From positions 1,376,001 to 1,440,000 of the forward strand of contig CBDCFN010000016.1 in NCBI GenBank assembly GCA_965216315.1: a DNA stretch of 64,000 bases, read 5' to 3'. Under the pieces are notes generated by a model. That model did not search any database and was not told where the DNA came from. It saw only the letters and a list, made by a program, of their open reading frames with translations. Of this stretch, positions 1 to 64,000 are shown piece by piece. The translations under genes were made by a program, and so were the position numbers. How positions within the stretch are numbered: position 1 is the stretch's first letter; every line of letters starts with the position of its first letter. Source of the stretch: a bacterium (GTDB taxonomy: Bacteria; UBA10199; 2-02-FULL-50-16; JAJFLM01).

Positions 1-25
1 GGGCGGATATGGAAATAGTCCCGAC

Positions 26-613
26 ATGGCTCGAACACCGGTCAAATTACATCCCCAGCAAAACGACGTCTTAGAGGAGGCGGTCCGTCGCCTCCTCGAA
101 GAGATCGGTGAGGACCCCGCGCGCGAGGGCCTCCTGAAGACGCCCGAGCGGGTCGCCAGCTCCCTCAAATTCCTGACCAAGGGCTACAGTGAAGACCCTG
201 TTGAGGTCCTCAACGGAGCCCTTTTTACCGAATCCCACGAAGAAATGGTCGTGATGAAGGACATCAATATCTACAGTCTCTGTGAACATCATCTCCTCCC
301 GTTTTTTGGTCGCTGTCATGTTGCTTACCTTCCCAACGAAAAAATCGTGGGTATCAGTAAAATTGTCCGGCTGGTTGAAATCTATGCACGCCGACTCCAA
401 GTTCAAGAGCGCATGACCAATGAAATTGCTGAAACCTTGCGCGAAGTCCTGGACCCGCGGGGTGTCGCCGTCGTCATCGAAGCCGAACACATGTGCATGC
501 AAATGCGTGGCGTTCAAAAAAGCGGCTCGACCATGCTGACCTCCGCCATGCTCGGTTCCTTCCGCAAGGATGCCAGAACCCGCGAAGAGTTCATGAATTT
601 GATTCGGAATTAA
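26..613 (+). CDS. folE: GTP cyclohydrolase I
   Basis: [41 protein letters not shown] motifs. Confidence 0.97.
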
Positions 614-1280
614 TCGCAATGCGGTGACGCCACCGCCAATTTTGCCAATAACGACTTTGGTAGGCTGCCATAAAACCGGGAAGTTTCCCTAAGGCCTGCT
701 TCTTAAAATAATTCGCGGCCAACGGCCGGCCTTCCTCGCGCCACTTCTCCGCGTAAAAGGTATTGAACAGTAGGGGCGCTTCGCGAAGCGCCCCTACATC
801 CTTAAATCCCGCATGTTCCAAAAGCAGCTCACAACTCTCCCGCAAATAACGCTGATCATCGTGAGCTAAGACAAGCTCGCCCTCATCGCGAAGGGTCCGA
901 TACAAATCATGGACAAAAGCGGCCTGAAACAAGCGGTGCTTGGCATGGCGCTTTTTCGGCCATGGATCCGAAAAGAGAATATAAATAGATTGCAATTGAT
1001 TGGGCCGAAACAGGCAGGGCAAAGCCACACGGGCATCTCCTAAAATGAGCCGGATGTTACTCAACTGAAAGCGCTGCACCCGTTTGATCAGTTTATAGTA
1101 GCGCTTTTTTTTGATCTCAATCGCCGCAATGACTTCTTCGGGGTGATTGCGTGCCAATTCAAACAAAAAATCACCACGGCCCGGACCGACCTCGAGCCGC
1201 GTCGCTGCATCGATATCGTCGGAGGTCGGATAACAACTCAGCGGCTCATGATAACGAAATGGATTATGCCTATTTGTCAT
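591..1280 (-). CDS. trmB: tRNA (guanine-N7)-methyltransferase
   Basis: [13 protein letters not shown] motif, [10 protein letters not shown]; overlaps the folE 3' end convergently. Confidence 0.92.
770..797. repeat. Perfect 28-bp GTAG-family REP-like palindrome inside trmB
   Basis: GTAGGGGCGCTTCG-CGAAGCGCCCCTAC is its own reverse complement. Confidence 0.85.
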
Positions 1281-1309
1281 TAGACACGTTTACATCATTT
1301 CCTTATAAT
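1281..1309 (+). promoter_or_regulatory. sigma-70 promoter of xerD
   Basis: TAGACA-17-TATAAT, 8 nt before the ATG at 1318. Confidence 0.7.
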
Positions 1310-1317
1310 TCGCGTCA

Positions 1318-2235
1318 ATGGGATCTCTATTGTGTCATAATTCGGAGCTTTTAGCGCATTTAGACCGATATTTGGTGCACTTGCGCATCGAAAAGGGGCT
1401 CGCCACCAATACCATCGAGGCCTACAACGCCGACCTGATGGATTTTTATGATTATCTGGCACGACTTAAGATCACTCAGCTCCAGCAGATCACGCAAGAA
1501 AAACTCCTCGAGTACGTGATTTCGCTAAGCAAACGTCAAATTCAACACACGACCCTCGCACGTAAGGTCGTCTCGCTCCGCCGCTTCTTTGCTTTTCTGG
1601 TCGAACGGAATCAATTGAAGGAAGATCCGGCCAAACGAATGGACAGCCCCCAACGCCAACTGAAGTTGCCTTCGGTATTGAGTCGGTCGGAACTCGAAGA
1701 GCTCCTGAAACAACCGGACCTCGCGCGTCCGGAAGGGCTCCGCGACCGCACGATGCTGGAGTTTCTCTACGCCTCGGGACTGCGTGTCTCTGAGTTGGTC
1801 GGTCTCCGTCCCGAGTTCATCAATAATCAACATGGTTATATCCGCACGATAGGCAAGGGCGCAAAGGAAAGAATCATTCCAATGGGCAAGAGTGCGCTCG
1901 CTTATTATCAACAATATCTCGAGGCGGCGCGGCCGAAGCTCGCTCGCACTCGAGACTCCGGACACCTCTTTTTATCTCGTCGGGGCAATGGCATGTCACG
2001 TCAGTCCGTTTGGGAACGACTCCGCACGTACGCCCGTCAGGCGGGTCTCAAGAAGAAGATCTCGCCTCACACCTTGCGCCATTCCTTTGCCACCCATCTC
2101 TTAGAAGGCGGCGCCGATCTCCGCAGCCTCCAAATGATGCTTGGCCATTCGGATATATCGACGACCCAGATCTACACCCATGTTTCCGGATCCCGACTCA
2201 AAGAAATTCATGAAAAATATCACCCACGGCCGTAG
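1318..2235 (+). CDS. xerD: Tyrosine recombinase XerD
   Basis: RDRTMLEFLYASGLRVSELV, GKGAKERIIP, SPHTLRHSFATHLL, LGHSDISTTQIYTHV, YHPR end. Confidence 0.93.
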   Translation: MGSLLCHNSELLAHLDRYLVHLRIEKGLATNTIEAYNADLMDFYDYLARLKITQLQQITQEKLLEYVISLSKRQIQHTTLARKVVSLRRFFAFLVERNQLKEDPAKRMDSPQRQLKLPSVLSRSELEELLKQPDLARPEGLRDRTMLEFLYASGLRVSELVGLRPEFINNQHGYIRTIGKGAKERIIPMGKSALAYYQQYLEAARPKLARTRDSGHLFLSRRGNGMSRQSVWERLRTYARQAGLKKKISPHTLRHSFATHLLEGGADLRSLQMMLGHSDISTTQIYTHVSGSRLKEIHEKYHPRP

Positions 2236-2292
2236 GGGTGCCCCGCAGCATCAACCATTGACCTATTAATCGATCAACCGTATATACCCTGA

Positions 2293-3300
2293 ATGTCAGC
2301 TAAACCACGTGTCGTCAGCGGCGTCCGCCCGACCGGTCGCCTTCATCTCGGTCACCTTCATGGCGTCATCCGCAACTGGGTCGAACTGCAAGAGAGCTAT
2401 GAATGTTATTTTTTTATCGCCGATTGGCATGCCCTGACGACCGAGTATGAAGATCCCAAAATCGTTGCCCAATCGGGCCGCGATATTCTGGCCGACTGGC
2501 TCGCGGCCGGCATTAACCCGAAAAAGTCGACCCTATTCATTCAATCAGACGTTAAAGAGCATGCGGAATTATACCTACTCTTGGGGATGACGACCCCCTT
2601 GAGTTGGCTGGAGCGCGTCCCATCCTATAAGGAAACCCAACAAAATTTAGCCAACCGCGACCTTAAAACCTATGGTTTTTTAGGCTATCCCTTACTCCAA
2701 ACCGCCGATGTCATCCTTTATAATGCCGAACGGGTGCCGGTGGGCACGGACCAAGTCCCGCATATTGAACTGTCGCGCGAGATCGTCAGGCGTATCAACC
2801 ATATCTATCGTAAAGCGGCAGGGGGTAATGACCTCTTTGTCGAACCGCAACCCTTGTTGACCAGTAGTCCCAAATTGCTCGGACCCGATCGGCGCAAAAT
2901 GAGCAAGAGCTATGATAACTGTATCTACCTAGCCGATCCTCCTGAGGTAATCCGCAAAAAAATCATGGCGGCCATCACGGATCCGGCTCGGGTGCGCAAA
3001 GACGATCCGGGAGACCCCGATATCTGCCTTATTTATGACTATCACAAAATCCATAGTGATAAAGAGACCTTAGCGCGAGTCGCTCAAGAATGTCGGGCCG
3101 GAACCATGGGCTGTGTCGAGGATAAGAAGATGATGGCGGAAACCCTGGTTGAATTTCTCCAACCTCATCAACAAAGACGCCAAGAGTATCTTGACGACCC
3201 GGCCCAATTAGATGCCATATTAGCGGCAGGAACGGCCCGCGCCCGCGATGTGGCGGCCGACACCATGAAACGAGTCCGTAAGGTTATGCAGGTAAGATAA
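2293..3300 (+). CDS. trpS: Tryptophan-tRNA ligase
   Basis: SGVRPTGRLHLGH (HIGH), VPVGTDQ, KMSKS. Confidence 0.97.
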   Translation: MSAKPRVVSGVRPTGRLHLGHLHGVIRNWVELQESYECYFFIADWHALTTEYEDPKIVAQSGRDILADWLAAGINPKKSTLFIQSDVKEHAELYLLLGMTTPLSWLERVPSYKETQQNLANRDLKTYGFLGYPLLQTADVILYNAERVPVGTDQVPHIELSREIVRRINHIYRKAAGGNDLFVEPQPLLTSSPKLLGPDRRKMSKSYDNCIYLADPPEVIRKKIMAAITDPARVRKDDPGDPDICLIYDYHKIHSDKETLARVAQECRAGTMGCVEDKKMMAETLVEFLQPHQQRRQEYLDDPAQLDAILAAGTARARDVAADTMKRVRKVMQVR

Positions 3301-3303
3301 GCT

Positions 3304-4077
3304 ATGTCAGAAGTAAGCCCCTCACCAGCCGATATCTCCTACCGCGTCTCCTTGGAATCCTTCGAGGGACCGCTGGATCTTTTGCTCCACCTTATAAAGA
3401 AGAACGACATTGATATCTACGATATCCCCATTGCCCTGGTCCTGGAGCAATACTTGGGCTACGTGGAGGAGGCTAAGGAACTTGATATTGACTTGGCGGG
3501 CGATTTTCTGCTCGTCGCCGCGGAACTCATCCTAATTAAATCACGACTCCTCATGCCCTGCGATGAAGAGGGAGAAGGGGAGGAAGGACCAGATCCACGT
3601 GAAGAACTGGTTCGACGTCTGATTGAATATCAACGCTATAAAGAAGCGGGAGAAAAACTGATCACTCGCCCGATGCTGGGCAAAGACGTCTTCAAACGCG
3701 GTATCACCGAAAATCCGCCCGAGGAAGAAGAGAGCCTGGAATGCGACATGACCGCTCTTTTGCTCGCCTTTCAGGATGTGCTCAAGCGTCTTCCCGCCGA
3801 TAAAGCCTATGAGATTCAGCAAGAATCTTTCAGCGTGCAAGACAAGATCCTCGAATTGACGGAACGTCTTAAAATCGAGCGCGAGCTCAAATTTCAGGAT
3901 CTATTTGCCATGGACAAAGGGAAGGGTGAGGTGATCGTTACCTTTCTCGGCCTCTTAGAAATGGCCAAACTACGGATGATTCTTATTAGACAAGGGAGCA
4001 GCTTTGACGAAATTTTCGTTTCTTCGCGAGTCGAAGCAGCGCCCGAGACAGCCACTGAGGAAGAAGGAGACGGTTAA
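3304..4077 (+). CDS. scpA: Segregation/condensation protein A (SMC kleisin)
   Basis: FEGPLDLLLHLI, LILIKSRLL, DPREELVRRLIEY. Confidence 0.95.
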   Translation: MSEVSPSPADISYRVSLESFEGPLDLLLHLIKKNDIDIYDIPIALVLEQYLGYVEEAKELDIDLAGDFLLVAAELILIKSRLLMPCDEEGEGEEGPDPREELVRRLIEYQRYKEAGEKLITRPMLGKDVFKRGITENPPEEEESLECDMTALLLAFQDVLKRLPADKAYEIQQESFSVQDKILELTERLKIERELKFQDLFAMDKGKGEVIVTFLGLLEMAKLRMILIRQGSSFDEIFVSSRVEAAPETATEEEGDG

Positions 4078-4869
4078 ATGTCCGAGTTGAGACCTATCAT
4101 TGAGGCCCTCTTGCTAGCCGCCGAAGAACCGCTTTCTCTCAACGAGCTTGCCAAGATAATTATCGATAAAAAAGCCGAATCTCAGCCGACTAAGGCCGAT
4201 ATCAAAGGCGTATTGGATGAAATGATCGAAAAATATGCAGAATCAGCGCATGGGATCCATATCGTTGAGGTCAATGGGGGCTATCAATTCCGTACGAAGC
4301 AGGCTTATGCCGATTGGATCCTTCAACTCAACAACCCCAAGGCCATTCGCCTCTCCAAGCCCGCCGTTGAATCGTTAGCGATCATCGCCTATCGCCAACC
4401 GATCACGCGTGGTGAAGTCGACCATATCCGCGGCGTCGACAGTGGCGCCGTAATGAAAGGGCTCTTAGAAAGGCGCCTCCTCAAGATTGTCGGTCGCAAA
4501 GAGGAACCAGGGCGTCCTTTACTCTATGGAACCACCCCCGACTTTCTAGAACTCTTTGGCCTCAAAGATCTCAAAGAATTGCCCCCGCTCAAGGAATTAG
4601 AGCAACAAGCTCAAGAAATGATCCGCCGCAGCCGTGAAGTCGAGGAAGAGGGTGAAGAAGGGCTTCACGGGCTCGAAGTTGATATCAGCGACCTTGAATG
4701 GCTCGATGAGAAAGAAAAAGAAGTCTTCAGCGAACTCGATACCAAGTTATCTGATTTGAAAAATGCCGACAAAAAGACCCAAGAGATCATCACCCCGTCC
4801 GAAAACGCCGCCCCAACGAGTCCAGAAACGCCCGAAACGCAGCCCGAAGAAAACCCTGTAACTGATTGA
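4078..4869 (+). CDS. scpB: SMC-Scp complex subunit ScpB
   Basis: LAIIAYRQPITRGEV, IRGVDS, PGRPLLYGTT; acidic C-terminal tail. Confidence 0.95.
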   Translation: MSELRPIIEALLLAAEEPLSLNELAKIIIDKKAESQPTKADIKGVLDEMIEKYAESAHGIHIVEVNGGYQFRTKQAYADWILQLNNPKAIRLSKPAVESLAIIAYRQPITRGEVDHIRGVDSGAVMKGLLERRLLKIVGRKEEPGRPLLYGTTPDFLELFGLKDLKELPPLKELEQQAQEMIRRSREVEEEGEEGLHGLEVDISDLEWLDEKEKEVFSELDTKLSDLKNADKKTQEIITPSENAAPTSPETPETQPEENPVTD

Positions 4870-4880
4870 TTTTTAAAGAT

Positions 4881-4913
4881 AAAAGGGCCACCTCCCGTGT
4901 GAAGGTGACCCTT
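4881..4913 (-). terminator. Probable intrinsic terminator of the tRNA gene
   Basis: Minus strand AAGGGTCACCTT..GAGGTGGCCCTT hairpin followed by a T-rich run. Confidence 0.6.
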
Positions 4914-4926
4914 GAAGTTTTGTCTT

Positions 4927-5001
<75 letters not shown>

Positions 5002-5198
5002 ATAAGTTTTGCCTTTTAAACAGGAACTCCCCGTAAAAAGTCAAGAAGTGAAATTTAAGTGTCAAGTGACCTGATTGCGACGATAAACTGCGACATAAAA
5101 GCATGATTAAGTGCGTAACTTGCACGCGCTTCATTAAAGAAACATCGCGCCAACCCGCATGAACTGTGCGTTTGCTAATACACTCCGCTTGCAAAAAG

Positions 5199-5207
5199 TT
5201 ATCCACA
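5199..5207 (+). promoter_or_regulatory. DnaA box
   Basis: Exact TTATCCACA in the 400-bp intergenic region. Confidence 0.5.
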
Positions 5208-5307
5208 AGTCAGAACAAAGTGACATCTTTGCGTGCAAACAAGTCATTAAGTGACGGTTGATTGTTACTAACCCGTTGTAAAAATGTGTTTTTTTCTTGA
5301 ATATCTG

Positions 5308-5336
5308 TTGACCACATTGCTCCAATTAAATATAAT
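5308..5336 (+). promoter_or_regulatory. Near-consensus sigma-70 promoter of the histone-like gene
   Basis: TTGACC-17-TATAAT; AGGAGG Shine-Dalgarno at 5393-5398. Confidence 0.75.
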
Positions 5337-5403
5337 TTCGCTTAATTGTGGCAAATCTCGTTTAATTAAACGTGACCACGTGAACGAGAGCTAGGAGGTA
5401 ACA

Positions 5404-5865
5404 ATGGCAGCAAGGAAAAGAAAGGCAGCAGCGAAAAAGAAATCGCCTGCCCGTAAAAAACCGGCGCGCAAAAAGGCGTCGAAAAAGAAAGCCTCTGCAA
5501 GCAAGAAAAAAGTAGCCCGTAAAGCTACTAAGCGGAAGGCGACTAAACGTAAAGCTACCAAGCGTAAGGCAACCAAGCGTAAGGCAACTAAGCGTAAGGC
5601 AACTAAGCGTAAGGCAACCAAGCGTAAGGCAACTAAGCGTAAGGCAACTAAACGTAAGGCAACCAAGCGTAAGGCAACTAAGCGTAAGGCAACCAAGCGT
5701 AAGGCAACCAAGCGTAAGGCAACCAAGCGTAAGGCAACTAAGCGTAAGGCAACTAAACGTAAGGCTACCAAGCGCAAAGCTACCAAGCGCAAAGCGACTA
5801 AACGGAAGGCCACAAAGCGTAAAGCGACTAAACGCAAGGCCACCAAGCGTCGTAAAAAGAGGTAG
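5404..5865 (+). CDS. Histone H1/HC2-like basic nucleoid protein with 22 KATKR repeats
   Basis: 153 aa K/R/A/T-rich; promoter, SD and terminator present; repeat varies only at synonymous positions. Confidence 0.88.
   Translation: MAARKRKAAAKKKSPARKKPARKKASKKKASASKKKVARKATKRKATKRKATKRKATKRKATKRKATKRKATKRKATKRKATKRKATKRKATKRKATKRKATKRKATKRKATKRKATKRKATKRKATKRKATKRKATKRKATKRKATKRRKKR
5521..5850 (+). repeat. 22 x 15-bp coding tandem repeat (consensus AAGGCAACYAAGCGT)
   Basis: Directly visible; each unit encodes KATKR. Confidence 0.97.
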
Positions 5866-5941
5866 AAACGCCTAACTTTGGTTAGGCAGAAACTGCAGCA
5901 TTGGCATTGCCTCCTTGCTGCTATTCAGCTTTCTGTCTCTC

Positions 5942-5976
5942 AACCCCGTGGGATTAATTTCCCACGGGGTTTTTTT
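5942..5976 (+). terminator. Intrinsic terminator
   Basis: AACCCCGTGGGA-ttaatt-TCCCACGGGGTT plus T-tract. Confidence 0.92.
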
Positions 5977-6022
5977 ATAGGCGAACGCTTGATAATTCAT
6001 CCGGCTTCGCTAACTATACGGC

Positions 6023-6892
6023 ATGGCACATTACTTCTTCGATCTCGATCCGAGCACCCAAACCAATTTACAAAAGCGCTACGCAATTATCCCCATCCCG
6101 TATGAGCGCACCGTTAGTTATGGCAATGGAACCGCGGCGGGACCGCAAGCGATTCTCGACGCGTCACGTCAATTAGAAGCGTATGATGAGGAAGTCAAAA
6201 GTGAAGTCAGTCGACAGATCGGTATCGAGACATTGCCAAGTATTTCATTTGATGAACGGGAAGGGGAGTCGGCTATTCAAATGATTCAACAGCAAGTCGA
6301 ACCCATCGTCGCAAAGCAGCTTATCCCGATAGGCCTAGGAGGCGAGCATACCGTCAGTTTAGGCATTATTCGTCCCTTGATCGCCATTTATCCTGAACTA
6401 CAGGTCGTGCAGATCGATGCCCATTCGGACTTGAGAGACCAATATTTGGATAATTCTTATTCTCACGCCTGTGTCATGCGTCGTGTCCATGAGCTTGGGG
6501 CAAAGATACACGCTGTCGGCATTCGTGCCCAATGCCGAGAAGAAGCTGAGTTTGCCAAGGAGACGGGTATCCACCTTTACTATGACTATCAGCGACGCAA
6601 CAATCCGGACTGGGTTAATGAGTTTATCTCTCACTTGGATCCTTCGCTGCCGGTCTACCTTACCATTGATTGCGATGGCTTTGATCCGGCCGTTTTGCCG
6701 CATACGGGAACACCCGTGCCCGGAGGACTTAATTGGACAGACATGATGGCCTTATGTCGCGTTTTGACACAGTGCTTCACAATCGTCGGTGTTGACGTGG
6801 TCGAGCTGGCACCCAATCAATACAGCCAAGCCTCGGATTTTCTCTGCGCCCAGCTTATCTATAAGTTAATGAGCTACAATGAGGCTAAATAG
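6023..6892 (+). CDS. speB: Agmatinase
   Basis: GGEHTVS, DAHSDLR, SHAC, DCDGFDP..P.TGTP.PGG ureohydrolase motifs. Confidence 0.93.
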   Translation: MAHYFFDLDPSTQTNLQKRYAIIPIPYERTVSYGNGTAAGPQAILDASRQLEAYDEEVKSEVSRQIGIETLPSISFDEREGESAIQMIQQQVEPIVAKQLIPIGLGGEHTVSLGIIRPLIAIYPELQVVQIDAHSDLRDQYLDNSYSHACVMRRVHELGAKIHAVGIRAQCREEAEFAKETGIHLYYDYQRRNNPDWVNEFISHLDPSLPVYLTIDCDGFDPAVLPHTGTPVPGGLNWTDMMALCRVLTQCFTIVGVDVVELAPNQYSQASDFLCAQLIYKLMSYNEAK

Positions 6893-6906
6893 CGATTAGT
6901 TCGCGC

Positions 6907-7170
6907 TTAACGCGCCAAAGTGTCAGCTTTCATTGGCTCCGTGGCAGCATCCAGAATTGTCTCAGTTTTCAGCTTTTCTTCGTCCTGAAGCTCAACCTGA
7001 ACCGATTTTGTGGAAACTTCCTGGCTGGTCGTATCAATCTTAGTGGAAGTCGTATCCGTAAGGATCTTAGTTTCGTCGGTTTTGATCTGACCACGAGGCA
7101 TCATGCCCATGCCATAAATCGAAGCGGACAGACTCATGAAGAGCATCAATGAAAGGAGGCGTTGTATCAT
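6907..7170 (-). CDS. Small exported hypothetical protein (87 aa)
   Basis: ATG at 7170 with GAGG upstream; signal-peptide-like MIQRLLSLMLFMSLSASIYG; T/E/K-rich body. Confidence 0.6.
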   Translation of the reverse strand: MIQRLLSLMLFMSLSASIYGMGMMPRGQIKTDETKILTDTTSTKIDTTSQEVSTKSVQVELQDEEKLKTETILDAATEPMKADTLAR

Positions 7171-7271
7171 GGTGCGCCTCTTATGACCCAAGCAAGGGAA
7201 ATAGATCAAGAACAAGATCGATCCGCAAGCTACCTTTATATATAAGGTGCCCCAATCCGCCCACACATACA

Positions 7272-7299
7272 ACGTCGCATAAGATATATTATGTCAAAT
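7272..7299 (+). other. dif-like XerC/XerD recombination site
   Basis: ACGTCGCATAA-GATATA-TTATGTCAAAT, 21/28 identical to E. coli dif; intergenic; flanking genes converge on it. Confidence 0.85.
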
Positions 7300-7353
7300 A
7301 ATAGCGATATCAAGCGGGACTGCCTGGGGGCAGCATCTACATCACTCGTGATT

Positions 7354-7381
7354 AATTGACATAATATTTCACTTCGGGGGC
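7354..7381 (-). other. Inverted partial dif-like site (XerD arm and spacer intact, XerC arm degenerate)
   Basis: Minus strand GCCCCCGAAGT-GAAATA-TTATGTCAATT; 15/17 identity to the spacer plus XerD arm of the first site. Confidence 0.6.
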
Positions 7382-7441
7382 TGCCGATCGCAGAGCGCTC
7401 GGCACTTTGGGCGCCAGAGGCGCTGATCCGACGCTAGCCCC

Positions 7442-9403
7442 TTACGATAGATAAGTATAGCCGGCAAGGGCCTGTTTGTATTCATGGAGAAGATCCATGC
7501 CTGAACTGGAACGGAGCTGGCCGGAGCGGATGGCTTGATCGACCTGGGCCTTGAAGCGGCGGACCAGGTCCTGGGTGTCATATTGGGTATCCTGCAAGAC
7601 CTCGTCGATGGATGAACCCCGCATGACTTCCTCGATATAGTAGCCCTTATCCTCGTTCGCATCGGCATAGACGTGGATCTCATTGACCCGTCCAAACAGA
7701 TTGTGATGGTCTCCCATGATATCCTGGTAGGCCCCTGTCAGGAAGATTCCCAGATAATAGGGTTCATCCCCGATCGCATGAACGGACACGCCCGCCCCAC
7801 TCGCCTCCATTTTGCCCTCGGAATCGCAGGTGATATCCACCAAAGACGCCACGTATTCGGGCTTTTCATTCAGGCGATGAATCGGAACGATGGGAAACAA
7901 CTGATCAATAGCCCAGTTGTCGAGTAAGGACTGGAAGATAGAGAAATTACAGACGTATTGGGACCCCAGGTCGGCTGCCAGCTGAGTAATTTCAGCCGGA
8001 ACGGAGCCCTGTTGCTCACAGCGATGAACGATCATGCCGGCGACGTGCCAATAGAGATCCTCCACCTTGGCTCGCGTTTCCAGATCCATCATGCCGACAT
8101 CAAAAAGACTTAAGGCCTCTTCGCGGATATGATGCAGTTGATGATAGGAACGAACCAAGTCACGGCCGGCTTCGATTTCGCTTAGCAGGCCCAGTATATC
8201 CCGGACCAGGCGGTGTTCCGCATCAAGCGATTGAATTTGCAATAAACGCTCTCCGCGCCCCTTTTCGACGTTTGCAAAGGCTTCGACGAGTAAAACGGCA
8301 TGGGGAGCCACGATAAAGCGACCGCTCTCTGACAAGAGACCGGGATGAGAGACGCGTTCTTCATTACAAATGTCACGCACGCAATTAACGATCGTGCTGG
8401 CGTATTCTTCGACGGAGTAATTCTTCGATGACGCCTGACTCGAGGCCGTGCCATCATAGTCGACGGCCAAGCCCCCGCCGACATCCAGATATTCGAGAGG
8501 AGCCCCCAAATGCACAAATTTCGCATAGTATCGGGTGGCCTCACGCGTCGCCGCCTGAAAAGAACGAATATCCGGTATTTGCGACCCAATATGAAAATGA
8601 ATCATCTTAAAAGCTGAAGCCAGCCCGTGGGATTGCAAGCGCTCCCACGCCGTCAGCGCCTCGGACGCGTTCAGCCCGAATTTCGCACACTCCCCGCTCG
8701 AATCGGACCATTTTCCACTCCCGCGGCTATACAGGCGCATACGAATCCCGAGTTGGGGACAAACTTTGAGTTCGTGAGACAATCGGATAATTCGATCCAC
8801 CTCATCAAGCTTCTCGATGACAATAATGATGGTGCGACCCAAGCGTTGTGCTTGCAGAGCCAACCGAATAAAGGTGTCATCTTTATACCCATTACAAATA
8901 ATGGGTCGTTCCCCATTATCATTAATTGCCAAAGCGGCTACGAGCTCTGCTTTACTCCCTACCTCAAGCCCGAGTTGATAATCCCGTCCGGCTTCGAGTA
9001 TCTCTTCGACAACCTCACGAAGTTGATTGACCTTAACCGGATAAATTCCTTGATAATCATTTTCGTAACCCGCACTGCCAATCGCCCGATCAAAGGCCTG
9101 ATGCACCCTCTTGACGCGCTCCTGCAGTAAGTCCTGAAAACGAATTTGCAACGGAAAAGACAGGCCCTTCTCCTTAGCCTCTTCTGCAATCTCGAGCAGA
9201 GAGACAGGATGACTTTGGCGGCGCGGGTTACAGGTAACCTCTCCCCGCTCGTTGCCGGAAAAATATCCCAGCCCCCATCGATCCATCTTGTATAGAGCTA
9301 TTGAATCCGCCACCGACCAGGCCCGACGTTTAAGCGCCGGCATGGCATCCAGTATTTTAGCTCCTTTGATGGGAGAGCTCTTGTCAGGTTTGAGTATCTT
9401 CAT
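7442..9403 (-). CDS. speA: Biosynthetic arginine decarboxylase
   Basis: YPVKVNQ (PLP lysine), HFHIGSQI, LDVGGGLAVDYDG, DITCDSEG, GAYQDIMG. Confidence 0.95.
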   Translation of the reverse strand: MKILKPDKSSPIKGAKILDAMPALKRRAWSVADSIALYKMDRWGLGYFSGNERGEVTCNPRRQSHPVSLLEIAEEAKEKGLSFPLQIRFQDLLQERVKRVHQAFDRAIGSAGYENDYQGIYPVKVNQLREVVEEILEAGRDYQLGLEVGSKAELVAALAINDNGERPIICNGYKDDTFIRLALQAQRLGRTIIIVIEKLDEVDRIIRLSHELKVCPQLGIRMRLYSRGSGKWSDSSGECAKFGLNASEALTAWERLQSHGLASAFKMIHFHIGSQIPDIRSFQAATREATRYYAKFVHLGAPLEYLDVGGGLAVDYDGTASSQASSKNYSVEEYASTIVNCVRDICNEERVSHPGLLSESGRFIVAPHAVLLVEAFANVEKGRGERLLQIQSLDAEHRLVRDILGLLSEIEAGRDLVRSYHQLHHIREEALSLFDVGMMDLETRAKVEDLYWHVAGMIVHRCEQQGSVPAEITQLAADLGSQYVCNFSIFQSLLDNWAIDQLFPIVPIHRLNEKPEYVASLVDITCDSEGKMEASGAGVSVHAIGDEPYYLGIFLTGAYQDIMGDHHNLFGRVNEIHVYADANEDKGYYIEEVMRGSSIDEVLQDTQYDTQDLVRRFKAQVDQAIRSGQLRSSSGMDLLHEYKQALAGYTYLS

Positions 9404-9596
9404 CGCAAGGTCGCCAGTATTAGCCTAAAAAAACGATTCGCGTCAATTGACCTAAATCCCTGCCCTAACGCCCTGAAAATACGTATGAAATAGCGCTTTC
9501 CCCTGATTCGTTCTTGTAAAATCATCCTATAAAGAGCAAAGTGTCGCCTCGGATCACGCGATCCTATTGATTGATAACACTTAAGAGGAGGATTTC

Positions 9597-10241
9597 ATGC
9601 AGGGATATAAGGGTTTATTTGCCATGGTGATGGCTACGGCCATCCTTTCTTTTGCTGCCTGCGGCGGCGGAGACAATAATAACAATAACAACACAGGTAC
9701 TTTAACGGATGAAGAGGCCGCATCAGCGGTCACGGCGGCTTTCAGCACCTACTCCACGGCCCTCTCGCAGGCTTTTGGTGGCGGTGGAGCCACCCTGCTC
9801 AGTGATGACGAGGCCTTAGTCGATACGATCAAGGACGTCATCAGCGTCAATCCATCGGGAAGTTGTTCCGATGGTCCGATTCCAAACCCGAGCGGTTCGG
9901 CATTTAACAATACCATCACCGGTGGAGGTGGCGGCAGCTGCACGCTCCTTATCGATGGTACGTCGAACACGTTCGACGCTGTACTCGATTGTACTGATTA
10001 CGTCCCGAATTCAGGAGACACGGTCTCGTTAGACGGAAAAGAGGGCTTTTCAGTCACATCCGCAGGAACAGGTGACGCGACGATTGCCTGGGGCTCTGAC
10101 AACCTTCAGATGACAATCAATGGAACGCTTTGTGACGTCAATATTGACTTTGCCGCTACGATCGCCGGGGAGGCTATTACCTTCAACGGCTGCATCGCAG
10201 CTTGCGGTCAAGGCTACACGATTTCCGGGACATCACCGTAA
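9597..10241 (+). CDS. Cys-containing lipoprotein of unknown function
   Basis: GAGGAGG SD; lipobox FAAC followed by a GGGDNNNNNN linker; six further Cys. Confidence 0.85.
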   Translation: MQGYKGLFAMVMATAILSFAACGGGDNNNNNNTGTLTDEEAASAVTAAFSTYSTALSQAFGGGGATLLSDDEALVDTIKDVISVNPSGSCSDGPIPNPSGSAFNNTITGGGGGSCTLLIDGTSNTFDAVLDCTDYVPNSGDTVSLDGKEGFSVTSAGTGDATIAWGSDNLQMTINGTLCDVNIDFAATIAGEAITFNGCIAACGQGYTISGTSP

Positions 10242-10261
10242 CTTAGCTTATTGATATCCTT

Positions 10262-10298
10262 AAAAAGCCCGGTCTGCTCCCGCAGGCCGGGTTTTTTT
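10262..10298. terminator. Bidirectional intrinsic terminator
   Basis: AAAAA-GCCCGGTCTGC-tccc-GCAGGCCGGGT-TTTTTT between convergent genes. Confidence 0.9.
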
Positions 10299-13200
10299 AT
10301 GCCTTTTTTAGGGCTTTATGATACGCCTGGACCGCTTTGACATCTAAGCCCTTGTAACGAATGGACTGAATCCCTTCGACAGCCGCGGCGGCCGCTGTGA
10401 TCGTCGTAAAGTAAGGAATCTGGCTCATAAGAGCCGTTCGTCGGATACTAAAAGAATCAAGCGCCGAAACCCGCCCTTCCGGTGTATTCATAACAACATC
10501 GACCTCACCTCGCTGTATGAGATCAACGATATGCGGAGAGCCCTCGGCCACTTTATTAATCCGTTCCGTTGCCACTCCGAGCGTCTGGAGATACTCACAG
10601 GTGCCGCTCGTGGCAATCAATCGAAATCCCATTTCAGCTAAGCTTTTCGCAATCGGACCGGCCGCGACTTTATCTTCGTCGCGCACGCTCAGAAAAACCG
10701 TCCCATCCAATGGCAAACCATTGCCACAAGCTAATTGTGACTTGGCAAAAGCCCTCCCAAAGCTCTCGTCAATTCCCATGCCCTCCCCTGTCGACTTCAT
10801 CTCCGGTCCTAGGATGGTATCGACTCCGGGAAATTTCGTAAACGGAAAGACGGACTCCTTCACGGAGAAGTGGCTCGGAACGATCTCTTTAGTAAAGCCT
10901 TGTGAACGCAAACTAATACCAACCATCGTCTTAGCGGCTATTTTGGCCAGGGGTTCCCCTATCGCCTTGGAAACAAAAGGAACACTACGCGAAGCCCGTG
11001 GATTGACTTCGATGATGAAAACCTGATCCCCTTTCAAAGCAAATTGAACATTCATCAGCCCAATGACATTCAGCTCTAAGGCCATCAATTTCGTCTGGCG
11101 GGAAATCTCATTAATAAGCTTCTTTGGTAGACTGTGGGGCGGCAAGGCCATGGCGCTATCACCGGAATGAATCCCCGCCTCTTCAATATGCTCCATAATG
11201 CCACCAACAACGACCTGCTTTCCGTCCGACACGGCATCGACATCAACTTCGACGGCCCCATCCAAAAACTGATCGATCAAAACGGGATGGGACGGAGACA
11301 TGACCACCGCCTCTTTCATATACCTGCGCAAGGCCGTCTCGTCGTAAACAATCTGCATGGCACGACCACCGAGGACATAAGACGGCCTAACCACGATGGG
11401 ATACCCGATCCTTTTGGCTATCTTAACCGCCTGTGCTTCTGATTCGGCCGTTCCGTTCATAGGCTGTAACAACTTCAGCTTACGTATCATCTTCGCAAAT
11501 TGCTTGCGGTCTTCAGCGCGATCAATGCTATTCGGTGAAGTCCCGATAATCGGCACTTTGGCCTTCTGCAACGGAACGGCTAATTTAAGGGGAGTCTGAC
11601 CACCGAATTGAACGATGACACCCTTCGGTTTTTCGGTCTCGACAATTTGCATCACGTCCTCAAAGGTCAGTGGTTCAAAATAAAGCCGATCTGAAATGTC
11701 ATAATCAGTACTGACGGTCTCGGGATTGCAATTGACCATTATCGTTTCATAGCCCTCCTCACGCAAGGCAAGGCTGGCATGAACGGCACAATAATCAAAT
11801 TCAATCCCCTGACCGATACGATTAGGACCGCCACCCAGTATCATGATTTTCTTGCGTGAAGACACGCGCACTTCATCTTCATCATCATAGCTAGAATAAT
11901 AATAAGGCGTTTGCGCCTCAAACTCAGCGGCACAGGTGTCGACAAGTTTGTACCCAGGAGTCAGCTTGAGCCGTTTGCGTTCCTTACGAACATCCGTTTC
12001 TTTTTTGCCAATGACGGTTGCAATGCGACTATCTGCAAAGCCCTGCTCCTTTGCCCCCCGTAAGATCTCCCGTCGCTTGGCTTTATTTCGTTCCTTTTTA
12101 AGCTTGGAAACTTCTTTAGTCTCATAACGAATAATCTCGGAGATGTGGTAAAGGAACCACGGATCGATCTTCGTCCACTTCTGAACGTCTCTGAGGGATA
12201 TGTCGCGGCGAAAAGCCTCCCCGATGTACCAAAGCCGATCTGAATTAGGAACGGAGAGTTTTTCACGAATAATGCGCCTTGCCTTTTGTTTGAGTCGCGG
12301 TAGCCCCATATCGACGAATCCATCCCGGTCGATTTCCATTGATCGCATCGCTTTATGGAGACTCTCACGAAAGGTCCGGCCGATCGACATCACTTCACCA
12401 ACCGATCTCATCTGTGTCGTTAAGCGATTGTCGGTTTGTGAAAATTTCTCAAAGGTAAATCGAGGAATTTTTGTCACGACATAATCTATCATCGGCTCAA
12501 ACGAAGCCGGCGTGGTACCGGTAATGTCATTGGTGATTTCATCCAAAGTGTAGCCGACCGCCAGTTTGGCAGCTATCTTGGCAATGGGGAATCCGGTCGC
12601 CTTTGATGCTAGAGCAGAGCTTCTGGAAACGCGTGGGTTCATTTCAATAACAATCAGGCGACCGTCTTTGGGGTTGATCGCAAATTGAATATTCGAACCC
12701 CCTGTATCAACGCCTATTTCGCGAATAATTTTAAGCGAGGCATTCCGCAGTATTTGGTATTCTTTATCCGTTAAGGTCTGAGCGGGAGCAATCGTAATGG
12801 AATCACCTGTATGAACCCCCATCGCATCAAGATTCTCAATCGAACAGATAATGACGACATTATCCTTGGTGTCACGCATGACCTCGAGTTCGTATTCTTT
12901 CCAGCCGACTGCCGATTCTTCCACGAGAATCTGGGTAATGGGCGATGCTTCAAGCCCTAACTTGGCATATTCCTCAAACTCTTTTTCATTCTTGGCTACG
13001 TTGCCACCGGTGCCACCAAGCGTAAAAGCCGGCCGAATAATCGCCGGATACTTCGTTTTCTTGACAACCTCTCGGGCCTCATCCATGGTCTTCGCAAAAC
13101 CACTGCGCGGCATTTCAAGGCCAATCCGTTCCATCGCTTCCTTAAAAAGCTCCCGATCTTCAGCCATTTCAATGGCCGGCAGCTTAGCCCCGATCAGTTC

Positions 13201-13539
13201 GACGTTGTACTTGTCGAGTATTCCCCCTTTAGCGAGGGCCACAGCGGTATTAAGGGCGGTCTGGCCACCCAGAGTCGGCAACAAGGCTTCCGGCTTTTCT
13301 TTGGCCAGTATCTTTTCAACGATGTCGACTTGAATCGGTTCAATATAGGTCTTATCTGCAATATCCGGATCCGTCATGATCGTCGCTGGATTAGAATTGA
13401 TGAGGATTATCTTATAACCTTCCTCACGCAGCGCTTTACAGGCCTGAGTCCCCGAATAATCAAATTCACAAGCCTGCCCAATAACAATGGGACCCGATCC
13501 AATGATGCATATTTTCTTTATGTCAGTACGTTTTGGCAT
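10297..13539 (-). CDS. carB: Carbamoyl-phosphate synthase large subunit
   Basis: [28 protein letters not shown]; two ATP-grasp halves; MGS domain; start taken at ATG 13539. Confidence 0.98.
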
Positions 13540-13549
13540 ATCTATCAAA

Positions 13550-13607
13550 CCTCTCCCGACCTTCGGCCACCCTCTCCTTACTTAAGGAGAGGGGCTGGAG
13601 GTGAGGT
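13550..13607. repeat. CCCTCTCC..GGAGAGGG palindromic (REP-like) element filling the carA-carB gap
   Basis: CCCTCTCCTTA-ct-TAAGGAGAGGG inverted repeat with CCTCTCCCGACCTTCGGCCA and (minus strand) CCTCACCTCCAG leaders. Confidence 0.7.
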
Positions 13608-14729
13608 CTATCCTTTCATCAATTGAATAAACCTCTCAAACAAATAGTGCGAATCATGCGGCCCAGGCGACGCCTCCGGGTGATATTGGACCGAAAAGAC
13701 ATTATGCTTTTTAAGCTGTATTCCCTCGACCGTTTTATCGTTGAGATTAACATGAGTCAGCTGCGCCTTTTTCTGCAGCGAATCGACATCGACAGCAAAA
13801 CCGTGGTTTTGGGCTGTAATTTCAACCTTGCGCGTCGATAAATCCATCACCGGATGATTGCCCCCATGATGCCCGAATTTGAGTTTGTAGGTCGAGCCGC
13901 CGAGGGCCAAAGAAAGGAGTTGGTGCCCCAGGCAAATACCGAAAATCGGAACAGAGCCGACGAGTTGGTTGATGTTTTCGATGGCATAATTCACGGCAGC
14001 CGGATCTCCCGGACCATTAGATAAAAACACGCCATCAGGCTTCATTTTGAGAACCTGGTCGGCCGTCGTCGCCGCCGGCACGACCTCAACATGACAACCT
14101 ACACCAACTAAATTCCGTAAGATACTGTATTTTATGCCAAAATCATATGCCACTACGCGGAATTTGAGCGCGGCCTTCTTAAGTGGCTTCCCGGTGAGAT
14201 CGGTCAGGCCTTCCTTCCATTGATAAGCCGCTTTACAACTCACCCGTTTGACCAAATCGGCGCCCTCGATCCGAGGAGCCGCAGCAAGCTTTTTAAGGAG
14301 TCGTTTCGTATCAAAATCCCGACTTGAAATGATCCCCATCTTAGCGCCTTCGTCCCGAAGGTGTCTTGTCAAGGCACGTGTATCAATCGCTTGTATTCCC
14401 ACCACCCGATTGCGCTTTAAATAACTATCTAAGGTAGAGCGACACCGGAAATTACTCGGCATCGAATTATAGTTTTTGACAATATACCCTGATAGAAAGG
14501 CGCGACGCGACTCATCATCATCATTATTAACGCCGTAGTTGCCGATTTCCGGGTAAGTCATGCAAACAATCTGGCCACAATAAGACGGATCGCTGATAAT
14601 CTCTTGATAGCCGGCCATGCTGGTATTAAAAACAACTTCACCGGTCGCTTCACCTTCGGCTCCAAAATGCTTCCCGGAGAAGACACGTCCATCCTCAAGA
14701 ACTAATATGGCTGCTTTATTCTTCGGCAT
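13608..14729 (-). CDS. carA: Carbamoyl-phosphate synthase small subunit
   Basis: [39 protein letters not shown]; start taken at MPKNKAAIL. Confidence 0.97.
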
Positions 14730-16002
14730 CGTACACTGACTCCCCCGCAACTATCGTATGAATCACACGACCAATGAGCGCTTTACCGCCAAAAGGCGTA
14801 TTGTGTGAACGAGACCGAAACTGGGCTGGATCCACATTCCAACAGGCCTCCGGATCAACTATCGTTACATCACCATCGGTCCCCGGCTCGAGCCGCCCTT
14901 TGCTATCGAGTTTCAGGATACGGGCTGGATTACACGTCATTTTAGCAATCAACTCCGCTTCCGAAAGTCCGGCTTCTCTTCCCACCGTCCAAGCCACAGC
15001 AAAAGCTGTTTCCAGCCCAACCATTCCCGGCGCCGCAAATTCAAAGGCCACGTCTTTTTCCATTGAACTATGCGGCGCATGGTCGGTTGCAATGACGTCG
15101 ATAATTCCCCGCTTTAATGCCTGGAGTAATTGGCGGCGATCACTCTTAGTCCGTAACGGCGGATTAACCTTTGCCTCGGTACGAAAACCAAGCACCTCTT
15201 CCTCTGTAAGAAACAAATGGTGAGGTGTTACCTCACATGTGACCCCGATACCTTTATCTTTTGCTTTAGCGATGATCTCAATCGCTTCTCCGGAGGAAAC
15301 ATGGGCAATATGCAGATGGGCACGCGTTAAAGCAGCTAAGGCGCAATCACGCGCCACCATCACCGCCTCGGCCGTTGCCGGGCTTCCGTTGAGACCTAAC
15401 TGCGTCGCCACCCAGCCCTCGTTGATGCCCGGATAACCGGCAAAGTCTGGGTCTTCTGAATGCGTGATGACCGGGAGTCCAAAAGATTTTGAATACTCCA
15501 GAACCTTGCGCATAATCTTCGCATCAGTGACACAATGACCATCATCGGAGACCGCAACAATACCGTATTGGCTCATTTCGCCAATTTCGGCCAAGCTCTC
15601 GCCCGCGAGATTTTTCGTGGCGGCACCCACGGGATAAACATTGACACAGGCCTCACGCGCCACTTGTGCCATGATATACCGAGTCACTGAGGCATTATCA
15701 TTAACCGGGTTTGTATTCGCCATACAGACAAGACTCGTAAACCCGCCGGCTGCTGCCGCTTCACAGCCGGTTTTAATCGTTTCCTTATGCTCCCCTCCAG
15801 GCTCACGTAAATGGGTGTGCATATCAATCAGCCCGGGAATAACCAGCTTGCCCGCCGCATCGATAACCACAGCCCCGCGCTTTTGACGCACTTTAGCCTG
15901 AACCTCTTCGATGCGTCCATCAATGATACGAACATCAGCGACTTGATCAAACCCTGATGACGGATTAATAACGCGGCCTTTATGAATTATGAGTTCACTC
16001 AT
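14716..16002 (-). CDS. pyrC: Dihydroorotase
   Basis: [29 protein letters not shown]; start taken at MSELIIHKG. Confidence 0.95.
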
Positions 16003-16993
16003 TCTCTTCGTCGCTCTTCCATTTACTGTGATGCACAAGCAAGTACAAAACCGCCATCCGGACAGCAATCCCATTAGTCACTTGGTCAAGGATCATATTG
16101 CGTGGTCGAACCGCTTCAGCACCATCCTTTACTAAAGCCGTATCAGCAATAGCAGGAGAAATTTCTACGCCACGATTGATTGGGCCGGGATGCATAATAA
16201 TCGCCGTATCTTTCATAAACTCAACCGCTTCATCACCAAGTCCAAAGAAGCGCGCATATTCACGGAGAGTAGGAAAATTGGCCTGATCCTGCCGCTCTTG
16301 CTGGATACGCAGTAAAATAACCGCATCGGCCTGCGGCAGAGCCTCACGTAAATAATGATAGACTTCGACTCCCATTTCTTCGAGCCCGTAAGGCATTAGC
16401 GTCGCCGGACCCACAACGGAAATGCGAGCCCCTAATTTGCGAAAACCATAGATGTTAGACCGAGCGACCCGGCTAAACCGTATATCCCCGATAATCACGA
16501 CATGCTTGCCTTCAAGATCTCCCAAGGCTTCTCGAGCTGTGAATAAATCGATCAGCGCCTGAGTGGGATGCTCATGGGCCCCATCGCCTGCACTCACGAC
16601 GGAGGCATCGGTATATTCAGTAAATAAGGAGGGAACACCGCTACTCTTATGACGGACGATCAATATATCCGGCCTCATGGCATTCAAGGTTTCCCCCATA
16701 TCCTTTAAACTCTCCCCTTTCGAAAGACTGGAGCTCCCCGTATTAATATTCAATAAGTCGGCAGAGAGCCGTTTGGAGGCTAGTTCAAAGGAAGTCCGCG
16801 TACGCGTCGAGGGCTCAAAGAAAAGGTTCATGATAGTCCGCCCGCGCAATGAAGGGACCTTCTTGATCTGTCGAAACAAAACTTCCTTAAAAGATTTGGC
16901 GGTATCCAGAATAGCTGAAATCTCCCCGGCCTCGAGATCGCGCAGCCCTAAGAGATGTTTACGGTTAAATTGTTGTGCCGCGGCCTCAACCAT
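15995..16993 (-). CDS. pyrB: Aspartate carbamoyltransferase catalytic subunit
   Basis: FFEPSTRTRTSF, HEHPTQAL, HPGPINRGVE. Confidence 0.97.
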   Translation of the reverse strand: MVEAAAQQFNRKHLLGLRDLEAGEISAILDTAKSFKEVLFRQIKKVPSLRGRTIMNLFFEPSTRTRTSFELASKRLSADLLNINTGSSSLSKGESLKDMGETLNAMRPDILIVRHKSSGVPSLFTEYTDASVVSAGDGAHEHPTQALIDLFTAREALGDLEGKHVVIIGDIRFSRVARSNIYGFRKLGARISVVGPATLMPYGLEEMGVEVYHYLREALPQADAVILLRIQQERQDQANFPTLREYARFFGLGDEAVEFMKDTAIIMHPGPINRGVEISPAIADTALVKDGAEAVRPRNMILDQVTNGIAVRMAVLYLLVHHSKWKSDEENE

Positions 16994-17516
16994 GAGGGCC
17001 TCCCCGCTCGATAACAACACTATCATCCCCATCGACTTCTTTCAGTCTGACTTCGACATTATCCGTCGGCTGGGTTTCGATTTGTTTTCCCACGATATCC
17101 GCCTGAATGGGCAGTTCACGATGACCGCGATCAATCAAAACAACAAGAATGACCCGGCTCGGACGTCCATACTCCAACAACGCATTTAAAGCCGCTCGGA
17201 TTGTCCGGCCTGTGAAGAGGACATCGTCAACCAGATAGACAATGCGATCATCGACTGAAAACGGCAGATTGGTCACACCAATCTGCGGATTAGGCGCGAT
17301 ATGGGAAAGATCGTCCCGGTAGAAAGTGATATCGAGGCTCCCCACTTCGGGTTGCGCGTCTCCCGCCTTAAGCAAACGAGCAGCTAAGCGCTCCGCGAGC
17401 GGAATGCCCCGGCGCCGTATCCCGACCAGGAGGGGCTGATCCACCCTTTCCTTCACGATAGCAGCGGTCAGGCTATCCAGGATCTGAGCAATCTCCTGTG
17501 CGCCCATCAACTGCAT
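16986..17516 (-). CDS. pyrR: PyrR regulator / uracil phosphoribosyltransferase
   Basis: LDITFYRDD, LVDDVLFTGRT, DRGHRELPI. Confidence 0.95.
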   Translation of the reverse strand: MQLMGAQEIAQILDSLTAAIVKERVDQPLLVGIRRRGIPLAERLAARLLKAGDAQPEVGSLDITFYRDDLSHIAPNPQIGVTNLPFSVDDRIVYLVDDVLFTGRTIRAALNALLEYGRPSRVILVVLIDRGHRELPIQADIVGKQIETQPTDNVEVRLKEVDGDDSVVIERGGPHG

Positions 17517-17539
17517 GAGGAAATCCCCTTTAAATTCCT

Positions 17540-17575
17540 AAAAAAAACCTCCCCGAAGGAAATTCTGAGGAGGTC
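17540..17575 (-). terminator. Attenuator-type terminator in the pyr leader
   Basis: ACCTCCTCAGAA-tttcc-TTCGGGGAGGT plus T-tract, between the promoter (TTGACA 17640-17635) and pyrR. Confidence 0.8.
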
Positions 17576-17668
17576 AAGAAGGCACAAACCGGCGTTGGAC
17601 ATTAAAGCGGTCTTCTATTCACTACCGCCGCCCTTGTCAAGAAATTGCCTTCCGAGGGTGAAATTTCC

Positions 17669-18442
17669 CTATTCCAGCCAATGACCGAAGCGGTCCCAGC
17701 GGACCCCGAATTTATCATAATTGAGAGAGAGCCAGACAAACATGGCTCGCCCTTTGAGGTTGGTTAGCGGAACAAAGCCCCAATCACGGCTATCTGAAGA
17801 GCGATTCCGGTTATCCCCAATAACAAAAAAGTGCCCTGCCGGTATCGTCACATCAAAACGCATCGGCATCGCCGCGCGGTGATACTGAACCACAAAGTGC
17901 TTGTCCGCTATCGTTTCAATATAAAACTCGTAATCACTCCAATTAGGAAAGCTGTTCACCTCAAACGAAGGGACATTACTGTTCTTCAGAACCGGCTCAA
18001 TCTTGAGGAGCCCATCGCGCGCGGAGGCCTTGGCCCGTACTTTCGGCACCTCGACCTCATTAATATAGAGTCGCTTACCGTCCATAGCAATACGGTCACC
18101 GGGTAAACCAATGACACGTTTAATGAAATCTTTTTTCTCATCAATAGGATAGATAAAAACGGCAATATCCGCCCGCTCCGGATTGCCAAAACGGGCAATC
18201 CAATTCTTGCTCAGCGGCACCCGCAAGCCATAGGCGAATTTGTTCACAAAAAGATGGTCGCCGATCAAAATAGAAGGCACCATGGAGGCTGAGGGCACTT
18301 TAAACGCCTCAATGACAAAAGAGCGCAAAACAACCGCTACAAGCAGGGCCGTAATCAAGGCCTCTGAGTATTCCCGAAGCTTTGACTTCTTCTTTTTTAC
18401 AGGCTTTGCTGCCTCGACTCCTTGTTCTTTAGCATCGGTCAT
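17669..18442 (-). CDS. lepB: Signal peptidase I
   Basis: VPSASM (Ser), DFIKRVIG (Lys), GDNRNRSSDSR.WG. Confidence 0.96.
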   Translation of the reverse strand: MTDAKEQGVEAAKPVKKKKSKLREYSEALITALLVAVVLRSFVIEAFKVPSASMVPSILIGDHLFVNKFAYGLRVPLSKNWIARFGNPERADIAVFIYPIDEKKDFIKRVIGLPGDRIAMDGKRLYINEVEVPKVRAKASARDGLLKIEPVLKNSNVPSFEVNSFPNWSDYEFYIETIADKHFVVQYHRAAMPMRFDVTIPAGHFFVIGDNRNRSSDSRDWGFVPLTNLKGRAMFVWLSLNYDKFGVRWDRFGHWLE

Positions 18443-18472
18443 CGAATAGTCCTCATATATATCTGGACGCCT

Positions 18473-20269
18473 TTAATCAACTTTTAATACCGCCAGGAAA
18501 GCCTCTTGAGGAATCTCAACATTGCCCACCTGCTTCATGCGTTTCTTACCCGCCTTCTGCTTTTCCAGTAGTTTGCGCTTGCGTGTAATGTCGCCGCCGT
18601 AGCATTTAGCCGTCACATTTTTACGTAAGGCTTTGACGTTTTCGCGCGCGATGATGCGTCCGCCTATCGCCGCCTGCAGCGCCACATCATACATCTGCCG
18701 GGGAATGACCTTGCGCAACTGCTCGACCAATTGGCGACCCCGACTCTCGGCCTTCTCACGATGGATAATCACGCTCAAGGCGTCAACGGGGTCCCCGTTC
18801 ACCAAGATGTTGAGGCGAACCAAATTAGCGGGACGCCACTCGCTGAGCTCATATTCAAAACTCGCGTAACCCTGAGAGATGGATTTAAGTCGATCGTAAA
18901 AGTCGAACATAATTTCCGCAAAAGGCATGTCATAGTCGAGCAAAACGCGATTCTGGGACGGGTAATGCATCCCCGTTTGAACGCCGCGCTCTTCCACGCA
19001 AAGTTGAATCAAACCACCCACCATTTCCGCGGGTGTATGAATGTGTGCCTTTACAAAAGGCTCCTCCGTCCGCTGTATTTTTTGCGGATCCGGCCATTCC
19101 GCCGGGTTATCGATTTCCATCCAACTATCGTCCGTCAACTGAACCCGGTACTGGACAGTCGGCGCCGTCACGACCAAGTCCAATCCGTATTCCCGTTCGA
19201 GTCGTTCACGGATAATCTCCACATGCAAAAGGCCTAAGAAACCGCAGCGAAACCCAAAACCCAAGGCGTTAGATGTTTCGGGCTCATATACAAAAGAAGC
19301 ATCGTTGAGGCGGAGCTTTTCGAGAGCCGCTTTCAGCGATTCGTATTGTTCTGAATTCGTCGGATAGATCCCTGCAAAGACCATGGGTTGAACTTCGCGA
19401 AAACCTGGAAAGGCTTCTGCAGCGGGTCGTTCACTGTCCGTTACCGTGTCTCCCACGTGAATGGCACGAATATCTTTAATCGCCGCGGTTAAAAATCCGA
19501 CCTCCCCTGCCTTCAGCTCGGCTACTTCGGCAGGCCGGGGCTGGTGGATACCAAGGCTGAAAACATCATAGCTAACACCGGTTGCCATAAACTGAACATT
19601 CATTCCCTTCTTCAGGGTCCCATCCAGTACGCGCACCAACGCCACGGCGCCGAGATAATTATCAAACCAACTATCAAATATCAGCGCCCGCAAAGGCGCC
19701 TCATCATCCCCTTGCGGCGCCGGAATGCGGTTTACAATGGCCTCGAGCAACTCCTCAATTCCGGCGCCTGTCTTGGCACTTGTCAAAATGGCTTCATCCG
19801 CAGGGACACCCAAGACTTCTTCGATCTCGTGCCTGATTTCTTCGGGACGCGCGGAAGGAAGATCGATCTTATTAATGACCGGTATGATTTCAAGATCATT
19901 ATCGATGGCCAAGTAGGCGTTCGCGACCGTCTGTGCTTGAACCCCTTGCGCCGCATCAACAACCAGCAAAGCCCCTTCGCAGGCCCTGAGACTGCGTGAC
20001 ACTTCATAAGTAAAGTCGACATGGCCCGGTGTATCAATCAGGTTCATTGAATACACTTCGCCATCGTGCGCTTTAAAATTCATTCGAACGGCTTGTGCTT
20101 TGATGGTAATACCGCGTTCGCGTTCTAGCTCCATGGAATCAAGGATCTGATCCTTCATTTCCCGCGCTGTAATCGCACCGGTATGCTCGAGAATTCGATC
20201 GGCAAGTGTCGATTTGCCGTGATCGATATGGGCAATAATGCAGAAGTTTCGGGTCCGCTCTCTCATCAA
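18473..20269 (-). CDS. lepA: Elongation factor 4
   Basis: [39 protein letters not shown]. Confidence 0.98.
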
Positions 20270-20508
20270 CGACGCTTCAGATCTGCGGCTCGCTTGAGAC
20301 CCTCCGGCTCCTCGGACACCAATTGCAATTCATCACGATAGAGATCTAGTTGGCCAGGGAGGTAGCGGCGATTTTGGTCCAGGATGATATCAATCCCTTG
20401 GCGAATATACTCGGCCACGGGAACTTTCGTGCGCGCATGGAGCGCTTTTAATTCCAGCTCCTGCTGTGGTGTAATATAAACCGTTGTGGGAATTTTTCGC
20501 CGTGCCAT
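20266..20508 (-). CDS. Ribbon-helix-helix DNA-binding protein, CdbA-like
   Basis: TTVYITPQQ...[14 protein letters not shown] resembles myxobacterial CdbA-type RHH proteins (from recollection). Confidence 0.75.
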
Positions 20509-20517
20509 TAGAAAACC

Positions 20518-21108
20518 TTATGTATTTGAGCGCACGATGATTGCCGCCACCTTTTCCCGTTGGGAAAGTTGATCGAGAAACTTTCGTGCCCCTTCTCTCG
20601 TCTTGAAACTGCCAATTCGCACACGATACCAGGTACCGCTATTAGCCACCTCACCAATCGATAAAAAGGCATCATATCCCTTTGCCTGCCATTGATTGAC
20701 CTTCGCCGCGGCACCACCTGCCTGGCGATACGATCCTACTTGGATAGAGTAGCCTCGCCGACTTCGAGCTTTTTCAGGTTTTGCCGGAATAGCGGGTTTT
20801 GCCTTCGCCAATTGTTCAATCGTTGGCGTTACAGGCTCCGGCAACGTCTCTTTGCGCGTCAACTCTTTTGGAAACGTGTACTTTATCTCTGCATTTGTCG
20901 GCGTTCGCTCTAATTTCAGTTCTTCTTCGGTCGATGCTAGCGGATTCTTATCAACCGGTGCCTCACCACCAATCATGGCCGGTCCGTAACGTGCCCCCAA
21001 GTAGAACACAAAAAAAAGCGCTACAACCTCCAGCAGTGCGAGGCTGATAAACTGCCCAAATGTAAATCGACAAAAATAATCTTCGTCTTCTTCATGAAAT
21101 TCGTTCAT
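20518..21108 (-). CDS. SPOR-domain membrane protein (FtsN/DedD-like)
   Basis: N-terminal TM, P/K linker, YSIQVGSY..WYRVRIGSF; ATGA overlap with argS. Confidence 0.88.
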   Translation of the reverse strand: MNEFHEEDEDYFCRFTFGQFISLALLEVVALFFVFYLGARYGPAMIGGEAPVDKNPLASTEEELKLERTPTNAEIKYTFPKELTRKETLPEPVTPTIEQLAKAKPAIPAKPEKARSRRGYSIQVGSYRQAGGAAAKVNQWQAKGYDAFLSIGEVANSGTWYRVRIGSFKTREGARKFLDQLSQREKVAAIIVRSNT

Positions 21109-22871
21109 GGGGACTCAACCTCATCCTCTGGTAGGGATCTCATCTCATCCGGAGCCGATAAATTCAAGAGCTGCAGGCCATCGGCCAGCACTGATTTGAT
21201 GACGCGCAGAAGATACAATTTTGCCCGAGAGCTGTCAATATCCTCTGATATTACGCGATATTGCGCGTCTTCCCGGGCCTTGGCATAATAATTGTGAAAG
21301 CGGCGGGCCAAATCGAGCAAATAAAAAGCGATATGATGCGGCTCAAGCGTTCGTGCCGCTTTCTCAATGATTTCAGGGTATTCAAAAAGAAACTGTATCG
21401 TCTTCAACTCTTCCGGCAAACTCAAGCGGTCGAGAGCCAGGTCCACTGCATCAAGGAGTTCAATCCCTTGTGACATCGCTTTACGCTCGATACTGCAGAT
21501 TCGAGCATGGGCATACTGGATATAATAGATAGGATTCTCCGCATTCTGCTGCTTCGCTAATTCCAGGTCAAAGTCCAAGTGGGCGGAAGGAGCTCGCTGC
21601 AGCAGAAAAAAGCGCATCGCATCCGGACCCACCTCGTCGAGAACTTCACGAGCCGTCACGTAGTTGCCGGCCCGCTTACTCATTTTTACAGTCTCCGTAC
21701 CGCGACATACCCGAACATACTGATAAAGGACAACATCTAACGAGTGAGGATCATAGCCGAGCGCCTCAAGAGCCGCCTTAACCCGTGGCACGTGACCATG
21801 GTGGTTGGCTCCCCAAACATTAATCACCCGATCGAACCCATCCTTATATCGATTCGCGTGACAAACGATATCATCGGCAAAATAAGTCGGTTCCCCATCA
21901 CTTCGTCTGAGGACCGAATCACGTTCGTCAATCGAAGGGGCTTGCGTCGCCCCCTCCTGAAGCACAGCTCCAGGAGCCTCCCCCTCTCGCTCGCGTAGCT
22001 CGCTAGGAACAAACCACAAAGCTCCATCCTCTTCCTTTGTTACCCCCCGTTCAATTAGTTTTTGCATCACCTCATCGACTTCGTTGCGAATGTCGTGTTC
22101 ATAGATCCAACGATCAAAACTTGAGCCCATAGAGGTACAATCGTTTTGGATTTGCTCAAGAAGTCGACGCACACCCCAGGTCGCCAACTGATCCACCGCC
22201 GCAACTTCATCTTCCTCCAAATAATTGCGTTCCGGGTGTCCGGCGGCTTCTCGAGCCAGCTCCTTAACATATTCCCCGAAGTACCCCCCCTCCGGAAGCT
22301 CACTGGCGATTCCAGCCGCCTCCTTCATCCAATGAAGTATCGACTGGCCTAAACGATCAACCTGCCCGCCAATATCGTTAACATAATACTCGGTCTGCAC
22401 TTCATAGCCGCATTGAGCTAAAATTCGGGCCAAACTATCCCCAATAGGCCCTCCACGCGCATTGCCGACATGAAGCGGGCCGGTCGGATTAGCACTGACG
22501 TACTCAATAAGAACCTTTATACCGTTGCCGATTTGATGCTTAGCAAAATGCGGGTCTTCCAGTTCCGGCAACGTATTCTGCCAGGCTCCTTCCGCGAGGC
22601 GTATATTGATGAAGCCCGGGCCGGCAATTTCAGTCTGAGCAATCACACCCGCCTCATCTTGCAATTCATTACATATCATCTCCGCAAGTTGTCGCGGTTT
22701 CATTTTATAACGATTCCCCAGTACCAAGGCGAGATTCGAAGCAAAATCACCATGTTCTTTCTGCTTCGGTCGTTCAACAGTTGCCTCAAAATCCTGCAAC
22801 TCTCCCCACCCCGCTTTGTGCGCCGCATGATGAACTGTATCCGTCAGAATTTTAGCTATTCTTTGCTTCAT
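21105..22871 (-). CDS. argS: Arginine-tRNA ligase
   Basis: EYVSANPTGPLHVGNAR, KMSKRAG, NPIYYIQYAHARI; carries an ~21-aa insertion. Confidence 0.97.
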   Translation of the reverse strand: MKQRIAKILTDTVHHAAHKAGWGELQDFEATVERPKQKEHGDFASNLALVLGNRYKMKPRQLAEMICNELQDEAGVIAQTEIAGPGFINIRLAEGAWQNTLPELEDPHFAKHQIGNGIKVLIEYVSANPTGPLHVGNARGGPIGDSLARILAQCGYEVQTEYYVNDIGGQVDRLGQSILHWMKEAAGIASELPEGGYFGEYVKELAREAAGHPERNYLEEDEVAAVDQLATWGVRRLLEQIQNDCTSMGSSFDRWIYEHDIRNEVDEVMQKLIERGVTKEEDGALWFVPSELREREGEAPGAVLQEGATQAPSIDERDSVLRRSDGEPTYFADDIVCHANRYKDGFDRVINVWGANHHGHVPRVKAALEALGYDPHSLDVVLYQYVRVCRGTETVKMSKRAGNYVTAREVLDEVGPDAMRFFLLQRAPSAHLDFDLELAKQQNAENPIYYIQYAHARICSIERKAMSQGIELLDAVDLALDRLSLPEELKTIQFLFEYPEIIEKAARTLEPHHIAFYLLDLARRFHNYYAKAREDAQYRVISEDIDSSRAKLYLLRVIKSVLADGLQLLNLSAPDEMRSLPEDEVESP

Positions 22872-22878
22872 TTATTTT

Positions 22879-24261
22879 TTACGGGTTTCGTTTACCGGCT
22901 TCAGGATGCCTCGCCTTAATGGCAGGCCACAGTTTTTCTGAACCGACTATCAAAACCGACAGTTTATCAGGATGGAAATCTTCGCGTAACACGCGATTGA
23001 CATCATCGACTTCGACCTTCGATATCTTCTCTGCAAAATGCTTTAAATAATTACGTTGATAGCCCCAAAATTCAAAACGAGCCCAATCTTGAGCAATCGA
23101 GTACTTGGATTCATACTCGAACAGAAGAGATCTGATAATGGCCTTTTTGGCGTTATCGACTTCGTCGGCAGTCACACCCTTCTCTTGCAGTTCCTTGAGA
23201 ATGCGCTGCATTGATTGAGCGACATCAGCTTCTTGGCTTGCTTCCGTTTGGGCGATCATTGAAAAAATACCGGGCACGCGCTTAAAGCCATACTGACTCC
23301 ACACACTATAGGCTTGGCCTTGATTTGACCGAATCTCCGAACCCAAGCGGCTCGTCATCGCCCCGCTTCCCCCCAAGATAAAGTTCGCAACGAGCAAGGT
23401 AAACTTGTCCGGATCTGTCCGCTTCTTGCCTAGGTGTCCCAGGCGCAAAGCCACTTGAGAAGCTGTTTTCGGAATAAAAAGCGTCTGTACGGGTTCGGGG
23501 ACAATCTCTGGCCACTCAAGCCTACCGGGGGCCGTTTTTTTCCATTGCCCCAAACTCGCTTCAAGCTCTTGTAATATCGCGTCTGTCTTGAAATCACCGG
23601 CTACCGCCAAAATCATTCGCGCCGGAAAATACTGTTGCTCATAAAACTGTTTTACTTGCTCGATTTTTAGAGCCGCAATTCCTTCCTTAGTCGGCACGGC
23701 CGCCCAGGGCGATTCTTTCCCGTAGATGAGCCCAGGAAAATAAAGTGCCGCAATACCGGAGGGTTTTTCCTTCGAACGCCGCAACGCCACTTGTGCCTGT
23801 CTGCGGGCCACTTCAAAAGCGGAAGTATCAAAGCGTGGTTCACGCAATAAAGCTGACATGAGATTGAGCATCTCCCGCCGATCTTCAGCGAGAACACGCA
23901 AACTAGCGCTGGCAGACGCTCTGGAGGCGCCAAACTCAATCTTCGCCGTCGCCGCACTAATAAGTTGATCGACTTGTGCTGGATTGTGCCCGCGTGTTCC
24001 TCCCGTCCTCAATAACTCGGCCGTTATACCCGCAACTCCCCGCTCTCCCGGCTTTTCAAAAACTGAGCCGGGCGGATGAATCATCGAGAGGCGGAACGTT
24101 GGCAGGCTATGATCTTCAAGCACAAACACCCTCATACCATTACTCAACGTATGAAAACTGGGTTGAACATGCGTAAAGCTCGGGAGATCATTCGAGCTAC
24201 ATCCAGGCAATGAGCTCATCAAGAAACACAATAACAATGCAAGAATCGTACTACGGCTCAC
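22879..24261 (-). CDS. M16 peptidase family, non-catalytic subunit, lipoprotein
   Basis: LPGC lipobox; no HXXEH; SRLGSEIR...AYSV motif. Confidence 0.85.
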   Translation of the reverse strand: MSRSTILALLLCFLMSSLPGCSSNDLPSFTHVQPSFHTLSNGMRVFVLEDHSLPTFRLSMIHPPGSVFEKPGERGVAGITAELLRTGGTRGHNPAQVDQLISAATAKIEFGASRASASASLRVLAEDRREMLNLMSALLREPRFDTSAFEVARRQAQVALRRSKEKPSGIAALYFPGLIYGKESPWAAVPTKEGIAALKIEQVKQFYEQQYFPARMILAVAGDFKTDAILQELEASLGQWKKTAPGRLEWPEIVPEPVQTLFIPKTASQVALRLGHLGKKRTDPDKFTLLVANFILGGSGAMTSRLGSEIRSNQGQAYSVWSQYGFKRVPGIFSMIAQTEASQEADVAQSMQRILKELQEKGVTADEVDNAKKAIIRSLLFEYESKYSIAQDWARFEFWGYQRNYLKHFAEKISKVEVDDVNRVLREDFHPDKLSVLIVGSEKLWPAIKARHPEAGKRNP

Positions 24262-25771
24262 CGTCTACTCCTCCATGCAAAAAACCATAACAACGATTAC
24301 CCTCAGTAAAATATTTTTTTGCAACCCTTTGAATGTGTTCCGGTCCGATCGACTTCAAGTGATCACGATAGCGGACGAGATAACGCCAATCTCCTGTCAA
24401 GGCCTGAAAATAAGAGAGCTCGGACGCCAACGAATTATTCGTTTCGAGGCGCCAAACTTGATCATTAAGTAGCCGCTTTTGAGTGCGTTTCAATTCTTTT
24501 TCAGTGACCGGCTCCGTCTTGAGCTTGGCAAGTTCCACGCGAATCTCCTCTGCCAACCGATCCAAAGGAACGCCCGGACGTGGCACCGCGAAAATCATGA
24601 AAAGATTCGGTAGCCGTGAACCCGGAACTCCGGCATAGGCCGACACAGAAGTCGCCAACTTTTTCTCAATGACAAGTGCGCGATACAGGCGTGCGGCCCG
24701 ATCTTCAGTTAATAAGCTCGAAATAACATCAAAAATATAATCATCTTCCGCCGGCATCTGTGGTTTATGAAAAGCGACGGCAAAACGGGGTTGAGCCGGA
24801 CGGGTGATATCAACGCGACACCCGGCATTATTATAAGGTGGCGGCTGCGGTGACGGAAGAGCTGGAAGCTTTGGCGCCGATTCCGGCAGGCTCACCTGCC
24901 CAAAGGTGCGCTCCAATAACTTTTTGACTTTCTTAACGTCAAATTGTCCGACTATCGTCCCGGTCGCACGATCCGGACGGTAATATTTGCTAAAAAATTC
25001 CTCAGCATAGGTTCGTGTCAGCGTCAGCAGATCTTGATGATACCCTATCGTCGGCCGCCCATAACGACTGTCCGGAAAGGCCTCCGCAAGAATGGAGGTA
25101 TAGAAATTACCCGAGGGATCATCAACAACTCGCATACGCCTCTCTTCCAACACAACATCCCGTTCTCGATAGAACTCCCGAAAAACAGGTTGAAAGATGC
25201 GTTCCGCCTCCGTCTCAGCCCAAAACTCCAGCTCGGAGCTTGGCAAACTGACAAAATAACTCGTGAGATCCTGACTTGTCGTCGCATTTAGATTTAAGCC
25301 ACCTCGTTTTTGATATTCACGGGTGAGTTGCTCACGAATGGTCCACTGTTTGTGCTCATTATAGAGCTTATCGAGTTGCCCTTTGAGTTCAGCCAAAGTC
25401 TTCGGGTCGGCTTGTTGACCTTTAGCATACTCAGCGGAAATCTTTTGCCCAACGGTCTCAATCCGTGCGAGCACCTTCTTTTCTTCGTCCCAATTTTGGC
25501 TGCCCCACTTCTTCGTTCCTTTAAAGGCCATATGCTCAATCACATGGGCAACGCCCGTCTTGCCTTGGCTTTCATCTACCCCCCCGACAAGAACACGTAT
25601 ATAAGCACTGAAAATCGGAGTCTCACCATGAGGCACGAGCAAAAATGTCATCCCATTTTTCAAACGGAAGGTTTCGACCGTATCTTCGGAGAGAAATGTA
25701 TTCGCTCCCACGTCAAGCGGCAATAAGACGACAATCAATAAAACCGCTATTTTTTTCAATAAACGGATCAT
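24251..25771 (-). CDS. M16 zinc peptidase, catalytic subunit, exported
   Basis: Signal peptide; HVIEH (HXXEH), NATTSQDLT.Y, ERDVVLEERR. Confidence 0.9.
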   Translation of the reverse strand: MIRLLKKIAVLLIVVLLPLDVGANTFLSEDTVETFRLKNGMTFLLVPHGETPIFSAYIRVLVGGVDESQGKTGVAHVIEHMAFKGTKKWGSQNWDEEKKVLARIETVGQKISAEYAKGQQADPKTLAELKGQLDKLYNEHKQWTIREQLTREYQKRGGLNLNATTSQDLTSYFVSLPSSELEFWAETEAERIFQPVFREFYRERDVVLEERRMRVVDDPSGNFYTSILAEAFPDSRYGRPTIGYHQDLLTLTRTYAEEFFSKYYRPDRATGTIVGQFDVKKVKKLLERTFGQVSLPESAPKLPALPSPQPPPYNNAGCRVDITRPAQPRFAVAFHKPQMPAEDDYIFDVISSLLTEDRAARLYRALVIEKKLATSVSAYAGVPGSRLPNLFMIFAVPRPGVPLDRLAEEIRVELAKLKTEPVTEKELKRTQKRLLNDQVWRLETNNSLASELSYFQALTGDWRYLVRYRDHLKSIGPEHIQRVAKKYFTEGNRCYGFLHGGVDGEP

Positions 25772-25788
25772 TAAGCCAACATCCTCGA

Positions 25789-27390
25789 TTAGCGACATGA
25801 CATCCCCTTATTGGGGCCAAAACGAGCTATGCAGGTGACACTCTTTCCGGGCCGAATGTCAACTGTTCGCTGCAGTTGATCCCCGGTTGGAGGATACTTA
25901 ACCGTAATTCGCTGTCTCCCAACAGCAAGTTTCAACCCTGTCAACGGAGTCTCACGGCGCCCGCTACTCCCGGCATAGACATAGCCCCACGGAACCGCCT
26001 GAACGCTCAGTCGACCGTATGATAACGCCTCCGATTCACTCTTAACGGGCTTAGGTGTTACCAAGGGTTCCGGTCGCGCTGAAATCGCTTGATCACCCTT
26101 CACCTCTGGCTCTCCCACAGTAGGAAGAGTTTCTTCCACTTCCGGCGGAGTCCGTCGAGGCGGGGACTCTGCTTTTGGCAACAAACCCTGTTTGGATGGC
26201 GTATCCGCCGATGGCCACAACGCAACCAGGGAGAGCACCACAACAACGAGTAGAGCCGAAATCAACAAAGCCGGCCACTGCCGTTTGACGCGCGCACGCC
26301 AAGGGGAAGGATGATCTTGTTTCCAATCCCCAACGATAACGCGGGTCGAATCTTTTCGCGGCAAAACCGGGGGAACCGTCCGGGTTTCTTGTTCACTGAC
26401 TGGCGACTCAAATTTTTTGACCTGTTTGGCGAGGCGAGCGCGGTTTGATTTGCGGGCCTGAATGCGCTCTTGAAGCGCGTCGCTAAGAAAACCGGCCAGC
26501 TCCTGACGATCACAACTCAGTTGAAGCAACTGAATCAATTCTCTAAGCCTATCCCGCACTTCCGCTGCCGAGGAAGGCCGCTCCGCCGGCACCTGAGCTA
26601 ACAAGCTGACAATGAGTTTCCGCACCTCTTCCGGAAGCGCCAACAACGCGGACTGATCCTCAGGCAGCTTCGCCTCCCGCACCTTATCAAGGATGCCCAC
26701 ATCACTGTCGGCGGCAAAGAGACGCTGGCCGGTTGCAAGCTCATAAAAAACAATTCCCAGCGAAAAAAGGTCACTCCTTTGGTCTAAGCTCAACTGATTC
26801 GCCTGCTCCGGAGACATGTAGGAAAACTTTCCCTTGAAGGTCCCGGTCACCGTTTCTTGCTGACGGTCGGCCGCCTTGGCAATTCCAAAGTCGGTCACTT
26901 TGACCTGCCCTTCGTAAGAGACCAGTATGTTTTGAGGGCTTATATCCCGATGAATAATGTCGATAGAACGGCCGCTCTCATCCGTCAGCTCGTGCGCATA
27001 CGCCAAAGCCTGGGCAACCTCCTGCATGACGAATAAGACCAACGGCAGGGGCAATGGGGTCCCGGATAATCGGCAGGCCTTCTGCAACTCGCGCAGGTCG
27101 ACCCCTTCAACCAACTCCATCGCAATATAATAATGAGAGTTTTCGTTCCCGAGCTCGTACACCTGGACGATGTTGGGATGATTAAGGCGAACCGCTATCT
27201 TGGCCTCATCAATCAACATCGCCACGAAATTCGTCTTTTCCGACCAATGGGGCAGGATCTGCTTAATCGCCAGCGGTTTCTCAAAACCCTCCACCCCAAT
27301 AAGACGTGCCTCATAGATCTCGGCCATTCCGCCCGTAGCCAGCTTTTCGACCAATAAATAGCGCCCAAAACGGCGCGGGAGTGTCATCAC
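25789..27390 (-). CDS. Membrane Hanks-type Ser/Thr kinase with PEGA-like C-terminal domain
   Basis: LATGGMAEI, HRDISPQN, DFGIAK, YMSPEQ; one TM; AVPWGYVY. Confidence 0.92.
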   Translation of the reverse strand: MMTLPRRFGRYLLVEKLATGGMAEIYEARLIGVEGFEKPLAIKQILPHWSEKTNFVAMLIDEAKIAVRLNHPNIVQVYELGNENSHYYIAMELVEGVDLRELQKACRLSGTPLPLPLVLFVMQEVAQALAYAHELTDESGRSIDIIHRDISPQNILVSYEGQVKVTDFGIAKAADRQQETVTGTFKGKFSYMSPEQANQLSLDQRSDLFSLGIVFYELATGQRLFAADSDVGILDKVREAKLPEDQSALLALPEEVRKLIVSLLAQVPAERPSSAAEVRDRLRELIQLLQLSCDRQELAGFLSDALQERIQARKSNRARLAKQVKKFESPVSEQETRTVPPVLPRKDSTRVIVGDWKQDHPSPWRARVKRQWPALLISALLVVVVLSLVALWPSADTPSKQGLLPKAESPPRRTPPEVEETLPTVGEPEVKGDQAISARPEPLVTPKPVKSESEALSYGRLSVQAVPWGYVYAGSSGRRETPLTGLKLAVGRQRITVKYPPTGDQLQRTVDIRPGKSVTCIARFGPNKGMSCR

Positions 27391-27526
27391 CAACGTACGC
27401 TAACAGAGGCCTATGGTCATTTCAAGAACGCGACATCGACTGGCACCTCACCTCACTTTTTGATAGAATTTTCTTAACGCAGCGTAGAATGAGACGTTTT
27501 TGCTTAGAAATAATCCATAGATTTAG

Positions 27527-27955
27527 ATGACTTATCTGCGATTTCTTAGCTTTTTACTCGTTTTTTTAGGGGCCGCGTCCCTGGCCTCCGCGCAAGACTC
27601 CAGCCTCTGCCAGCGGGGATTTAGTTATTTTTCCGGCAAACAAGCCCTCTGCTCGAAGGCTATCCGGAAGACGGTCCCCGATGGGCCCCGCAATAAAGTC
27701 GATCTTGTCTGGGCCTGCCATAACCGCAATCCGGACAACCCCCCCGATCAAAGCGGCTGTGGAGCGGGTGGCCTGAAGATGCCTGGCGACATCCTTATAA
27801 GAGAGGGCGAGATCTTCCTTAATGACGAGGACACCAAAGTCGGTTCCAATGGGGCCCGCCTGCCCGATGGCCCCTACCATTGCTGTTTCACCCGAACGCC
27901 GCCTCCTAACGACCTCTTCCGCTCAAGCGCCATCGAACCCATAGTTATCGACTGA
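27527..27955 (+). CDS. Exported Cys-rich hypothetical protein
   Basis: Signal peptide ending ASA; six Cys. Confidence 0.7.
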   Translation: MTYLRFLSFLLVFLGAASLASAQDSSLCQRGFSYFSGKQALCSKAIRKTVPDGPRNKVDLVWACHNRNPDNPPDQSGCGAGGLKMPGDILIREGEIFLNDEDTKVGSNGARLPDGPYHCCFTRTPPPNDLFRSSAIEPIVID

Positions 27956-27997
27956 AGCCACTCTTATCCCCATTCTTTCCCTAAATTAAGTTTAATC

Positions 27998-28040
27998 TTG
28001 ACACAAAACATATAAAAGAATATAAATTATGTATAATTTA
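27998..28040 (+). promoter_or_regulatory. Promoter with overlapping palindromic operator
   Basis: TTGACA-17-TATAAA; TAAATTAT-gt-ATAATTTA at 28023-28040. Confidence 0.6.
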
Positions 28041-28144
28041 AGAGAATCAACAATATATTCATGTTAACTATACTATTATTCAACTTTATTGCGACTAGAT
28101 TGATTTTCTTTAGATAGTAATTCTGAGCCAAGGGGGAGGGTCTC

Positions 28145-28345
28145 ATGGGTTACCGGGATGTCTATTTGCGAGAGTTGTGTCTCGAGCTTGTCCAAGGAGA
28201 TGTGAGCGGAGAGCGTTTTAATGATCTGCTCGTCAAGACGGGAATTTTCCTAGACGAGAGTGAGTGGTCGATGACAAATCGACTCCTTGAGAAATGTGAG
28301 CAGACCGACCATTTGATGGAGCTCTCAACAGCTTCCATACACTGA
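28145..28345 (+). CDS. Small acidic hypothetical protein (66 aa)
   Basis: GGGGGAGGG SD; own promoter upstream. Confidence 0.6.
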   Translation: MGYRDVYLRELCLELVQGDVSGERFNDLLVKTGIFLDESEWSMTNRLLEKCEQTDHLMELSTASIH

Positions 28346-28511
28346 TGCTTTTTACGGTCTTTCAATTCGTGGTCTCGGCAATACGTGTGCCCGGGTTTGC
28401 GCACGCCCTGCTCCGCCTTTCAGTCGATCCGCTAAGACTTCGATCATTTTGATAAACTTTTTTCGTCCACTTTTGTCTTTAATTTAGCTATAGTAGACTC
28501 GTATTGATGAT

Positions 28512-29432
28512 ATGAGGCTGTTTTCTTTCGCAATTTTGACCTTAACGCTCTTTTGGCTGCTTCCGACTTCCACCCAGGCCAGCAACAGTTTTTATGCCCG
28601 CATCAATGCCCTCAACGCGGCCGACTATTATCTGATCCCTCTCCGACAACCCCTCGATTCCCTATTTTCTGCAGCAGAAACCTCGTTAACTGAAAATCAC
28701 GCCGAAAAGGAAGTCCGTTTTGTCGTCAATCTGCCACCGCGTCAGCTGACGATATTTGAAGACCAGTCACCGACCCGCAAGTACCCGGTCACCATCGGAC
28801 GAACCCGCTATAAAACCCCCATCGGTCCCCGGAGTCTGTCTAAACTTATTTGGAATCCCTGGTGGTACCCGCCTGACTCGGAATGGGCCAAGGATGCCAA
28901 TGACACCCCTCCCGGTCCACGCAACCCTTTAGGCAAGGTTAAGATCCCGCTCGGGGGACCCATCCTCCTCCATGGAACCAGTAAGCCTTGGAGCATTGGC
29001 CGCGCCGCCTCTCATGCCTGTATGCGCATGCACAACCGTGATATTATCGAAATTGCCACGTGGCTCCAATCCGAATTCTCAAATCATGCGGAAGATCCAT
29101 TGGCACTCAAGCATCGCGAATCCTGGTTTTACCGGAGTTACGAGGTACCACTGAATCGAACGATCCCGTTGGAAATTGTCTACCAGACGGTTGAGGTCGA
29201 TGGTGACGATATTGTGTTATATCCCGACGTCTATAAACGACTCCATGATTACTCCGATGATCTAATCGTCGCGCTCGCGACCATCGGCATCCCCGCCGAA
29301 GACATTGACTTTGATCGCCTCCCCAAAGTCCTTCCAATTAAGGAATCTATCCGCATCCCCATTTTAAATATTCTTCAGCATACGAAACTCTTGGGAAAAT
29401 GCGAAAAAGTCGATAAAAATCGCCCCTGTTAA
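28512..29432 (+). CDS. L,D-transpeptidase (YkuD family)
   Basis: Signal peptide; NPWWYPP, PPGPRNPLG, LHGT...SHACMRM catalytic motif. Confidence 0.93.
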   Translation: MRLFSFAILTLTLFWLLPTSTQASNSFYARINALNAADYYLIPLRQPLDSLFSAAETSLTENHAEKEVRFVVNLPPRQLTIFEDQSPTRKYPVTIGRTRYKTPIGPRSLSKLIWNPWWYPPDSEWAKDANDTPPGPRNPLGKVKIPLGGPILLHGTSKPWSIGRAASHACMRMHNRDIIEIATWLQSEFSNHAEDPLALKHRESWFYRSYEVPLNRTIPLEIVYQTVEVDGDDIVLYPDVYKRLHDYSDDLIVALATIGIPAEDIDFDRLPKVLPIKESIRIPILNILQHTKLLGKCEKVDKNRPC

Positions 29433-29483
29433 GCTTTTCTAAATATTTGACAATAACGCGGTCTAACAGGCACAGTCCCGCGC

Positions 29484-31562
29484 ATGTCGCCGCCTATCGA
29501 GACATCGGAAGCTCGCTATCAAGCGAGTCCGCTCTCACTGGAGCACGCCATCAAACAGGCTCAGGACCAGATTCTGGCGCAACAAGCGCCGGACGGTTAC
29601 TGGTGGTATACGCTCCAGGCCAACGAAACCATCGGCAGTGGTACTATCATGCTGCACCACTTTCTCGATTGTGTCGATCCCGCCGTTGAAGCCGGTTTGT
29701 GCCGACGACTGTTGGATGAACAAGCGGATGATGGCTCATGGAATCTATCTCATGGAGCCACCGGCGATCTCTCGGCCACGATTGAAGCCTATCTGGCCTT
29801 ACGCCTCGCCGGGTACCAAAAAGATCACGCCGCACTCGAAAAGGCCCGCCGATTCATTCTATCCAGAGGCGGCCTGAGTCAAATGCGTGTCTTCTCACGC
29901 ATCCATCTCGCGCTCTTCGGCTTAATACCTTGGAGTGCGTGCCCGGCGATGCCCACGTGGCTTATTTTTATGCCGCTGTGGACACGCTTTTCGATCTATG
30001 AATTTTCGAGTTGGGCCCGCGCATCCATTGTTCCTCTGCTGATTATCATGGATAAAAAACCGGTACGACCGGTGACGTTTGATCTCAACGAATTATCAGC
30101 GCACCCATTGAATGAAAACGATTGGCAGCTGCAAGCCCAATCTAAGGGATTAAGTTGGGAACGCTTTTTTATCGTCGTTGACCGGATCTTGAAGTTGATC
30201 GAAAAATTACCGTGGCATCCGGGCAAAAAATGGGCGGCTAAGGCCTGTGAGTCCTGGGTGCGCGATCACCTCGCCCGTACAGAAGACATTTACCCTGCTT
30301 TGGCCTATGGAGCGATGGCCCTGGGAGCCATGGGGTATTCGACTCGTGATCCCCATTTGAACAAGGCCTTGGCGGCCTTGAAAAAATTTCAGCAAATCTA
30401 TGTCGGCGAGCTTCCTGAAAACAGCGACCCCATCAGCCTCTCACATCCCATTGAAAACCATCCGGTCAATACGACATTGGCTCACCCGGTTGATTCCGCC
30501 AGTATTCGTATCCATCAACAATGCTGTATCTCACCGTTATGGGATACTCCCTGGAACATTACCGCACTGCTCGCCTCGGGAATACCGAGTAACGATGCCC
30601 GCATGCAAAAAGCCGCGCGTTATTTGATTCAACATCAAATTAAGGAATTTAAAGGTGATTGGGCCGTCAAGCGGCCTCGCTCCAATGCAGGTGGCTGGGC
30701 CTTTGAATTTGAAAATGATTTTTTTCCTGACGTGGATGACACGATTCAAATACTCAATATCTTAAAAGATGTGGAATTACCCGAATCAGAAACCAAACTT
30801 GCGATGGCACGCGGACTGAGCTGGCTCTACGCGATGCAATCGGACAATGGAGGCTGGGCTGCATTTGATGTCGACAATACAGCCAACTGGGTGAATAAGA
30901 TCCCCTTCTCTGATCATGGCGCCTGCCAGGACCCTCCCACCGCGGATATCACCGGGCGCATGATCGGTCTCCTCGCCCAATTTGGAGCCAATCTGGCCGA
31001 CCCGGTTGTCAGGAAAGCTTTGCATTTCATCGAGTCCGACCAGCACGTCAGTGATGACCCGGCACTCACGCATTACATCAAAGGCTCCCACAATATGGCG
31101 CCCACGCGTCAATTTGGGGCGTGGTGGGGTCGCTGGGGAGTTAACTATCTCTACGGAACCTGGTGCGTTCTTAGTGGATTGAATAAAGTCGGCATTCCCA
31201 AAGAACATGCCATGATACAACGCGCGGTTGCCTGGCTAAAGGCCGTCCAGTGCAGCGATGGGGGTTGGGGAGAATCCTGTAATGGCTATCTCAAGGATCA
31301 TTTTCTCACTTTAGATCACGGCGTCCCTTCTCAGACCGCTTGGGCCCTGTTAGCCCTGATCGCGGCCGGCGAACATGAGAGTCCCGCCGTGCGACGCGGA
31401 ATTGATTTTCTGCTGCAAAATCAAAATGACGAAGGCGTTTGGGATGAGCCCGAACATACGGGTACCGGTTTTCCCGGACATTTCTACTTACGCTATCATG
31501 GCTATCGTCACTATTTTCCCCTCTTAGCCTTAGGAACCTATCAGCATGTCGAAACCAGCTAA
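29484..31562 (+). CDS. shc: Squalene-hopene cyclase
   Basis: PDVDDT (DXDD), QW repeats (QAPDGYW, QSDNGGW, QCSDGGWGE), TGTGFPGHFYLRY. Confidence 0.93.
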   Translation: MSPPIETSEARYQASPLSLEHAIKQAQDQILAQQAPDGYWWYTLQANETIGSGTIMLHHFLDCVDPAVEAGLCRRLLDEQADDGSWNLSHGATGDLSATIEAYLALRLAGYQKDHAALEKARRFILSRGGLSQMRVFSRIHLALFGLIPWSACPAMPTWLIFMPLWTRFSIYEFSSWARASIVPLLIIMDKKPVRPVTFDLNELSAHPLNENDWQLQAQSKGLSWERFFIVVDRILKLIEKLPWHPGKKWAAKACESWVRDHLARTEDIYPALAYGAMALGAMGYSTRDPHLNKALAALKKFQQIYVGELPENSDPISLSHPIENHPVNTTLAHPVDSASIRIHQQCCISPLWDTPWNITALLASGIPSNDARMQKAARYLIQHQIKEFKGDWAVKRPRSNAGGWAFEFENDFFPDVDDTIQILNILKDVELPESETKLAMARGLSWLYAMQSDNGGWAAFDVDNTANWVNKIPFSDHGACQDPPTADITGRMIGLLAQFGANLADPVVRKALHFIESDQHVSDDPALTHYIKGSHNMAPTRQFGAWWGRWGVNYLYGTWCVLSGLNKVGIPKEHAMIQRAVAWLKAVQCSDGGWGESCNGYLKDHFLTLDHGVPSQTAWALLALIAAGEHESPAVRRGIDFLLQNQNDEGVWDEPEHTGTGFPGHFYLRYHGYRHYFPLLALGTYQHVETS

Positions 31563-32319
31563 GATCGCACTCGTCACCGGAGGCATTAAAGGAACCGGGC
31601 GTGAAATCATTAGACAGTTTATTGAGCGTGGCGTGCATGTGGTGACGAACTATCGCAAGGATAAAGCCAGCGCTGACGCCTTTGTCGCCGAGTTTGGGTC
31701 GGAAAATATCCACGTCATGCAGGCGGATCTTGGCGACATCGAACAAGTTCATGCTTTATTTAATTTTGTTGAGGAAAAATACGGGGCTCTCGACTATTTT
31801 ATAGCCAATGCCGCCGCGACGGCCTTCAAACCATTACTTGAGATCAAACCCCATCATATAGAGAAAACCTTTGCGATCACCGTCACCGCTTTTGTCGTCG
31901 CTTGTCAACATTGCGCGAAACTGATGGAAGGCCGTGATGGAAAAATTGTAGCGATATCAGGCTATGATACGCACACCTTCTTGCCGCGCCATGGCGTCCT
32001 CGGGGCGGCCAAGTCAGCGATGGAAACACTGGTGAAGTATTTTTCGGTTGAGTTGGCTCCACTCAATATCAATGTGAACGCCATTAACCCGGGTTTCATC
32101 GCCTCGACTTCGACAAAGATCTACATGGGCGACTTCTACCAACAAATTAAACGGGCGAATGAAGAGATTACTCCCCGCGGCCGCGTCACCGATGGCAAGG
32201 AACTTGCCGATGTCGTCATATTTCTATGCTCGGATGAAGCCAATTGGATTGTCGGCCAGACAATTCGAACCGATGGGGGGCTCTCACACATTCAGCCCAT
32301 GGCCCAACCCAGTTCTTAG
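31546..32319 (+). CDS. SDR oxidoreductase, FabL-like
   Basis: TGGIKGTG, ANAA, FKP; H-x6-K in place of Y-x6-K; overlaps the shc end. Confidence 0.85.
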   Translation: MSKPAKIALVTGGIKGTGREIIRQFIERGVHVVTNYRKDKASADAFVAEFGSENIHVMQADLGDIEQVHALFNFVEEKYGALDYFIANAAATAFKPLLEIKPHHIEKTFAITVTAFVVACQHCAKLMEGRDGKIVAISGYDTHTFLPRHGVLGAAKSAMETLVKYFSVELAPLNINVNAINPGFIASTSTKIYMGDFYQQIKRANEEITPRGRVTDGKELADVVIFLCSDEANWIVGQTIRTDGGLSHIQPMAQPSS

Positions 32320-32329
32320 CAGCAAAGCA

Positions 32330-33640
32330 CTATTGATCGAGTACCTTCCAGTTACATACAGAATCTTCAGCTGGCTTCACACACATCCAACCGAAGGGTA
32401 ATTCGTCCGTTTTATTCGTGTTAATAATGAAATCGCCGGAACGCCACGTCAGCCCCTCATTCGGTTTCCCGTCTCGATAGGACAGCCACCCTTTCGTCAT
32501 TTTCTGGTCTTCATAGCCCGCGAGTCCGGACAAGGCGATGTTCCGACCTTTAGAAGCTACCGACATGAGCCAAGACTTATCTTCACCCCCGTACATGTTA
32601 GCGAGAAAATAATTATCCTCAGCGCTATCAGATACGTGGAAGGTGGCGTAAAGATGGGCTTCTTCTTGTCCCAATTCAGTTGTCACGGAATTCGCGAGCA
32701 GCGAACACATCGAGCTATTTCCATCCAGCTTATAGGCCCGGTTCCCGGTCCCTGGCGTCCCCTTGACCTGCGAGTGCGATAGGGTCGTATCCTTGACGTT
32801 TTTAAGCCAGATACCATGATTCGACGCGCCCTCTACATTGATATATTCATAGGCGCCTTTTAGTTGCCCTTCGAGGACGACACCATTGGCTTTATTCCCT
32901 ACGGAATTAAGGTGGGTGAGCTGCGAATTACCCGCTGGAGTCGTTGCCAGCAGATAATCCGACGACTCCGACGCATAGGCAATGGCCTCCGCCGACTTAC
33001 CCTCGGCAGTGAGTCCGTTGACCTTATTATACGTCAATTCGATATCGTTTCCCTTAAGCGAAGATCCCTTTAACTTGATTCCTGAGCCTTCGTTTCCTTC
33101 CGCAATAAGCCGCAACAGCTCCATATTTTTTATTCTATCAAAATAATACCCGTCATAAAGGGCACCCGTCACGATGCAATTACGCACCGTCGACATCGGG
33201 TCATCCGTCCCAACGACGTAGATCCCAACACTCGCGTGCTTGCGTGCATCGATCTTGAGGTTTTCCAATACCGTGCGCCCGTCGCTCATAATCACTGACT
33301 TTAAAGGCGCTGACAGGTCCGCCGCTACCACGATAGACGATTTTTTCCCTGCCGCTAACACTCCGGCCACGCGCTTACCGGAGACATTAAGTGTCTCTTT
33401 GATTATGTAATCACCGGGAGGAAAATAAACAATATGATCGGCTGAAGCCGCAGCCAAGGCTCTTTTGATCGCCTGCGTGTCGTCATTTTCACCATTACCC
33501 ACAGCGCCATAACAATGAACACTCCGGATATTCGTCTGGTTAAGCTGCTCACAGGGCCCTGAAGGTAAAGTAAACGCCGCTGCCGCTGATAATTGAGCGA
33601 TAAAAAATCCGATGAGAAGCGCGCCAAAGATCCTCCTCAT
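32330..33640 (-). CDS. Exported right-handed beta-helix (pectate-lyase-3-like) protein
   Basis: Signal peptide; YGAVGNGENDDTQAIKRAL, YFPPGDYII; N..dG repeats; W..GD.I.N...GW.C tail. Confidence 0.85.
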   Translation of the reverse strand: MRRIFGALLIGFFIAQLSAAAAFTLPSGPCEQLNQTNIRSVHCYGAVGNGENDDTQAIKRALAAASADHIVYFPPGDYIIKETLNVSGKRVAGVLAAGKKSSIVVAADLSAPLKSVIMSDGRTVLENLKIDARKHASVGIYVVGTDDPMSTVRNCIVTGALYDGYYFDRIKNMELLRLIAEGNEGSGIKLKGSSLKGNDIELTYNKVNGLTAEGKSAEAIAYASESSDYLLATTPAGNSQLTHLNSVGNKANGVVLEGQLKGAYEYINVEGASNHGIWLKNVKDTTLSHSQVKGTPGTGNRAYKLDGNSSMCSLLANSVTTELGQEEAHLYATFHVSDSAEDNYFLANMYGGEDKSWLMSVASKGRNIALSGLAGYEDQKMTKGWLSYRDGKPNEGLTWRSGDFIINTNKTDELPFGWMCVKPAEDSVCNWKVLDQ

Positions 33641-35565
33641 AATCCCGGCCCTCCCACAATCCCAATTTTCTCTAGTTTATTGAAGGGAAGCCATTCACAT
33701 TTTGAATTCAAGGTTTCCGAGCAATGCCAGCCATAGGGTTCGTCCGCCCCACCATTAAGAATCGTGTCCCCCTTACGCCATTTATATTGCGGATCCGGCT
33801 TTTCCTTGCGAAAGCCAATGACGTTAAACAATGCATCGCTATTGCCGGAATCCACAATCATATTTCTCTTTTCGTACTTAACCGGAACAATCGCTGCCTT
33901 GCCCGCCCCCTCTATATAATTCCCCTTAACAACGTTCCCCACGCCCTCGATATCAATCTGCGCGAATCCACCCTCGGAACTAGAGCCTCCCGAATTAAGA
34001 ATATAATTCCCCGCAACATAGCAACCGAAGCTATCCGGTTTAAGATGAATCGCCTTCCCCTTTCCACCACTCGACCTAAATCGATTGTCCACCAGGCTAA
34101 CAAATCGCGTTTTTGTAGCGACAATGACACCATCACCCATCGTTTCTATTTCCATCCCTTTGATGACCGTCCGCGTTGTCGTACCGCTCACGATAATACC
34201 ACCGCCCTCTTTTGCCTTCACCGTCCCTGAATTGAGATAAACACCGCCACCCATCTGGCCACTATCCACAGCGCCTTGGACCCGAATGCCGGCCCCTTTG
34301 TTATTGATGGCTTCGATATTATAAGCGGCAAAATTGGTGCAGCCATCGAAACGGAACCCGTCGCCCCCATTACCCTCGGACCGCACGGTTCGCATCGAGC
34401 CACTCATTGAAGTCTGACAATGAATTCCATGCCCTTTCGCATTTTTCAGGACGATATTCTCCAGGCGCGTATGCACCCCATTGCTATACTGAAAAAATAA
34501 GCCGGTATCCGCGCCATTCGCATCCAAGGTCATGTTCTCGAGGCTGATCGGGGATTCGATGGAAACAATCATTCGATTGATCGGACTTGAAACGGAATCG
34601 GATACCTTAAGGACGACATCGCTGACTGATTCGCCAACGATAACTTGACCACTCAACGTCAGCGTGTCTGAAATAATATAAGTTCCCTTCGGAAACAAAA
34701 CAGCTTTTGACCGATCGGCCTGCTCCAAAGCCTTGTTGATGGCATCCGTATCATCTCTGACACCGTCACCAACCGCACCAAAGCATTTCACATTGATCAC
34801 ATCAATCACGCTGGACGCGAGCACGTCGCAATCGAGGTCGAAAAAAGCCATAAACGGACTCGCTAAGCGCAAGGCCGCCGTAACCGGCTTGGTGGCGACT
34901 TCAACCGCCTCTTCCTTCACTTCCTCGTTCTTACTTTCCACGGCCTCACTCTCTTTGGGAGGACTCGGCTCCATCTCATTGGGTTCCGCTTCGCTATCGC
35001 TTTGCGGAGGACTGTCCGTAGGCGGGGCCTTCTTTGCGACGTTTGTCGGTGCCGCACGACGCGAAGGGGAAGAGGTCACCGCCCCCAAATTAGGAGCGGC
35101 CGCGGGTGTCTCCGCCTTAGGGGCGGCAGCGAGTTCGGGCTCATTGCTGTAGGGTCGCTCCGGGCGACGGCCTGCCGGCCTAATGATGGGCGGACGACCC
35201 TTCATATTTCTCCAGAAATTTTGGCTGAGCTGGCCGCGTCTGGGCGAGGGAAGCTTTTTCTTTTTGCCCAGCAGCTTCTTGTCCAAGCCGGGCATCGGCA
35301 TACCCGGGGCGAGCATGCCACTCTCGGGCGATTTCACGGTGGGCAGAAATCCGAGGCTGGGCTGCGGCAGCCCCTGCGGTTGAACCTCGCCTACCTCCAC
35401 AGGAGGCTCTGAAGGCGCTTCAGACGGACTAATTTGGTCCAGGGATGGCGATGTCGTCATTTTGACGACAACAATGGCTGAACCGCCCAAGGCAACGAAA
35501 AGAAGAGGACGCAGACCGATACGACTCAAGGCGCTGGCCAGGACCTTCAAAATACTGCTCCCCAT
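33637..35565 (-). CDS. Membrane-anchored beta-helix protein with long Pro/Ser/Glu linker
   Basis: N-terminal TM; FGAVGDGVRDDTDAINKAL, LFPKGTYII; same C-terminal motif as its neighbour. Confidence 0.85.
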   Translation of the reverse strand: MGSSILKVLASALSRIGLRPLLFVALGGSAIVVVKMTTSPSLDQISPSEAPSEPPVEVGEVQPQGLPQPSLGFLPTVKSPESGMLAPGMPMPGLDKKLLGKKKKLPSPRRGQLSQNFWRNMKGRPPIIRPAGRRPERPYSNEPELAAAPKAETPAAAPNLGAVTSSPSRRAAPTNVAKKAPPTDSPPQSDSEAEPNEMEPSPPKESEAVESKNEEVKEEAVEVATKPVTAALRLASPFMAFFDLDCDVLASSVIDVINVKCFGAVGDGVRDDTDAINKALEQADRSKAVLFPKGTYIISDTLTLSGQVIVGESVSDVVLKVSDSVSSPINRMIVSIESPISLENMTLDANGADTGLFFQYSNGVHTRLENIVLKNAKGHGIHCQTSMSGSMRTVRSEGNGGDGFRFDGCTNFAAYNIEAINNKGAGIRVQGAVDSGQMGGGVYLNSGTVKAKEGGGIIVSGTTTRTVIKGMEIETMGDGVIVATKTRFVSLVDNRFRSSGGKGKAIHLKPDSFGCYVAGNYILNSGGSSSEGGFAQIDIEGVGNVVKGNYIEGAGKAAIVPVKYEKRNMIVDSGNSDALFNVIGFRKEKPDPQYKWRKGDTILNGGADEPYGWHCSETLNSKCEWLPFNKLEKIGIVGGPGL

Positions 35566-35614
35566 ACCGGGTATTGTATAGAATCTGCTTTAAAGAATAA
35601 AGGAAAGGACGGGC

Positions 35615-35986
35615 TTATTTGGACCGCTTGGTAACCCGTCTGGCCCTTCTTTTGGCCGTCGGTTTAATGACTTTGGACTTGCTGAGTTGGATCTTGGAGC
35701 CATGTCTATCGACGTGAATCGTGGCTTCGATATCGATTTTCATCCCGGATACGGCCTTGCGGATTTCCTCATGGATATTAATCCGACCGAGAAAACCTTT
35801 AACTTCCTCGGCAATGATCCCCGCCAATTCGGACTTCTTTTTGGCCGCCTGGTTCACCAGATATTTCTTGGCATCACGGGGCAATTTCACCTCACCGAGG
35901 AGACGCGCTAAGCTCTCCTCTGTCATCAACGCGGCCCCGATGCCGGTCATCACAATCTTGCGCAATGTCTCCAGGTTCGAAGCCAC
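35615..35986 (-). CDS. Hypothetical protein (phasin-like N-terminus, basic tail)
   Basis: KIVMTGIGAALMTEE..KLP; GTG start overlaps the upstream stop. Confidence 0.75.
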   Translation of the reverse strand: MASNLETLRKIVMTGIGAALMTEESLARLLGEVKLPRDAKKYLVNQAAKKKSELAGIIAEEVKGFLGRINIHEEIRKAVSGMKIDIEATIHVDRHGSKIQLSKSKVIKPTAKRRARRVTKRSK

Positions 35987-36414
35987 TATTCCCCCAAACT
36001 TTCCGCGCGATCTTTGAATGCCTGCATCAGGTTGGGGAGATTCTTGCCGACCAGCATTTCAGTGATTTTTTTAGGGACAAATAAACCAAAGGACACATCG
36101 ACCTCATAGGTCGCTTCAGTCACGCCATCTTTATCTTCGAGACTCCATGAACCAAAGCAATCCTTAAAACCGTCGCCTTCGACAAAGGTCCAGGAGATCC
36201 CTTTGTTTTGGCTCAGCTTATAATCAAGCGTATAACGAATGGTCTTAATAACCTTGATCTCAAAATCAACCTGAGCTGACTTAGTATTCTTATGAATCAC
36301 CTCAACATGACGCGTTTCGGACAGAAATTCGGGGTAGGCTTCAAAGTCCGTAATCACCTCGTAAACAACTTTGGGTGGTACTTCTATTTCAATAGTCGCG
36401 CTCGCTCCTGGCAC
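35986..36414 (-). CDS. SRPBCC/START (Coq10/RatA-like) protein
   Basis: VYEVITDFEAYPEFL, GSWSL; GTG at 36414 with AAGGAG SD. Confidence 0.87.
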   Translation of the reverse strand: MPGASATIEIEVPPKVVYEVITDFEAYPEFLSETRHVEVIHKNTKSAQVDFEIKVIKTIRYTLDYKLSQNKGISWTFVEGDGFKDCFGSWSLEDKDGVTEATYEVDVSFGLFVPKKITEMLVGKNLPNLMQAFKDRAESLGE

Positions 36415-36436
36415 GAGAACCTCCTTAAGTTCCGAT

Positions 36437-37402
36437 TCAACTACGCATGTAATCAGGCTTCTTATCAAAATGGTGACGGGCTGTAATATAGCGGATCGTC
36501 CCCGTCGCCGAACGCATCACCAGAGAATGTGTCTCCGCACCGCCGCCGAAGAAACGCACACCCTTCAAGAAGTCCCCATAAGTCACGCCTGTCGCCGCAA
36601 ACATGACGTCACCACTCGCTAATTCCTCAAGCATGAAAATTTTATTAATGTCCGTGACACCCATTTTCTTGGCACGCTCAATCTCTTCATCATTGCGCGG
36701 TTTGAGCCGTCCCTGCATATCGCCACCCGTACATCTTAAGGCCGCCGCCGCGAGCACACCTTCCGGTGCTCCACCGATGCCAAAGAGTATATCAATTCCG
36801 GTATCTTTCCAGCAGGTCGCCAAGGCCGCCGCAACATCCCCATCAGGAATGAGACGAATGCGCGCTCCGGACTCTCTGACCTCACGAATCAAGTCCTCAT
36901 GGCGGGGCCGGTCCAGAATAATAGCCGTCAGATCGGATACGTCACAGCCTTTAACCTTAGCCAGTTCCTTCAGGTTAGCTGTCGGGGAGAGATCAAGACT
37001 GATGATCCCTTTACCGGATGGACCGCAGGCGATCTTATCCATGTAAGTATCGGGAGCATGCAAAAAATTACCGTCTTCCGCCATCGCGATGACAGACAAT
37101 GCATTCGGTTGGCCATGCGCCGTTAAAGTCGTCCCTTCTAACGGGTCCAGCGCAATATCGACCTTGGGCGCGCCTTCACCGTGACCCACTTTCTCACCAA
37201 TATAGAGCATCGGCGCTTCATCACGCTCCCCCTCACCGATAACGACGGTCCCATCGAAATGAATGGAGTTGAGCGAATCGCGCATGGCGTTGACCGCCAC
37301 TTGATCAGCGGCGTTATTATCACCGCGTCCCATCAAACGAGCGGCCGCAATGGCAGCAGCTTCGGTCGCGCGAACAGCTTCAAGGGCAAGGTTGCGATCC
37401 AT
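36437..37402 (-). CDS. glpX: Class II fructose-1,6-bisphosphatase
   Basis: VIGEGERDEAPML, DPLEGT, LDRPRH, GGAPEGV. Confidence 0.97.
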   Translation of the reverse strand: MDRNLALEAVRATEAAAIAAARLMGRGDNNAADQVAVNAMRDSLNSIHFDGTVVIGEGERDEAPMLYIGEKVGHGEGAPKVDIALDPLEGTTLTAHGQPNALSVIAMAEDGNFLHAPDTYMDKIACGPSGKGIISLDLSPTANLKELAKVKGCDVSDLTAIILDRPRHEDLIREVRESGARIRLIPDGDVAAALATCWKDTGIDILFGIGGAPEGVLAAAALRCTGGDMQGRLKPRNDEEIERAKKMGVTDINKIFMLEELASGDVMFAATGVTYGDFLKGVRFFGGGAETHSLVMRSATGTIRYITARHHFDKKPDYMRS

Positions 37403-37450
37403 AAGAAGCCTGTTCTCCTAACAGGCTTGCCCAGCTCGTGCAACCGTTTC

Positions 37451-38503
37451 TTAAATCTTGATAGCTTTCATGACTTTATTGATATCCGCCGGCAGGGTCC
37501 GGGGCTTGGCAGCGGTTGCAAAGGCCGCATCAGGGTCTTTCAGGCCGTGCCCGGTCAGGGTGCAAACAACCCGTTCTCCGCGTTTAAAAAACCCTTTCTT
37601 CGCTAGCTTGGCAATTCCGGCCAAGCCGGCGGCTGATGCCGGTTCGGCGAAATAGCCGGTCGTTTCCGCCAACCAGCGGTAGGCCTGCAGTATCTGGCGA
37701 TCCGTCACCGAATCAATCAAGCCCCCCGATTCTTCGCGGGCCTGCAGCGCGGTTTCCCAATTGGCAGGATTGCCGATCCGGATCGCGGACGCGACGGTTT
37801 CAGGATTTTTGACAACACGCCCTTTTACGATGGGAGCCGAACCGGCCGCTTGAAAACCGATCATCTTGGGAAGCCGTTTAATCAATCGCTCCTGCCGATA
37901 GTCTTGATACCCTGCCCAATAAGCGGAAATATTACCCGCATTTCCCACCGGAAGGGCATGATAGTCCGGAGCGTCGCCCAAGAAATCACAAACCTCGTAG
38001 GCAGCGGTACGCTGCCCCTTGAGCCGATGCGGATTGATTGAGTTCACAAGAACACAATTACCCGTCTCCGCGATGGCCTTGACGATTTCCAGGGCCTGAT
38101 CAAAGTTTCCCTTAATTTGAATCACTTGGGCGCCATGCATCAGGGCCTGACTCAATTTGCCCATCGCGATTTTGCCGACGGGAATAAACACAACCACTTT
38201 CAATCCCGCCCGGGCGCCATAAGCCGCGGCCGCCGCCGATGTATTTCCCGTTGATGCGCAGGCGATGGCCTTGGCCCCCGCCTCAACCGCCTTGGAAACC
38301 GCATACGTCATCCCACGGTCCTTAAAAGACCCCGTCGGATTCAAGCCTTCAAATTTAAGATACAGATCGATCCCCTTAGCGAGCTTGTCCGCCAAGCGCG
38401 GTGCGCGCAATAAGGGCGTATTGCCCTCTTGCAGTGTCACAATTGATTTGGGAGCCACTGGAAGGTACTTCCGATACCGTTTGATAACCCCTTCGTACTT
38501 CAA
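37451..38503 (-). CDS. thrC: Threonine synthase
   Basis: NPTGSFKDRG, ASTGNT, PVGNAGN, LTGHGLKD. Confidence 0.96.
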   Translation of the reverse strand: MKYEGVIKRYRKYLPVAPKSIVTLQEGNTPLLRAPRLADKLAKGIDLYLKFEGLNPTGSFKDRGMTYAVSKAVEAGAKAIACASTGNTSAAAAAYGARAGLKVVVFIPVGKIAMGKLSQALMHGAQVIQIKGNFDQALEIVKAIAETGNCVLVNSINPHRLKGQRTAAYEVCDFLGDAPDYHALPVGNAGNISAYWAGYQDYRQERLIKRLPKMIGFQAAGSAPIVKGRVVKNPETVASAIRIGNPANWETALQAREESGGLIDSVTDRQILQAYRWLAETTGYFAEPASAAGLAGIAKLAKKGFFKRGERVVCTLTGHGLKDPDAAFATAAKPRTLPADINKVMKAIKI

Positions 38504-38508
38504 AACAA

Positions 38509-39798
38509 CTATCCCTTCTCCACGCGAATCAAGACCGGCCTATCGACCGTTGTATCGAGCGCCTCAATCTTGGCGATGGCTGCTTGCATATTTTTCTCAC
38601 GTGCCTCATGCGTCATCACGACAATCGCCACCTGCTCCCCTTCAGCACGTTCCGGCTGGTAGACCGACGTAATACTGATGTCTTGCTCCCCAAGCACGCC
38701 CGCTATCTTTGCCAACACGCCAGGGCGGTCTAAGACAGAGAACCGTAGGTAATACTCGCCCACCCATTCCTGCATAGGTCGAATATCCGCGGGTCTGAGC
38801 CGTGCCGCGATGTCCAGCAGACTCGACTCATTGAGACGCGCCGCAATGAGCGCCGCATCACTAACCACAGCCGATGCCGTGGGCAAGCTGCCCGCGCCCG
38901 CTCCATAGAACATCGCATCTCCAACGGCATCTCCCCGCAAGTAAATCGCATTCATCGCCCCACTCACCTGAGTGAGGAGATGATCCAAAGGAAGCATGGT
39001 GGGATGCACGCGTGCTTCAATCCCCTTGCCGGTATCACTCGCGATGGCGAGGAGCTTGAGGCGATAACCGAGCCGCTCGGCAAACTCGATATCCATAGAT
39101 GTCACGTAACGGATTCCTTCCGCGTAAATTTGATCAAACGGAACCTGAACGCCGTAACAAAGCGTAATAATGATAGCCAACTTGTGCGCCGCATCGACGC
39201 CGTCAATGTCAAAGGAGGGGTCCGCCTCGGCGTAACCCGCCTCCTGGGCCTGTTGAAGCACGACGTTAAAGTCCAGGCCTTTTTCGCTCATTTCAGACAG
39301 GATGTAATTCGCGGTTCCGTTGATGATTCCCGCAATACCTTCAATGCGGTTGGCAATAAAGCCTTCTTGGATCGCCTTGATAATAGGGATTCCACCGGCC
39401 ACGCTCGCTTCAAAACCGACGTGGCGGTTTTTTTCAGCCGCCTTTTTAAAAATCGGGGCCCCCGCCTCTGCCAAAAGCGCCTTATTCGCCGTAACGATAT
39501 GCTTTCCGTTCTCTAAAGCCTGTAATAGAAGGCCGCCGGCCGGCTCAATCCCACCCATGACTTCGATAACGATATCAATGTCCGGGTTATCAATGACATC
39601 CCGGGGATCTTTCGTATAAACCGATGCGGGCAGCGGCAAACCACGGTCTTTATCAAGCGCACGCACGAGTACCTTGCGCACCTCCATGCGCCGTCCCAGG
39701 CGGTCCCACATGGGAGAATTATCGTCGCCTAAAAGTTTGACCACGCCCTGTCCCACGGTTCCGCAACCTAATAAACCTATACCGATCGCTTCAGACAT
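38509..39798 (-). CDS. hom: Homoserine dehydrogenase with ACT domain
   Basis: GCGTVG, TANKAL, EASVAGGIP, GYAEADP, DRPGVL. Confidence 0.96.
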   Translation of the reverse strand: MSEAIGIGLLGCGTVGQGVVKLLGDDNSPMWDRLGRRMEVRKVLVRALDKDRGLPLPASVYTKDPRDVIDNPDIDIVIEVMGGIEPAGGLLLQALENGKHIVTANKALLAEAGAPIFKKAAEKNRHVGFEASVAGGIPIIKAIQEGFIANRIEGIAGIINGTANYILSEMSEKGLDFNVVLQQAQEAGYAEADPSFDIDGVDAAHKLAIIITLCYGVQVPFDQIYAEGIRYVTSMDIEFAERLGYRLKLLAIASDTGKGIEARVHPTMLPLDHLLTQVSGAMNAIYLRGDAVGDAMFYGAGAGSLPTASAVVSDAALIAARLNESSLLDIAARLRPADIRPMQEWVGEYYLRFSVLDRPGVLAKIAGVLGEQDISITSVYQPERAEGEQVAIVVMTHEAREKNMQAAIAKIEALDTTVDRPVLIRVEKG

Positions 39799-39801
39799 CG
39801 C

Positions 39802-40959
39802 TTATATAACCTTCTTAATTCCTCTGACTGCCTGTCGAATACGGTTTTCATTTTCGACCAAGGCAAATCGAACGTGACCTTCTCCATACTCACCAAAACC
39901 TAAGCCGGGTGATACGGCCACTCCGGCCTCTTTTAACAGTTTCTTCGCAAAAGGCATTGATTTTTTTCGCCCGCCGGGAATCTTGGCCCAGACAAACATC
40001 GTCGCCTTGGGTGGCTCAACGGACCAACCAATCCGCTCTAAAGCCGTACACAACACATCACGCCGTCGCCGGTAGATCTCCGCAATCTCCTTCACACACT
40101 GCTGCGGTCCATCCAATGCGACCGTCGCGGCAATCTGTATCGGCGTGAACATCCCATAGTCCAAATAGCTCTTCAGTTTGCGAAGATTCCCCACCATCTC
40201 CGCATTGCCGCAACAAAAGCCGACGCGCCATCCCGGCATACTATACCCTTTGGAGAGCGAATAAAATTCAACGGCTATTTTCTTGGCTCCAGGGACCTGC
40301 AAGATCGAAGGCGCCTTATACCCGTCAAAGACGAGGTCGGCATACGCCAAATCATGAATAATGAGCAGCTCATTCTCGCGCGCAAAAGCCACGATTTTTT
40401 TCAAGAACTTGAGATCCACGACCTGCGTCGTCGGATTCGACGGAAAGTTGAGAATCAAAAGCTTCGCCTTCGGCCACATGGTCTTGGTAGCACGCTCTAA
40501 CTCGTGCATAAACTCGTCCGGTTCGTTAATGGGTATTGAACGAACATCCGCACCGGCGATAATGACCGAGTAGGTATGAATCGGATAGGCCGGATTGGGG
40601 ACCATCACCACATCGCCGGGCTGAACCATCGACAGGACTAAATGCGAAAGCCCTTCCTTGGCGCCAATCGTTGCAATCGCCTCTTTCTCGGGATCGATCC
40701 TGACGTTGTAGTGGCGTTTGTACCATTTCGAGATCGCCATCCGAAGCTTTGGTATTCCACGCGATACAGAGTAGCGATGATTTCGGGCTTTAGCGGCCGC
40801 TTCCGTCAGCTTAGTGACAATATGCGGGGGCGTCGGCAAATCCGGGTTTCCCATCCCCAGATTGATGATGTCTTCCCCCTGTCGACGGGCCTTGAGCATC
40901 AGGTTGGTCACCTCACCCAGAATGTACGGGGGCAATCTATTAATGCGTGTATTTTTCAT
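39802..40959 (-). CDS. alaC: Class I aminotransferase (AlaC-like)
   Basis: [45 protein letters not shown] overlap with lipA. Confidence 0.85.
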
Positions 40960-41855
40960 GGCGAACACATCTCTTCCGCGTGATAAGAACTCCGTACAAA
41001 GGGCCCACTCGCGACCGAGTGAAATCCCAGTTCATACGCCTTCGACTCGTAGACCTTAAACTGCTCCGGCCGGATGAAATCCACGACCGGTAAGTTGCGC
41101 TTAGCCGGACGCAGATACTGACCTATCGTCACAATATCACAGCCGGCCGCGCGCAAATCCTGAAGCGTCGCGAACACTTCGCTTTCGCATTCACCGAGAC
41201 CCAACATTAAGCCCGACTTACTCAACTGTTGGGGGCACTGTTCTTTTATATAAGCCAAAAAGCGGAGTGTATGAGCATAACTCGCCCGATGACGCACCTG
41301 AGGCGAAAGACGCGCGACCGTCTCAATATTGTGATTAAAGACATCCGGTTGCGCCGCTAACACCTGATCAATCGCCTCATAGTTGAGCGAGAAATCCGTC
41401 GTCAATATTTCCACTTTCGTTTTCGGGCACTTAGTCCTTACCTCTCGAATACACTTAACGAAATGGTCCGCCCCGCCATCCTCCAAATCATCGCGCGCGA
41501 CACAGGTAATCACGACGTGCTTAAGCCCCATCAATGCAACCATGTGGGCGAGCTGCCGGGGTTCTTCAACATCGACGGGACCGGGTTGCCCTGCGGTCAC
41601 ATCACAAAAGCCACAGTGCCGCGTACATATTTCGCCTAAGATCATAAAGGTCGCTGTCCCCGCATTCCAGCATTCGCCGAGGTTGGGGCATGAGGCCTCT
41701 TCGCAAACCGTATGCAAACCACGTCCCCGCAGATCCTTCTTGAGGGCATGGATGGGCCCCTGCGGCCCCAGTTTCTTTTTGAGCCATACCGGCAATCTAC
41801 GGTGTTCCCCCCGGATTCCCGCCGCCTTGCCAAGTTGTTTGATAGACGAATCCAT
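40956..41855 (-). CDS. lipA: Lipoyl synthase
   Basis: [26 protein letters not shown]. Confidence 0.97.
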
Positions 41856-41994
41856 AACGCGTCAGATGAAAGTAGCCTTTAATATCAAGAAAATCAAATG
41901 GTTACGGTAGTTACTGCGACCGCGTCAATCTATCGGCGGAAGATTTCTTTGTCAAACTTGATATCACCGCGCCGATCCACTAGAAGCCCCGGCA

Positions 41995-42837
41995 ATGAAA
42001 ACGTTTTTACTCCTCATCGCGCTCGGATGGATTTGGCCGGCCCCAAGCCTGGCCATCGGCACCAAGTCACAACCGCAGCGAGGCCTCAGCGCCCATGAAA
42101 CGCCGAAGGTCATGGCGAATATCGGAATCACCGAACATCTCGGCGATTCCATTGACCTCAACCTGCCATTCACCGACGAAAACGGCGCCGCCGTCAAACT
42201 GGGCGATTATTTTGATGGAAAAACCCCTGTCTTGCTGTCCTTTGTCTATTTCACCTGTCCCATGCTGTGCTCACTCATCCTGGACGGCCTCACCCAATCG
42301 TTAAAAGAACTCGAATGGACGGTCGGCAAAGAATTTAAGACCCTCATCGTTAGTTTCGACCCTAATGACACCCCTGAGGACGCCGCCAAGAAAAAAGCGA
42401 AATACCTAAAAAAGTACGGTCGTAACGTCGGCACATCGGGTTTACACTTTCTAACCGGCGACAAAGCGGCTATTGAAAAAATCACCAATCAAATCGGTTT
42501 TCAATACAAGTGGGACGCCGAAAATGAACAGTGGGGCCATGCCGCCGCCTCTTACGTACTCACGCCGACAGGGAAAATTTCCTATTATCACTATGGAATT
42601 AAATATGATCCCGTAACAATGCGTCTCTCTTTAGTTGAGGCCTCCGGCAACAAGATTGGTACGATCGTCGACCGTGTCCTGCTCTTCTGCCTGCGCTACG
42701 ATCCTACTAAAAAAACCTATGCTTTCTATGCTATGAACCTCATGCGGGTAGGCGGCGGCATGATGTTCGTCATATTGGCCGCTTTTCTATTTGCATTCTG
42801 GAGAAAACAAAGTAAGAAAGCGCACCCAAATACTTAA
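41995..42837 (+). CDS. SCO-family copper chaperone
   Basis: Signal peptide; YFTCPMLC, conserved His; C-terminal TM. Confidence 0.9.
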   Translation: MKTFLLLIALGWIWPAPSLAIGTKSQPQRGLSAHETPKVMANIGITEHLGDSIDLNLPFTDENGAAVKLGDYFDGKTPVLLSFVYFTCPMLCSLILDGLTQSLKELEWTVGKEFKTLIVSFDPNDTPEDAAKKKAKYLKKYGRNVGTSGLHFLTGDKAAIEKITNQIGFQYKWDAENEQWGHAAASYVLTPTGKISYYHYGIKYDPVTMRLSLVEASGNKIGTIVDRVLLFCLRYDPTKKTYAFYAMNLMRVGGGMMFVILAAFLFAFWRKQSKKAHPNT

Positions 42838-42849
42838 GGATTTTGAATA

Positions 42850-43824
42850 GTGGCTTTCATTTTTGGTTTCATCTCAGACATCCTCCTCCCGGAAAGTGCC
42901 TCGAGTACCGCACCAGAGGTCGATAAACTCTTTGTTTTCATCACCGTTATCAGCCTCATCGGCTTCGTCGGTCTGATGTGGACAATGATCGTCTTCATTA
43001 AGAAATACATCCGGCGCACCGAATATCAAAAAACTTCGAAATTAGCGCATCATAATACGCTGGAAGCTATCTGGATGATCATTCCGGCCATCATTTTTGT
43101 CGGAATCGCGCTCTGGGGATGGTATATCTACCACAAGCTCGACAATCCCCCCCCAAATGCCAAGATATTCCATGTCATCGGTAAACAATGGTCGTGGGAC
43201 TTCGCTTACTCTTACAAAGACAAGACTATTAAGACGCATAACAATCTCTATGTCCCCGTCGACGAAAATGTGGTCCTCGACATGACTTCAACCGATGTTG
43301 TTCACAGTCTGTTCATTCCCAACTTTCGGGTCAAAAAGGACGTACTCCCGGGTATGCGCACGCAAGTCTGGTTTAAAGCGACCAAACCGGGCAAGTATCC
43401 TATTCTCTGCACGGAGTACTGTGGAACGAAACACTCTAAAATGCTCGCAACAGTACATGTCCTCCGCAAAAGCGAATTCATCTTGTGGGCCAACAAAGAA
43501 TCAGGTGGAGCGGAAGGCATATCCTTTGCCGAGCTTGGCAAGAAACTCTATGCGGCCAAAGGATGCGATTCATGTCATACCGTCGATGGAACCCCTGACA
43601 TTGGGCCTTCCCTCAAGGACCTCTGGGGCATGCCACGAGAGTTTCAAGACGGTAGCAAACTCGAAGCCGTTGATGCGGAGTATATTCGTGAATCCCTGAT
43701 GGAACCTAAGGCTAAACTTGTCGTCGGCTTTAAGCCCAAAATGAATAGTTTCCAAGGACAATTGACAGAAGAAGAAGTCACTCAGCTCATCGAATACATC
43801 CGAAGTCTGGGTAAGGATAAATAA
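42850..43824 (+). CDS. coxB: Cytochrome c oxidase subunit II with cytochrome c domain (caa3-type)
   Basis: DVVHS, CTEYCGTKHSKM CuA site; CDSCH heme motif. Confidence 0.95.
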   Translation: MAFIFGFISDILLPESASSTAPEVDKLFVFITVISLIGFVGLMWTMIVFIKKYIRRTEYQKTSKLAHHNTLEAIWMIIPAIIFVGIALWGWYIYHKLDNPPPNAKIFHVIGKQWSWDFAYSYKDKTIKTHNNLYVPVDENVVLDMTSTDVVHSLFIPNFRVKKDVLPGMRTQVWFKATKPGKYPILCTEYCGTKHSKMLATVHVLRKSEFILWANKESGGAEGISFAELGKKLYAAKGCDSCHTVDGTPDIGPSLKDLWGMPREFQDGSKLEAVDAEYIRESLMEPKAKLVVGFKPKMNSFQGQLTEEEVTQLIEYIRSLGKDK

Positions 43825-43836
43825 GGAACCATAATA

Positions 43837-45426
43837 ATGTCTACCGGCACACCATCAACACTCAACTATCTTGAATGTGAAAAGGGCATCAAGTCCTGGC
43901 TCACGACCCTCGACCACAAAAGAATTGGGCTGCTTTATTTCTTCGCCGTGATGGCCTTTTTTGTGGTTGGCGGGCTCTTCGCCATTCTGTTGCGGCTGGA
44001 GTTGTTGACACCCGAAAGCCTTTTCATTTCCTCGGATACCTATAATACGTTAATGACGCTGCACGGCTCGGTCATGATATTTATGGTCATCATCCCGGGC
44101 ATCCCTGCCATTCTGGGCAATTTCTTTTTACCGATCCATATCGGCGCCAAAGATGTCGCCTTTCCGCGACTCAATCTCTTAAGCTGGTATCTCTTTATGA
44201 TCGGCGCCCTAATGGCGGTTCTTTCCATCTTTTTAGGGGGTGTCGATACAGGATGGACCTTCTACACTCCGTACAGCATCGAGACGGCCACAGCCGTCAC
44301 CGTAATCGTGGCCGGCGCCTTCATCATGGGATTTTCATCGATCCTGACAGGACTCAATTTTCTTGTCACTATTCATAAGCTGCGCGCACCCGGCATGACG
44401 ATGATGAAACTTCCGCTATTTGCATGGACCCTCTATTCAACGGCCATTATTCAGATTCTTGCCACACCGGTCCTTGCGATTACCTTGTTGCTGTTAATAG
44501 CGGAACGGCTTTTTGGCATCGGCTTTTTCGATCCAGCCCTGGGTGGAGATCCGGTCCTCTTTCAGCATTTCTTCTGGTTCTATTCACATCCCGCGGTTTA
44601 CATCATGATACTTCCCGCGATGGGGATTATCAGTGAAGTTATCACGACTTTCTCACAGCGGCCTATATTCGGATACAAGGCCATTGCCTTCTCCAGTGTC
44701 GCCATTGCACTGATTAGCTTTCTCGTCTGGGGCCATCACCTTTTTGTCAGCGGGCAATCGGAAATTGCAGGAGCTATATTTTCAGTACTCACCGTACTCG
44801 TCGGTGTCCCGACCGCAATCAAGCTCTTCAACTGGATTGCGACAATGTACAAGGGTTCCATCAAACTCGATACCCCCATGCTCTATGCCATCTCATTCCT
44901 ATCACTGTTCCTCATCGGGGGCCTGACAGGCCTTTTCCTGGCCGCCATGGCAACGGACGTTCACCTTCATGATACTTATTTTATCGTGGCACACTTTCAT
45001 TACACGATGGTCGGCGGGACGATGATGGGATTTCTGGCCGGATGTTTTTACTGGATTCCCAAGATCACGGGCAAGATGTATGATGAAGCGCTCGGGCGCA
45101 TTTCAGCCGGTCTCAGTTTTGCCGGCTTTAACATCACCTTTATTCCGCAATTTATCATGGGCAGCCTCGGCATGCCGCGGCGCTATCACCTGTATGACCC
45201 CCAATTCAAGCCCTATCATTACACTTCGACTATCGGCTCATGGGTCATGGGGATCGGATTTTTATTGGCCGCCTATGTCCTCTTTAAAGCGTTTTTTCGT
45301 GGCAAAAAGGCACCCGCAAATCCTTGGAAAGGCACGACGTTGGAATGGACGATACCCTCGCCTCCGACACATCACAACTTTGAAGTGACACCGACAATCC
45401 CGGGAAAGGTTTATGACTACCACTAA
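43837..45426 (+). CDS. coxA: Cytochrome c oxidase subunit I (A2 type)
   Basis: [28 protein letters not shown]. Confidence 0.97.
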
Positions 45427-46060
45427 GACTGCAGAACAAAGAGAGCTTCCGCATCACTTCGACAGTGCGGAGCAAGAATATGAGTCCGGCAAGATCGGGA
45501 TCTGGCTCTTTCTCATCACCGAGATCCTCATGTTCAGCGGCCTCTTCGTCGGCTATGCCATCTATCGCACGCTCTACCCCGAGGCCTGGAGCGCAGGCAG
45601 CGCCCTCTTAGATGTCCGCCTCGGAGGCCTGAATACCGTCGTCCTGATCTCAAGTTCACTCTCGATGGCACTCGCGGTGAATTTCACGCAGCGCGGCCAA
45701 ATCAAAAAGGCCATCCCGAGCCTGGTAATTACCTTGCTACTGGCCGGCACCTTTATGGTCATTAAATACTTTGAATATGCCCATAAGTTTCATGATGGGT
45801 TATTGCCGGGGCCTTTCTTTACTTACGAAGGCGGCGTCGAGAATCTAAAACTGTTCTTTGGGGCCTATTTCGGCATGACGGGCTTACATGGGATTCACGT
45901 TCTCATCGGAATGGCGTTGATTACGTGGACGCTGATTCGTTTAAAACGAGGACAGTTCGGACCTAATTATTATTTACCGTTGGAAGGGGTCGGCCTATAT
46001 TGGCATATCGTCGATATCTTTTGGATCTACCTTTTTCCCCTGCTTTATTTGATTGGCTAG
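45413..46060 (+). CDS. coxC: Cytochrome c oxidase subunit III
   Basis: [21 protein letters not shown]. Confidence 0.95.
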
Positions 46061-46072
46061 TGGAGTGAAACT

Positions 46073-46357
46073 ATGAGTGACAACGCCCATCATATCGTCC
46101 CGATCAAGACCAACCTCTTGGTCTTTGCAACCCTGCTCTGCTTGACCGCCGTTACGGTTTGGGTCGCCCAACTCGACTTCGGGATCATGAATATCGTCGT
46201 CGCGATGCTCGTCGCCAGCGTGAAGGCCGTGCTCGTCTTCCTCTGGTTCATGCACCTCCGTTACGATAGCTGGGCCAACCGCGTGATCCTGTTCACCGGC
46301 GTCTTCTTCGCGATCATCTTTTATGCCCTGACCGCCGTCGATGTCTTCACGCGCTAA
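46073..46357 (+). CDS. coxD: Cytochrome c oxidase subunit IV
   Basis: Three TMs; KAVLVFLWFMHL. Confidence 0.9.
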   Translation: MSDNAHHIVPIKTNLLVFATLLCLTAVTVWVAQLDFGIMNIVVAMLVASVKAVLVFLWFMHLRYDSWANRVILFTGVFFAIIFYALTAVDVFTR

Positions 46358-46529
46358 TAGCATATAAATTCTCCTTTAAATTCAGGCTACTAAGAGGTTT
46401 TCCTAACCTGAACTGCGCGATACGCATTTATTCATCACCTCCAAGAAAGCTAGCAACTTGTTGCCCTCCAAACCGAAGAATCCGGCGGGTCATTCGGTAC
46501 TAACGGTTTATCCTTAAGGGAGGGTCTTC

Positions 46530-48134
46530 ATGCTGCCACTGTCATCCACAGCACTTGCACAACAATCATTACTCGCTAGCGGGGGCATCGCCCAGAACCC
46601 CATCGTTCAGGCGATCTTTGCGCAGAATCGATATTCTTCACAGCAACCAAACAACGGATTACTCGCCCAAATGGAAAATCCGGCCAATGGTTTTGACCCG
46701 TTCAAAACGGAAAGCGGCACCGAAGTTCGCTTTGTGCCTAATCCCAGTCAATTAGGCATCCCTTTCGGCGCGCAACTGGCGGCCAACTGGCATAACAGTT
46801 TGGGCATCGTTTTATTCCGCAATGCAGAAGTCGATCAATTTGGCGCCATTGCCATCCACGGACTGCGCCGCAACAGCTGGAGCGAAATCCCTACCCCCGC
46901 CGGCCGCGACTACGTATGGCAGGCCTTAGGCGGGTGCATGGCCTTCACCGACGAGCACTTCGAAGGAAACGCGGCAGACGATGCCGCAATTCGATACGCC
47001 TTATCGACGGTTCTCGATAAGGCCATGGCAATGACCCCCAAATGGCAGTTTATTGACGATTCACTCCGCAATGCCGGTCATCAAATCACGACCGACCTCG
47101 GCGGAGCCAAATCCGTTCACCTGCACCAGCCCGGTAATGACGCCAAACGGGCATCGATCGCCGTTGTCGGCGAGGTCGCCAGCATTATTGGTGCCTACAT
47201 TGCCGGTGCTGACCAAAACATGGGTGGTGAGTGGAGCAATGAATTAGGTCGCCATGCCCCCATCAACTTCATGGGAGCCACAACAACTCACGAACTTTAT
47301 CGTGGCATGGATAATCCCAGCCCTTGGACCGCCATGGGCACCTATGAAGGACTCAAAGCAGCGCGGGACAAGATCATGGCCGGCCGCAAGGTTCCGATTT
47401 TTTTCCAGGGATATGGTGGCGTCGGTAGTCGCATGGTCGCACTCGCCACAGATGACGGCCACCAAGTCGCCGGCATCAGTGAGGTCTTTCTCGCTCCTTT
47501 ATTAAGGGCCCGTAAAGACGGAGTAACGGCCCCACTCTTTCTCGACGTCTCGGGGATGAACCCCAGCGAACTCACGGATGCCACGGAAGACGCTGAAGGC
47601 TACGACATCACCTTCGTCAACAGCCTCCAAGAAGCGATCTCGAGAGTCCCTAATCATCTAAAACCCCGCATCTTTTCACCGAATGCCGGGGCGCATCCGC
47701 TCACGCGTGATGTCGCCCACTTCATTGTCGAAGATACGGACATTCGGATTATCGTGGGGGCGGCTAACAACATGCTGGGGCTCATCAATGGATCTCCCGA
47801 ACCCATTGCCTGGTATCTACAAAACAATGAGGTCTATCTTTCTAATGATTCAGCCACCAATCGCATGGGGGCGCTCTCCGTCACGGTTAAGAAAATTGGC
47901 CTCGATGAAGCCGGACTCGAAGCTCAAGTCCGTCGCGTTGGCATTGGGCGCCAGAATGAAATCGACGAGGGTTTTCTGCGGGGAGTTCCGCCCCAATTGT
48001 ACGCGGACCGGCAGGCTCAAAAGGCTTGGAATCAACTACTCCATGAAGGACTTGCCGTCGGTGGTTATTTCTACACGCATCCGATTGCACCGCCATCCGA
48101 TGAAGACCTAAAGAAACTGATGGGAATTGCCTAA
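46530..48134 (+). CDS. Divergent Leu/Phe/Val dehydrogenase-like protein with N-terminal extension
   Basis: MTPK, LGGAK, NPSPWTAMG, QGYGGVG, GAANN follow the LeuDH motif order; GGGAGG SD. Confidence 0.75.
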   Translation: MLPLSSTALAQQSLLASGGIAQNPIVQAIFAQNRYSSQQPNNGLLAQMENPANGFDPFKTESGTEVRFVPNPSQLGIPFGAQLAANWHNSLGIVLFRNAEVDQFGAIAIHGLRRNSWSEIPTPAGRDYVWQALGGCMAFTDEHFEGNAADDAAIRYALSTVLDKAMAMTPKWQFIDDSLRNAGHQITTDLGGAKSVHLHQPGNDAKRASIAVVGEVASIIGAYIAGADQNMGGEWSNELGRHAPINFMGATTTHELYRGMDNPSPWTAMGTYEGLKAARDKIMAGRKVPIFFQGYGGVGSRMVALATDDGHQVAGISEVFLAPLLRARKDGVTAPLFLDVSGMNPSELTDATEDAEGYDITFVNSLQEAISRVPNHLKPRIFSPNAGAHPLTRDVAHFIVEDTDIRIIVGAANNMLGLINGSPEPIAWYLQNNEVYLSNDSATNRMGALSVTVKKIGLDEAGLEAQVRRVGIGRQNEIDEGFLRGVPPQLYADRQAQKAWNQLLHEGLAVGGYFYTHPIAPPSDEDLKKLMGIA

Positions 48135-48249
48135 CCGGCACCTAATGGAGCGCGTTGACCCACGTCAACAGATTTAAGTCGGTCCCACTTGACTGAACGC
48201 CCTCACCGCGTTAGCGCCATGGTTTCACTTCATTTATTAGGAGGGAATC

Positions 48250-48759
48250 ATGGAATTCAACGGCGTCACGATTGAAAAATATGCCGACCTTTGTGCCTTA
48301 ATGGCGGACACGGCCGGCGACGAATCCAAAGAAATTGCTATTGCCGAAGCCAACGGCGTCACCGGCAATGATTGGCTCGAAGCCAAAAAGAGTTTCACCG
48401 CCCAAATGAGCGATCCCAACGACATGGGTAAAACCGCCCTGGCCTTCATGCCCCTCTATCAAGCCGCCCAAGACCGACTCCGTGGCGGTGGTGAACCCTG
48501 TAGCCTGGAAACCTATTCCAAGGTCCACGCCGAAATGGCCTTTCGTAAAAACCCGGACAATCCGGAAGAAAAAATCGATTTTATGATCGTGCTCAACGAA
48601 CATGGTTTCGAACATCATAAATGGCTCGAGTGCGAAGGTTATTGGACGCCGCGCGTCTCCGACCCACAGAACGAAAAATTTGATCAAGCACTCGCCACGC
48701 GCTTCTCCGCACAGATCCAGCAAGAGTCAGATCGTATCCTAGGCATTCAACGCGACTAA
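48250..48759 (+). CDS. Hypothetical protein with internal duplication
   Basis: AGGAGG SD; two [T/S][I/L]E.Y......M...G....WLE units. Confidence 0.8.
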   Translation: MEFNGVTIEKYADLCALMADTAGDESKEIAIAEANGVTGNDWLEAKKSFTAQMSDPNDMGKTALAFMPLYQAAQDRLRGGGEPCSLETYSKVHAEMAFRKNPDNPEEKIDFMIVLNEHGFEHHKWLECEGYWTPRVSDPQNEKFDQALATRFSAQIQQESDRILGIQRD

Positions 48760-48818
48760 TCGGGATTTCCGAAGAGATTCTCTTGAGTTATCGCTTAAGA
48801 TGCGCTACCTAGCTCGTC

Positions 48819-51800
48819 TTGCTTATGCATTTCCGATGCGCGAAATGTCTTTCTCTGGCCCTCTTCTTGCTGCTCGCAGCGATCGGGGTCTCTCATGCGG
48901 CTACCCGTAATTCTAATGATGTCGCGATTCCGGAGCCACTTCGACCCTGGGTAGACTGGGTCCTTAAAGACGATGCCCAGTGCCCGTATCTTCAAGGGGC
49001 CGAAGGGGAATATCGCTGCACTTGGGCCTCACGACTGGACCTCTCGATCACGGCCAAGGGAGGCCAGTTTTCACAACGCTGGCACGTCTACGACGATAGT
49101 TGGATTCCGCTGCCGGGTAACGAGGACCATTGGCCTCAAAATGTTAAGGTCGACAAGAGCGACGGCGTCGTCCTCACGGAAAACAATCAACCTTTTCTCT
49201 ATCTCAAGCCCGGCAACTATACGATCAGCGGGAGTTTCAGTTGGGACCGAGCCCCGGAATCCTTTCAAATCCCGCCCGACACTGGGTTGCTCAGTCTCAA
49301 ATTCAAGGGCAAAGCCGTTCCCTTTCCTAAACTCGAAGAAGATGGACTGATCTGGTTGCAAAAGACCGAGGAAGAGACCGAGCAGGAAAATCGGCTCGAA
49401 CTGCGCGTCTACCGCAAGTTGATCGATGAGATCCCTTTTAATCTCACGACTCAATTAACGCTTAATGTCTCGGGCCAAATGCGCGAAGTCATCCTCGATC
49501 AGGTCCTGCCGAAAGGCTTTATCCCGATGACCTTAGTCAGTTCGCTCCCGGCGCGCCTCGAAAAAGATGGGCGTCTGAGGATTCAGGTCAAGGCCGGAGA
49601 ATGGACGGTGACGTTGGGCGCGCGACACCGCGGCCCCTTGAGTCAGCTCGCGTTTACCGCGAAAAAAGCCCCCTGGCCGGAGGAAGAATTATGGGTCTTC
49701 GAGGCCCGCAACGACCTCCGACTCGTCTGGGTCGAGGGAGTCCCCTCCATTGACCCCCAACAAACCACCTTGCCGAGCCGCTGGAAAAAGCTTCCGGCCT
49801 ATCGGTTGACCAAAGGTAAAGCCTTAAAGTTTGTTGAAAAGCGGCGCGGCGATTCGGATCCTTCTCCCGATCAAATGACGCTCTACCGCAAGTGGTGGCT
49901 TGATTTTAACGGGGGTGGCTTCACGATTCACGATGAAATCTCCGGTACACTCAATCGGAGCTGGCGCCTGGAAATGAATCCTCCTCTCCAACTCGGACGC
50001 ATTTCGGTCGACGGCAAAGACCAATTCATTACACAGCTCCCCGATAGTGACAAAATTGGGGTCGAGATCCGTCGGGGCCACTCAAACATCAGTGCCGATA
50101 GCCGCATCGACCAGGGTATTCGCAAACTGTCTGCCGTCGGCTGGGACCATGACTTTCAAAGCGTCTCCGGCATCCTCCACATCCCGCCGGGCTGGCGGCT
50201 GTTTAACGTGACCGGTGTCGACCGCGTCTCCGATAGCTGGATCGAGCGCTGGACCCTGCTTGACATCTTCCTCGTCCTCATTATCGCACTCTCTTTTATG
50301 AAACTGTGGGGAATTCGTTGGGGACTCACCGCTTTACTGACGCTCGTCTTGACCTTTCTTGAAAAGGATGCCCCTCAATGGATCTGGCTCGCCATCGTGT
50401 TGGGCTATGCGATTTTACGACTCATATCAAAAGGGAAATTTTACAAATTCATCCAGGCCTACAAGATCGTCACGTTACTGCTCCTGTTTATTTTTGCCAT
50501 TCCTTTTATGGTCACGCAGATCCGGACCGCTATTTACCCGGCATTGGAATATAAATATCGAACCATTCGTGCTGAGACGAGTGTCCCTTACAAAAGGAAA
50601 ATGAGGGCCCACAAACCACCCCCGCCCCCGGCACCGGTTTTGGCTCAACCACAGGCCGACGGTGCCGCCATGGAAAGCGGTGATTTATTAGATGCGGAAC
50701 TCGCCCCGAAGGAAGAAAAACGAGTTGAACGACGCCTCATACCGAGCAGCGGCTTTATTCAGAAATCGAGTCAGTATAATTATTACGCAAGCCGCCAACA
50801 AAATTTCCAGAAACAACGGCCCGGAGCGAAAGTACAAACGGGACCGGGTCTTCCGCGCTGGAGCTGGAATCAAGTCGATCTCAAATGGAACGGCCCCGTT
50901 GAAAAAACGCAGCAAATCCGTTTTGTCTTGTTATCCCCTTTAGTAAATTTGATCTTGGCTTTTGTCCGTGTTTTACTCCTCGTCCTCCTCCTCATTTGTG
51001 TCCTCAATATTCCGCCCGAGACCTGGCGCAAACTCAGAAAAGCGCGCGTTGCGAGTTTCTTGCTGGCTCTATTCGTAGGAGCCTCGCTGTTGTTCCCTCA
51101 AAGTGCGCAGGCCGAATTTCCGTCCGACAAATTACTGCAAGAGCTGCACGATCGTTTAACGGAGGATCCGGAGTGTTTTCCGGAGTGTTTTTCTATCTCT
51201 AAAATGCAGTTGGAGGTGACATCTCACCAGATAAAGGCGCGGCTGCAAGTGAGCGCCCAAGATCTCGGCGCCATTCCGCTGCCGGGGAGCGCAAAAGAGT
51301 GGGCACCCGCGGAAATTACCGTCGATGGCCGCAACGATGTGGGTGTTATTCGGGAAGATGACGGGCACCTTTGGATTGAAGTCACGCCGGGTGTCCACCA
51401 GATCACCATTTCCGGACCAATCAGCGAGCAAGAAACGATTCAGATTCCGCTGCCGTTGAAGCCGCATCACTTAGCCGCTCAGGTCGCCGGCTGGACCTTG
51501 GAAGGCCTCCACGAGGATGGTCAAGTTGACAACACCCTGCAGCTGACGCGTCAGCAAACTCTTGCCAAGGCGAAACGAGGTGCCAGCGCCGCCCAATTGG
51601 GAGGCCTGACCCCATTCGTTATGATACACCGTGAGCTCAGTCTCGGCCTTAATTGGGAGGTCCAGACCCGCATTGTGCGCATGAGTCCGACGGGAACACC
51701 GATCGTCCTGGCCGTTCCCTTACTCCCGGGTGAATCCGTCATCACGGCCGGAACCCGGGTCGAAAACCGCAAGGTCCAAGTCAACATGGCTCCCAATGTA

Positions 51801-52976
51801 TCGGAAGTCGTCTGGCGTTCGGTATTAAAACAAGGACCGGCCATTCAACTGCGCGCCGACAATGAAATATCATTTATGGAGCGTTGGATGGTCGATGTCA
51901 GCCCCGTCTGGCACGTCAAATTCGGGGGCATTCCGGTTATTCATCCGCAACAGGAAGAGTTGAAATGGATACCTGAATGGCGGCCTTGGCCAGGAGAACA
52001 GGTTAAAATCAGTGTCATCCGCCCGGAAGGTGTCGCCGGTGAAACCCTCACCATCGACCGCAGTTTGCTCGAAGTACAACCCGGCCTACGTTTCACGAAA
52101 ACGCAACTGTCGCTGGAACTAAGAAGTAGTTTGGGCAGCCAACATGTACTGACTCTCCCAGCGGGATCTCAACTCCAATCGGTATCCATCAACAATAAAG
52201 TCCACCCGATCCGCATGGAAGGCAATAAGCTGACGATTCCCATTGTACCCGGCAAACAAAACATCAAAATAGAGTGGCAGCAGTCAGGAGGCATACAATC
52301 TTTTTTTAAGGCCCCTGCCATCGATTTAGGGTCCTCCAGCGTCAACAGCCTGGTTCACTTTAAGATGCCGCATAACCGCTGGATACTGTTTGTCTGGGGC
52401 CCCCGACTCGGCCCCGCCGTGATGTTTTGGTCTCTCTTGGCGGTCCTGCTCATCTTCTCTATCGGCCTGAGTCGCGTCGATTGGACACCATTGCGCTTTC
52501 GCCATTGGTTTTTCTTAGGTATCGGTATCACGCAATTCCCTGAGATACCGATTGTCGCCGCCGTCTTCCTCGTTGGTTGGTTTTTGCTGCTCGGCTGGCG
52601 CCGAAGAACACCGAACATGGGGAATATCGCGTTTAATCTGCGGCAAATCGTCCTCGCGATATACAGTCTATTAGCGCTACTCGCCCTCTTTGCGGCCATT
52701 CACCAAGGACTTCTTGGGCAGCCGGAGATGCAGATCGCCGGCAATGGTTCCCGTGCAAGCCTATTGCGTTGGTTCCAAGATCGCAGTCTCTCCGAACTCC
52801 CCCGACCCTGGGCGATTTCGATTCCCCTCTTCTATTATCGCATCGCGATGCTGGGCTGGGCGCTCTGGATCGCCTTTGCCCTGATGCGCTGGCTTAAATG
52901 GGGCTGGCAATGCTTCTCCGAGCAAGGCCTATGGAAGTCTTTCAATCTTGTTCGCAAGGATGCGAATAAATCTTAA
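48819..52976 (+). CDS. Large multi-pass membrane protein with two duplicated periplasmic regions
   Basis: Signal peptide; two homologous beta-rich halves, each followed by a TM bundle. Confidence 0.85.
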   Translation: MLMHFRCAKCLSLALFLLLAAIGVSHAATRNSNDVAIPEPLRPWVDWVLKDDAQCPYLQGAEGEYRCTWASRLDLSITAKGGQFSQRWHVYDDSWIPLPGNEDHWPQNVKVDKSDGVVLTENNQPFLYLKPGNYTISGSFSWDRAPESFQIPPDTGLLSLKFKGKAVPFPKLEEDGLIWLQKTEEETEQENRLELRVYRKLIDEIPFNLTTQLTLNVSGQMREVILDQVLPKGFIPMTLVSSLPARLEKDGRLRIQVKAGEWTVTLGARHRGPLSQLAFTAKKAPWPEEELWVFEARNDLRLVWVEGVPSIDPQQTTLPSRWKKLPAYRLTKGKALKFVEKRRGDSDPSPDQMTLYRKWWLDFNGGGFTIHDEISGTLNRSWRLEMNPPLQLGRISVDGKDQFITQLPDSDKIGVEIRRGHSNISADSRIDQGIRKLSAVGWDHDFQSVSGILHIPPGWRLFNVTGVDRVSDSWIERWTLLDIFLVLIIALSFMKLWGIRWGLTALLTLVLTFLEKDAPQWIWLAIVLGYAILRLISKGKFYKFIQAYKIVTLLLLFIFAIPFMVTQIRTAIYPALEYKYRTIRAETSVPYKRKMRAHKPPPPPAPVLAQPQADGAAMESGDLLDAELAPKEEKRVERRLIPSSGFIQKSSQYNYYASRQQNFQKQRPGAKVQTGPGLPRWSWNQVDLKWNGPVEKTQQIRFVLLSPLVNLILAFVRVLLLVLLLICVLNIPPETWRKLRKARVASFLLALFVGASLLFPQSAQAEFPSDKLLQELHDRLTEDPECFPECFSISKMQLEVTSHQIKARLQVSAQDLGAIPLPGSAKEWAPAEITVDGRNDVGVIREDDGHLWIEVTPGVHQITISGPISEQETIQIPLPLKPHHLAAQVAGWTLEGLHEDGQVDNTLQLTRQQTLAKAKRGASAAQLGGLTPFVMIHRELSLGLNWEVQTRIVRMSPTGTPIVLAVPLLPGESVITAGTRVENRKVQVNMAPNVSEVVWRSVLKQGPAIQLRADNEISFMERWMVDVSPVWHVKFGGIPVIHPQQEELKWIPEWRPWPGEQVKISVIRPEGVAGETLTIDRSLLEVQPGLRFTKTQLSLELRSSLGSQHVLTLPAGSQLQSVSINNKVHPIRMEGNKLTIPIVPGKQNIKIEWQQSGGIQSFFKAPAIDLGSSSVNSLVHFKMPHNRWILFVWGPRLGPAVMFWSLLAVLLIFSIGLSRVDWTPLRFRHWFFLGIGITQFPEIPIVAAVFLVGWFLLLGWRRRTPNMGNIAFNLRQIVLAIYSLLALLALFAAIHQGLLGQPEMQIAGNGSRASLLRWFQDRSLSELPRPWAISIPLFYYRIAMLGWALWIAFALMRWLKWGWQCFSEQGLWKSFNLVRKDANKS

Positions 52977-52985
52977 GCTGACGCG

Positions 52986-53603
52986 TTACAACTTGCCCTT
53001 GACGTACAGTAAAGCGAGCTTGGGATAGTACACTCCAATGACGAGAGCAATCTCCAGCAGATAGGCGTGAAAGCGAAAGTTTTCCCATGATAAGGACTTG
53101 CCATCTGTAGCAACGTCCGCTCCGAGCAGGAAAAAATAGGCCATACAAATAAGAAAAGGGATCGCAATTAAGATCAATACCAAGATGCGAAGTAAGGTTT
53201 TATCCGCGTTACCTGCCGCCAAATAAGCGACGCCCACTAGAAAACAGATATTCAGTCCGAGATAATACGCGGTCCCATGCATCGTTGCTTCGAGCAGCAC
53301 CGAGTCGACCGATCGCCAAAAGACGCTGTAAATAATAAAGACTACAAACGGGATCAACATGATGAGATTATCCGCGACTCGCCGTGGATAGTATTCTTTA
53401 TAAAGAATTCCGGCATAAACCGCGGTTATGGGGAGAACCACAAAAAGGAATGATAAGCGCGTGACCATTCCGAAAATCGTATCGAAATAATCGAAACGCG
53501 AGCGCCACAGCGCGTAAAAAAGCAATGATCCTAAAGGGAGCACGACGCTAATCAGAAAATTAACATTGCGAAGTGTATTCCTGAGCGCATTTGGAGCCGG
53601 CAT
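52986..53603 (-). CDS. Hypothetical integral membrane protein
   Basis: About six hydrophobic segments; likely start MPAPNAL just after the recG stop. Confidence 0.75.
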   Translation of the reverse strand: MPAPNALRNTLRNVNFLISVVLPLGSLLFYALWRSRFDYFDTIFGMVTRLSFLFVVLPITAVYAGILYKEYYPRRVADNLIMLIPFVVFIIYSVFWRSVDSVLLEATMHGTAYYLGLNICFLVGVAYLAAGNADKTLLRILVLILIAIPFLICMAYFFLLGADVATDGKSLSWENFRFHAYLLEIALVIGVYYPKLALLYVKGKL

Positions 53604-53608
53604 CAATA

Positions 53609-55732
53609 TCAACCTACGTCGGCTAACTCTAGTTTCTCCTGCCACCGTTCCTTGATGACGGCGCGGAAAGTCGGGAGTTCGAACAGGTTGGGATCTTCGG
53701 CGATAATCTGGAAGGCAGCCTCGCGGGCTTCGGAAAGAATCGGGACATCCCGAACGAGATTGGCAAAGCGCAGGTCCGGCAAACCACTCTGGCGCGTCCC
53801 CAAAAATTCACCAGGACCACGAATCTTGAGGTCTTCTTCCGCAATACGAAAACCATCCGTCGTCGCCTCCATGACTTTCATGCGACGCTTGGCATCGTCG
53901 GTCTGCTTGCTTGATGACATGAGGATGCAGAGTGAAGCCTTATCCCCTCTTCCGATCCGACCCCGCAACTGATGAAGTTGCGACAGGCCAAAGCGTTCCG
54001 GATGCTCGATGACAATACAGGTCGCATTTGGAACATCAATTCCCACTTCGACCACGGTCGTCGCCACGAGAATATGGTGGTCATGCTCTTTAAAGGCACG
54101 CATCGTCGCTTCTTTCTCATCGGCACTCAGACGGCCATGCAAGAGACCGACCGAAAATTGAGGAAAAATATCGTCTTGCAGATGTTGGGCCATCTCTGTT
54201 GCCGCTTTAAGATCACTTTTTTCGGTTTCTTCTACTAAGGGATAAACAATAAAAATCTGCTCCCCTCGCTCCATTATCCGCTCCAAGCCCCGATACATCT
54301 GTCTTCGCTGGCGTTCCCCTACAATACGCGTCTCAATCGCTTGACGTCCTGGCGGCAACTCATCGATCACCGAAACATCCAGCTCCCCATAAACCGTCAT
54401 CGCAAGAGTCCGCGGGATCGGTGTCGCCGTCATCACCAGAACGTCCGGCGCACCTTCACTGCAAGCTTTTTGTTTTAAGGCCTTACGTTGCATCACCCCG
54501 AAACGGTGCTGCTCATCGATAACCACTAAACCCAGTCGCTTGAAATGAACCTCCTCACTGAGCAAGGCATGGGTCCCAATGACGATGGGAATCCGTCCCT
54601 CTTGCAGACAAAGTCGCAGCCACTTCTTTTCTTTCGCTCGCAGACTCGCCGTCAACAGCGCGGCCTGACTGGCGTCATTTCCGAGCAGATTTCTAAAACT
54701 ACGGAAATGCTGTTCGGCTAGTATTTCGGTGGGCGCCATCACGGCCACTTGGTAGCCGGCCTTGACCGCAGCACGCGCCGCCAACAGGGCCACCACGGTC
54801 TTACCACTGCCCACATCCCCCTGAATGAGCCGATTCATTGGAGTCGCTTGACTCATGTCGCGCAAACTCACTTCCAGTACCCGTGACTGCGCCCCCGTGA
54901 GCTTAAAAGGTAATTCACCCAACAAGTCATGCCTGTAAGAACTTGGTATCTGAATGGCGATCCCCTGTTCCCGTTCCAGGCCTTTTCGTTTGAGGGCCAA
55001 GCCCAATTCGAGAAAGAAGAGCTCCTCAAAGATCATGCGGCGATGCGCCAGGCTACGGCCTCCGTGCAGCTCTCCCGTATCCGCATCATCCGGCGGTCGG
55101 TGTAAATATTCCAAGGCCTCCACCAGTCCCTGCAGATGATGGCGCTCTCGAAAGCTTCGCGGCAGGGGATCTTGTAGATGCGGCAGGCAGAGTTCGAGTG
55201 CATTGCGGATGACTTTACTCAAATAACGCTGTCCCAGCTGTGAAACCGATGGGTAGAGCGCGACAATGCCGGGGGCCTCAGGACTCATCATCGCCTCGCC
55301 TTCCATAATTTCAACGGTCGGATGAATCATCTGCAGTTCACCACGAAATTCGGTGACTTTTCCCGAGACGAGCAAGGTCGCCCCCTTGCGATACGCCGAT
55401 TGCACATATTTTGTATTGAAACGAAACCATTTCAGCCGCAAGACCCCGCTCCCATCACTCAAGGCCGCTTCAAAACGACGCCGTCCACGCCCGGCAAAGC
55501 CCATTCCGCTCGCGAGAATTTCACCCATGATGCTGTAGTCTTGACCCGGCTCAATGGAAGCAATGGTCACGACCTGACGACGATCGAGATAGCGTGAGGG
55601 TATGTGATAGAGGAGATCGCCGGCCGTTGCTATGCCCCGCGCAGCCAGCAGATCGGCCACCTTGGGGCCAACGCCCTTAACGAAGCGTACCGGCATCTGG
55701 AGGGGATTGTCCGTATAGGAGCTATCGGCCAT
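53609..55732 (-). CDS. recG: ATP-dependent DNA helicase RecG
   Basis: QGDVGSGKT, DEQHRFG, MTATPIPR, QLRGRIGR, DLKIRGPG. Confidence 0.98.
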   Translation of the reverse strand: MADSSYTDNPLQMPVRFVKGVGPKVADLLAARGIATAGDLLYHIPSRYLDRRQVVTIASIEPGQDYSIMGEILASGMGFAGRGRRRFEAALSDGSGVLRLKWFRFNTKYVQSAYRKGATLLVSGKVTEFRGELQMIHPTVEIMEGEAMMSPEAPGIVALYPSVSQLGQRYLSKVIRNALELCLPHLQDPLPRSFRERHHLQGLVEALEYLHRPPDDADTGELHGGRSLAHRRMIFEELFFLELGLALKRKGLEREQGIAIQIPSSYRHDLLGELPFKLTGAQSRVLEVSLRDMSQATPMNRLIQGDVGSGKTVVALLAARAAVKAGYQVAVMAPTEILAEQHFRSFRNLLGNDASQAALLTASLRAKEKKWLRLCLQEGRIPIVIGTHALLSEEVHFKRLGLVVIDEQHRFGVMQRKALKQKACSEGAPDVLVMTATPIPRTLAMTVYGELDVSVIDELPPGRQAIETRIVGERQRRQMYRGLERIMERGEQIFIVYPLVEETEKSDLKAATEMAQHLQDDIFPQFSVGLLHGRLSADEKEATMRAFKEHDHHILVATTVVEVGIDVPNATCIVIEHPERFGLSQLHQLRGRIGRGDKASLCILMSSSKQTDDAKRRMKVMEATTDGFRIAEEDLKIRGPGEFLGTRQSGLPDLRFANLVRDVPILSEAREAAFQIIAEDPNLFELPTFRAVIKERWQEKLELADVG

Positions 55733-55768
55733 AGCCAGCGCTTAACCGGTCCCAGAGATGAGAACAAG

Positions 55769-55796
55769 AAAAAAGCGCCCGCCTTCAGGCGGGCGC
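55769..55796 (-). terminator. Intrinsic terminator closing the sigma-54 unit
   Basis: GCGCCCGCC-tgaa-GGCGGGCGC-TTTTTT on the minus strand. Confidence 0.9.
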
Positions 55797-55847
55797 CCAA
55801 CACTCACTCGAGAACTAGTAGGTCAACTTTACTACTCAACTTCCGCT

Positions 55848-56063
55848 TCAGCTCCAAATAGACTTGATATATTCTTCAAAATCTTTCTCATCCTTGAAGA
55901 AATTTAAACCGTCTGACTGTCTCTCATTCCTTGCACGACTTCCTGTAGCCACTGGCCGCTGTGAACTCTGGGAACGACCGGATACCATCCGACTGATCCG
56001 ACTGATCCAGCTGCGGCGACTTCGCGATGCTCCACTATGTGGACGACTCGTTTTCATCATCAT
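55848..56063 (-). CDS. Small Arg/Ser-rich protein (71 aa); may instead or also be an sRNA
   Basis: GGAGAG SD; sigma-54 promoter upstream; terminator downstream. Confidence 0.55.
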   Translation of the reverse strand: MMMKTSRPHSGASRSRRSWISRISRMVSGRSQSSQRPVATGSRARNERQSDGLNFFKDEKDFEEYIKSIWS

Positions 56064-56159
56064 CTCTCCGTTGATCCTCTCTCCCCGGTTAGGTCTCTCT
56101 CAGTGGCTCCACTCTAAACCACTATTCATCCGCTGAAGCTTGCTTTCAGCCTGTTTATT

Positions 56160-56175
56160 TGCAATTCGGCTGCCA
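56160..56175 (-). promoter_or_regulatory. sigma-54 (-24/-12) promoter
   Basis: TGGCAGCCGAATTGCA: GG-N10-GC with TTGCA. Confidence 0.75.
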
Positions 56176-56259
56176 ACTCAGTGGAAAAAAAACACACCAT
56201 ATTTCAGGGACTTAAATTAGAGTCCTGGGCGAAAGTGGGTGAAATTCAACCTCGCCCGA

Positions 56260-56268
56260 TGTGGATAA
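56260..56268 (-). promoter_or_regulatory. DnaA box
   Basis: TGTGGATAA (reverse complement TTATCCACA), intergenic. Confidence 0.45.
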
Positions 56269-56404
56269 AATGCCGTTTAGCCTTTATTTTCAGGGCTTTT
56301 TCAAACTCAGCTATTTTTTAGCTGTAGCAGGATAATTGACACTTTTTACGCCTGATTGGGCCCTATTGACGCACCAGTACCAATATGAGACCTTGGAGCG
56401 CCCT

Positions 56405-58369
56405 ATGGCGTTACAGCCCCACCCATTCGTCGCAATCGACCCCCTTAAAGAGCAAGTCTTGAATTATCTCAACCTCACTCTATGGGTGAACCCGGACCCG
56501 CAGCTGTCCTTGCCACGCGTACTCGAACGCGTCGCCTCGCAGTACGGCACCAAAACCGCCCTCATGGAAAAGGTGAATGGAAACTATGAACCTATTAGCT
56601 TCCACGAACTCCTCTCCGATGCGATGGCGACCGCAGCTGCCTTAAGGGACAGTGGGCTTAAGCCGGGAGGAAAAACCGCTCTCCTCCTCAAAAATTCTCC
56701 TGTCTGGGTGTTAGGTGACTTTGGGACACTATTCGCTGGTGGCACGATGGTCCCGATCTACCCGACGCTCACTCCCGCTGCGATCGAGTATATATTAAAG
56801 GACTCCGCGACCGAGATACTCATCTTGGAGGACAAAGTGCAGTACCGTAAAATAGCCGACAAACTCGCTGCGCTCCCCCTGTTGCGTAAAATTGTCATTC
56901 GTCATCCGGAGGGTATCGAACTCGGCGACCAAGCTATTTCATGGCAGGACTTTCTCGATCAAGGTCGCCAATCACTCCCCGATCATGTTGACGCCATCCA
57001 TAAGGTCGTGGACTCGCTGCAACGTGATGATGTCGCGAGCATCGTCTATACGAGTGGTACGACAGGAGAACCTAAGGGGGTAATGCTCACGCACCTTAAT
57101 TTCATCAGCACTGTCTTCGGGCTCATGTCCGTTACCGACTTTAACTCCAATGATCGCTTTTTATCCCTCCTGCCTTTATCTCACGTTTTTGAACGTAGCT
57201 TCGGGTACTATGCCGCCTTAATAAGCGGTTCGATGATTGCTTATGCCGAAGGAATAGAAACACTTAACAAAAATTTCCAGGAGATACAGCCAACCATATG
57301 CGCGGCCGTCCCCCGCATTTTTGAAAAAATCTATACGCGCGTCAATACGGAGTTAATTAAGGGATATAGATTTAAGCGATCATTATTCCATTGGGCCAGC
57401 GGTGTCGGTGAAAAGATTTGGGATATCTGGCTGACGGGCCTCAAGGAAAGCGGCGAGCGCAATAATAAGCGCTTACGCCATCGAGTCGAGGATCACCCTG
57501 ACCAAAGCCTGCGCTGGAACCAAAAATTGTGGCTACGAAGTCAGTACTGGTTGGCAAAGCAACTGGTCTACAAGCGTATTCGGTCCAAATTTGGCGGCTC
57601 CATTCGCTATTTTGTCACCGGAGGGGCTCCGCTGTCCGCCGAAGTCATTACCTTCTTTCGCAATTTGCAGATTATTATTTACGAAGGCTATGGGCTCACG
57701 GAAACAAGCCCAGTCATCAGTTTCAATTATGGGAATGCCTACAAACCCGGGACCGTCGGCAAACTCATTGCGCACGTAAATGTAAAACTGGCCGATAATG
57801 GTGAAATTCTGGTTAAAGGGCCGAATGTCATGCAAGGCTACCTTAATAAGCCGGAAGCAACCCACGAGGTAATCGATGACGACGGTTGGTTTCACACGGG
57901 AGATATTGGCGAGTGGGACGATGAGCATTTTCTCAAGATCACCGACCGTTTAAAGGAACTGATCGTTCTGAGCACGGGGAAAAATGTTGCGCCTTTACCG
58001 TTAGAACAACGTCTATGCCAATCCGATCTAATTTCACATGTCGCTGTCATCGGCAACAACCGCAAATATATTACCGCGCTGGTTTTCCCTGATATGCAGG
58101 CCTTAGAGGACCATGCCGCTCATCGAGGACTCTCGAAAAACGGTACCGAATCACTCTGTCAGAACGATCAGATTCGTTCCTATGTCCATGAACTCATCAA
58201 TGAAGCCAATAAGCCGTTTTCTTCTTTTGAGCAAATTAAGCGCTTTGTCATCGCGCCCTATGATATTAGCGATGACACGGAGTTACTCACCCCGACCTTG
58301 AAACTGAAGCGAAAAAAAGTTGAAGAGAAATTCAAAGATTTGATCGAAAAACAGCTTTATCCCCGATAA
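56405..58369 (+). CDS. fadD: Long-chain acyl-CoA synthetase (AMP-binding)
   Basis: YTSGTTGEPKG, LPLSHVFER, YGLTETSP, HTGDIG; start taken at ATG 56405 with GGAG. Confidence 0.9.
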   Translation: MALQPHPFVAIDPLKEQVLNYLNLTLWVNPDPQLSLPRVLERVASQYGTKTALMEKVNGNYEPISFHELLSDAMATAAALRDSGLKPGGKTALLLKNSPVWVLGDFGTLFAGGTMVPIYPTLTPAAIEYILKDSATEILILEDKVQYRKIADKLAALPLLRKIVIRHPEGIELGDQAISWQDFLDQGRQSLPDHVDAIHKVVDSLQRDDVASIVYTSGTTGEPKGVMLTHLNFISTVFGLMSVTDFNSNDRFLSLLPLSHVFERSFGYYAALISGSMIAYAEGIETLNKNFQEIQPTICAAVPRIFEKIYTRVNTELIKGYRFKRSLFHWASGVGEKIWDIWLTGLKESGERNNKRLRHRVEDHPDQSLRWNQKLWLRSQYWLAKQLVYKRIRSKFGGSIRYFVTGGAPLSAEVITFFRNLQIIIYEGYGLTETSPVISFNYGNAYKPGTVGKLIAHVNVKLADNGEILVKGPNVMQGYLNKPEATHEVIDDDGWFHTGDIGEWDDEHFLKITDRLKELIVLSTGKNVAPLPLEQRLCQSDLISHVAVIGNNRKYITALVFPDMQALEDHAAHRGLSKNGTESLCQNDQIRSYVHELINEANKPFSSFEQIKRFVIAPYDISDDTELLTPTLKLKRKKVEEKFKDLIEKQLYPR

Positions 58370-58406
58370 AAAAAGCGGGAGAGAAGATCGATATCTTCTC
58401 TCCCGC
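58368..58406 (-). terminator. Terminator between convergent fadD and OmpA-like genes
   Basis: 14-bp stem GCGGGAGAGAAGAT/ATCTTCTCTCCCGC with an A-tract on the left. Confidence 0.88.
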
Positions 58407-58441
58407 AATTTGATAAGCCTCGATAGTAGCGCTGTTGAGTA

Positions 58442-59803
58442 TCAACCACCCGAGCGCTGCAGGATCGTAAACTCAGTCCGGCGGTTTCTCGCGCGGCCCA
58501 ACGCCGTATCGTTGGTATCGATTGGTTTGCTCTCGCCAAAACCCTTCGCAACCATACGACTAGACGAGACGCCACGTTGGACTAAGTAAGCCATGACGGA
58601 GCGAGATCGCCGTTCTGACAGTCGCTGGTTATACTGATCGGAACCAACGGCATCCGTATGACCTTCAATTTGGATGCGTAGAATCTCAGGATGACGCTTC
58701 ATAACATCCGCGACGGCGTCTAAGATGTGGAAGGAAATCGGCCGTATCACCGCTTTATCGAATTCGAAGTGGATCTTCTGCGTGATAACAATCCGTTCTT
58801 TTTCAACGCGGACGATCGGCACCGGAGCTGGCGGCGGCGGCGGCAAATCAACGATGCGCGGCTTGGTATAACTGACGCCGACAAGTCCACGAAAATCAGG
58901 CGAGCCATAACCAAAGGTCAAACCGGCACCCGCACCGACATCAATCTCCCAGCCCTCCCAGGGCCTAAAACGCGCTCCACCCAACACTTCAAGAGGTAAT
59001 TCAGACTCCCGATCAAAGAAGTCACTCGTGACGGTTGCACCCCAGATCTCCATAATCACATCCATCCACTCGAGGGCTTTGACGTTGACACCCAAACCAT
59101 AGGTAAACTTATCGTCTTCTTGGACGTTCAAATTTACGGGGCGCACCGAATCACGCATAAAATAACCTAAATTCAAGGCTACGTAGAGGCGTTCCCAGGC
59201 ATGCACATCAAAGATGACATCCAGTCCACCGGCAAAGCTATCATTACCGACTAGTTTGTCGCCATCACCGGTTGGAAAGAAAATATAGGGTCGCAAGGCC
59301 AATCCGACCGGATGCACGAAATCATTGACTAACCTAAATTTGGCCTCGAGACGAATATCACCCATCCGAGCGACATTCTCAGCCGGCGCATTGGGTGCGA
59401 ACACAGGATTAAAAAACTGCTCGTACAGGGCAACCGGAATATCGATGCCCATTTGAAACCAATCAGTCCACCCCACGGAGGCATAGGCATCTAGCATGAG
59501 CAGATGATCAATGATCGGACCGCGCCGGGCTCCGCCGATACCAAACTCGACCGGTCGATAGGCATAATTGAACATGCCGCCGACCTTCCACTGCCATTTT
59601 TGCATGGTCTGTGAACTGTATTGCCCAAAATACTTTGACGTATCGATGGATGGCAGGAATTTTTGCGCACTCGCGTCAGGCGCCGCCTGCACCGTGAGAG
59701 GCGCAAGGGTCACAGCAATCACTACTGCTAGCAAAAACCGCCTTATCCTCAACCGACTCAAATTCTTGATTGTTGTGGCCACTCTATCCTCCCTCTTGTT
59801 CAT
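58442..59803 (-). CDS. Outer-membrane beta-barrel plus OmpA C-terminal domain protein
   Basis: Signal peptide, amphipathic strands, PPPPP linker, IEGHTD..N..LSERR..NRR.EF; alternative GTG start at 59782 with GGAGG. Confidence 0.92.
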   Translation of the reverse strand: MNKREDRVATTIKNLSRLRIRRFLLAVVIAVTLAPLTVQAAPDASAQKFLPSIDTSKYFGQYSSQTMQKWQWKVGGMFNYAYRPVEFGIGGARRGPIIDHLLMLDAYASVGWTDWFQMGIDIPVALYEQFFNPVFAPNAPAENVARMGDIRLEAKFRLVNDFVHPVGLALRPYIFFPTGDGDKLVGNDSFAGGLDVIFDVHAWERLYVALNLGYFMRDSVRPVNLNVQEDDKFTYGLGVNVKALEWMDVIMEIWGATVTSDFFDRESELPLEVLGGARFRPWEGWEIDVGAGAGLTFGYGSPDFRGLVGVSYTKPRIVDLPPPPPAPVPIVRVEKERIVITQKIHFEFDKAVIRPISFHILDAVADVMKRHPEILRIQIEGHTDAVGSDQYNQRLSERRSRSVMAYLVQRGVSSSRMVAKGFGESKPIDTNDTALGRARNRRTEFTILQRSGG

Positions 59804-59814
59804 AACCTATAGCG

Positions 59815-59875
59815 AATTATGCCAATATTATAGGTAATTTTGGCATAATTTAGTCGATTTAGAGGTCAGTGTCAA
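59815..59875 (-). promoter_or_regulatory. Promoter with 11-bp inverted repeat
   Basis: TTGACA-17-TAAATT; AATTATGCCAA-N14-TTGGCATAATT at 59815-59850. Confidence 0.65.
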
Positions 59876-59885
59876 CGAATCAACC

Positions 59886-60716
59886 TCATTGAAGAAAAAT
59901 TTTCTTCCCGAGTTGGGCGGCAATTTCCCGTAACGATGCACCGCGTTCAAACTCGATAACAACCGTCTGAGATCGTGATTTACGGCTAAAAGGAAAGCGA
60001 TGCAACTCCAAACGCGCATTCCAACCCACCGCACTCACCCGAAGGGCCCATAATTGCCGCCAGCCCTGTCGGCGCGCGTAGGCAATTGCTTGCTTATGAA
60101 TAGAGGCCAAAACCTGGTGCGACTCCGGAGGCGCTGGTATGCCAACGCGGCGCGCTCCACCAAATAATTGGATAAAGGCAGGCGGATAAATATCGGCAGG
60201 CAGCTGCAACTGGGGCCATTCGAAATGAAGTTGTTGCATGATGCGACGCACCGCTTTTTGCTGTCCCCGCGCCTGCTGGATCAGCGCCGCCAAAACATTC
60301 GCGGCCAGACGCGCGCCTTGCCTGTGTTCACCCTGTTTTGCCCGCTCGACGATTCGAAGCGCCTTACTGAATTGCAGCTGATAGTAAGCGTCCCAGGCTG
60401 CCTTAAGTTCCTGTGGTGCTGACTGAGGGCGAAGCAAGTGTATAGACTGACGTGAGCTTTCACGTTGAGGACCAACAACGGTCAGCTCGATCGAGTGTCT
60501 ACGAAAATAACGTTGTAGCTCCTGAGCCAACCCGTTGGCCTCTGCTTGCCACTTCATTTGATCGACAAAAACGAGTAGTCCCGCGACATCTCGCTGCGAG
60601 CCGGCAACTGAAATTCTGCCGAGCGCCAACAATCCTGCCAACACGATCAGCGAGACACCGCAAAGCGTCCTAAATTGAGACAGTCGCGTCTGAGAATAAG
60701 TCGATTTTAGCTTCAA
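59886..60716 (-). CDS. Exported basic hypothetical protein with TPR-like helices
   Basis: GAGGGAG SD before TTG; N-terminal hydrophobic segment; AWDAYYQLQFSKA...IYPP. Confidence 0.7.
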   Translation of the reverse strand: MKLKSTYSQTRLSQFRTLCGVSLIVLAGLLALGRISVAGSQRDVAGLLVFVDQMKWQAEANGLAQELQRYFRRHSIELTVVGPQRESSRQSIHLLRPQSAPQELKAAWDAYYQLQFSKALRIVERAKQGEHRQGARLAANVLAALIQQARGQQKAVRRIMQQLHFEWPQLQLPADIYPPAFIQLFGGARRVGIPAPPESHQVLASIHKQAIAYARRQGWRQLWALRVSAVGWNARLELHRFPFSRKSRSQTVVIEFERGASLREIAAQLGKKIFLQ

Positions 60717-60789
60717 ATGATCTCTCCCTCATGAGTGAATATTAGTGTAACTCCATGTAATTATAGAATTTTCCATGAAAAGCCCATTC

Positions 60790-60805
60790 TGGCATCGGCC
60801 CTGCA
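60790..60805 (+). promoter_or_regulatory. sigma-54 (-24/-12) promoter
   Basis: TGGCATCGGCCCTGCA: GG-N10-GC. Confidence 0.6.
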
Positions 60806-60818
60806 ATAGCGAAACAAC

Positions 60819-61016
60819 ATGCCCGTGCCAAAACTCATCAAGTCCGTCCGTCGTCCCCAGCCGACCAAAACCCAAGTCGCTGCGGTCGCAACCAATCCGT
60901 ACGAGCAAAAACTGCGCCAGCGCGCAAGTGATTTGACCGCAACCGAACGTTTCGATGAAGCGTCACGGACTATTCGACAAATTCAACAAATCACACGACT
61001 GACTCAACCTATCTAA
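60819..61016 (+). CDS. Small basic hypothetical protein (65 aa)
   Basis: Fills the gap between promoter and next gene; disordered N-terminus, helical C-terminus; no SD. Confidence 0.5.
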   Translation: MPVPKLIKSVRRPQPTKTQVAAVATNPYEQKLRQRASDLTATERFDEASRTIRQIQQITRLTQPI

Positions 61017-61032
61017 CCTTAAGGAGAAATAT

Positions 61033-62475
61033 ATGCCGCCCGCTTCCGTCAGTTCAGAAATTCAGCACCAAATCAAAAAAACGCTTATTAAAGAAACGAC
61101 GACGACAGTCCAAACGCAGGTCCCTTCCTTTGCCCCACAATACTCTCATAACACGCGGAGTCTACACCGCTATCAACATGTCATCGAGGGCGGCGTCTCT
61201 CATACATGCAAAGTAGCCATTCCACCGTTGCCAAAAATCAACGGCCGCACAGTGCATGAAGTTTGGCCGACAACCAGCACGATAGCGGCCAATGAAAAAG
61301 CCTCCGCAACCGGCGACCCACACATTAAGGGTGGAGATGGCGGACGGTTTGATTTTCAAGGTCGTCCCGGACGCGTCTACAATCTCTTGAATGATTCGGG
61401 ACTGCAGCTCAATGCCAAATTCAGAGCTTGGTTGGGTGCTGGAACCGCTATCAGCGAGGTCGGCCTGACCGTAACGGGTCGAGGTGGATATTCCCGCGTC
61501 ACCATGCAAACCAAAGTCGGACGCCAACTCGAAATAAAGATCAACGGGCGCCGCCTTTTACCGGGACAAAGCACACGACTGGCCGATGGCGGCACCCTTC
61601 ACCTCAGCAAAACCGGCAAGTCAGTCTCCATCCGCACCAGAGAAGGCTACCGCACCCGAGTCCACGTTAAAGGAAACGGCCTCCGTGCTCATCTTGATGT
61701 TCATATCAGCAGTCCGCGCCAAGGCGTCGCACGAGATGGCCGCATGCCCGGTGGTCTGCTGGGCCATACCTTCGACAAAGGAAAAGACGCGCGACATGGC
61801 GCTAAAGGTCGGGGGGCTCAAGGGGAAGGTGCCATCGATGGACACTATACAGATTACGAAGTTCTGGGCGGACTTCATGCCCGGCCAAAAGCAAAAATCA
61901 CCAAGGCAAAGCTGGCGCCGACCACCAGACCCATTGGACCTGTCCATCGCCACTATCTTGGCGACACTCAAAAAACCGAATTCAATGAATTCAACCGAAC
62001 TGAGCTTCAAGAGACATGGCGACAGATCACGCAACAAATGACGGAATCAACCCTCATTCAAAATACACTTAAGCGGAAGCAAAATATTCAGCGGCAAACG
62101 CGTAAAACAGAACGCTTACTCATGGCCGCACTCAACAGTGGCAACATGGATCTTGCCGTTATCATGCTGGCCAGCATCGAAACGCAGCTTGCCAATGACG
62201 TCACGAGTGGCCTTGTCAAACAAATCCACACCCTACAAAAACAACGTCAGTCCCTCTCATCACAGATGGCTAAGCTCGGCAACAAAGGCAAAGATGCCAG
62301 CAAGTTGAGCAGTCTGAGTACGCAGGCCCAGAATATTGGAACGGAGATCTCCTTGCTCCAGACCTTTCTTCAAGATTCGATGTCCAGCAAACGCAACACC
62401 CAGGAATTTGCGAGTAATTGGATACGACAGAGTCATGAAACGACGCGGTCGATTATTCAGAATATTGGCCGGTAA
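61033..62475 (+). CDS. GDPH/VWD-like domain protein with type III filament-like coiled-coil C-terminus
   Basis: AAGGAG SD; no signal peptide; GDPHIKGGDGGRFDFQG; ends KRNTQEFASNWIRQSHETTRSIIQNIGR. Confidence 0.75.
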   Translation: MPPASVSSEIQHQIKKTLIKETTTTVQTQVPSFAPQYSHNTRSLHRYQHVIEGGVSHTCKVAIPPLPKINGRTVHEVWPTTSTIAANEKASATGDPHIKGGDGGRFDFQGRPGRVYNLLNDSGLQLNAKFRAWLGAGTAISEVGLTVTGRGGYSRVTMQTKVGRQLEIKINGRRLLPGQSTRLADGGTLHLSKTGKSVSIRTREGYRTRVHVKGNGLRAHLDVHISSPRQGVARDGRMPGGLLGHTFDKGKDARHGAKGRGAQGEGAIDGHYTDYEVLGGLHARPKAKITKAKLAPTTRPIGPVHRHYLGDTQKTEFNEFNRTELQETWRQITQQMTESTLIQNTLKRKQNIQRQTRKTERLLMAALNSGNMDLAVIMLASIETQLANDVTSGLVKQIHTLQKQRQSLSSQMAKLGNKGKDASKLSSLSTQAQNIGTEISLLQTFLQDSMSSKRNTQEFASNWIRQSHETTRSIIQNIGR

Positions 62476-62489
62476 GAAATGGCAAATGA

Positions 62490-62513
62490 GGGCGCGGCGA
62501 GCAGCGCCTCTAC
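62490..62513 (-). repeat. GTAG-family REP-like hairpin containing the dsbD stop codon
   Basis: Minus strand GTAG-AGGCGC-tGCtcGCc-GCGCCC. Confidence 0.65.
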
Positions 62514-64000
62514 AAGCGGCGTCGCGCCTTTTTCAGAAACTGAATAAACTCACTGGGACCCAGCACGTCACCAACGAGGCGCGCCTCATCGACCTCATTG
62601 CCATGCCGGTCCGTTACAATAAGGGTCGGCCAACCGATGACCTTATAGCGCTCTACGGCTTCTTTGCACCTATCGGTATTTTGAGTACAGTCCACTTTGA
62701 ATGGCACATAATACTGCTTCATGTACCCTTTGACGGCCGCAACCGAGAGAGTCTTTTCTTCCCACTCCAAACACGGCAAACACCAATCCGCATAAAAATC
62801 TATCAACAACCCCTTGTCCTGCGCCTGCGCCTCAGCCAATGCCGCCGCATAATCCTGATGCCAAAATAGTTCCTCGCTGACGGGCTTGGGGCTATCGGAG
62901 TTAATTCGCAAGCCCGTATAGCCCACATACCCATAATAGAGCGCGGGCACTAACAAGAGCACGCCCATCGCACGTTTGACCCAAACGGCTGCGGGACCAC
63001 TGTGGAGCCTGCCGGCCAACGAACCATAAAAAGTCCCGAAGACGAGAATGAGACTCCCCATACCGATGCCAAACGCAAACAAGAGACCAAAGCCATGGAG
63101 CACATCGCGAGTCTGAGCCACCCATACCAGCAAGGCTCCAATCACGGGGCCAACGCAAGGTGCCGCCAAGATCCCCATTGTCACGCCAGCGATAGCAGCC
63201 CCGCTGTATCCCCTCCCCCCAACCTTGGCGAGCCGGTTACGCATCCACAACGGGACCTGCAATTCATAGACGCCAAACATGCCCAGCGCAAAGAATGCGA
63301 ACAACGCCGCACCCAACATGAGAAACCACGGATTTTGAAACAGAAATCCGAGCTGCAAGCCCAAAATGGCCGCCAGTACTCCAAAAACGGCATAGGTCAC
63401 CGCCATCGCCAAGACCAACACACTCGTCAGCGCAAAATTCCGACTGTGGCGTTTTTCGCGGCGGACACCGACGACGGCCAGGGTCAAGGGTATCAGCGGC
63501 AACACACAGGGGGTAAAATCAGTCAAAAACCCACCGATAAAAGCCAGCAAATACGCCAACCAGCCCCTCGCCTTGAGCGCATCGACCAAACGACCCTTAA
63601 GCGTGTTATCTTCCGTTTGGCTCATGACCGTATCCGGCGATTGACCGGAAACAATTTTCACCGGAATCTTGAGATCGATGGACTTCTCACGAAAGCAAAT
63701 TTTAGGAGAACAGCCCTGATAGAAAAGTCGTAGCGTAACCGCTTGCTCGCCCAAAGGAGCATCCCTTAAAGCCCGCAGTCCAATACTGGCCAAAGCAGGC
63801 CCCTGATAAATCTTCAATTCCTTCTTTAAAAAGGGATCATTTTTCAATTCAGCCTCAGGATATTTAATCGAAGCAACCTTGATCCCATTGCCATGGACTA
63901 AATCGACACGTGTCTTGTCCTCGTAGAGATAATGACCCACTGGTATATCAAAAAAAATGTCTACGTTTGCGACCTCTCCCCTTTTCACGGTCCGCGTCGT
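62510..64000 (-). CDS. dsbD: Thiol:disulfide interchange protein DsbD (5' end probably outside the window)
   Basis: YQGC...C, FTPCVLP, APCVGP, WCLPC thioredoxin domain; frame open to the window edge. Confidence 0.9.
   Translation of the reverse strand, partial: TTRTVKRGEVANVDIFFDIPVGHYLYEDKTRVDLVHGNGIKVASIKYPEAELKNDPFLKKELKIYQGPALASIGLRALRDAPLGEQAVTLRLFYQGCSPKICFREKSIDLKIPVKIVSGQSPDTVMSQTEDNTLKGRLVDALKARGWLAYLLAFIGGFLTDFTPCVLPLIPLTLAVVGVRREKRHSRNFALTSVLVLAMAVTYAVFGVLAAILGLQLGFLFQNPWFLMLGAALFAFFALGMFGVYELQVPLWMRNRLAKVGGRGYSGAAIAGVTMGILAAPCVGPVIGALLVWVAQTRDVLHGFGLLFAFGIGMGSLILVFGTFYGSLAGRLHSGPAAVWVKRAMGVLLLVPALYYGYVGYTGLRINSDSPKPVSEELFWHQDYAAALAEAQAQDKGLLIDFYADWCLPCLEWEEKTLSVAAVKGYMKQYYVPFKVDCTQNTDRCKEAVERYKVIGWPTLIVTDRHGNEVDEARLVGDVLGPSEFIQFLKKARRRL

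Follow-up and report, generated by a model that had tools for sequence, protein, structure and literature searches.

Does the two-gene operon near the end of this 64,000-nt stretch of DNA (the window) serve a system for type III secretion (T3SS), and what would its larger product do outside the cell? An initial annotation had read that product, a 480-aa protein (P0001), as a filament or tip subunit exported by a T3SS and displaying an adhesive, possibly self-releasing domain. In this study, we examined the operon, its relatives in other genomes and the type III genes of the same genome. Our results indicate that the 480-aa protein is probably exported by an atypical T3SS, as a substrate that processes itself. 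For the operon as a whole, read as a small helical protein followed by a likely exported substrate of a T3SS without detectable needle or secretin, our confidence is evenly balanced. The domain architecture itself, a VWD fold joined to a tail of a T3SS-associated family, is undescribed.

Operon layout and sigma-54 promoter

The features of the locus are collected in Table 1. The gene encoding the 480-aa protein is real, since relatives of its product were found: a scoring of 7,997 candidates yielded 37 at E <= 0.001, and an exhaustive search of representatives 596. The two open reading frames proposed by the initial annotation are present, and the larger product lacks a Sec-type N-terminus or signal peptide, the top Kyte-Doolittle 10-residue mean being 0.33 for segments that start within the first 40 residues. 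No transmembrane helix was found in the protein by hydropathy. Its first 80 residues are rich in T (12 %), P (10 %), V (10 %), S (9 %) and Q (8 %), in keeping with the S/T/Q/P-rich N-terminus described before, and carry the motif Y..L..G...GT.C.P in the family alignment. This disordered and polar N-terminus without a Sec signal is compatible with type III export and not diagnostic of it. In the AlphaFold2 model, beta strands occupy residues 89-226 and long helices residues 322-368, 372-415 and 419-479; a beta-rich domain and a C-terminal coiled coil had indeed been anticipated.

Table 1. Features of the operon (window positions).
Feature	Position	Strand	Basis or remarks
Sigma-54 (-24/-12) promoter-like motif, TGGCATCGGCCCTGCA	60790..60805	+	GG and GC at sigma-54 spacing
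65-aa ORF, small helical protein, first operon gene	60819..61016	+	ORF list; counterparts upstream in relatives
AGGAG ribosome-binding site of the 480-aa gene	61022..61026	+	6 nt ahead of the ATG at 61033; read from sequence
480-aa protein (P0001) ORF	61033..62475	+	ORF list; stop codon included
Residues 1-80, N-terminal region	61033..61272	+	Poorly conserved; pLDDT 33-60; composition, hydropathy, alignment
Residues 81-290, VWD-fold (VWD/MIIA-like) domain	61273..61902	+	Model, Foldseek, Pfam matches of relatives
Residues 94-97, GDPH, putative autocleavage D95/P96	61312..61323	+	Sequence; just before first strands
Residues 291-320, linker	61903..61992	+	Low confidence, pLDDT 43-51
Residues 321-480, three-helix coiled-coil tail, end SNWIRQSHETTRSIIQNIGR	61993..62472	+	Tail-only model; homology to cluster family

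Pfam holds no family for the 65-aa ORF, and a scan of NCBIfam gave one sub-threshold match. Nevertheless, the small ORF is conserved in related genomes: in three lineages, counterparts of 53-101 aa, recognized by position and sequence, stand upstream of the gene with the tail, and their alignment has a helix-turn-helix pattern. We consider the 65-aa protein a putative partner or chaperone of the 480-aa protein. Complex prediction from the alignments of both proteins returned a score of 0.00 (mark, 0.32), which speaks neither for nor against a pairing. The arrangement, a gene for a small helical protein directly upstream of one for a larger coiled-coil protein, is that of the lcrG-lcrV and acrG-acrV pairs; in the Aeromonas locus, for instance, acrG (285 nt) precedes acrV. 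Only the gene order is analogous; the window pair has no sequence similarity to either. An LcrV cluster also appears among the language-model leads for the tail given below.

The motif TGGCATCGGCCCTGCA occurs once in the window against 0.26 matches expected, and at least one match arose in 24 of 100 shuffles, so that the single match is by itself statistically non-significant. However, of 19 distinct related loci, 12 keep a -24/-12 motif of the same form upstream. Counted from where the motif starts, the ATG of the small ORF follows at 28-29 nt both in the window and in the loci L010, L012 and L013, as measured by script, and in L018, as read by eye. Moreover, the genome contains rpoN, and an FHA-sigma-54 activator (a Sigma54_activat protein) is encoded at C16:372422-373819, flanking the T3SS cluster. 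Promoter elements, spacing, conservation, RpoN and an activator are thus all in place, and the locus is predicted to carry the sigma-54 promoter that the initial annotation had claimed. Of note, the same motif precedes two tail paralogs of the T3SS cluster, at C16:364601 and C16:366259. The 480-aa gene and these paralogs would therefore share their regulation, which we count in favor of a T3SS substrate.

A VWD-type domain with a GDPH motif

The middle domain of the 480-aa protein is modelled with good confidence (pLDDT 82-91 over residues 111-230, AlphaFold2). Foldseek matched it to the VWD domains of MUC5AC, MUC2, VWF, FCGBP and RGMB. In all, 42 matches have E <= 0.001, with E-values from 1.6e-6 to 1e-3, and the twelve best cover 146-217 aligned columns at 13-18 % identity. 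The 480-aa protein has no match to Pfam VWD (PF00094) at E <= 1, and none was found in the genome at E <= 10. Among the 28 relatives scanned, 6 match the family at E <= 0.01 and 4 exceed its curated cut-off of 22.9 bits. These fold matches and relatives, together with a GDPH located at the canonical start of the domain, uphold the earlier suggestion of a VWD identity. Judged from model and sequence, the middle domain is of the VWD type and thus of an extracellular kind, although the protein has no signal peptide, and we count this combination in favor of a T3SS substrate. The likeness to the eukaryotic domains (MUC2, MUC5AC, FCGBP, RGMB and VWF) lies in the predicted fold and in the GDPH at the domain start. 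Unlike those disulfide-rich domains, that of the window is bacterial, belongs to a protein with one cysteine and no signal peptide, and is fused to a coiled-coil tail.

A second family of GDPH domains has to be considered here. NopE1 and NopE2 of Bradyrhizobium and VIC_001052 of Vibrio coralliilyticus contain the MIIA domain (DUF1521, PF07481). GD/PH cleavage is documented for MIIA domains: they cut themselves after the Asp of GDPH in a metal-dependent manner, and the proteins that carry them, such as NopE1 and VIC_001052, lack a Sec signal and are exported by a T3SS (PMC6506597). The window protein itself gave no PF07481 match, either at E <= 1 or at E <= 10. Weak, sub-threshold DUF1521 matches were detected in 7 of 20 family members (best E 0.001), and in P0011 and P0044 the match falls on the GDPH region; weak VWD matches appeared in 5 of the 20. 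DUF1521 and VWD are the families most often matched by these 20 members, and the link between VWD and MIIA, drawn from weak HMM matches only, is suggested rather than established. The two domains also differ in that MIIA is described as disordered without Ca2+, whereas the window domain is predicted to be an ordered beta-sandwich. In addition, the proteins of the NopE1 kind use a T3SS of another type, and the accessible portions of their descriptions mention no counterpart of the helical tail. A search for DUF1521 in two Bradyrhizobium plasmids came back empty, as did its control. A tblastn search of plasmids with the VWD domain recovered one hypothetical protein of Paracoccus and no rhizobial plasmid gene, and a single-sequence search of the genome found no paralog of the domain.

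By analogy with these domains, the 480-aa protein probably cuts itself at GD/PH (D95/P96), a cleavage for which the self-cleaving type III substrates NopE1 and VIC_001052 offer a precedent. Among the 29 proteins with complete middle domain and tail, 24 retain GDPH. It is missing in the remaining 5, including the closest genomic relative, P0003, and cleavage is therefore not essential to the family. This dispensability, and the absence of both signal peptide and transmembrane helix, would also suit a protein that is never exported, that is, a cytoplasmic or inner-membrane-associated coiled coil such as a scaffold or regulator of the T3SS-like apparatus, with GDPH as a relic. The retention of the motif in most members argues against this explanation, as do the partners of the VWD-like domain in other proteins: its relatives are fused to RTX repeats, to cadherin and Big_9 repeats, to dockerin and to a PA-IL lectin. 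In a further relative, P0055, the fusion partner is a NolX/HrpF translocator motif. A protein confined to the cell is, in our estimation, quite improbable.

The tail and the type III secretion cluster

Modelled alone, the tail (160 aa) reaches a pLDDT of 86.9 and folds into helices 3-50, 53-96 and 100-160, of 48, 44 and 61 residues. A hydrophobic hairpin tip, LLMAALN-SGN-MDLAVIMLA (residues 362-380), gives it a Kyte-Doolittle 19-residue maximum of 1.52 at residue 362. The tail corresponds to no Pfam, NCBIfam or PDB family. It is invariably placed at the extreme C-terminus, 52 of 53 tail proteins terminating within 2 residues of the profile end. As the initial annotation had proposed to check, the tail is shared by family members that carry other passengers or none at all.

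When the tail HMM was run against the complete set of 25,219 ORFs in the genome, it matched, after the protein itself, C16:368209-370038 (E 7.5e-6) and C16:347376-347936 (E 0.052), followed by C16:364667-366067 (E 1.5) and C16:366210-368132 (domain E 0.011). Each of these four falls within the T3SS cluster (339-372 kb) or next to it, and four unrelated matches at E 1-5 are located elsewhere in the genome. These cluster paralogs surfaced by the profile alone, as a single-sequence search of the genome found no tail paralog. Comparison by hhalign of the tail profile with that of the cluster family, built from the C-terminal 170 aa of 13 cluster proteins from 7 genomes, gave 97.9 % and E 5.3e-13 over 124 columns. 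These profile comparisons make the tail a homolog of the C-terminal domain that a multigene family of the T3SS cluster carries. A cluster paralog lies 24-32 kb from sctV in 4 of the 5 genomes that have both on one contig. In the window genome, the paralog genes are followed by two TPR (chaperone-like) genes, an order that resembles type III translocator operons.

These paralogs bear on the possibility of a non-exported protein as well. They are without assigned function and could be structural or cytoplasmic; on the other hand, they are glycine-rich and lie beside the TPR genes, as secreted translocators do. Fold comparison is likewise permissive. Foldseek gave no match for the tail at E <= 0.001 (best E 0.14). 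A wide VIA-align search returned Z 9.6-11.7 against 50 helical hairpins from unrelated proteins, including moesin, HP0958, the coiled coil of IpaB (74-224), ESCRT-III and chemoreceptors, which as generic cytoplasmic coiled coils would agree with a role inside the cell. For helical models a Z of about 13 is required and coiled coils do not discriminate; the list contains no needle, EspA or tip protein and, at such values, excludes nothing. Against the sequences of solved structures, the tail profile stayed at chance level (best E 0.13, PTPN22), and that of the cluster family matched a chemoreceptor coiled coil (E 0.001) and coronavirus spike heptad repeats, with nothing else. Pfam scans of the members of both families gave scattered coiled-coil families only.

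The genome does encode a non-flagellar type III apparatus, whose absence would have spoken against the initial annotation. SctV scores 806 bits against the hrcV cut-off of 692, and SctJ, L, N, O, a P-like protein, Q, R, S, T and an SctD-like FHA protein were also found; SctU is encoded elsewhere, away from the cluster. No flagellin, rod or hook protein was found in the genome. SctF was not detectable in the genome, the best needle match (E 0.14) lying elsewhere, nor was SctC, the sole strong secretin being the GspD of a type II system (GspD, GspE). The closest parallel is the 'needleless' T3SS* of Myxococcus xanthus (mxan_2434-2464), which is reported to have a type III-like export apparatus and sorting platform and to lack secretin, needle and translocon (PMC12075869). 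By gene content, the window genome is similar, with SctV, J, L, N, Q, R, S, T and U and without detectable SctF or SctC.

The type III cluster is the only one of the genome and lies 1.07 Mb from the 480-aa gene. This distance counts for little because the T3SS genes are themselves scattered in the genome. In a survey of the phylum, SctV was present in 91 of 93 genomes and the tail in 33 (28 strong). This co-occurrence is uninformative, since SctV is nearly universal and most T3SS-bearing relatives lack the tail.

Whether the tail is a polymerizing module of the SctF, EspA or Bsp22 kind, with the whole protein building or capping a T3SS filament that displays the VWD domain, deserved particular attention. 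Like the needle and filament subunits MxiH, YscF, AscF, EspA and Bsp22, the tail is helical and has a free C-terminus; it is also the constant part beside a variable passenger, as in filament proteins. Its last 18 residues resemble the MxiH end, SNWIRQSHETTRSIIQNI against SNTVKVIKDVDAAIIQNF, end-to-end at 33 % identity. The ending is shared by P0177, a glycine-rich protein of 183 aa encoded between the sctD-like gene and sctJ: hhalign with the tail gave 77.6 % and E 1.9e-5, the final 29 residues of the tail aligning with the end of the P0177 family, and P0177 aligned with MxiH end-to-end over 35 columns at E 0.0074. The P0177 profile found nothing relevant among solved structures. In a language-model atlas, the named clusters nearest the tail (0.86-0.91) bear only type III families, namely EspA, LcrV, T3SS_needle_F, DUF720 and the CT620/621 effector; those in which 12 % of the members carry EspA score 0.91. 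We treat this proximity as a lead only.

Profile methods do not sustain such kinship. The hhalign values were 0.9 % against an alignment of 13 SctF proteins (81-87 aa aligned) and 1.6 % against MxiH, BLASTP gave E 13, and 17 tail sequences produced no Pfam needle (T3SS_needle_F, PF09392) or EspA (PF03433) match at E <= 1 among the matches listed (25 families). The tail differs from the needle hairpin of about 80 aa in having three helices of 44-61 residues within a 480-aa protein, and its fold matches are generic hairpins. The needle resemblance is limited to the final 18 or so residues and lacks statistical support. A genome without detectable SctF or SctC, moreover, may have no needle to extend or cap. 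The filament or tip role is unproven, and we regard it as improbable. In this sense, the link to type III secretion proposed by the initial annotation is supported, by a route that it had not foreseen, the paralogy of the tail with cluster proteins; the likeness to needle or filament subunits on which it had been based is not.

Another possibility is that the protein leaves the cell by a different route, for instance as a surface adhesin of a type I system with a C-terminal signal, the T3SS likeness reflecting a shared coiled-coil module. Conservation is concentrated at the C-terminus, where type I signals lie; the tail protein P0099 bears an RTX-type repeat (E 6.7e-4, below cut-off), the RTX proteins P0056 and P0111 contain relatives of the VWD-like domain, and a type II system is at hand. 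A strongly conserved helical domain of 160 residues is, however, unlike type I signals, none of the loci read has type I genes close by, and the type II route does not suit a protein without a Sec signal. The sole homologs of the tail in the genome are proteins of the T3SS cluster. Export by such a route is accordingly very doubtful.

Export, processing and meaning of the family

Export through the type III apparatus faces objections of its own. Type III signals are N-terminal and the conserved part of this protein is C-terminal. Without a detectable secretin, the route across the outer membrane is unexplained. Finally, the 480-aa gene lies outside the T3SS cluster in every locus examined and has neighbours of the housekeeping type (OmpA-like and DsbD-like). 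These three points count against a T3SS substrate.

Starting from what is demonstrated, namely the domain folds, the homologies, the conserved promoter and a T3SS with the gene set described above, we infer export, its route, cleavage, and assembly or adhesion as follows. RpoN and an enhancer-binding protein would activate the conserved -24/-12 promoter, and the transcript would begin very close to the start codon of the small ORF. The 480-aa protein would be made without a Sec signal and passed to the type III export gate via its disordered N-terminus, with the 65-aa protein as a possible partner in the handover. Outside the cytoplasm, the VWD/MIIA-like domain would fold and probably cut itself between Asp95 and Pro96, like mucin VWD and NopE1-type MIIA domains, splitting the N-terminal 95 residues from a fragment made of VWD domain and tail. 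The tail, as the constant part with its hydrophobic hairpin tip, may then dock, assemble or insert as the tails of the T3SS-cluster paralogs would, leaving the VWD domain as an exposed binding module.

A bolder version goes further, and we hold it to be rather unlikely. The tail would define an unrecognized family of cargo, or 'needle-substitute', of needle-less and secretin-less T3SSs, exported via the gate and assembling or inserting by means of its hydrophobic-tipped coiled coil. In this particular member, the VWD/MIIA module would cut off the export leader at GD/PH and bind the surface of a target cell, possibly covalently, and the family would bridge mucin-type VWD and the MIIA domains of rhizobia and Vibrio.

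Predatory bacteria are reported to lyse their prey with needle-less T3SS-like systems whose exported cargo and exit route are not known (PMC12075869). A conserved C-terminal domain that marks both tandem genes of the cluster and dispersed members provides a concrete candidate substrate set for such systems. The family could also supply biochemistry with a small, cysteine-free and self-cleaving VWD domain. In addition, it may connect two self-cleaving GDPH domains, the VWD of animals and the MIIA of bacteria, and this tie could explain the origin of the autocleavage module of type III effectors.

The protein, its operon and its promoter

Sequence comparison indicates that the gene for the 480-aa protein is real and conserved. 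At E <= 0.001 we found 37 relatives among 7,997 scored candidates, an exhaustive search of representatives gave 596 (259 at E <= 1e-10), and 20 full-length relatives could be aligned across the entire protein (alignment A1). Relatives form two classes, many covering residues ~80-290 alone and fewer covering ~320-480 alone. No Pfam or NCBIfam family name was obtained for the protein, and the 65-aa ORF in front of it had a single, sub-threshold NCBIfam match (E 0.002; 16.8 bits, where the cut-off is 490). The -24/-12 motif, both ORFs and the GDPH sequence (residues 94-97) were found where the initial annotation had placed them. Its claim that a signal peptide is lacking agrees with hydropathy, which revealed no hydrophobic N-terminal segment.

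Coordinates of the features discussed (window positions; the prefix C16 marks coordinates on the same contig outside the window)
Feature	Position	Strand	Remarks
677-aa ORF	56336-58369		resembles AMP-forming acyl-CoA ligase; read from translation
453-aa protein	58442-59803		OmpA C-terminal domain
276-aa protein	59886-60716		no family
Sigma-54 promoter-like motif TGGCATCGGCCCTGCA	60790-60805		spacing GG-N10-GC
Small ORF, 65 aa	60819-61016	+	ORF reading
480-aa ORF	61033-62475	+	ORF reading; AGGAG in front
DsbD-type thiol:disulfide interchange protein	62510-63988	opposite	kept in loci L010-L013
Type III cluster	C16:339083-373819		loci L002, L003, L038; outside the window

Counted within the window alone, the sigma-54 motif is not significant (one match against 0.26 expected; at least one in 24 of 100 shuffles). 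In 12 of 19 distinct loci, a motif of the form TGGYA-N7-YGCW precedes the tail gene, same-genome duplicates and one locus without upstream sequence being excluded. Throughout the genome there are 107 matches to TGGCAY-N5-YTGCW against about 12 expected, the latter being the window's shuffle expectation scaled up arithmetically. This roughly tenfold excess suggests a very extensive RpoN regulon; the genome, of 3 Mb, also has rpoN. The small ORF downstream of the motif is conserved in three lineages as proteins of 53-101 aa with a common helix-turn-helix pattern (alignment A3). From motif start to ATG the distance is 28-29 nt in five loci of two families, as determined by script in the window (60790-60821), L010, L012 and L013 and by reading the printed sequence in L018; hence, the operon transcript would be nearly leaderless. 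The distance is longer, 43-50 nt, in L011, L030 and L033. Related genomes retain the order OmpA-like gene, small ORF, gene for the 480-aa protein and DsbD-like gene, and T3SS genes were never present in this synteny across the related genomes read.

In one family of the phylum (L026, L028-L030, L032-L034), two small ORFs precede the tail gene, whose product is without a VWD domain. One encodes a 53-aa helical protein (MKPEAL...QKSYxxxGRI), and the other, seen in L026, L028, L029 and L033, a product of ~65 aa with a hydrophobic C-terminus.

A VWD-like middle domain

The full-length AlphaFold2 model (mean pLDDT 66.3) predicts a disordered N-terminus, a beta-rich domain (pLDDT 82-91 across residues 111-230), a linker and three long helices. 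On the strength of this model, the middle domain (residues 81-290) is assigned as a VWD domain, as the initial annotation had suggested from GDPH. Foldseek retrieved the VWD domains of MUC5AC, MUC2, VWF, FCGBP, MUC5B and RGMB, with 42 matches at E <= 0.001 and a best value of 1.6e-6, and GDPH stands at the start of the domain, as it does in VWD domains. The protein did not reach the Pfam VWD model; among the scanned relatives of the middle domain, 6 of 28 matched VWD at E <= 0.01, and 4 of 28 were over the cut-off. That the protein is a coiled-coil protein that is not exported seems improbable to us; the other contexts of its middle domain are extracellular, comprising RTX repeats, cadherin and Big_9 repeats, dockerin, EF-hand and PA-IL lectin.

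One report (PMC6506597) describes NopE1/NopE2 and VIC_001052 as proteins secreted by the type III route; in them, Ca2+ binding triggers self-cleavage of the MIIA domain (DUF1521) behind the GDPH Asp. The 480-aa protein gave no match to DUF1521. Among 20 full-length members of its family, DUF1521 was the most often matched model (7 members, best E 0.001), followed by VWD (5 members, best E 7.8e-4), all of these matches being sub-threshold; those of P0011 and P0044 to DUF1521 fall on the GDPH region. Since family members give such matches to both models, we consider it a lead that VWD and MIIA may be related, with the family intermediate between them. GDPH is retained in 24 of 29 proteins with a complete middle domain and tail, and is absent from P0003, P0014, P0015, P0019 and P0026.

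The protein has a single cysteine. A further short, conserved motif, Y..L(I/L).G...GT(I/V)C(L/I)P...(I/V)PPP, in which a cysteine is mostly conserved, lies at residues ~45-80 (window 61165-61272; A1 columns ~150-200). It stands ahead of the VWD domain, and in short forms ahead of the tail. Separately, the metagenome protein P0055 (741 aa) carries a VWD-like relative at residues 340-532 fused with a NolX/HrpF translocator N-terminal motif, and to judge by its domains represents a second, independent pairing of a VWD-like domain with type III secretion. Our literature search combining VWD domains and type III secretion retrieved nothing, and that on GDPH autocleavage found the MIIA work alone.

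The tail and an atypical type III system

Modeled alone from 47 sequences, the tail (residues 321-480) is confidently predicted (pLDDT 86.9) as helices 3-50, 53-96 and 100-160. The SGN turn joining the first two sits inside LLMAALN-SGN-MDLAVIMLA, where the protein is most hydrophobic (Kyte-Doolittle 19-residue mean 1.52) and where conservation within the family is likewise highest. Profile A2 of the tail (17 sequences) gave nothing meaningful against PDB sequences and Pfam. Its match ends within two residues of the C-terminus in 52 of 53 matching proteins, the exception being the cluster paralog P0176. The tail follows a short N-terminal region alone (proteins of 117-340 aa), a VWD domain, an RTX-like segment in P0099 (a weak match) or an extra N-terminal helical region, and these several settings bear out the earlier suggestion that a single tail goes with various passengers.

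When the tail HMM was searched across the whole genome (25,219 ORFs), the best match after the protein itself was C16:368209-370038 (E 7.5e-6), with further matches at C16:347376-347936 (E 0.052), 364667-366067 (E 1.5) and 366210-368132 (domain E 0.011). All four lie in or adjoining the type III cluster; four other, unrelated matches (E 1-5) lie elsewhere. In other genomes of the phylum, equivalent second-rank matches reach E 6e-10 to 3e-6 and lie 24-32 kb from sctV in four of the five cases with both on one contig, in regions of tandem, often glycine-rich paralogs that share a C-terminal domain. Thirteen of these C-termini, from seven genomes, were aligned (A7); the alignment had no family in Pfam or PDB and matched the tail profile with an hhalign probability of 97.9 % (E 5.3e-13, 124 columns). 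These profile comparisons indicate homology between the tail and proteins encoded in the T3SS cluster. In the present genome, two TPR proteins come after the three cluster paralogs (460, 624 and 601 aa), and an FHA-sigma-54 activator follows on the opposite strand; the sigma-54 motif is directly upstream of two of the three paralogs (C16:364601 and 366259). Beside such paralogs in another genome of the phylum (G060), L042:413-1270 (-) encodes a 285-aa protein ending ...ARTASTIIQNWKQ, a further C-terminus of the IIQN type within a T3SS cluster.

The initial annotation had called for a type III apparatus, and one was found: the genome (98 % complete) encodes one FHIPEP protein (SctV), scoring above the hrcV cut-off. 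Around it are FHA/PEGA SctD-like, SctJ, FliG-like, SctL, SctN, FliJ-like, FliK-like, SctQ-like, FliO-like, SctR, SctS, SctT and TPR proteins and a sigma-28-type factor; FliM-like, FHA, PEGA and Ser/Thr-kinase proteins and the FHA-sigma-54 activator also occur in the cluster. sctU lies apart (C16:805026), adjoining a Ser/Thr kinase gene. No flagellin, rod or hook signature and no SctF (best match E 0.14) were found in the genome, and no SctC in the cluster. Judged by its genes, the system is atypical. In gene content it fits the description of the Myxococcus 'needleless' T3SS*, a system without secretin, needle and translocon that is required for prey lysis (PMC12075869). The sole strong secretin in the genome is GspD, adjoining GspE. 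Export of the 480-aa protein by a route other than the T3SS is regarded as unlikely. Across 93 genomes of the phylum, SctV occurs in 91 and the tail in only 33 (strong in 28), so that their co-occurrence is uninformative.

Needle likeness and proposed role

Between the SctD-like gene and the TPR gene preceding sctJ lies the gene for P0177 (C16:347385-347936; L002:10385-10936), a glycine-, alanine- and serine-rich protein of 183 aa. Its end, SNILKAKHDTEMAQVRNFRVT, resembles the tail end, and its C-terminal helix, ending ...KAKHDTEMAQVRNFRVT, is strongly conserved. It had no family in Pfam, NCBIfam or PDB, and we regard it as a candidate for a rod- or needle-like part of the system. The tail profile matched the P0177 family (A5) over 29 columns (hhalign 77.6 %, E 1.9e-5).

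For the comparison with needle proteins we used genes annotated as needle genes on plasmids of Aeromonas and Shigella, together with an alignment of 13 SctF proteins (A6). Against A6, hhalign gave 0.9 % for the tail and 0.7 % for A5; A6 holds mostly Ysc-type needles, and so tests the likeness less fairly than a deeper alignment of Inv-Mxi-Spa needles would. With MxiH alone, C-termini aligned end to end, over 18 columns for the tail (33 % identity, E 0.032, probability 1.6 %) and 35 for A5 (E 0.0074, 5.3 %). BLASTP gave E 13, and fold searches of the tail returned generic hairpins alone. The needle-like ending proposed initially stands as an end-to-end alignment, and the proposed kinship of the tail with needles or filaments was not supported; by these comparisons, the likeness of the tail and P0177 to needle proteins is weak and without statistical support. 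In a language-model atlas, no families were named near the tail except EspA, DUF720, LcrV, T3SS_needle_F and one of chlamydial T3SS effectors (scores 0.86-0.91), a consistent lead and not a test. We doubt that the protein is a true needle or filament subunit, as profile and BLASTP comparisons give that reading no statistical support.

Both the tail family and its combination with a VWD-like domain are absent from Pfam, NCBIfam and PDB descriptions. The best-supported reading, which we hold with moderate confidence, is that the atypical T3SS would export the 480-aa protein as a substrate that processes itself, with export, cleavage and assembly all inferred. The constant tail may serve the family as a specific assembly, docking or membrane-active module, and the VWD/MIIA-like domain would be the variable, outward-facing part of the exported protein.
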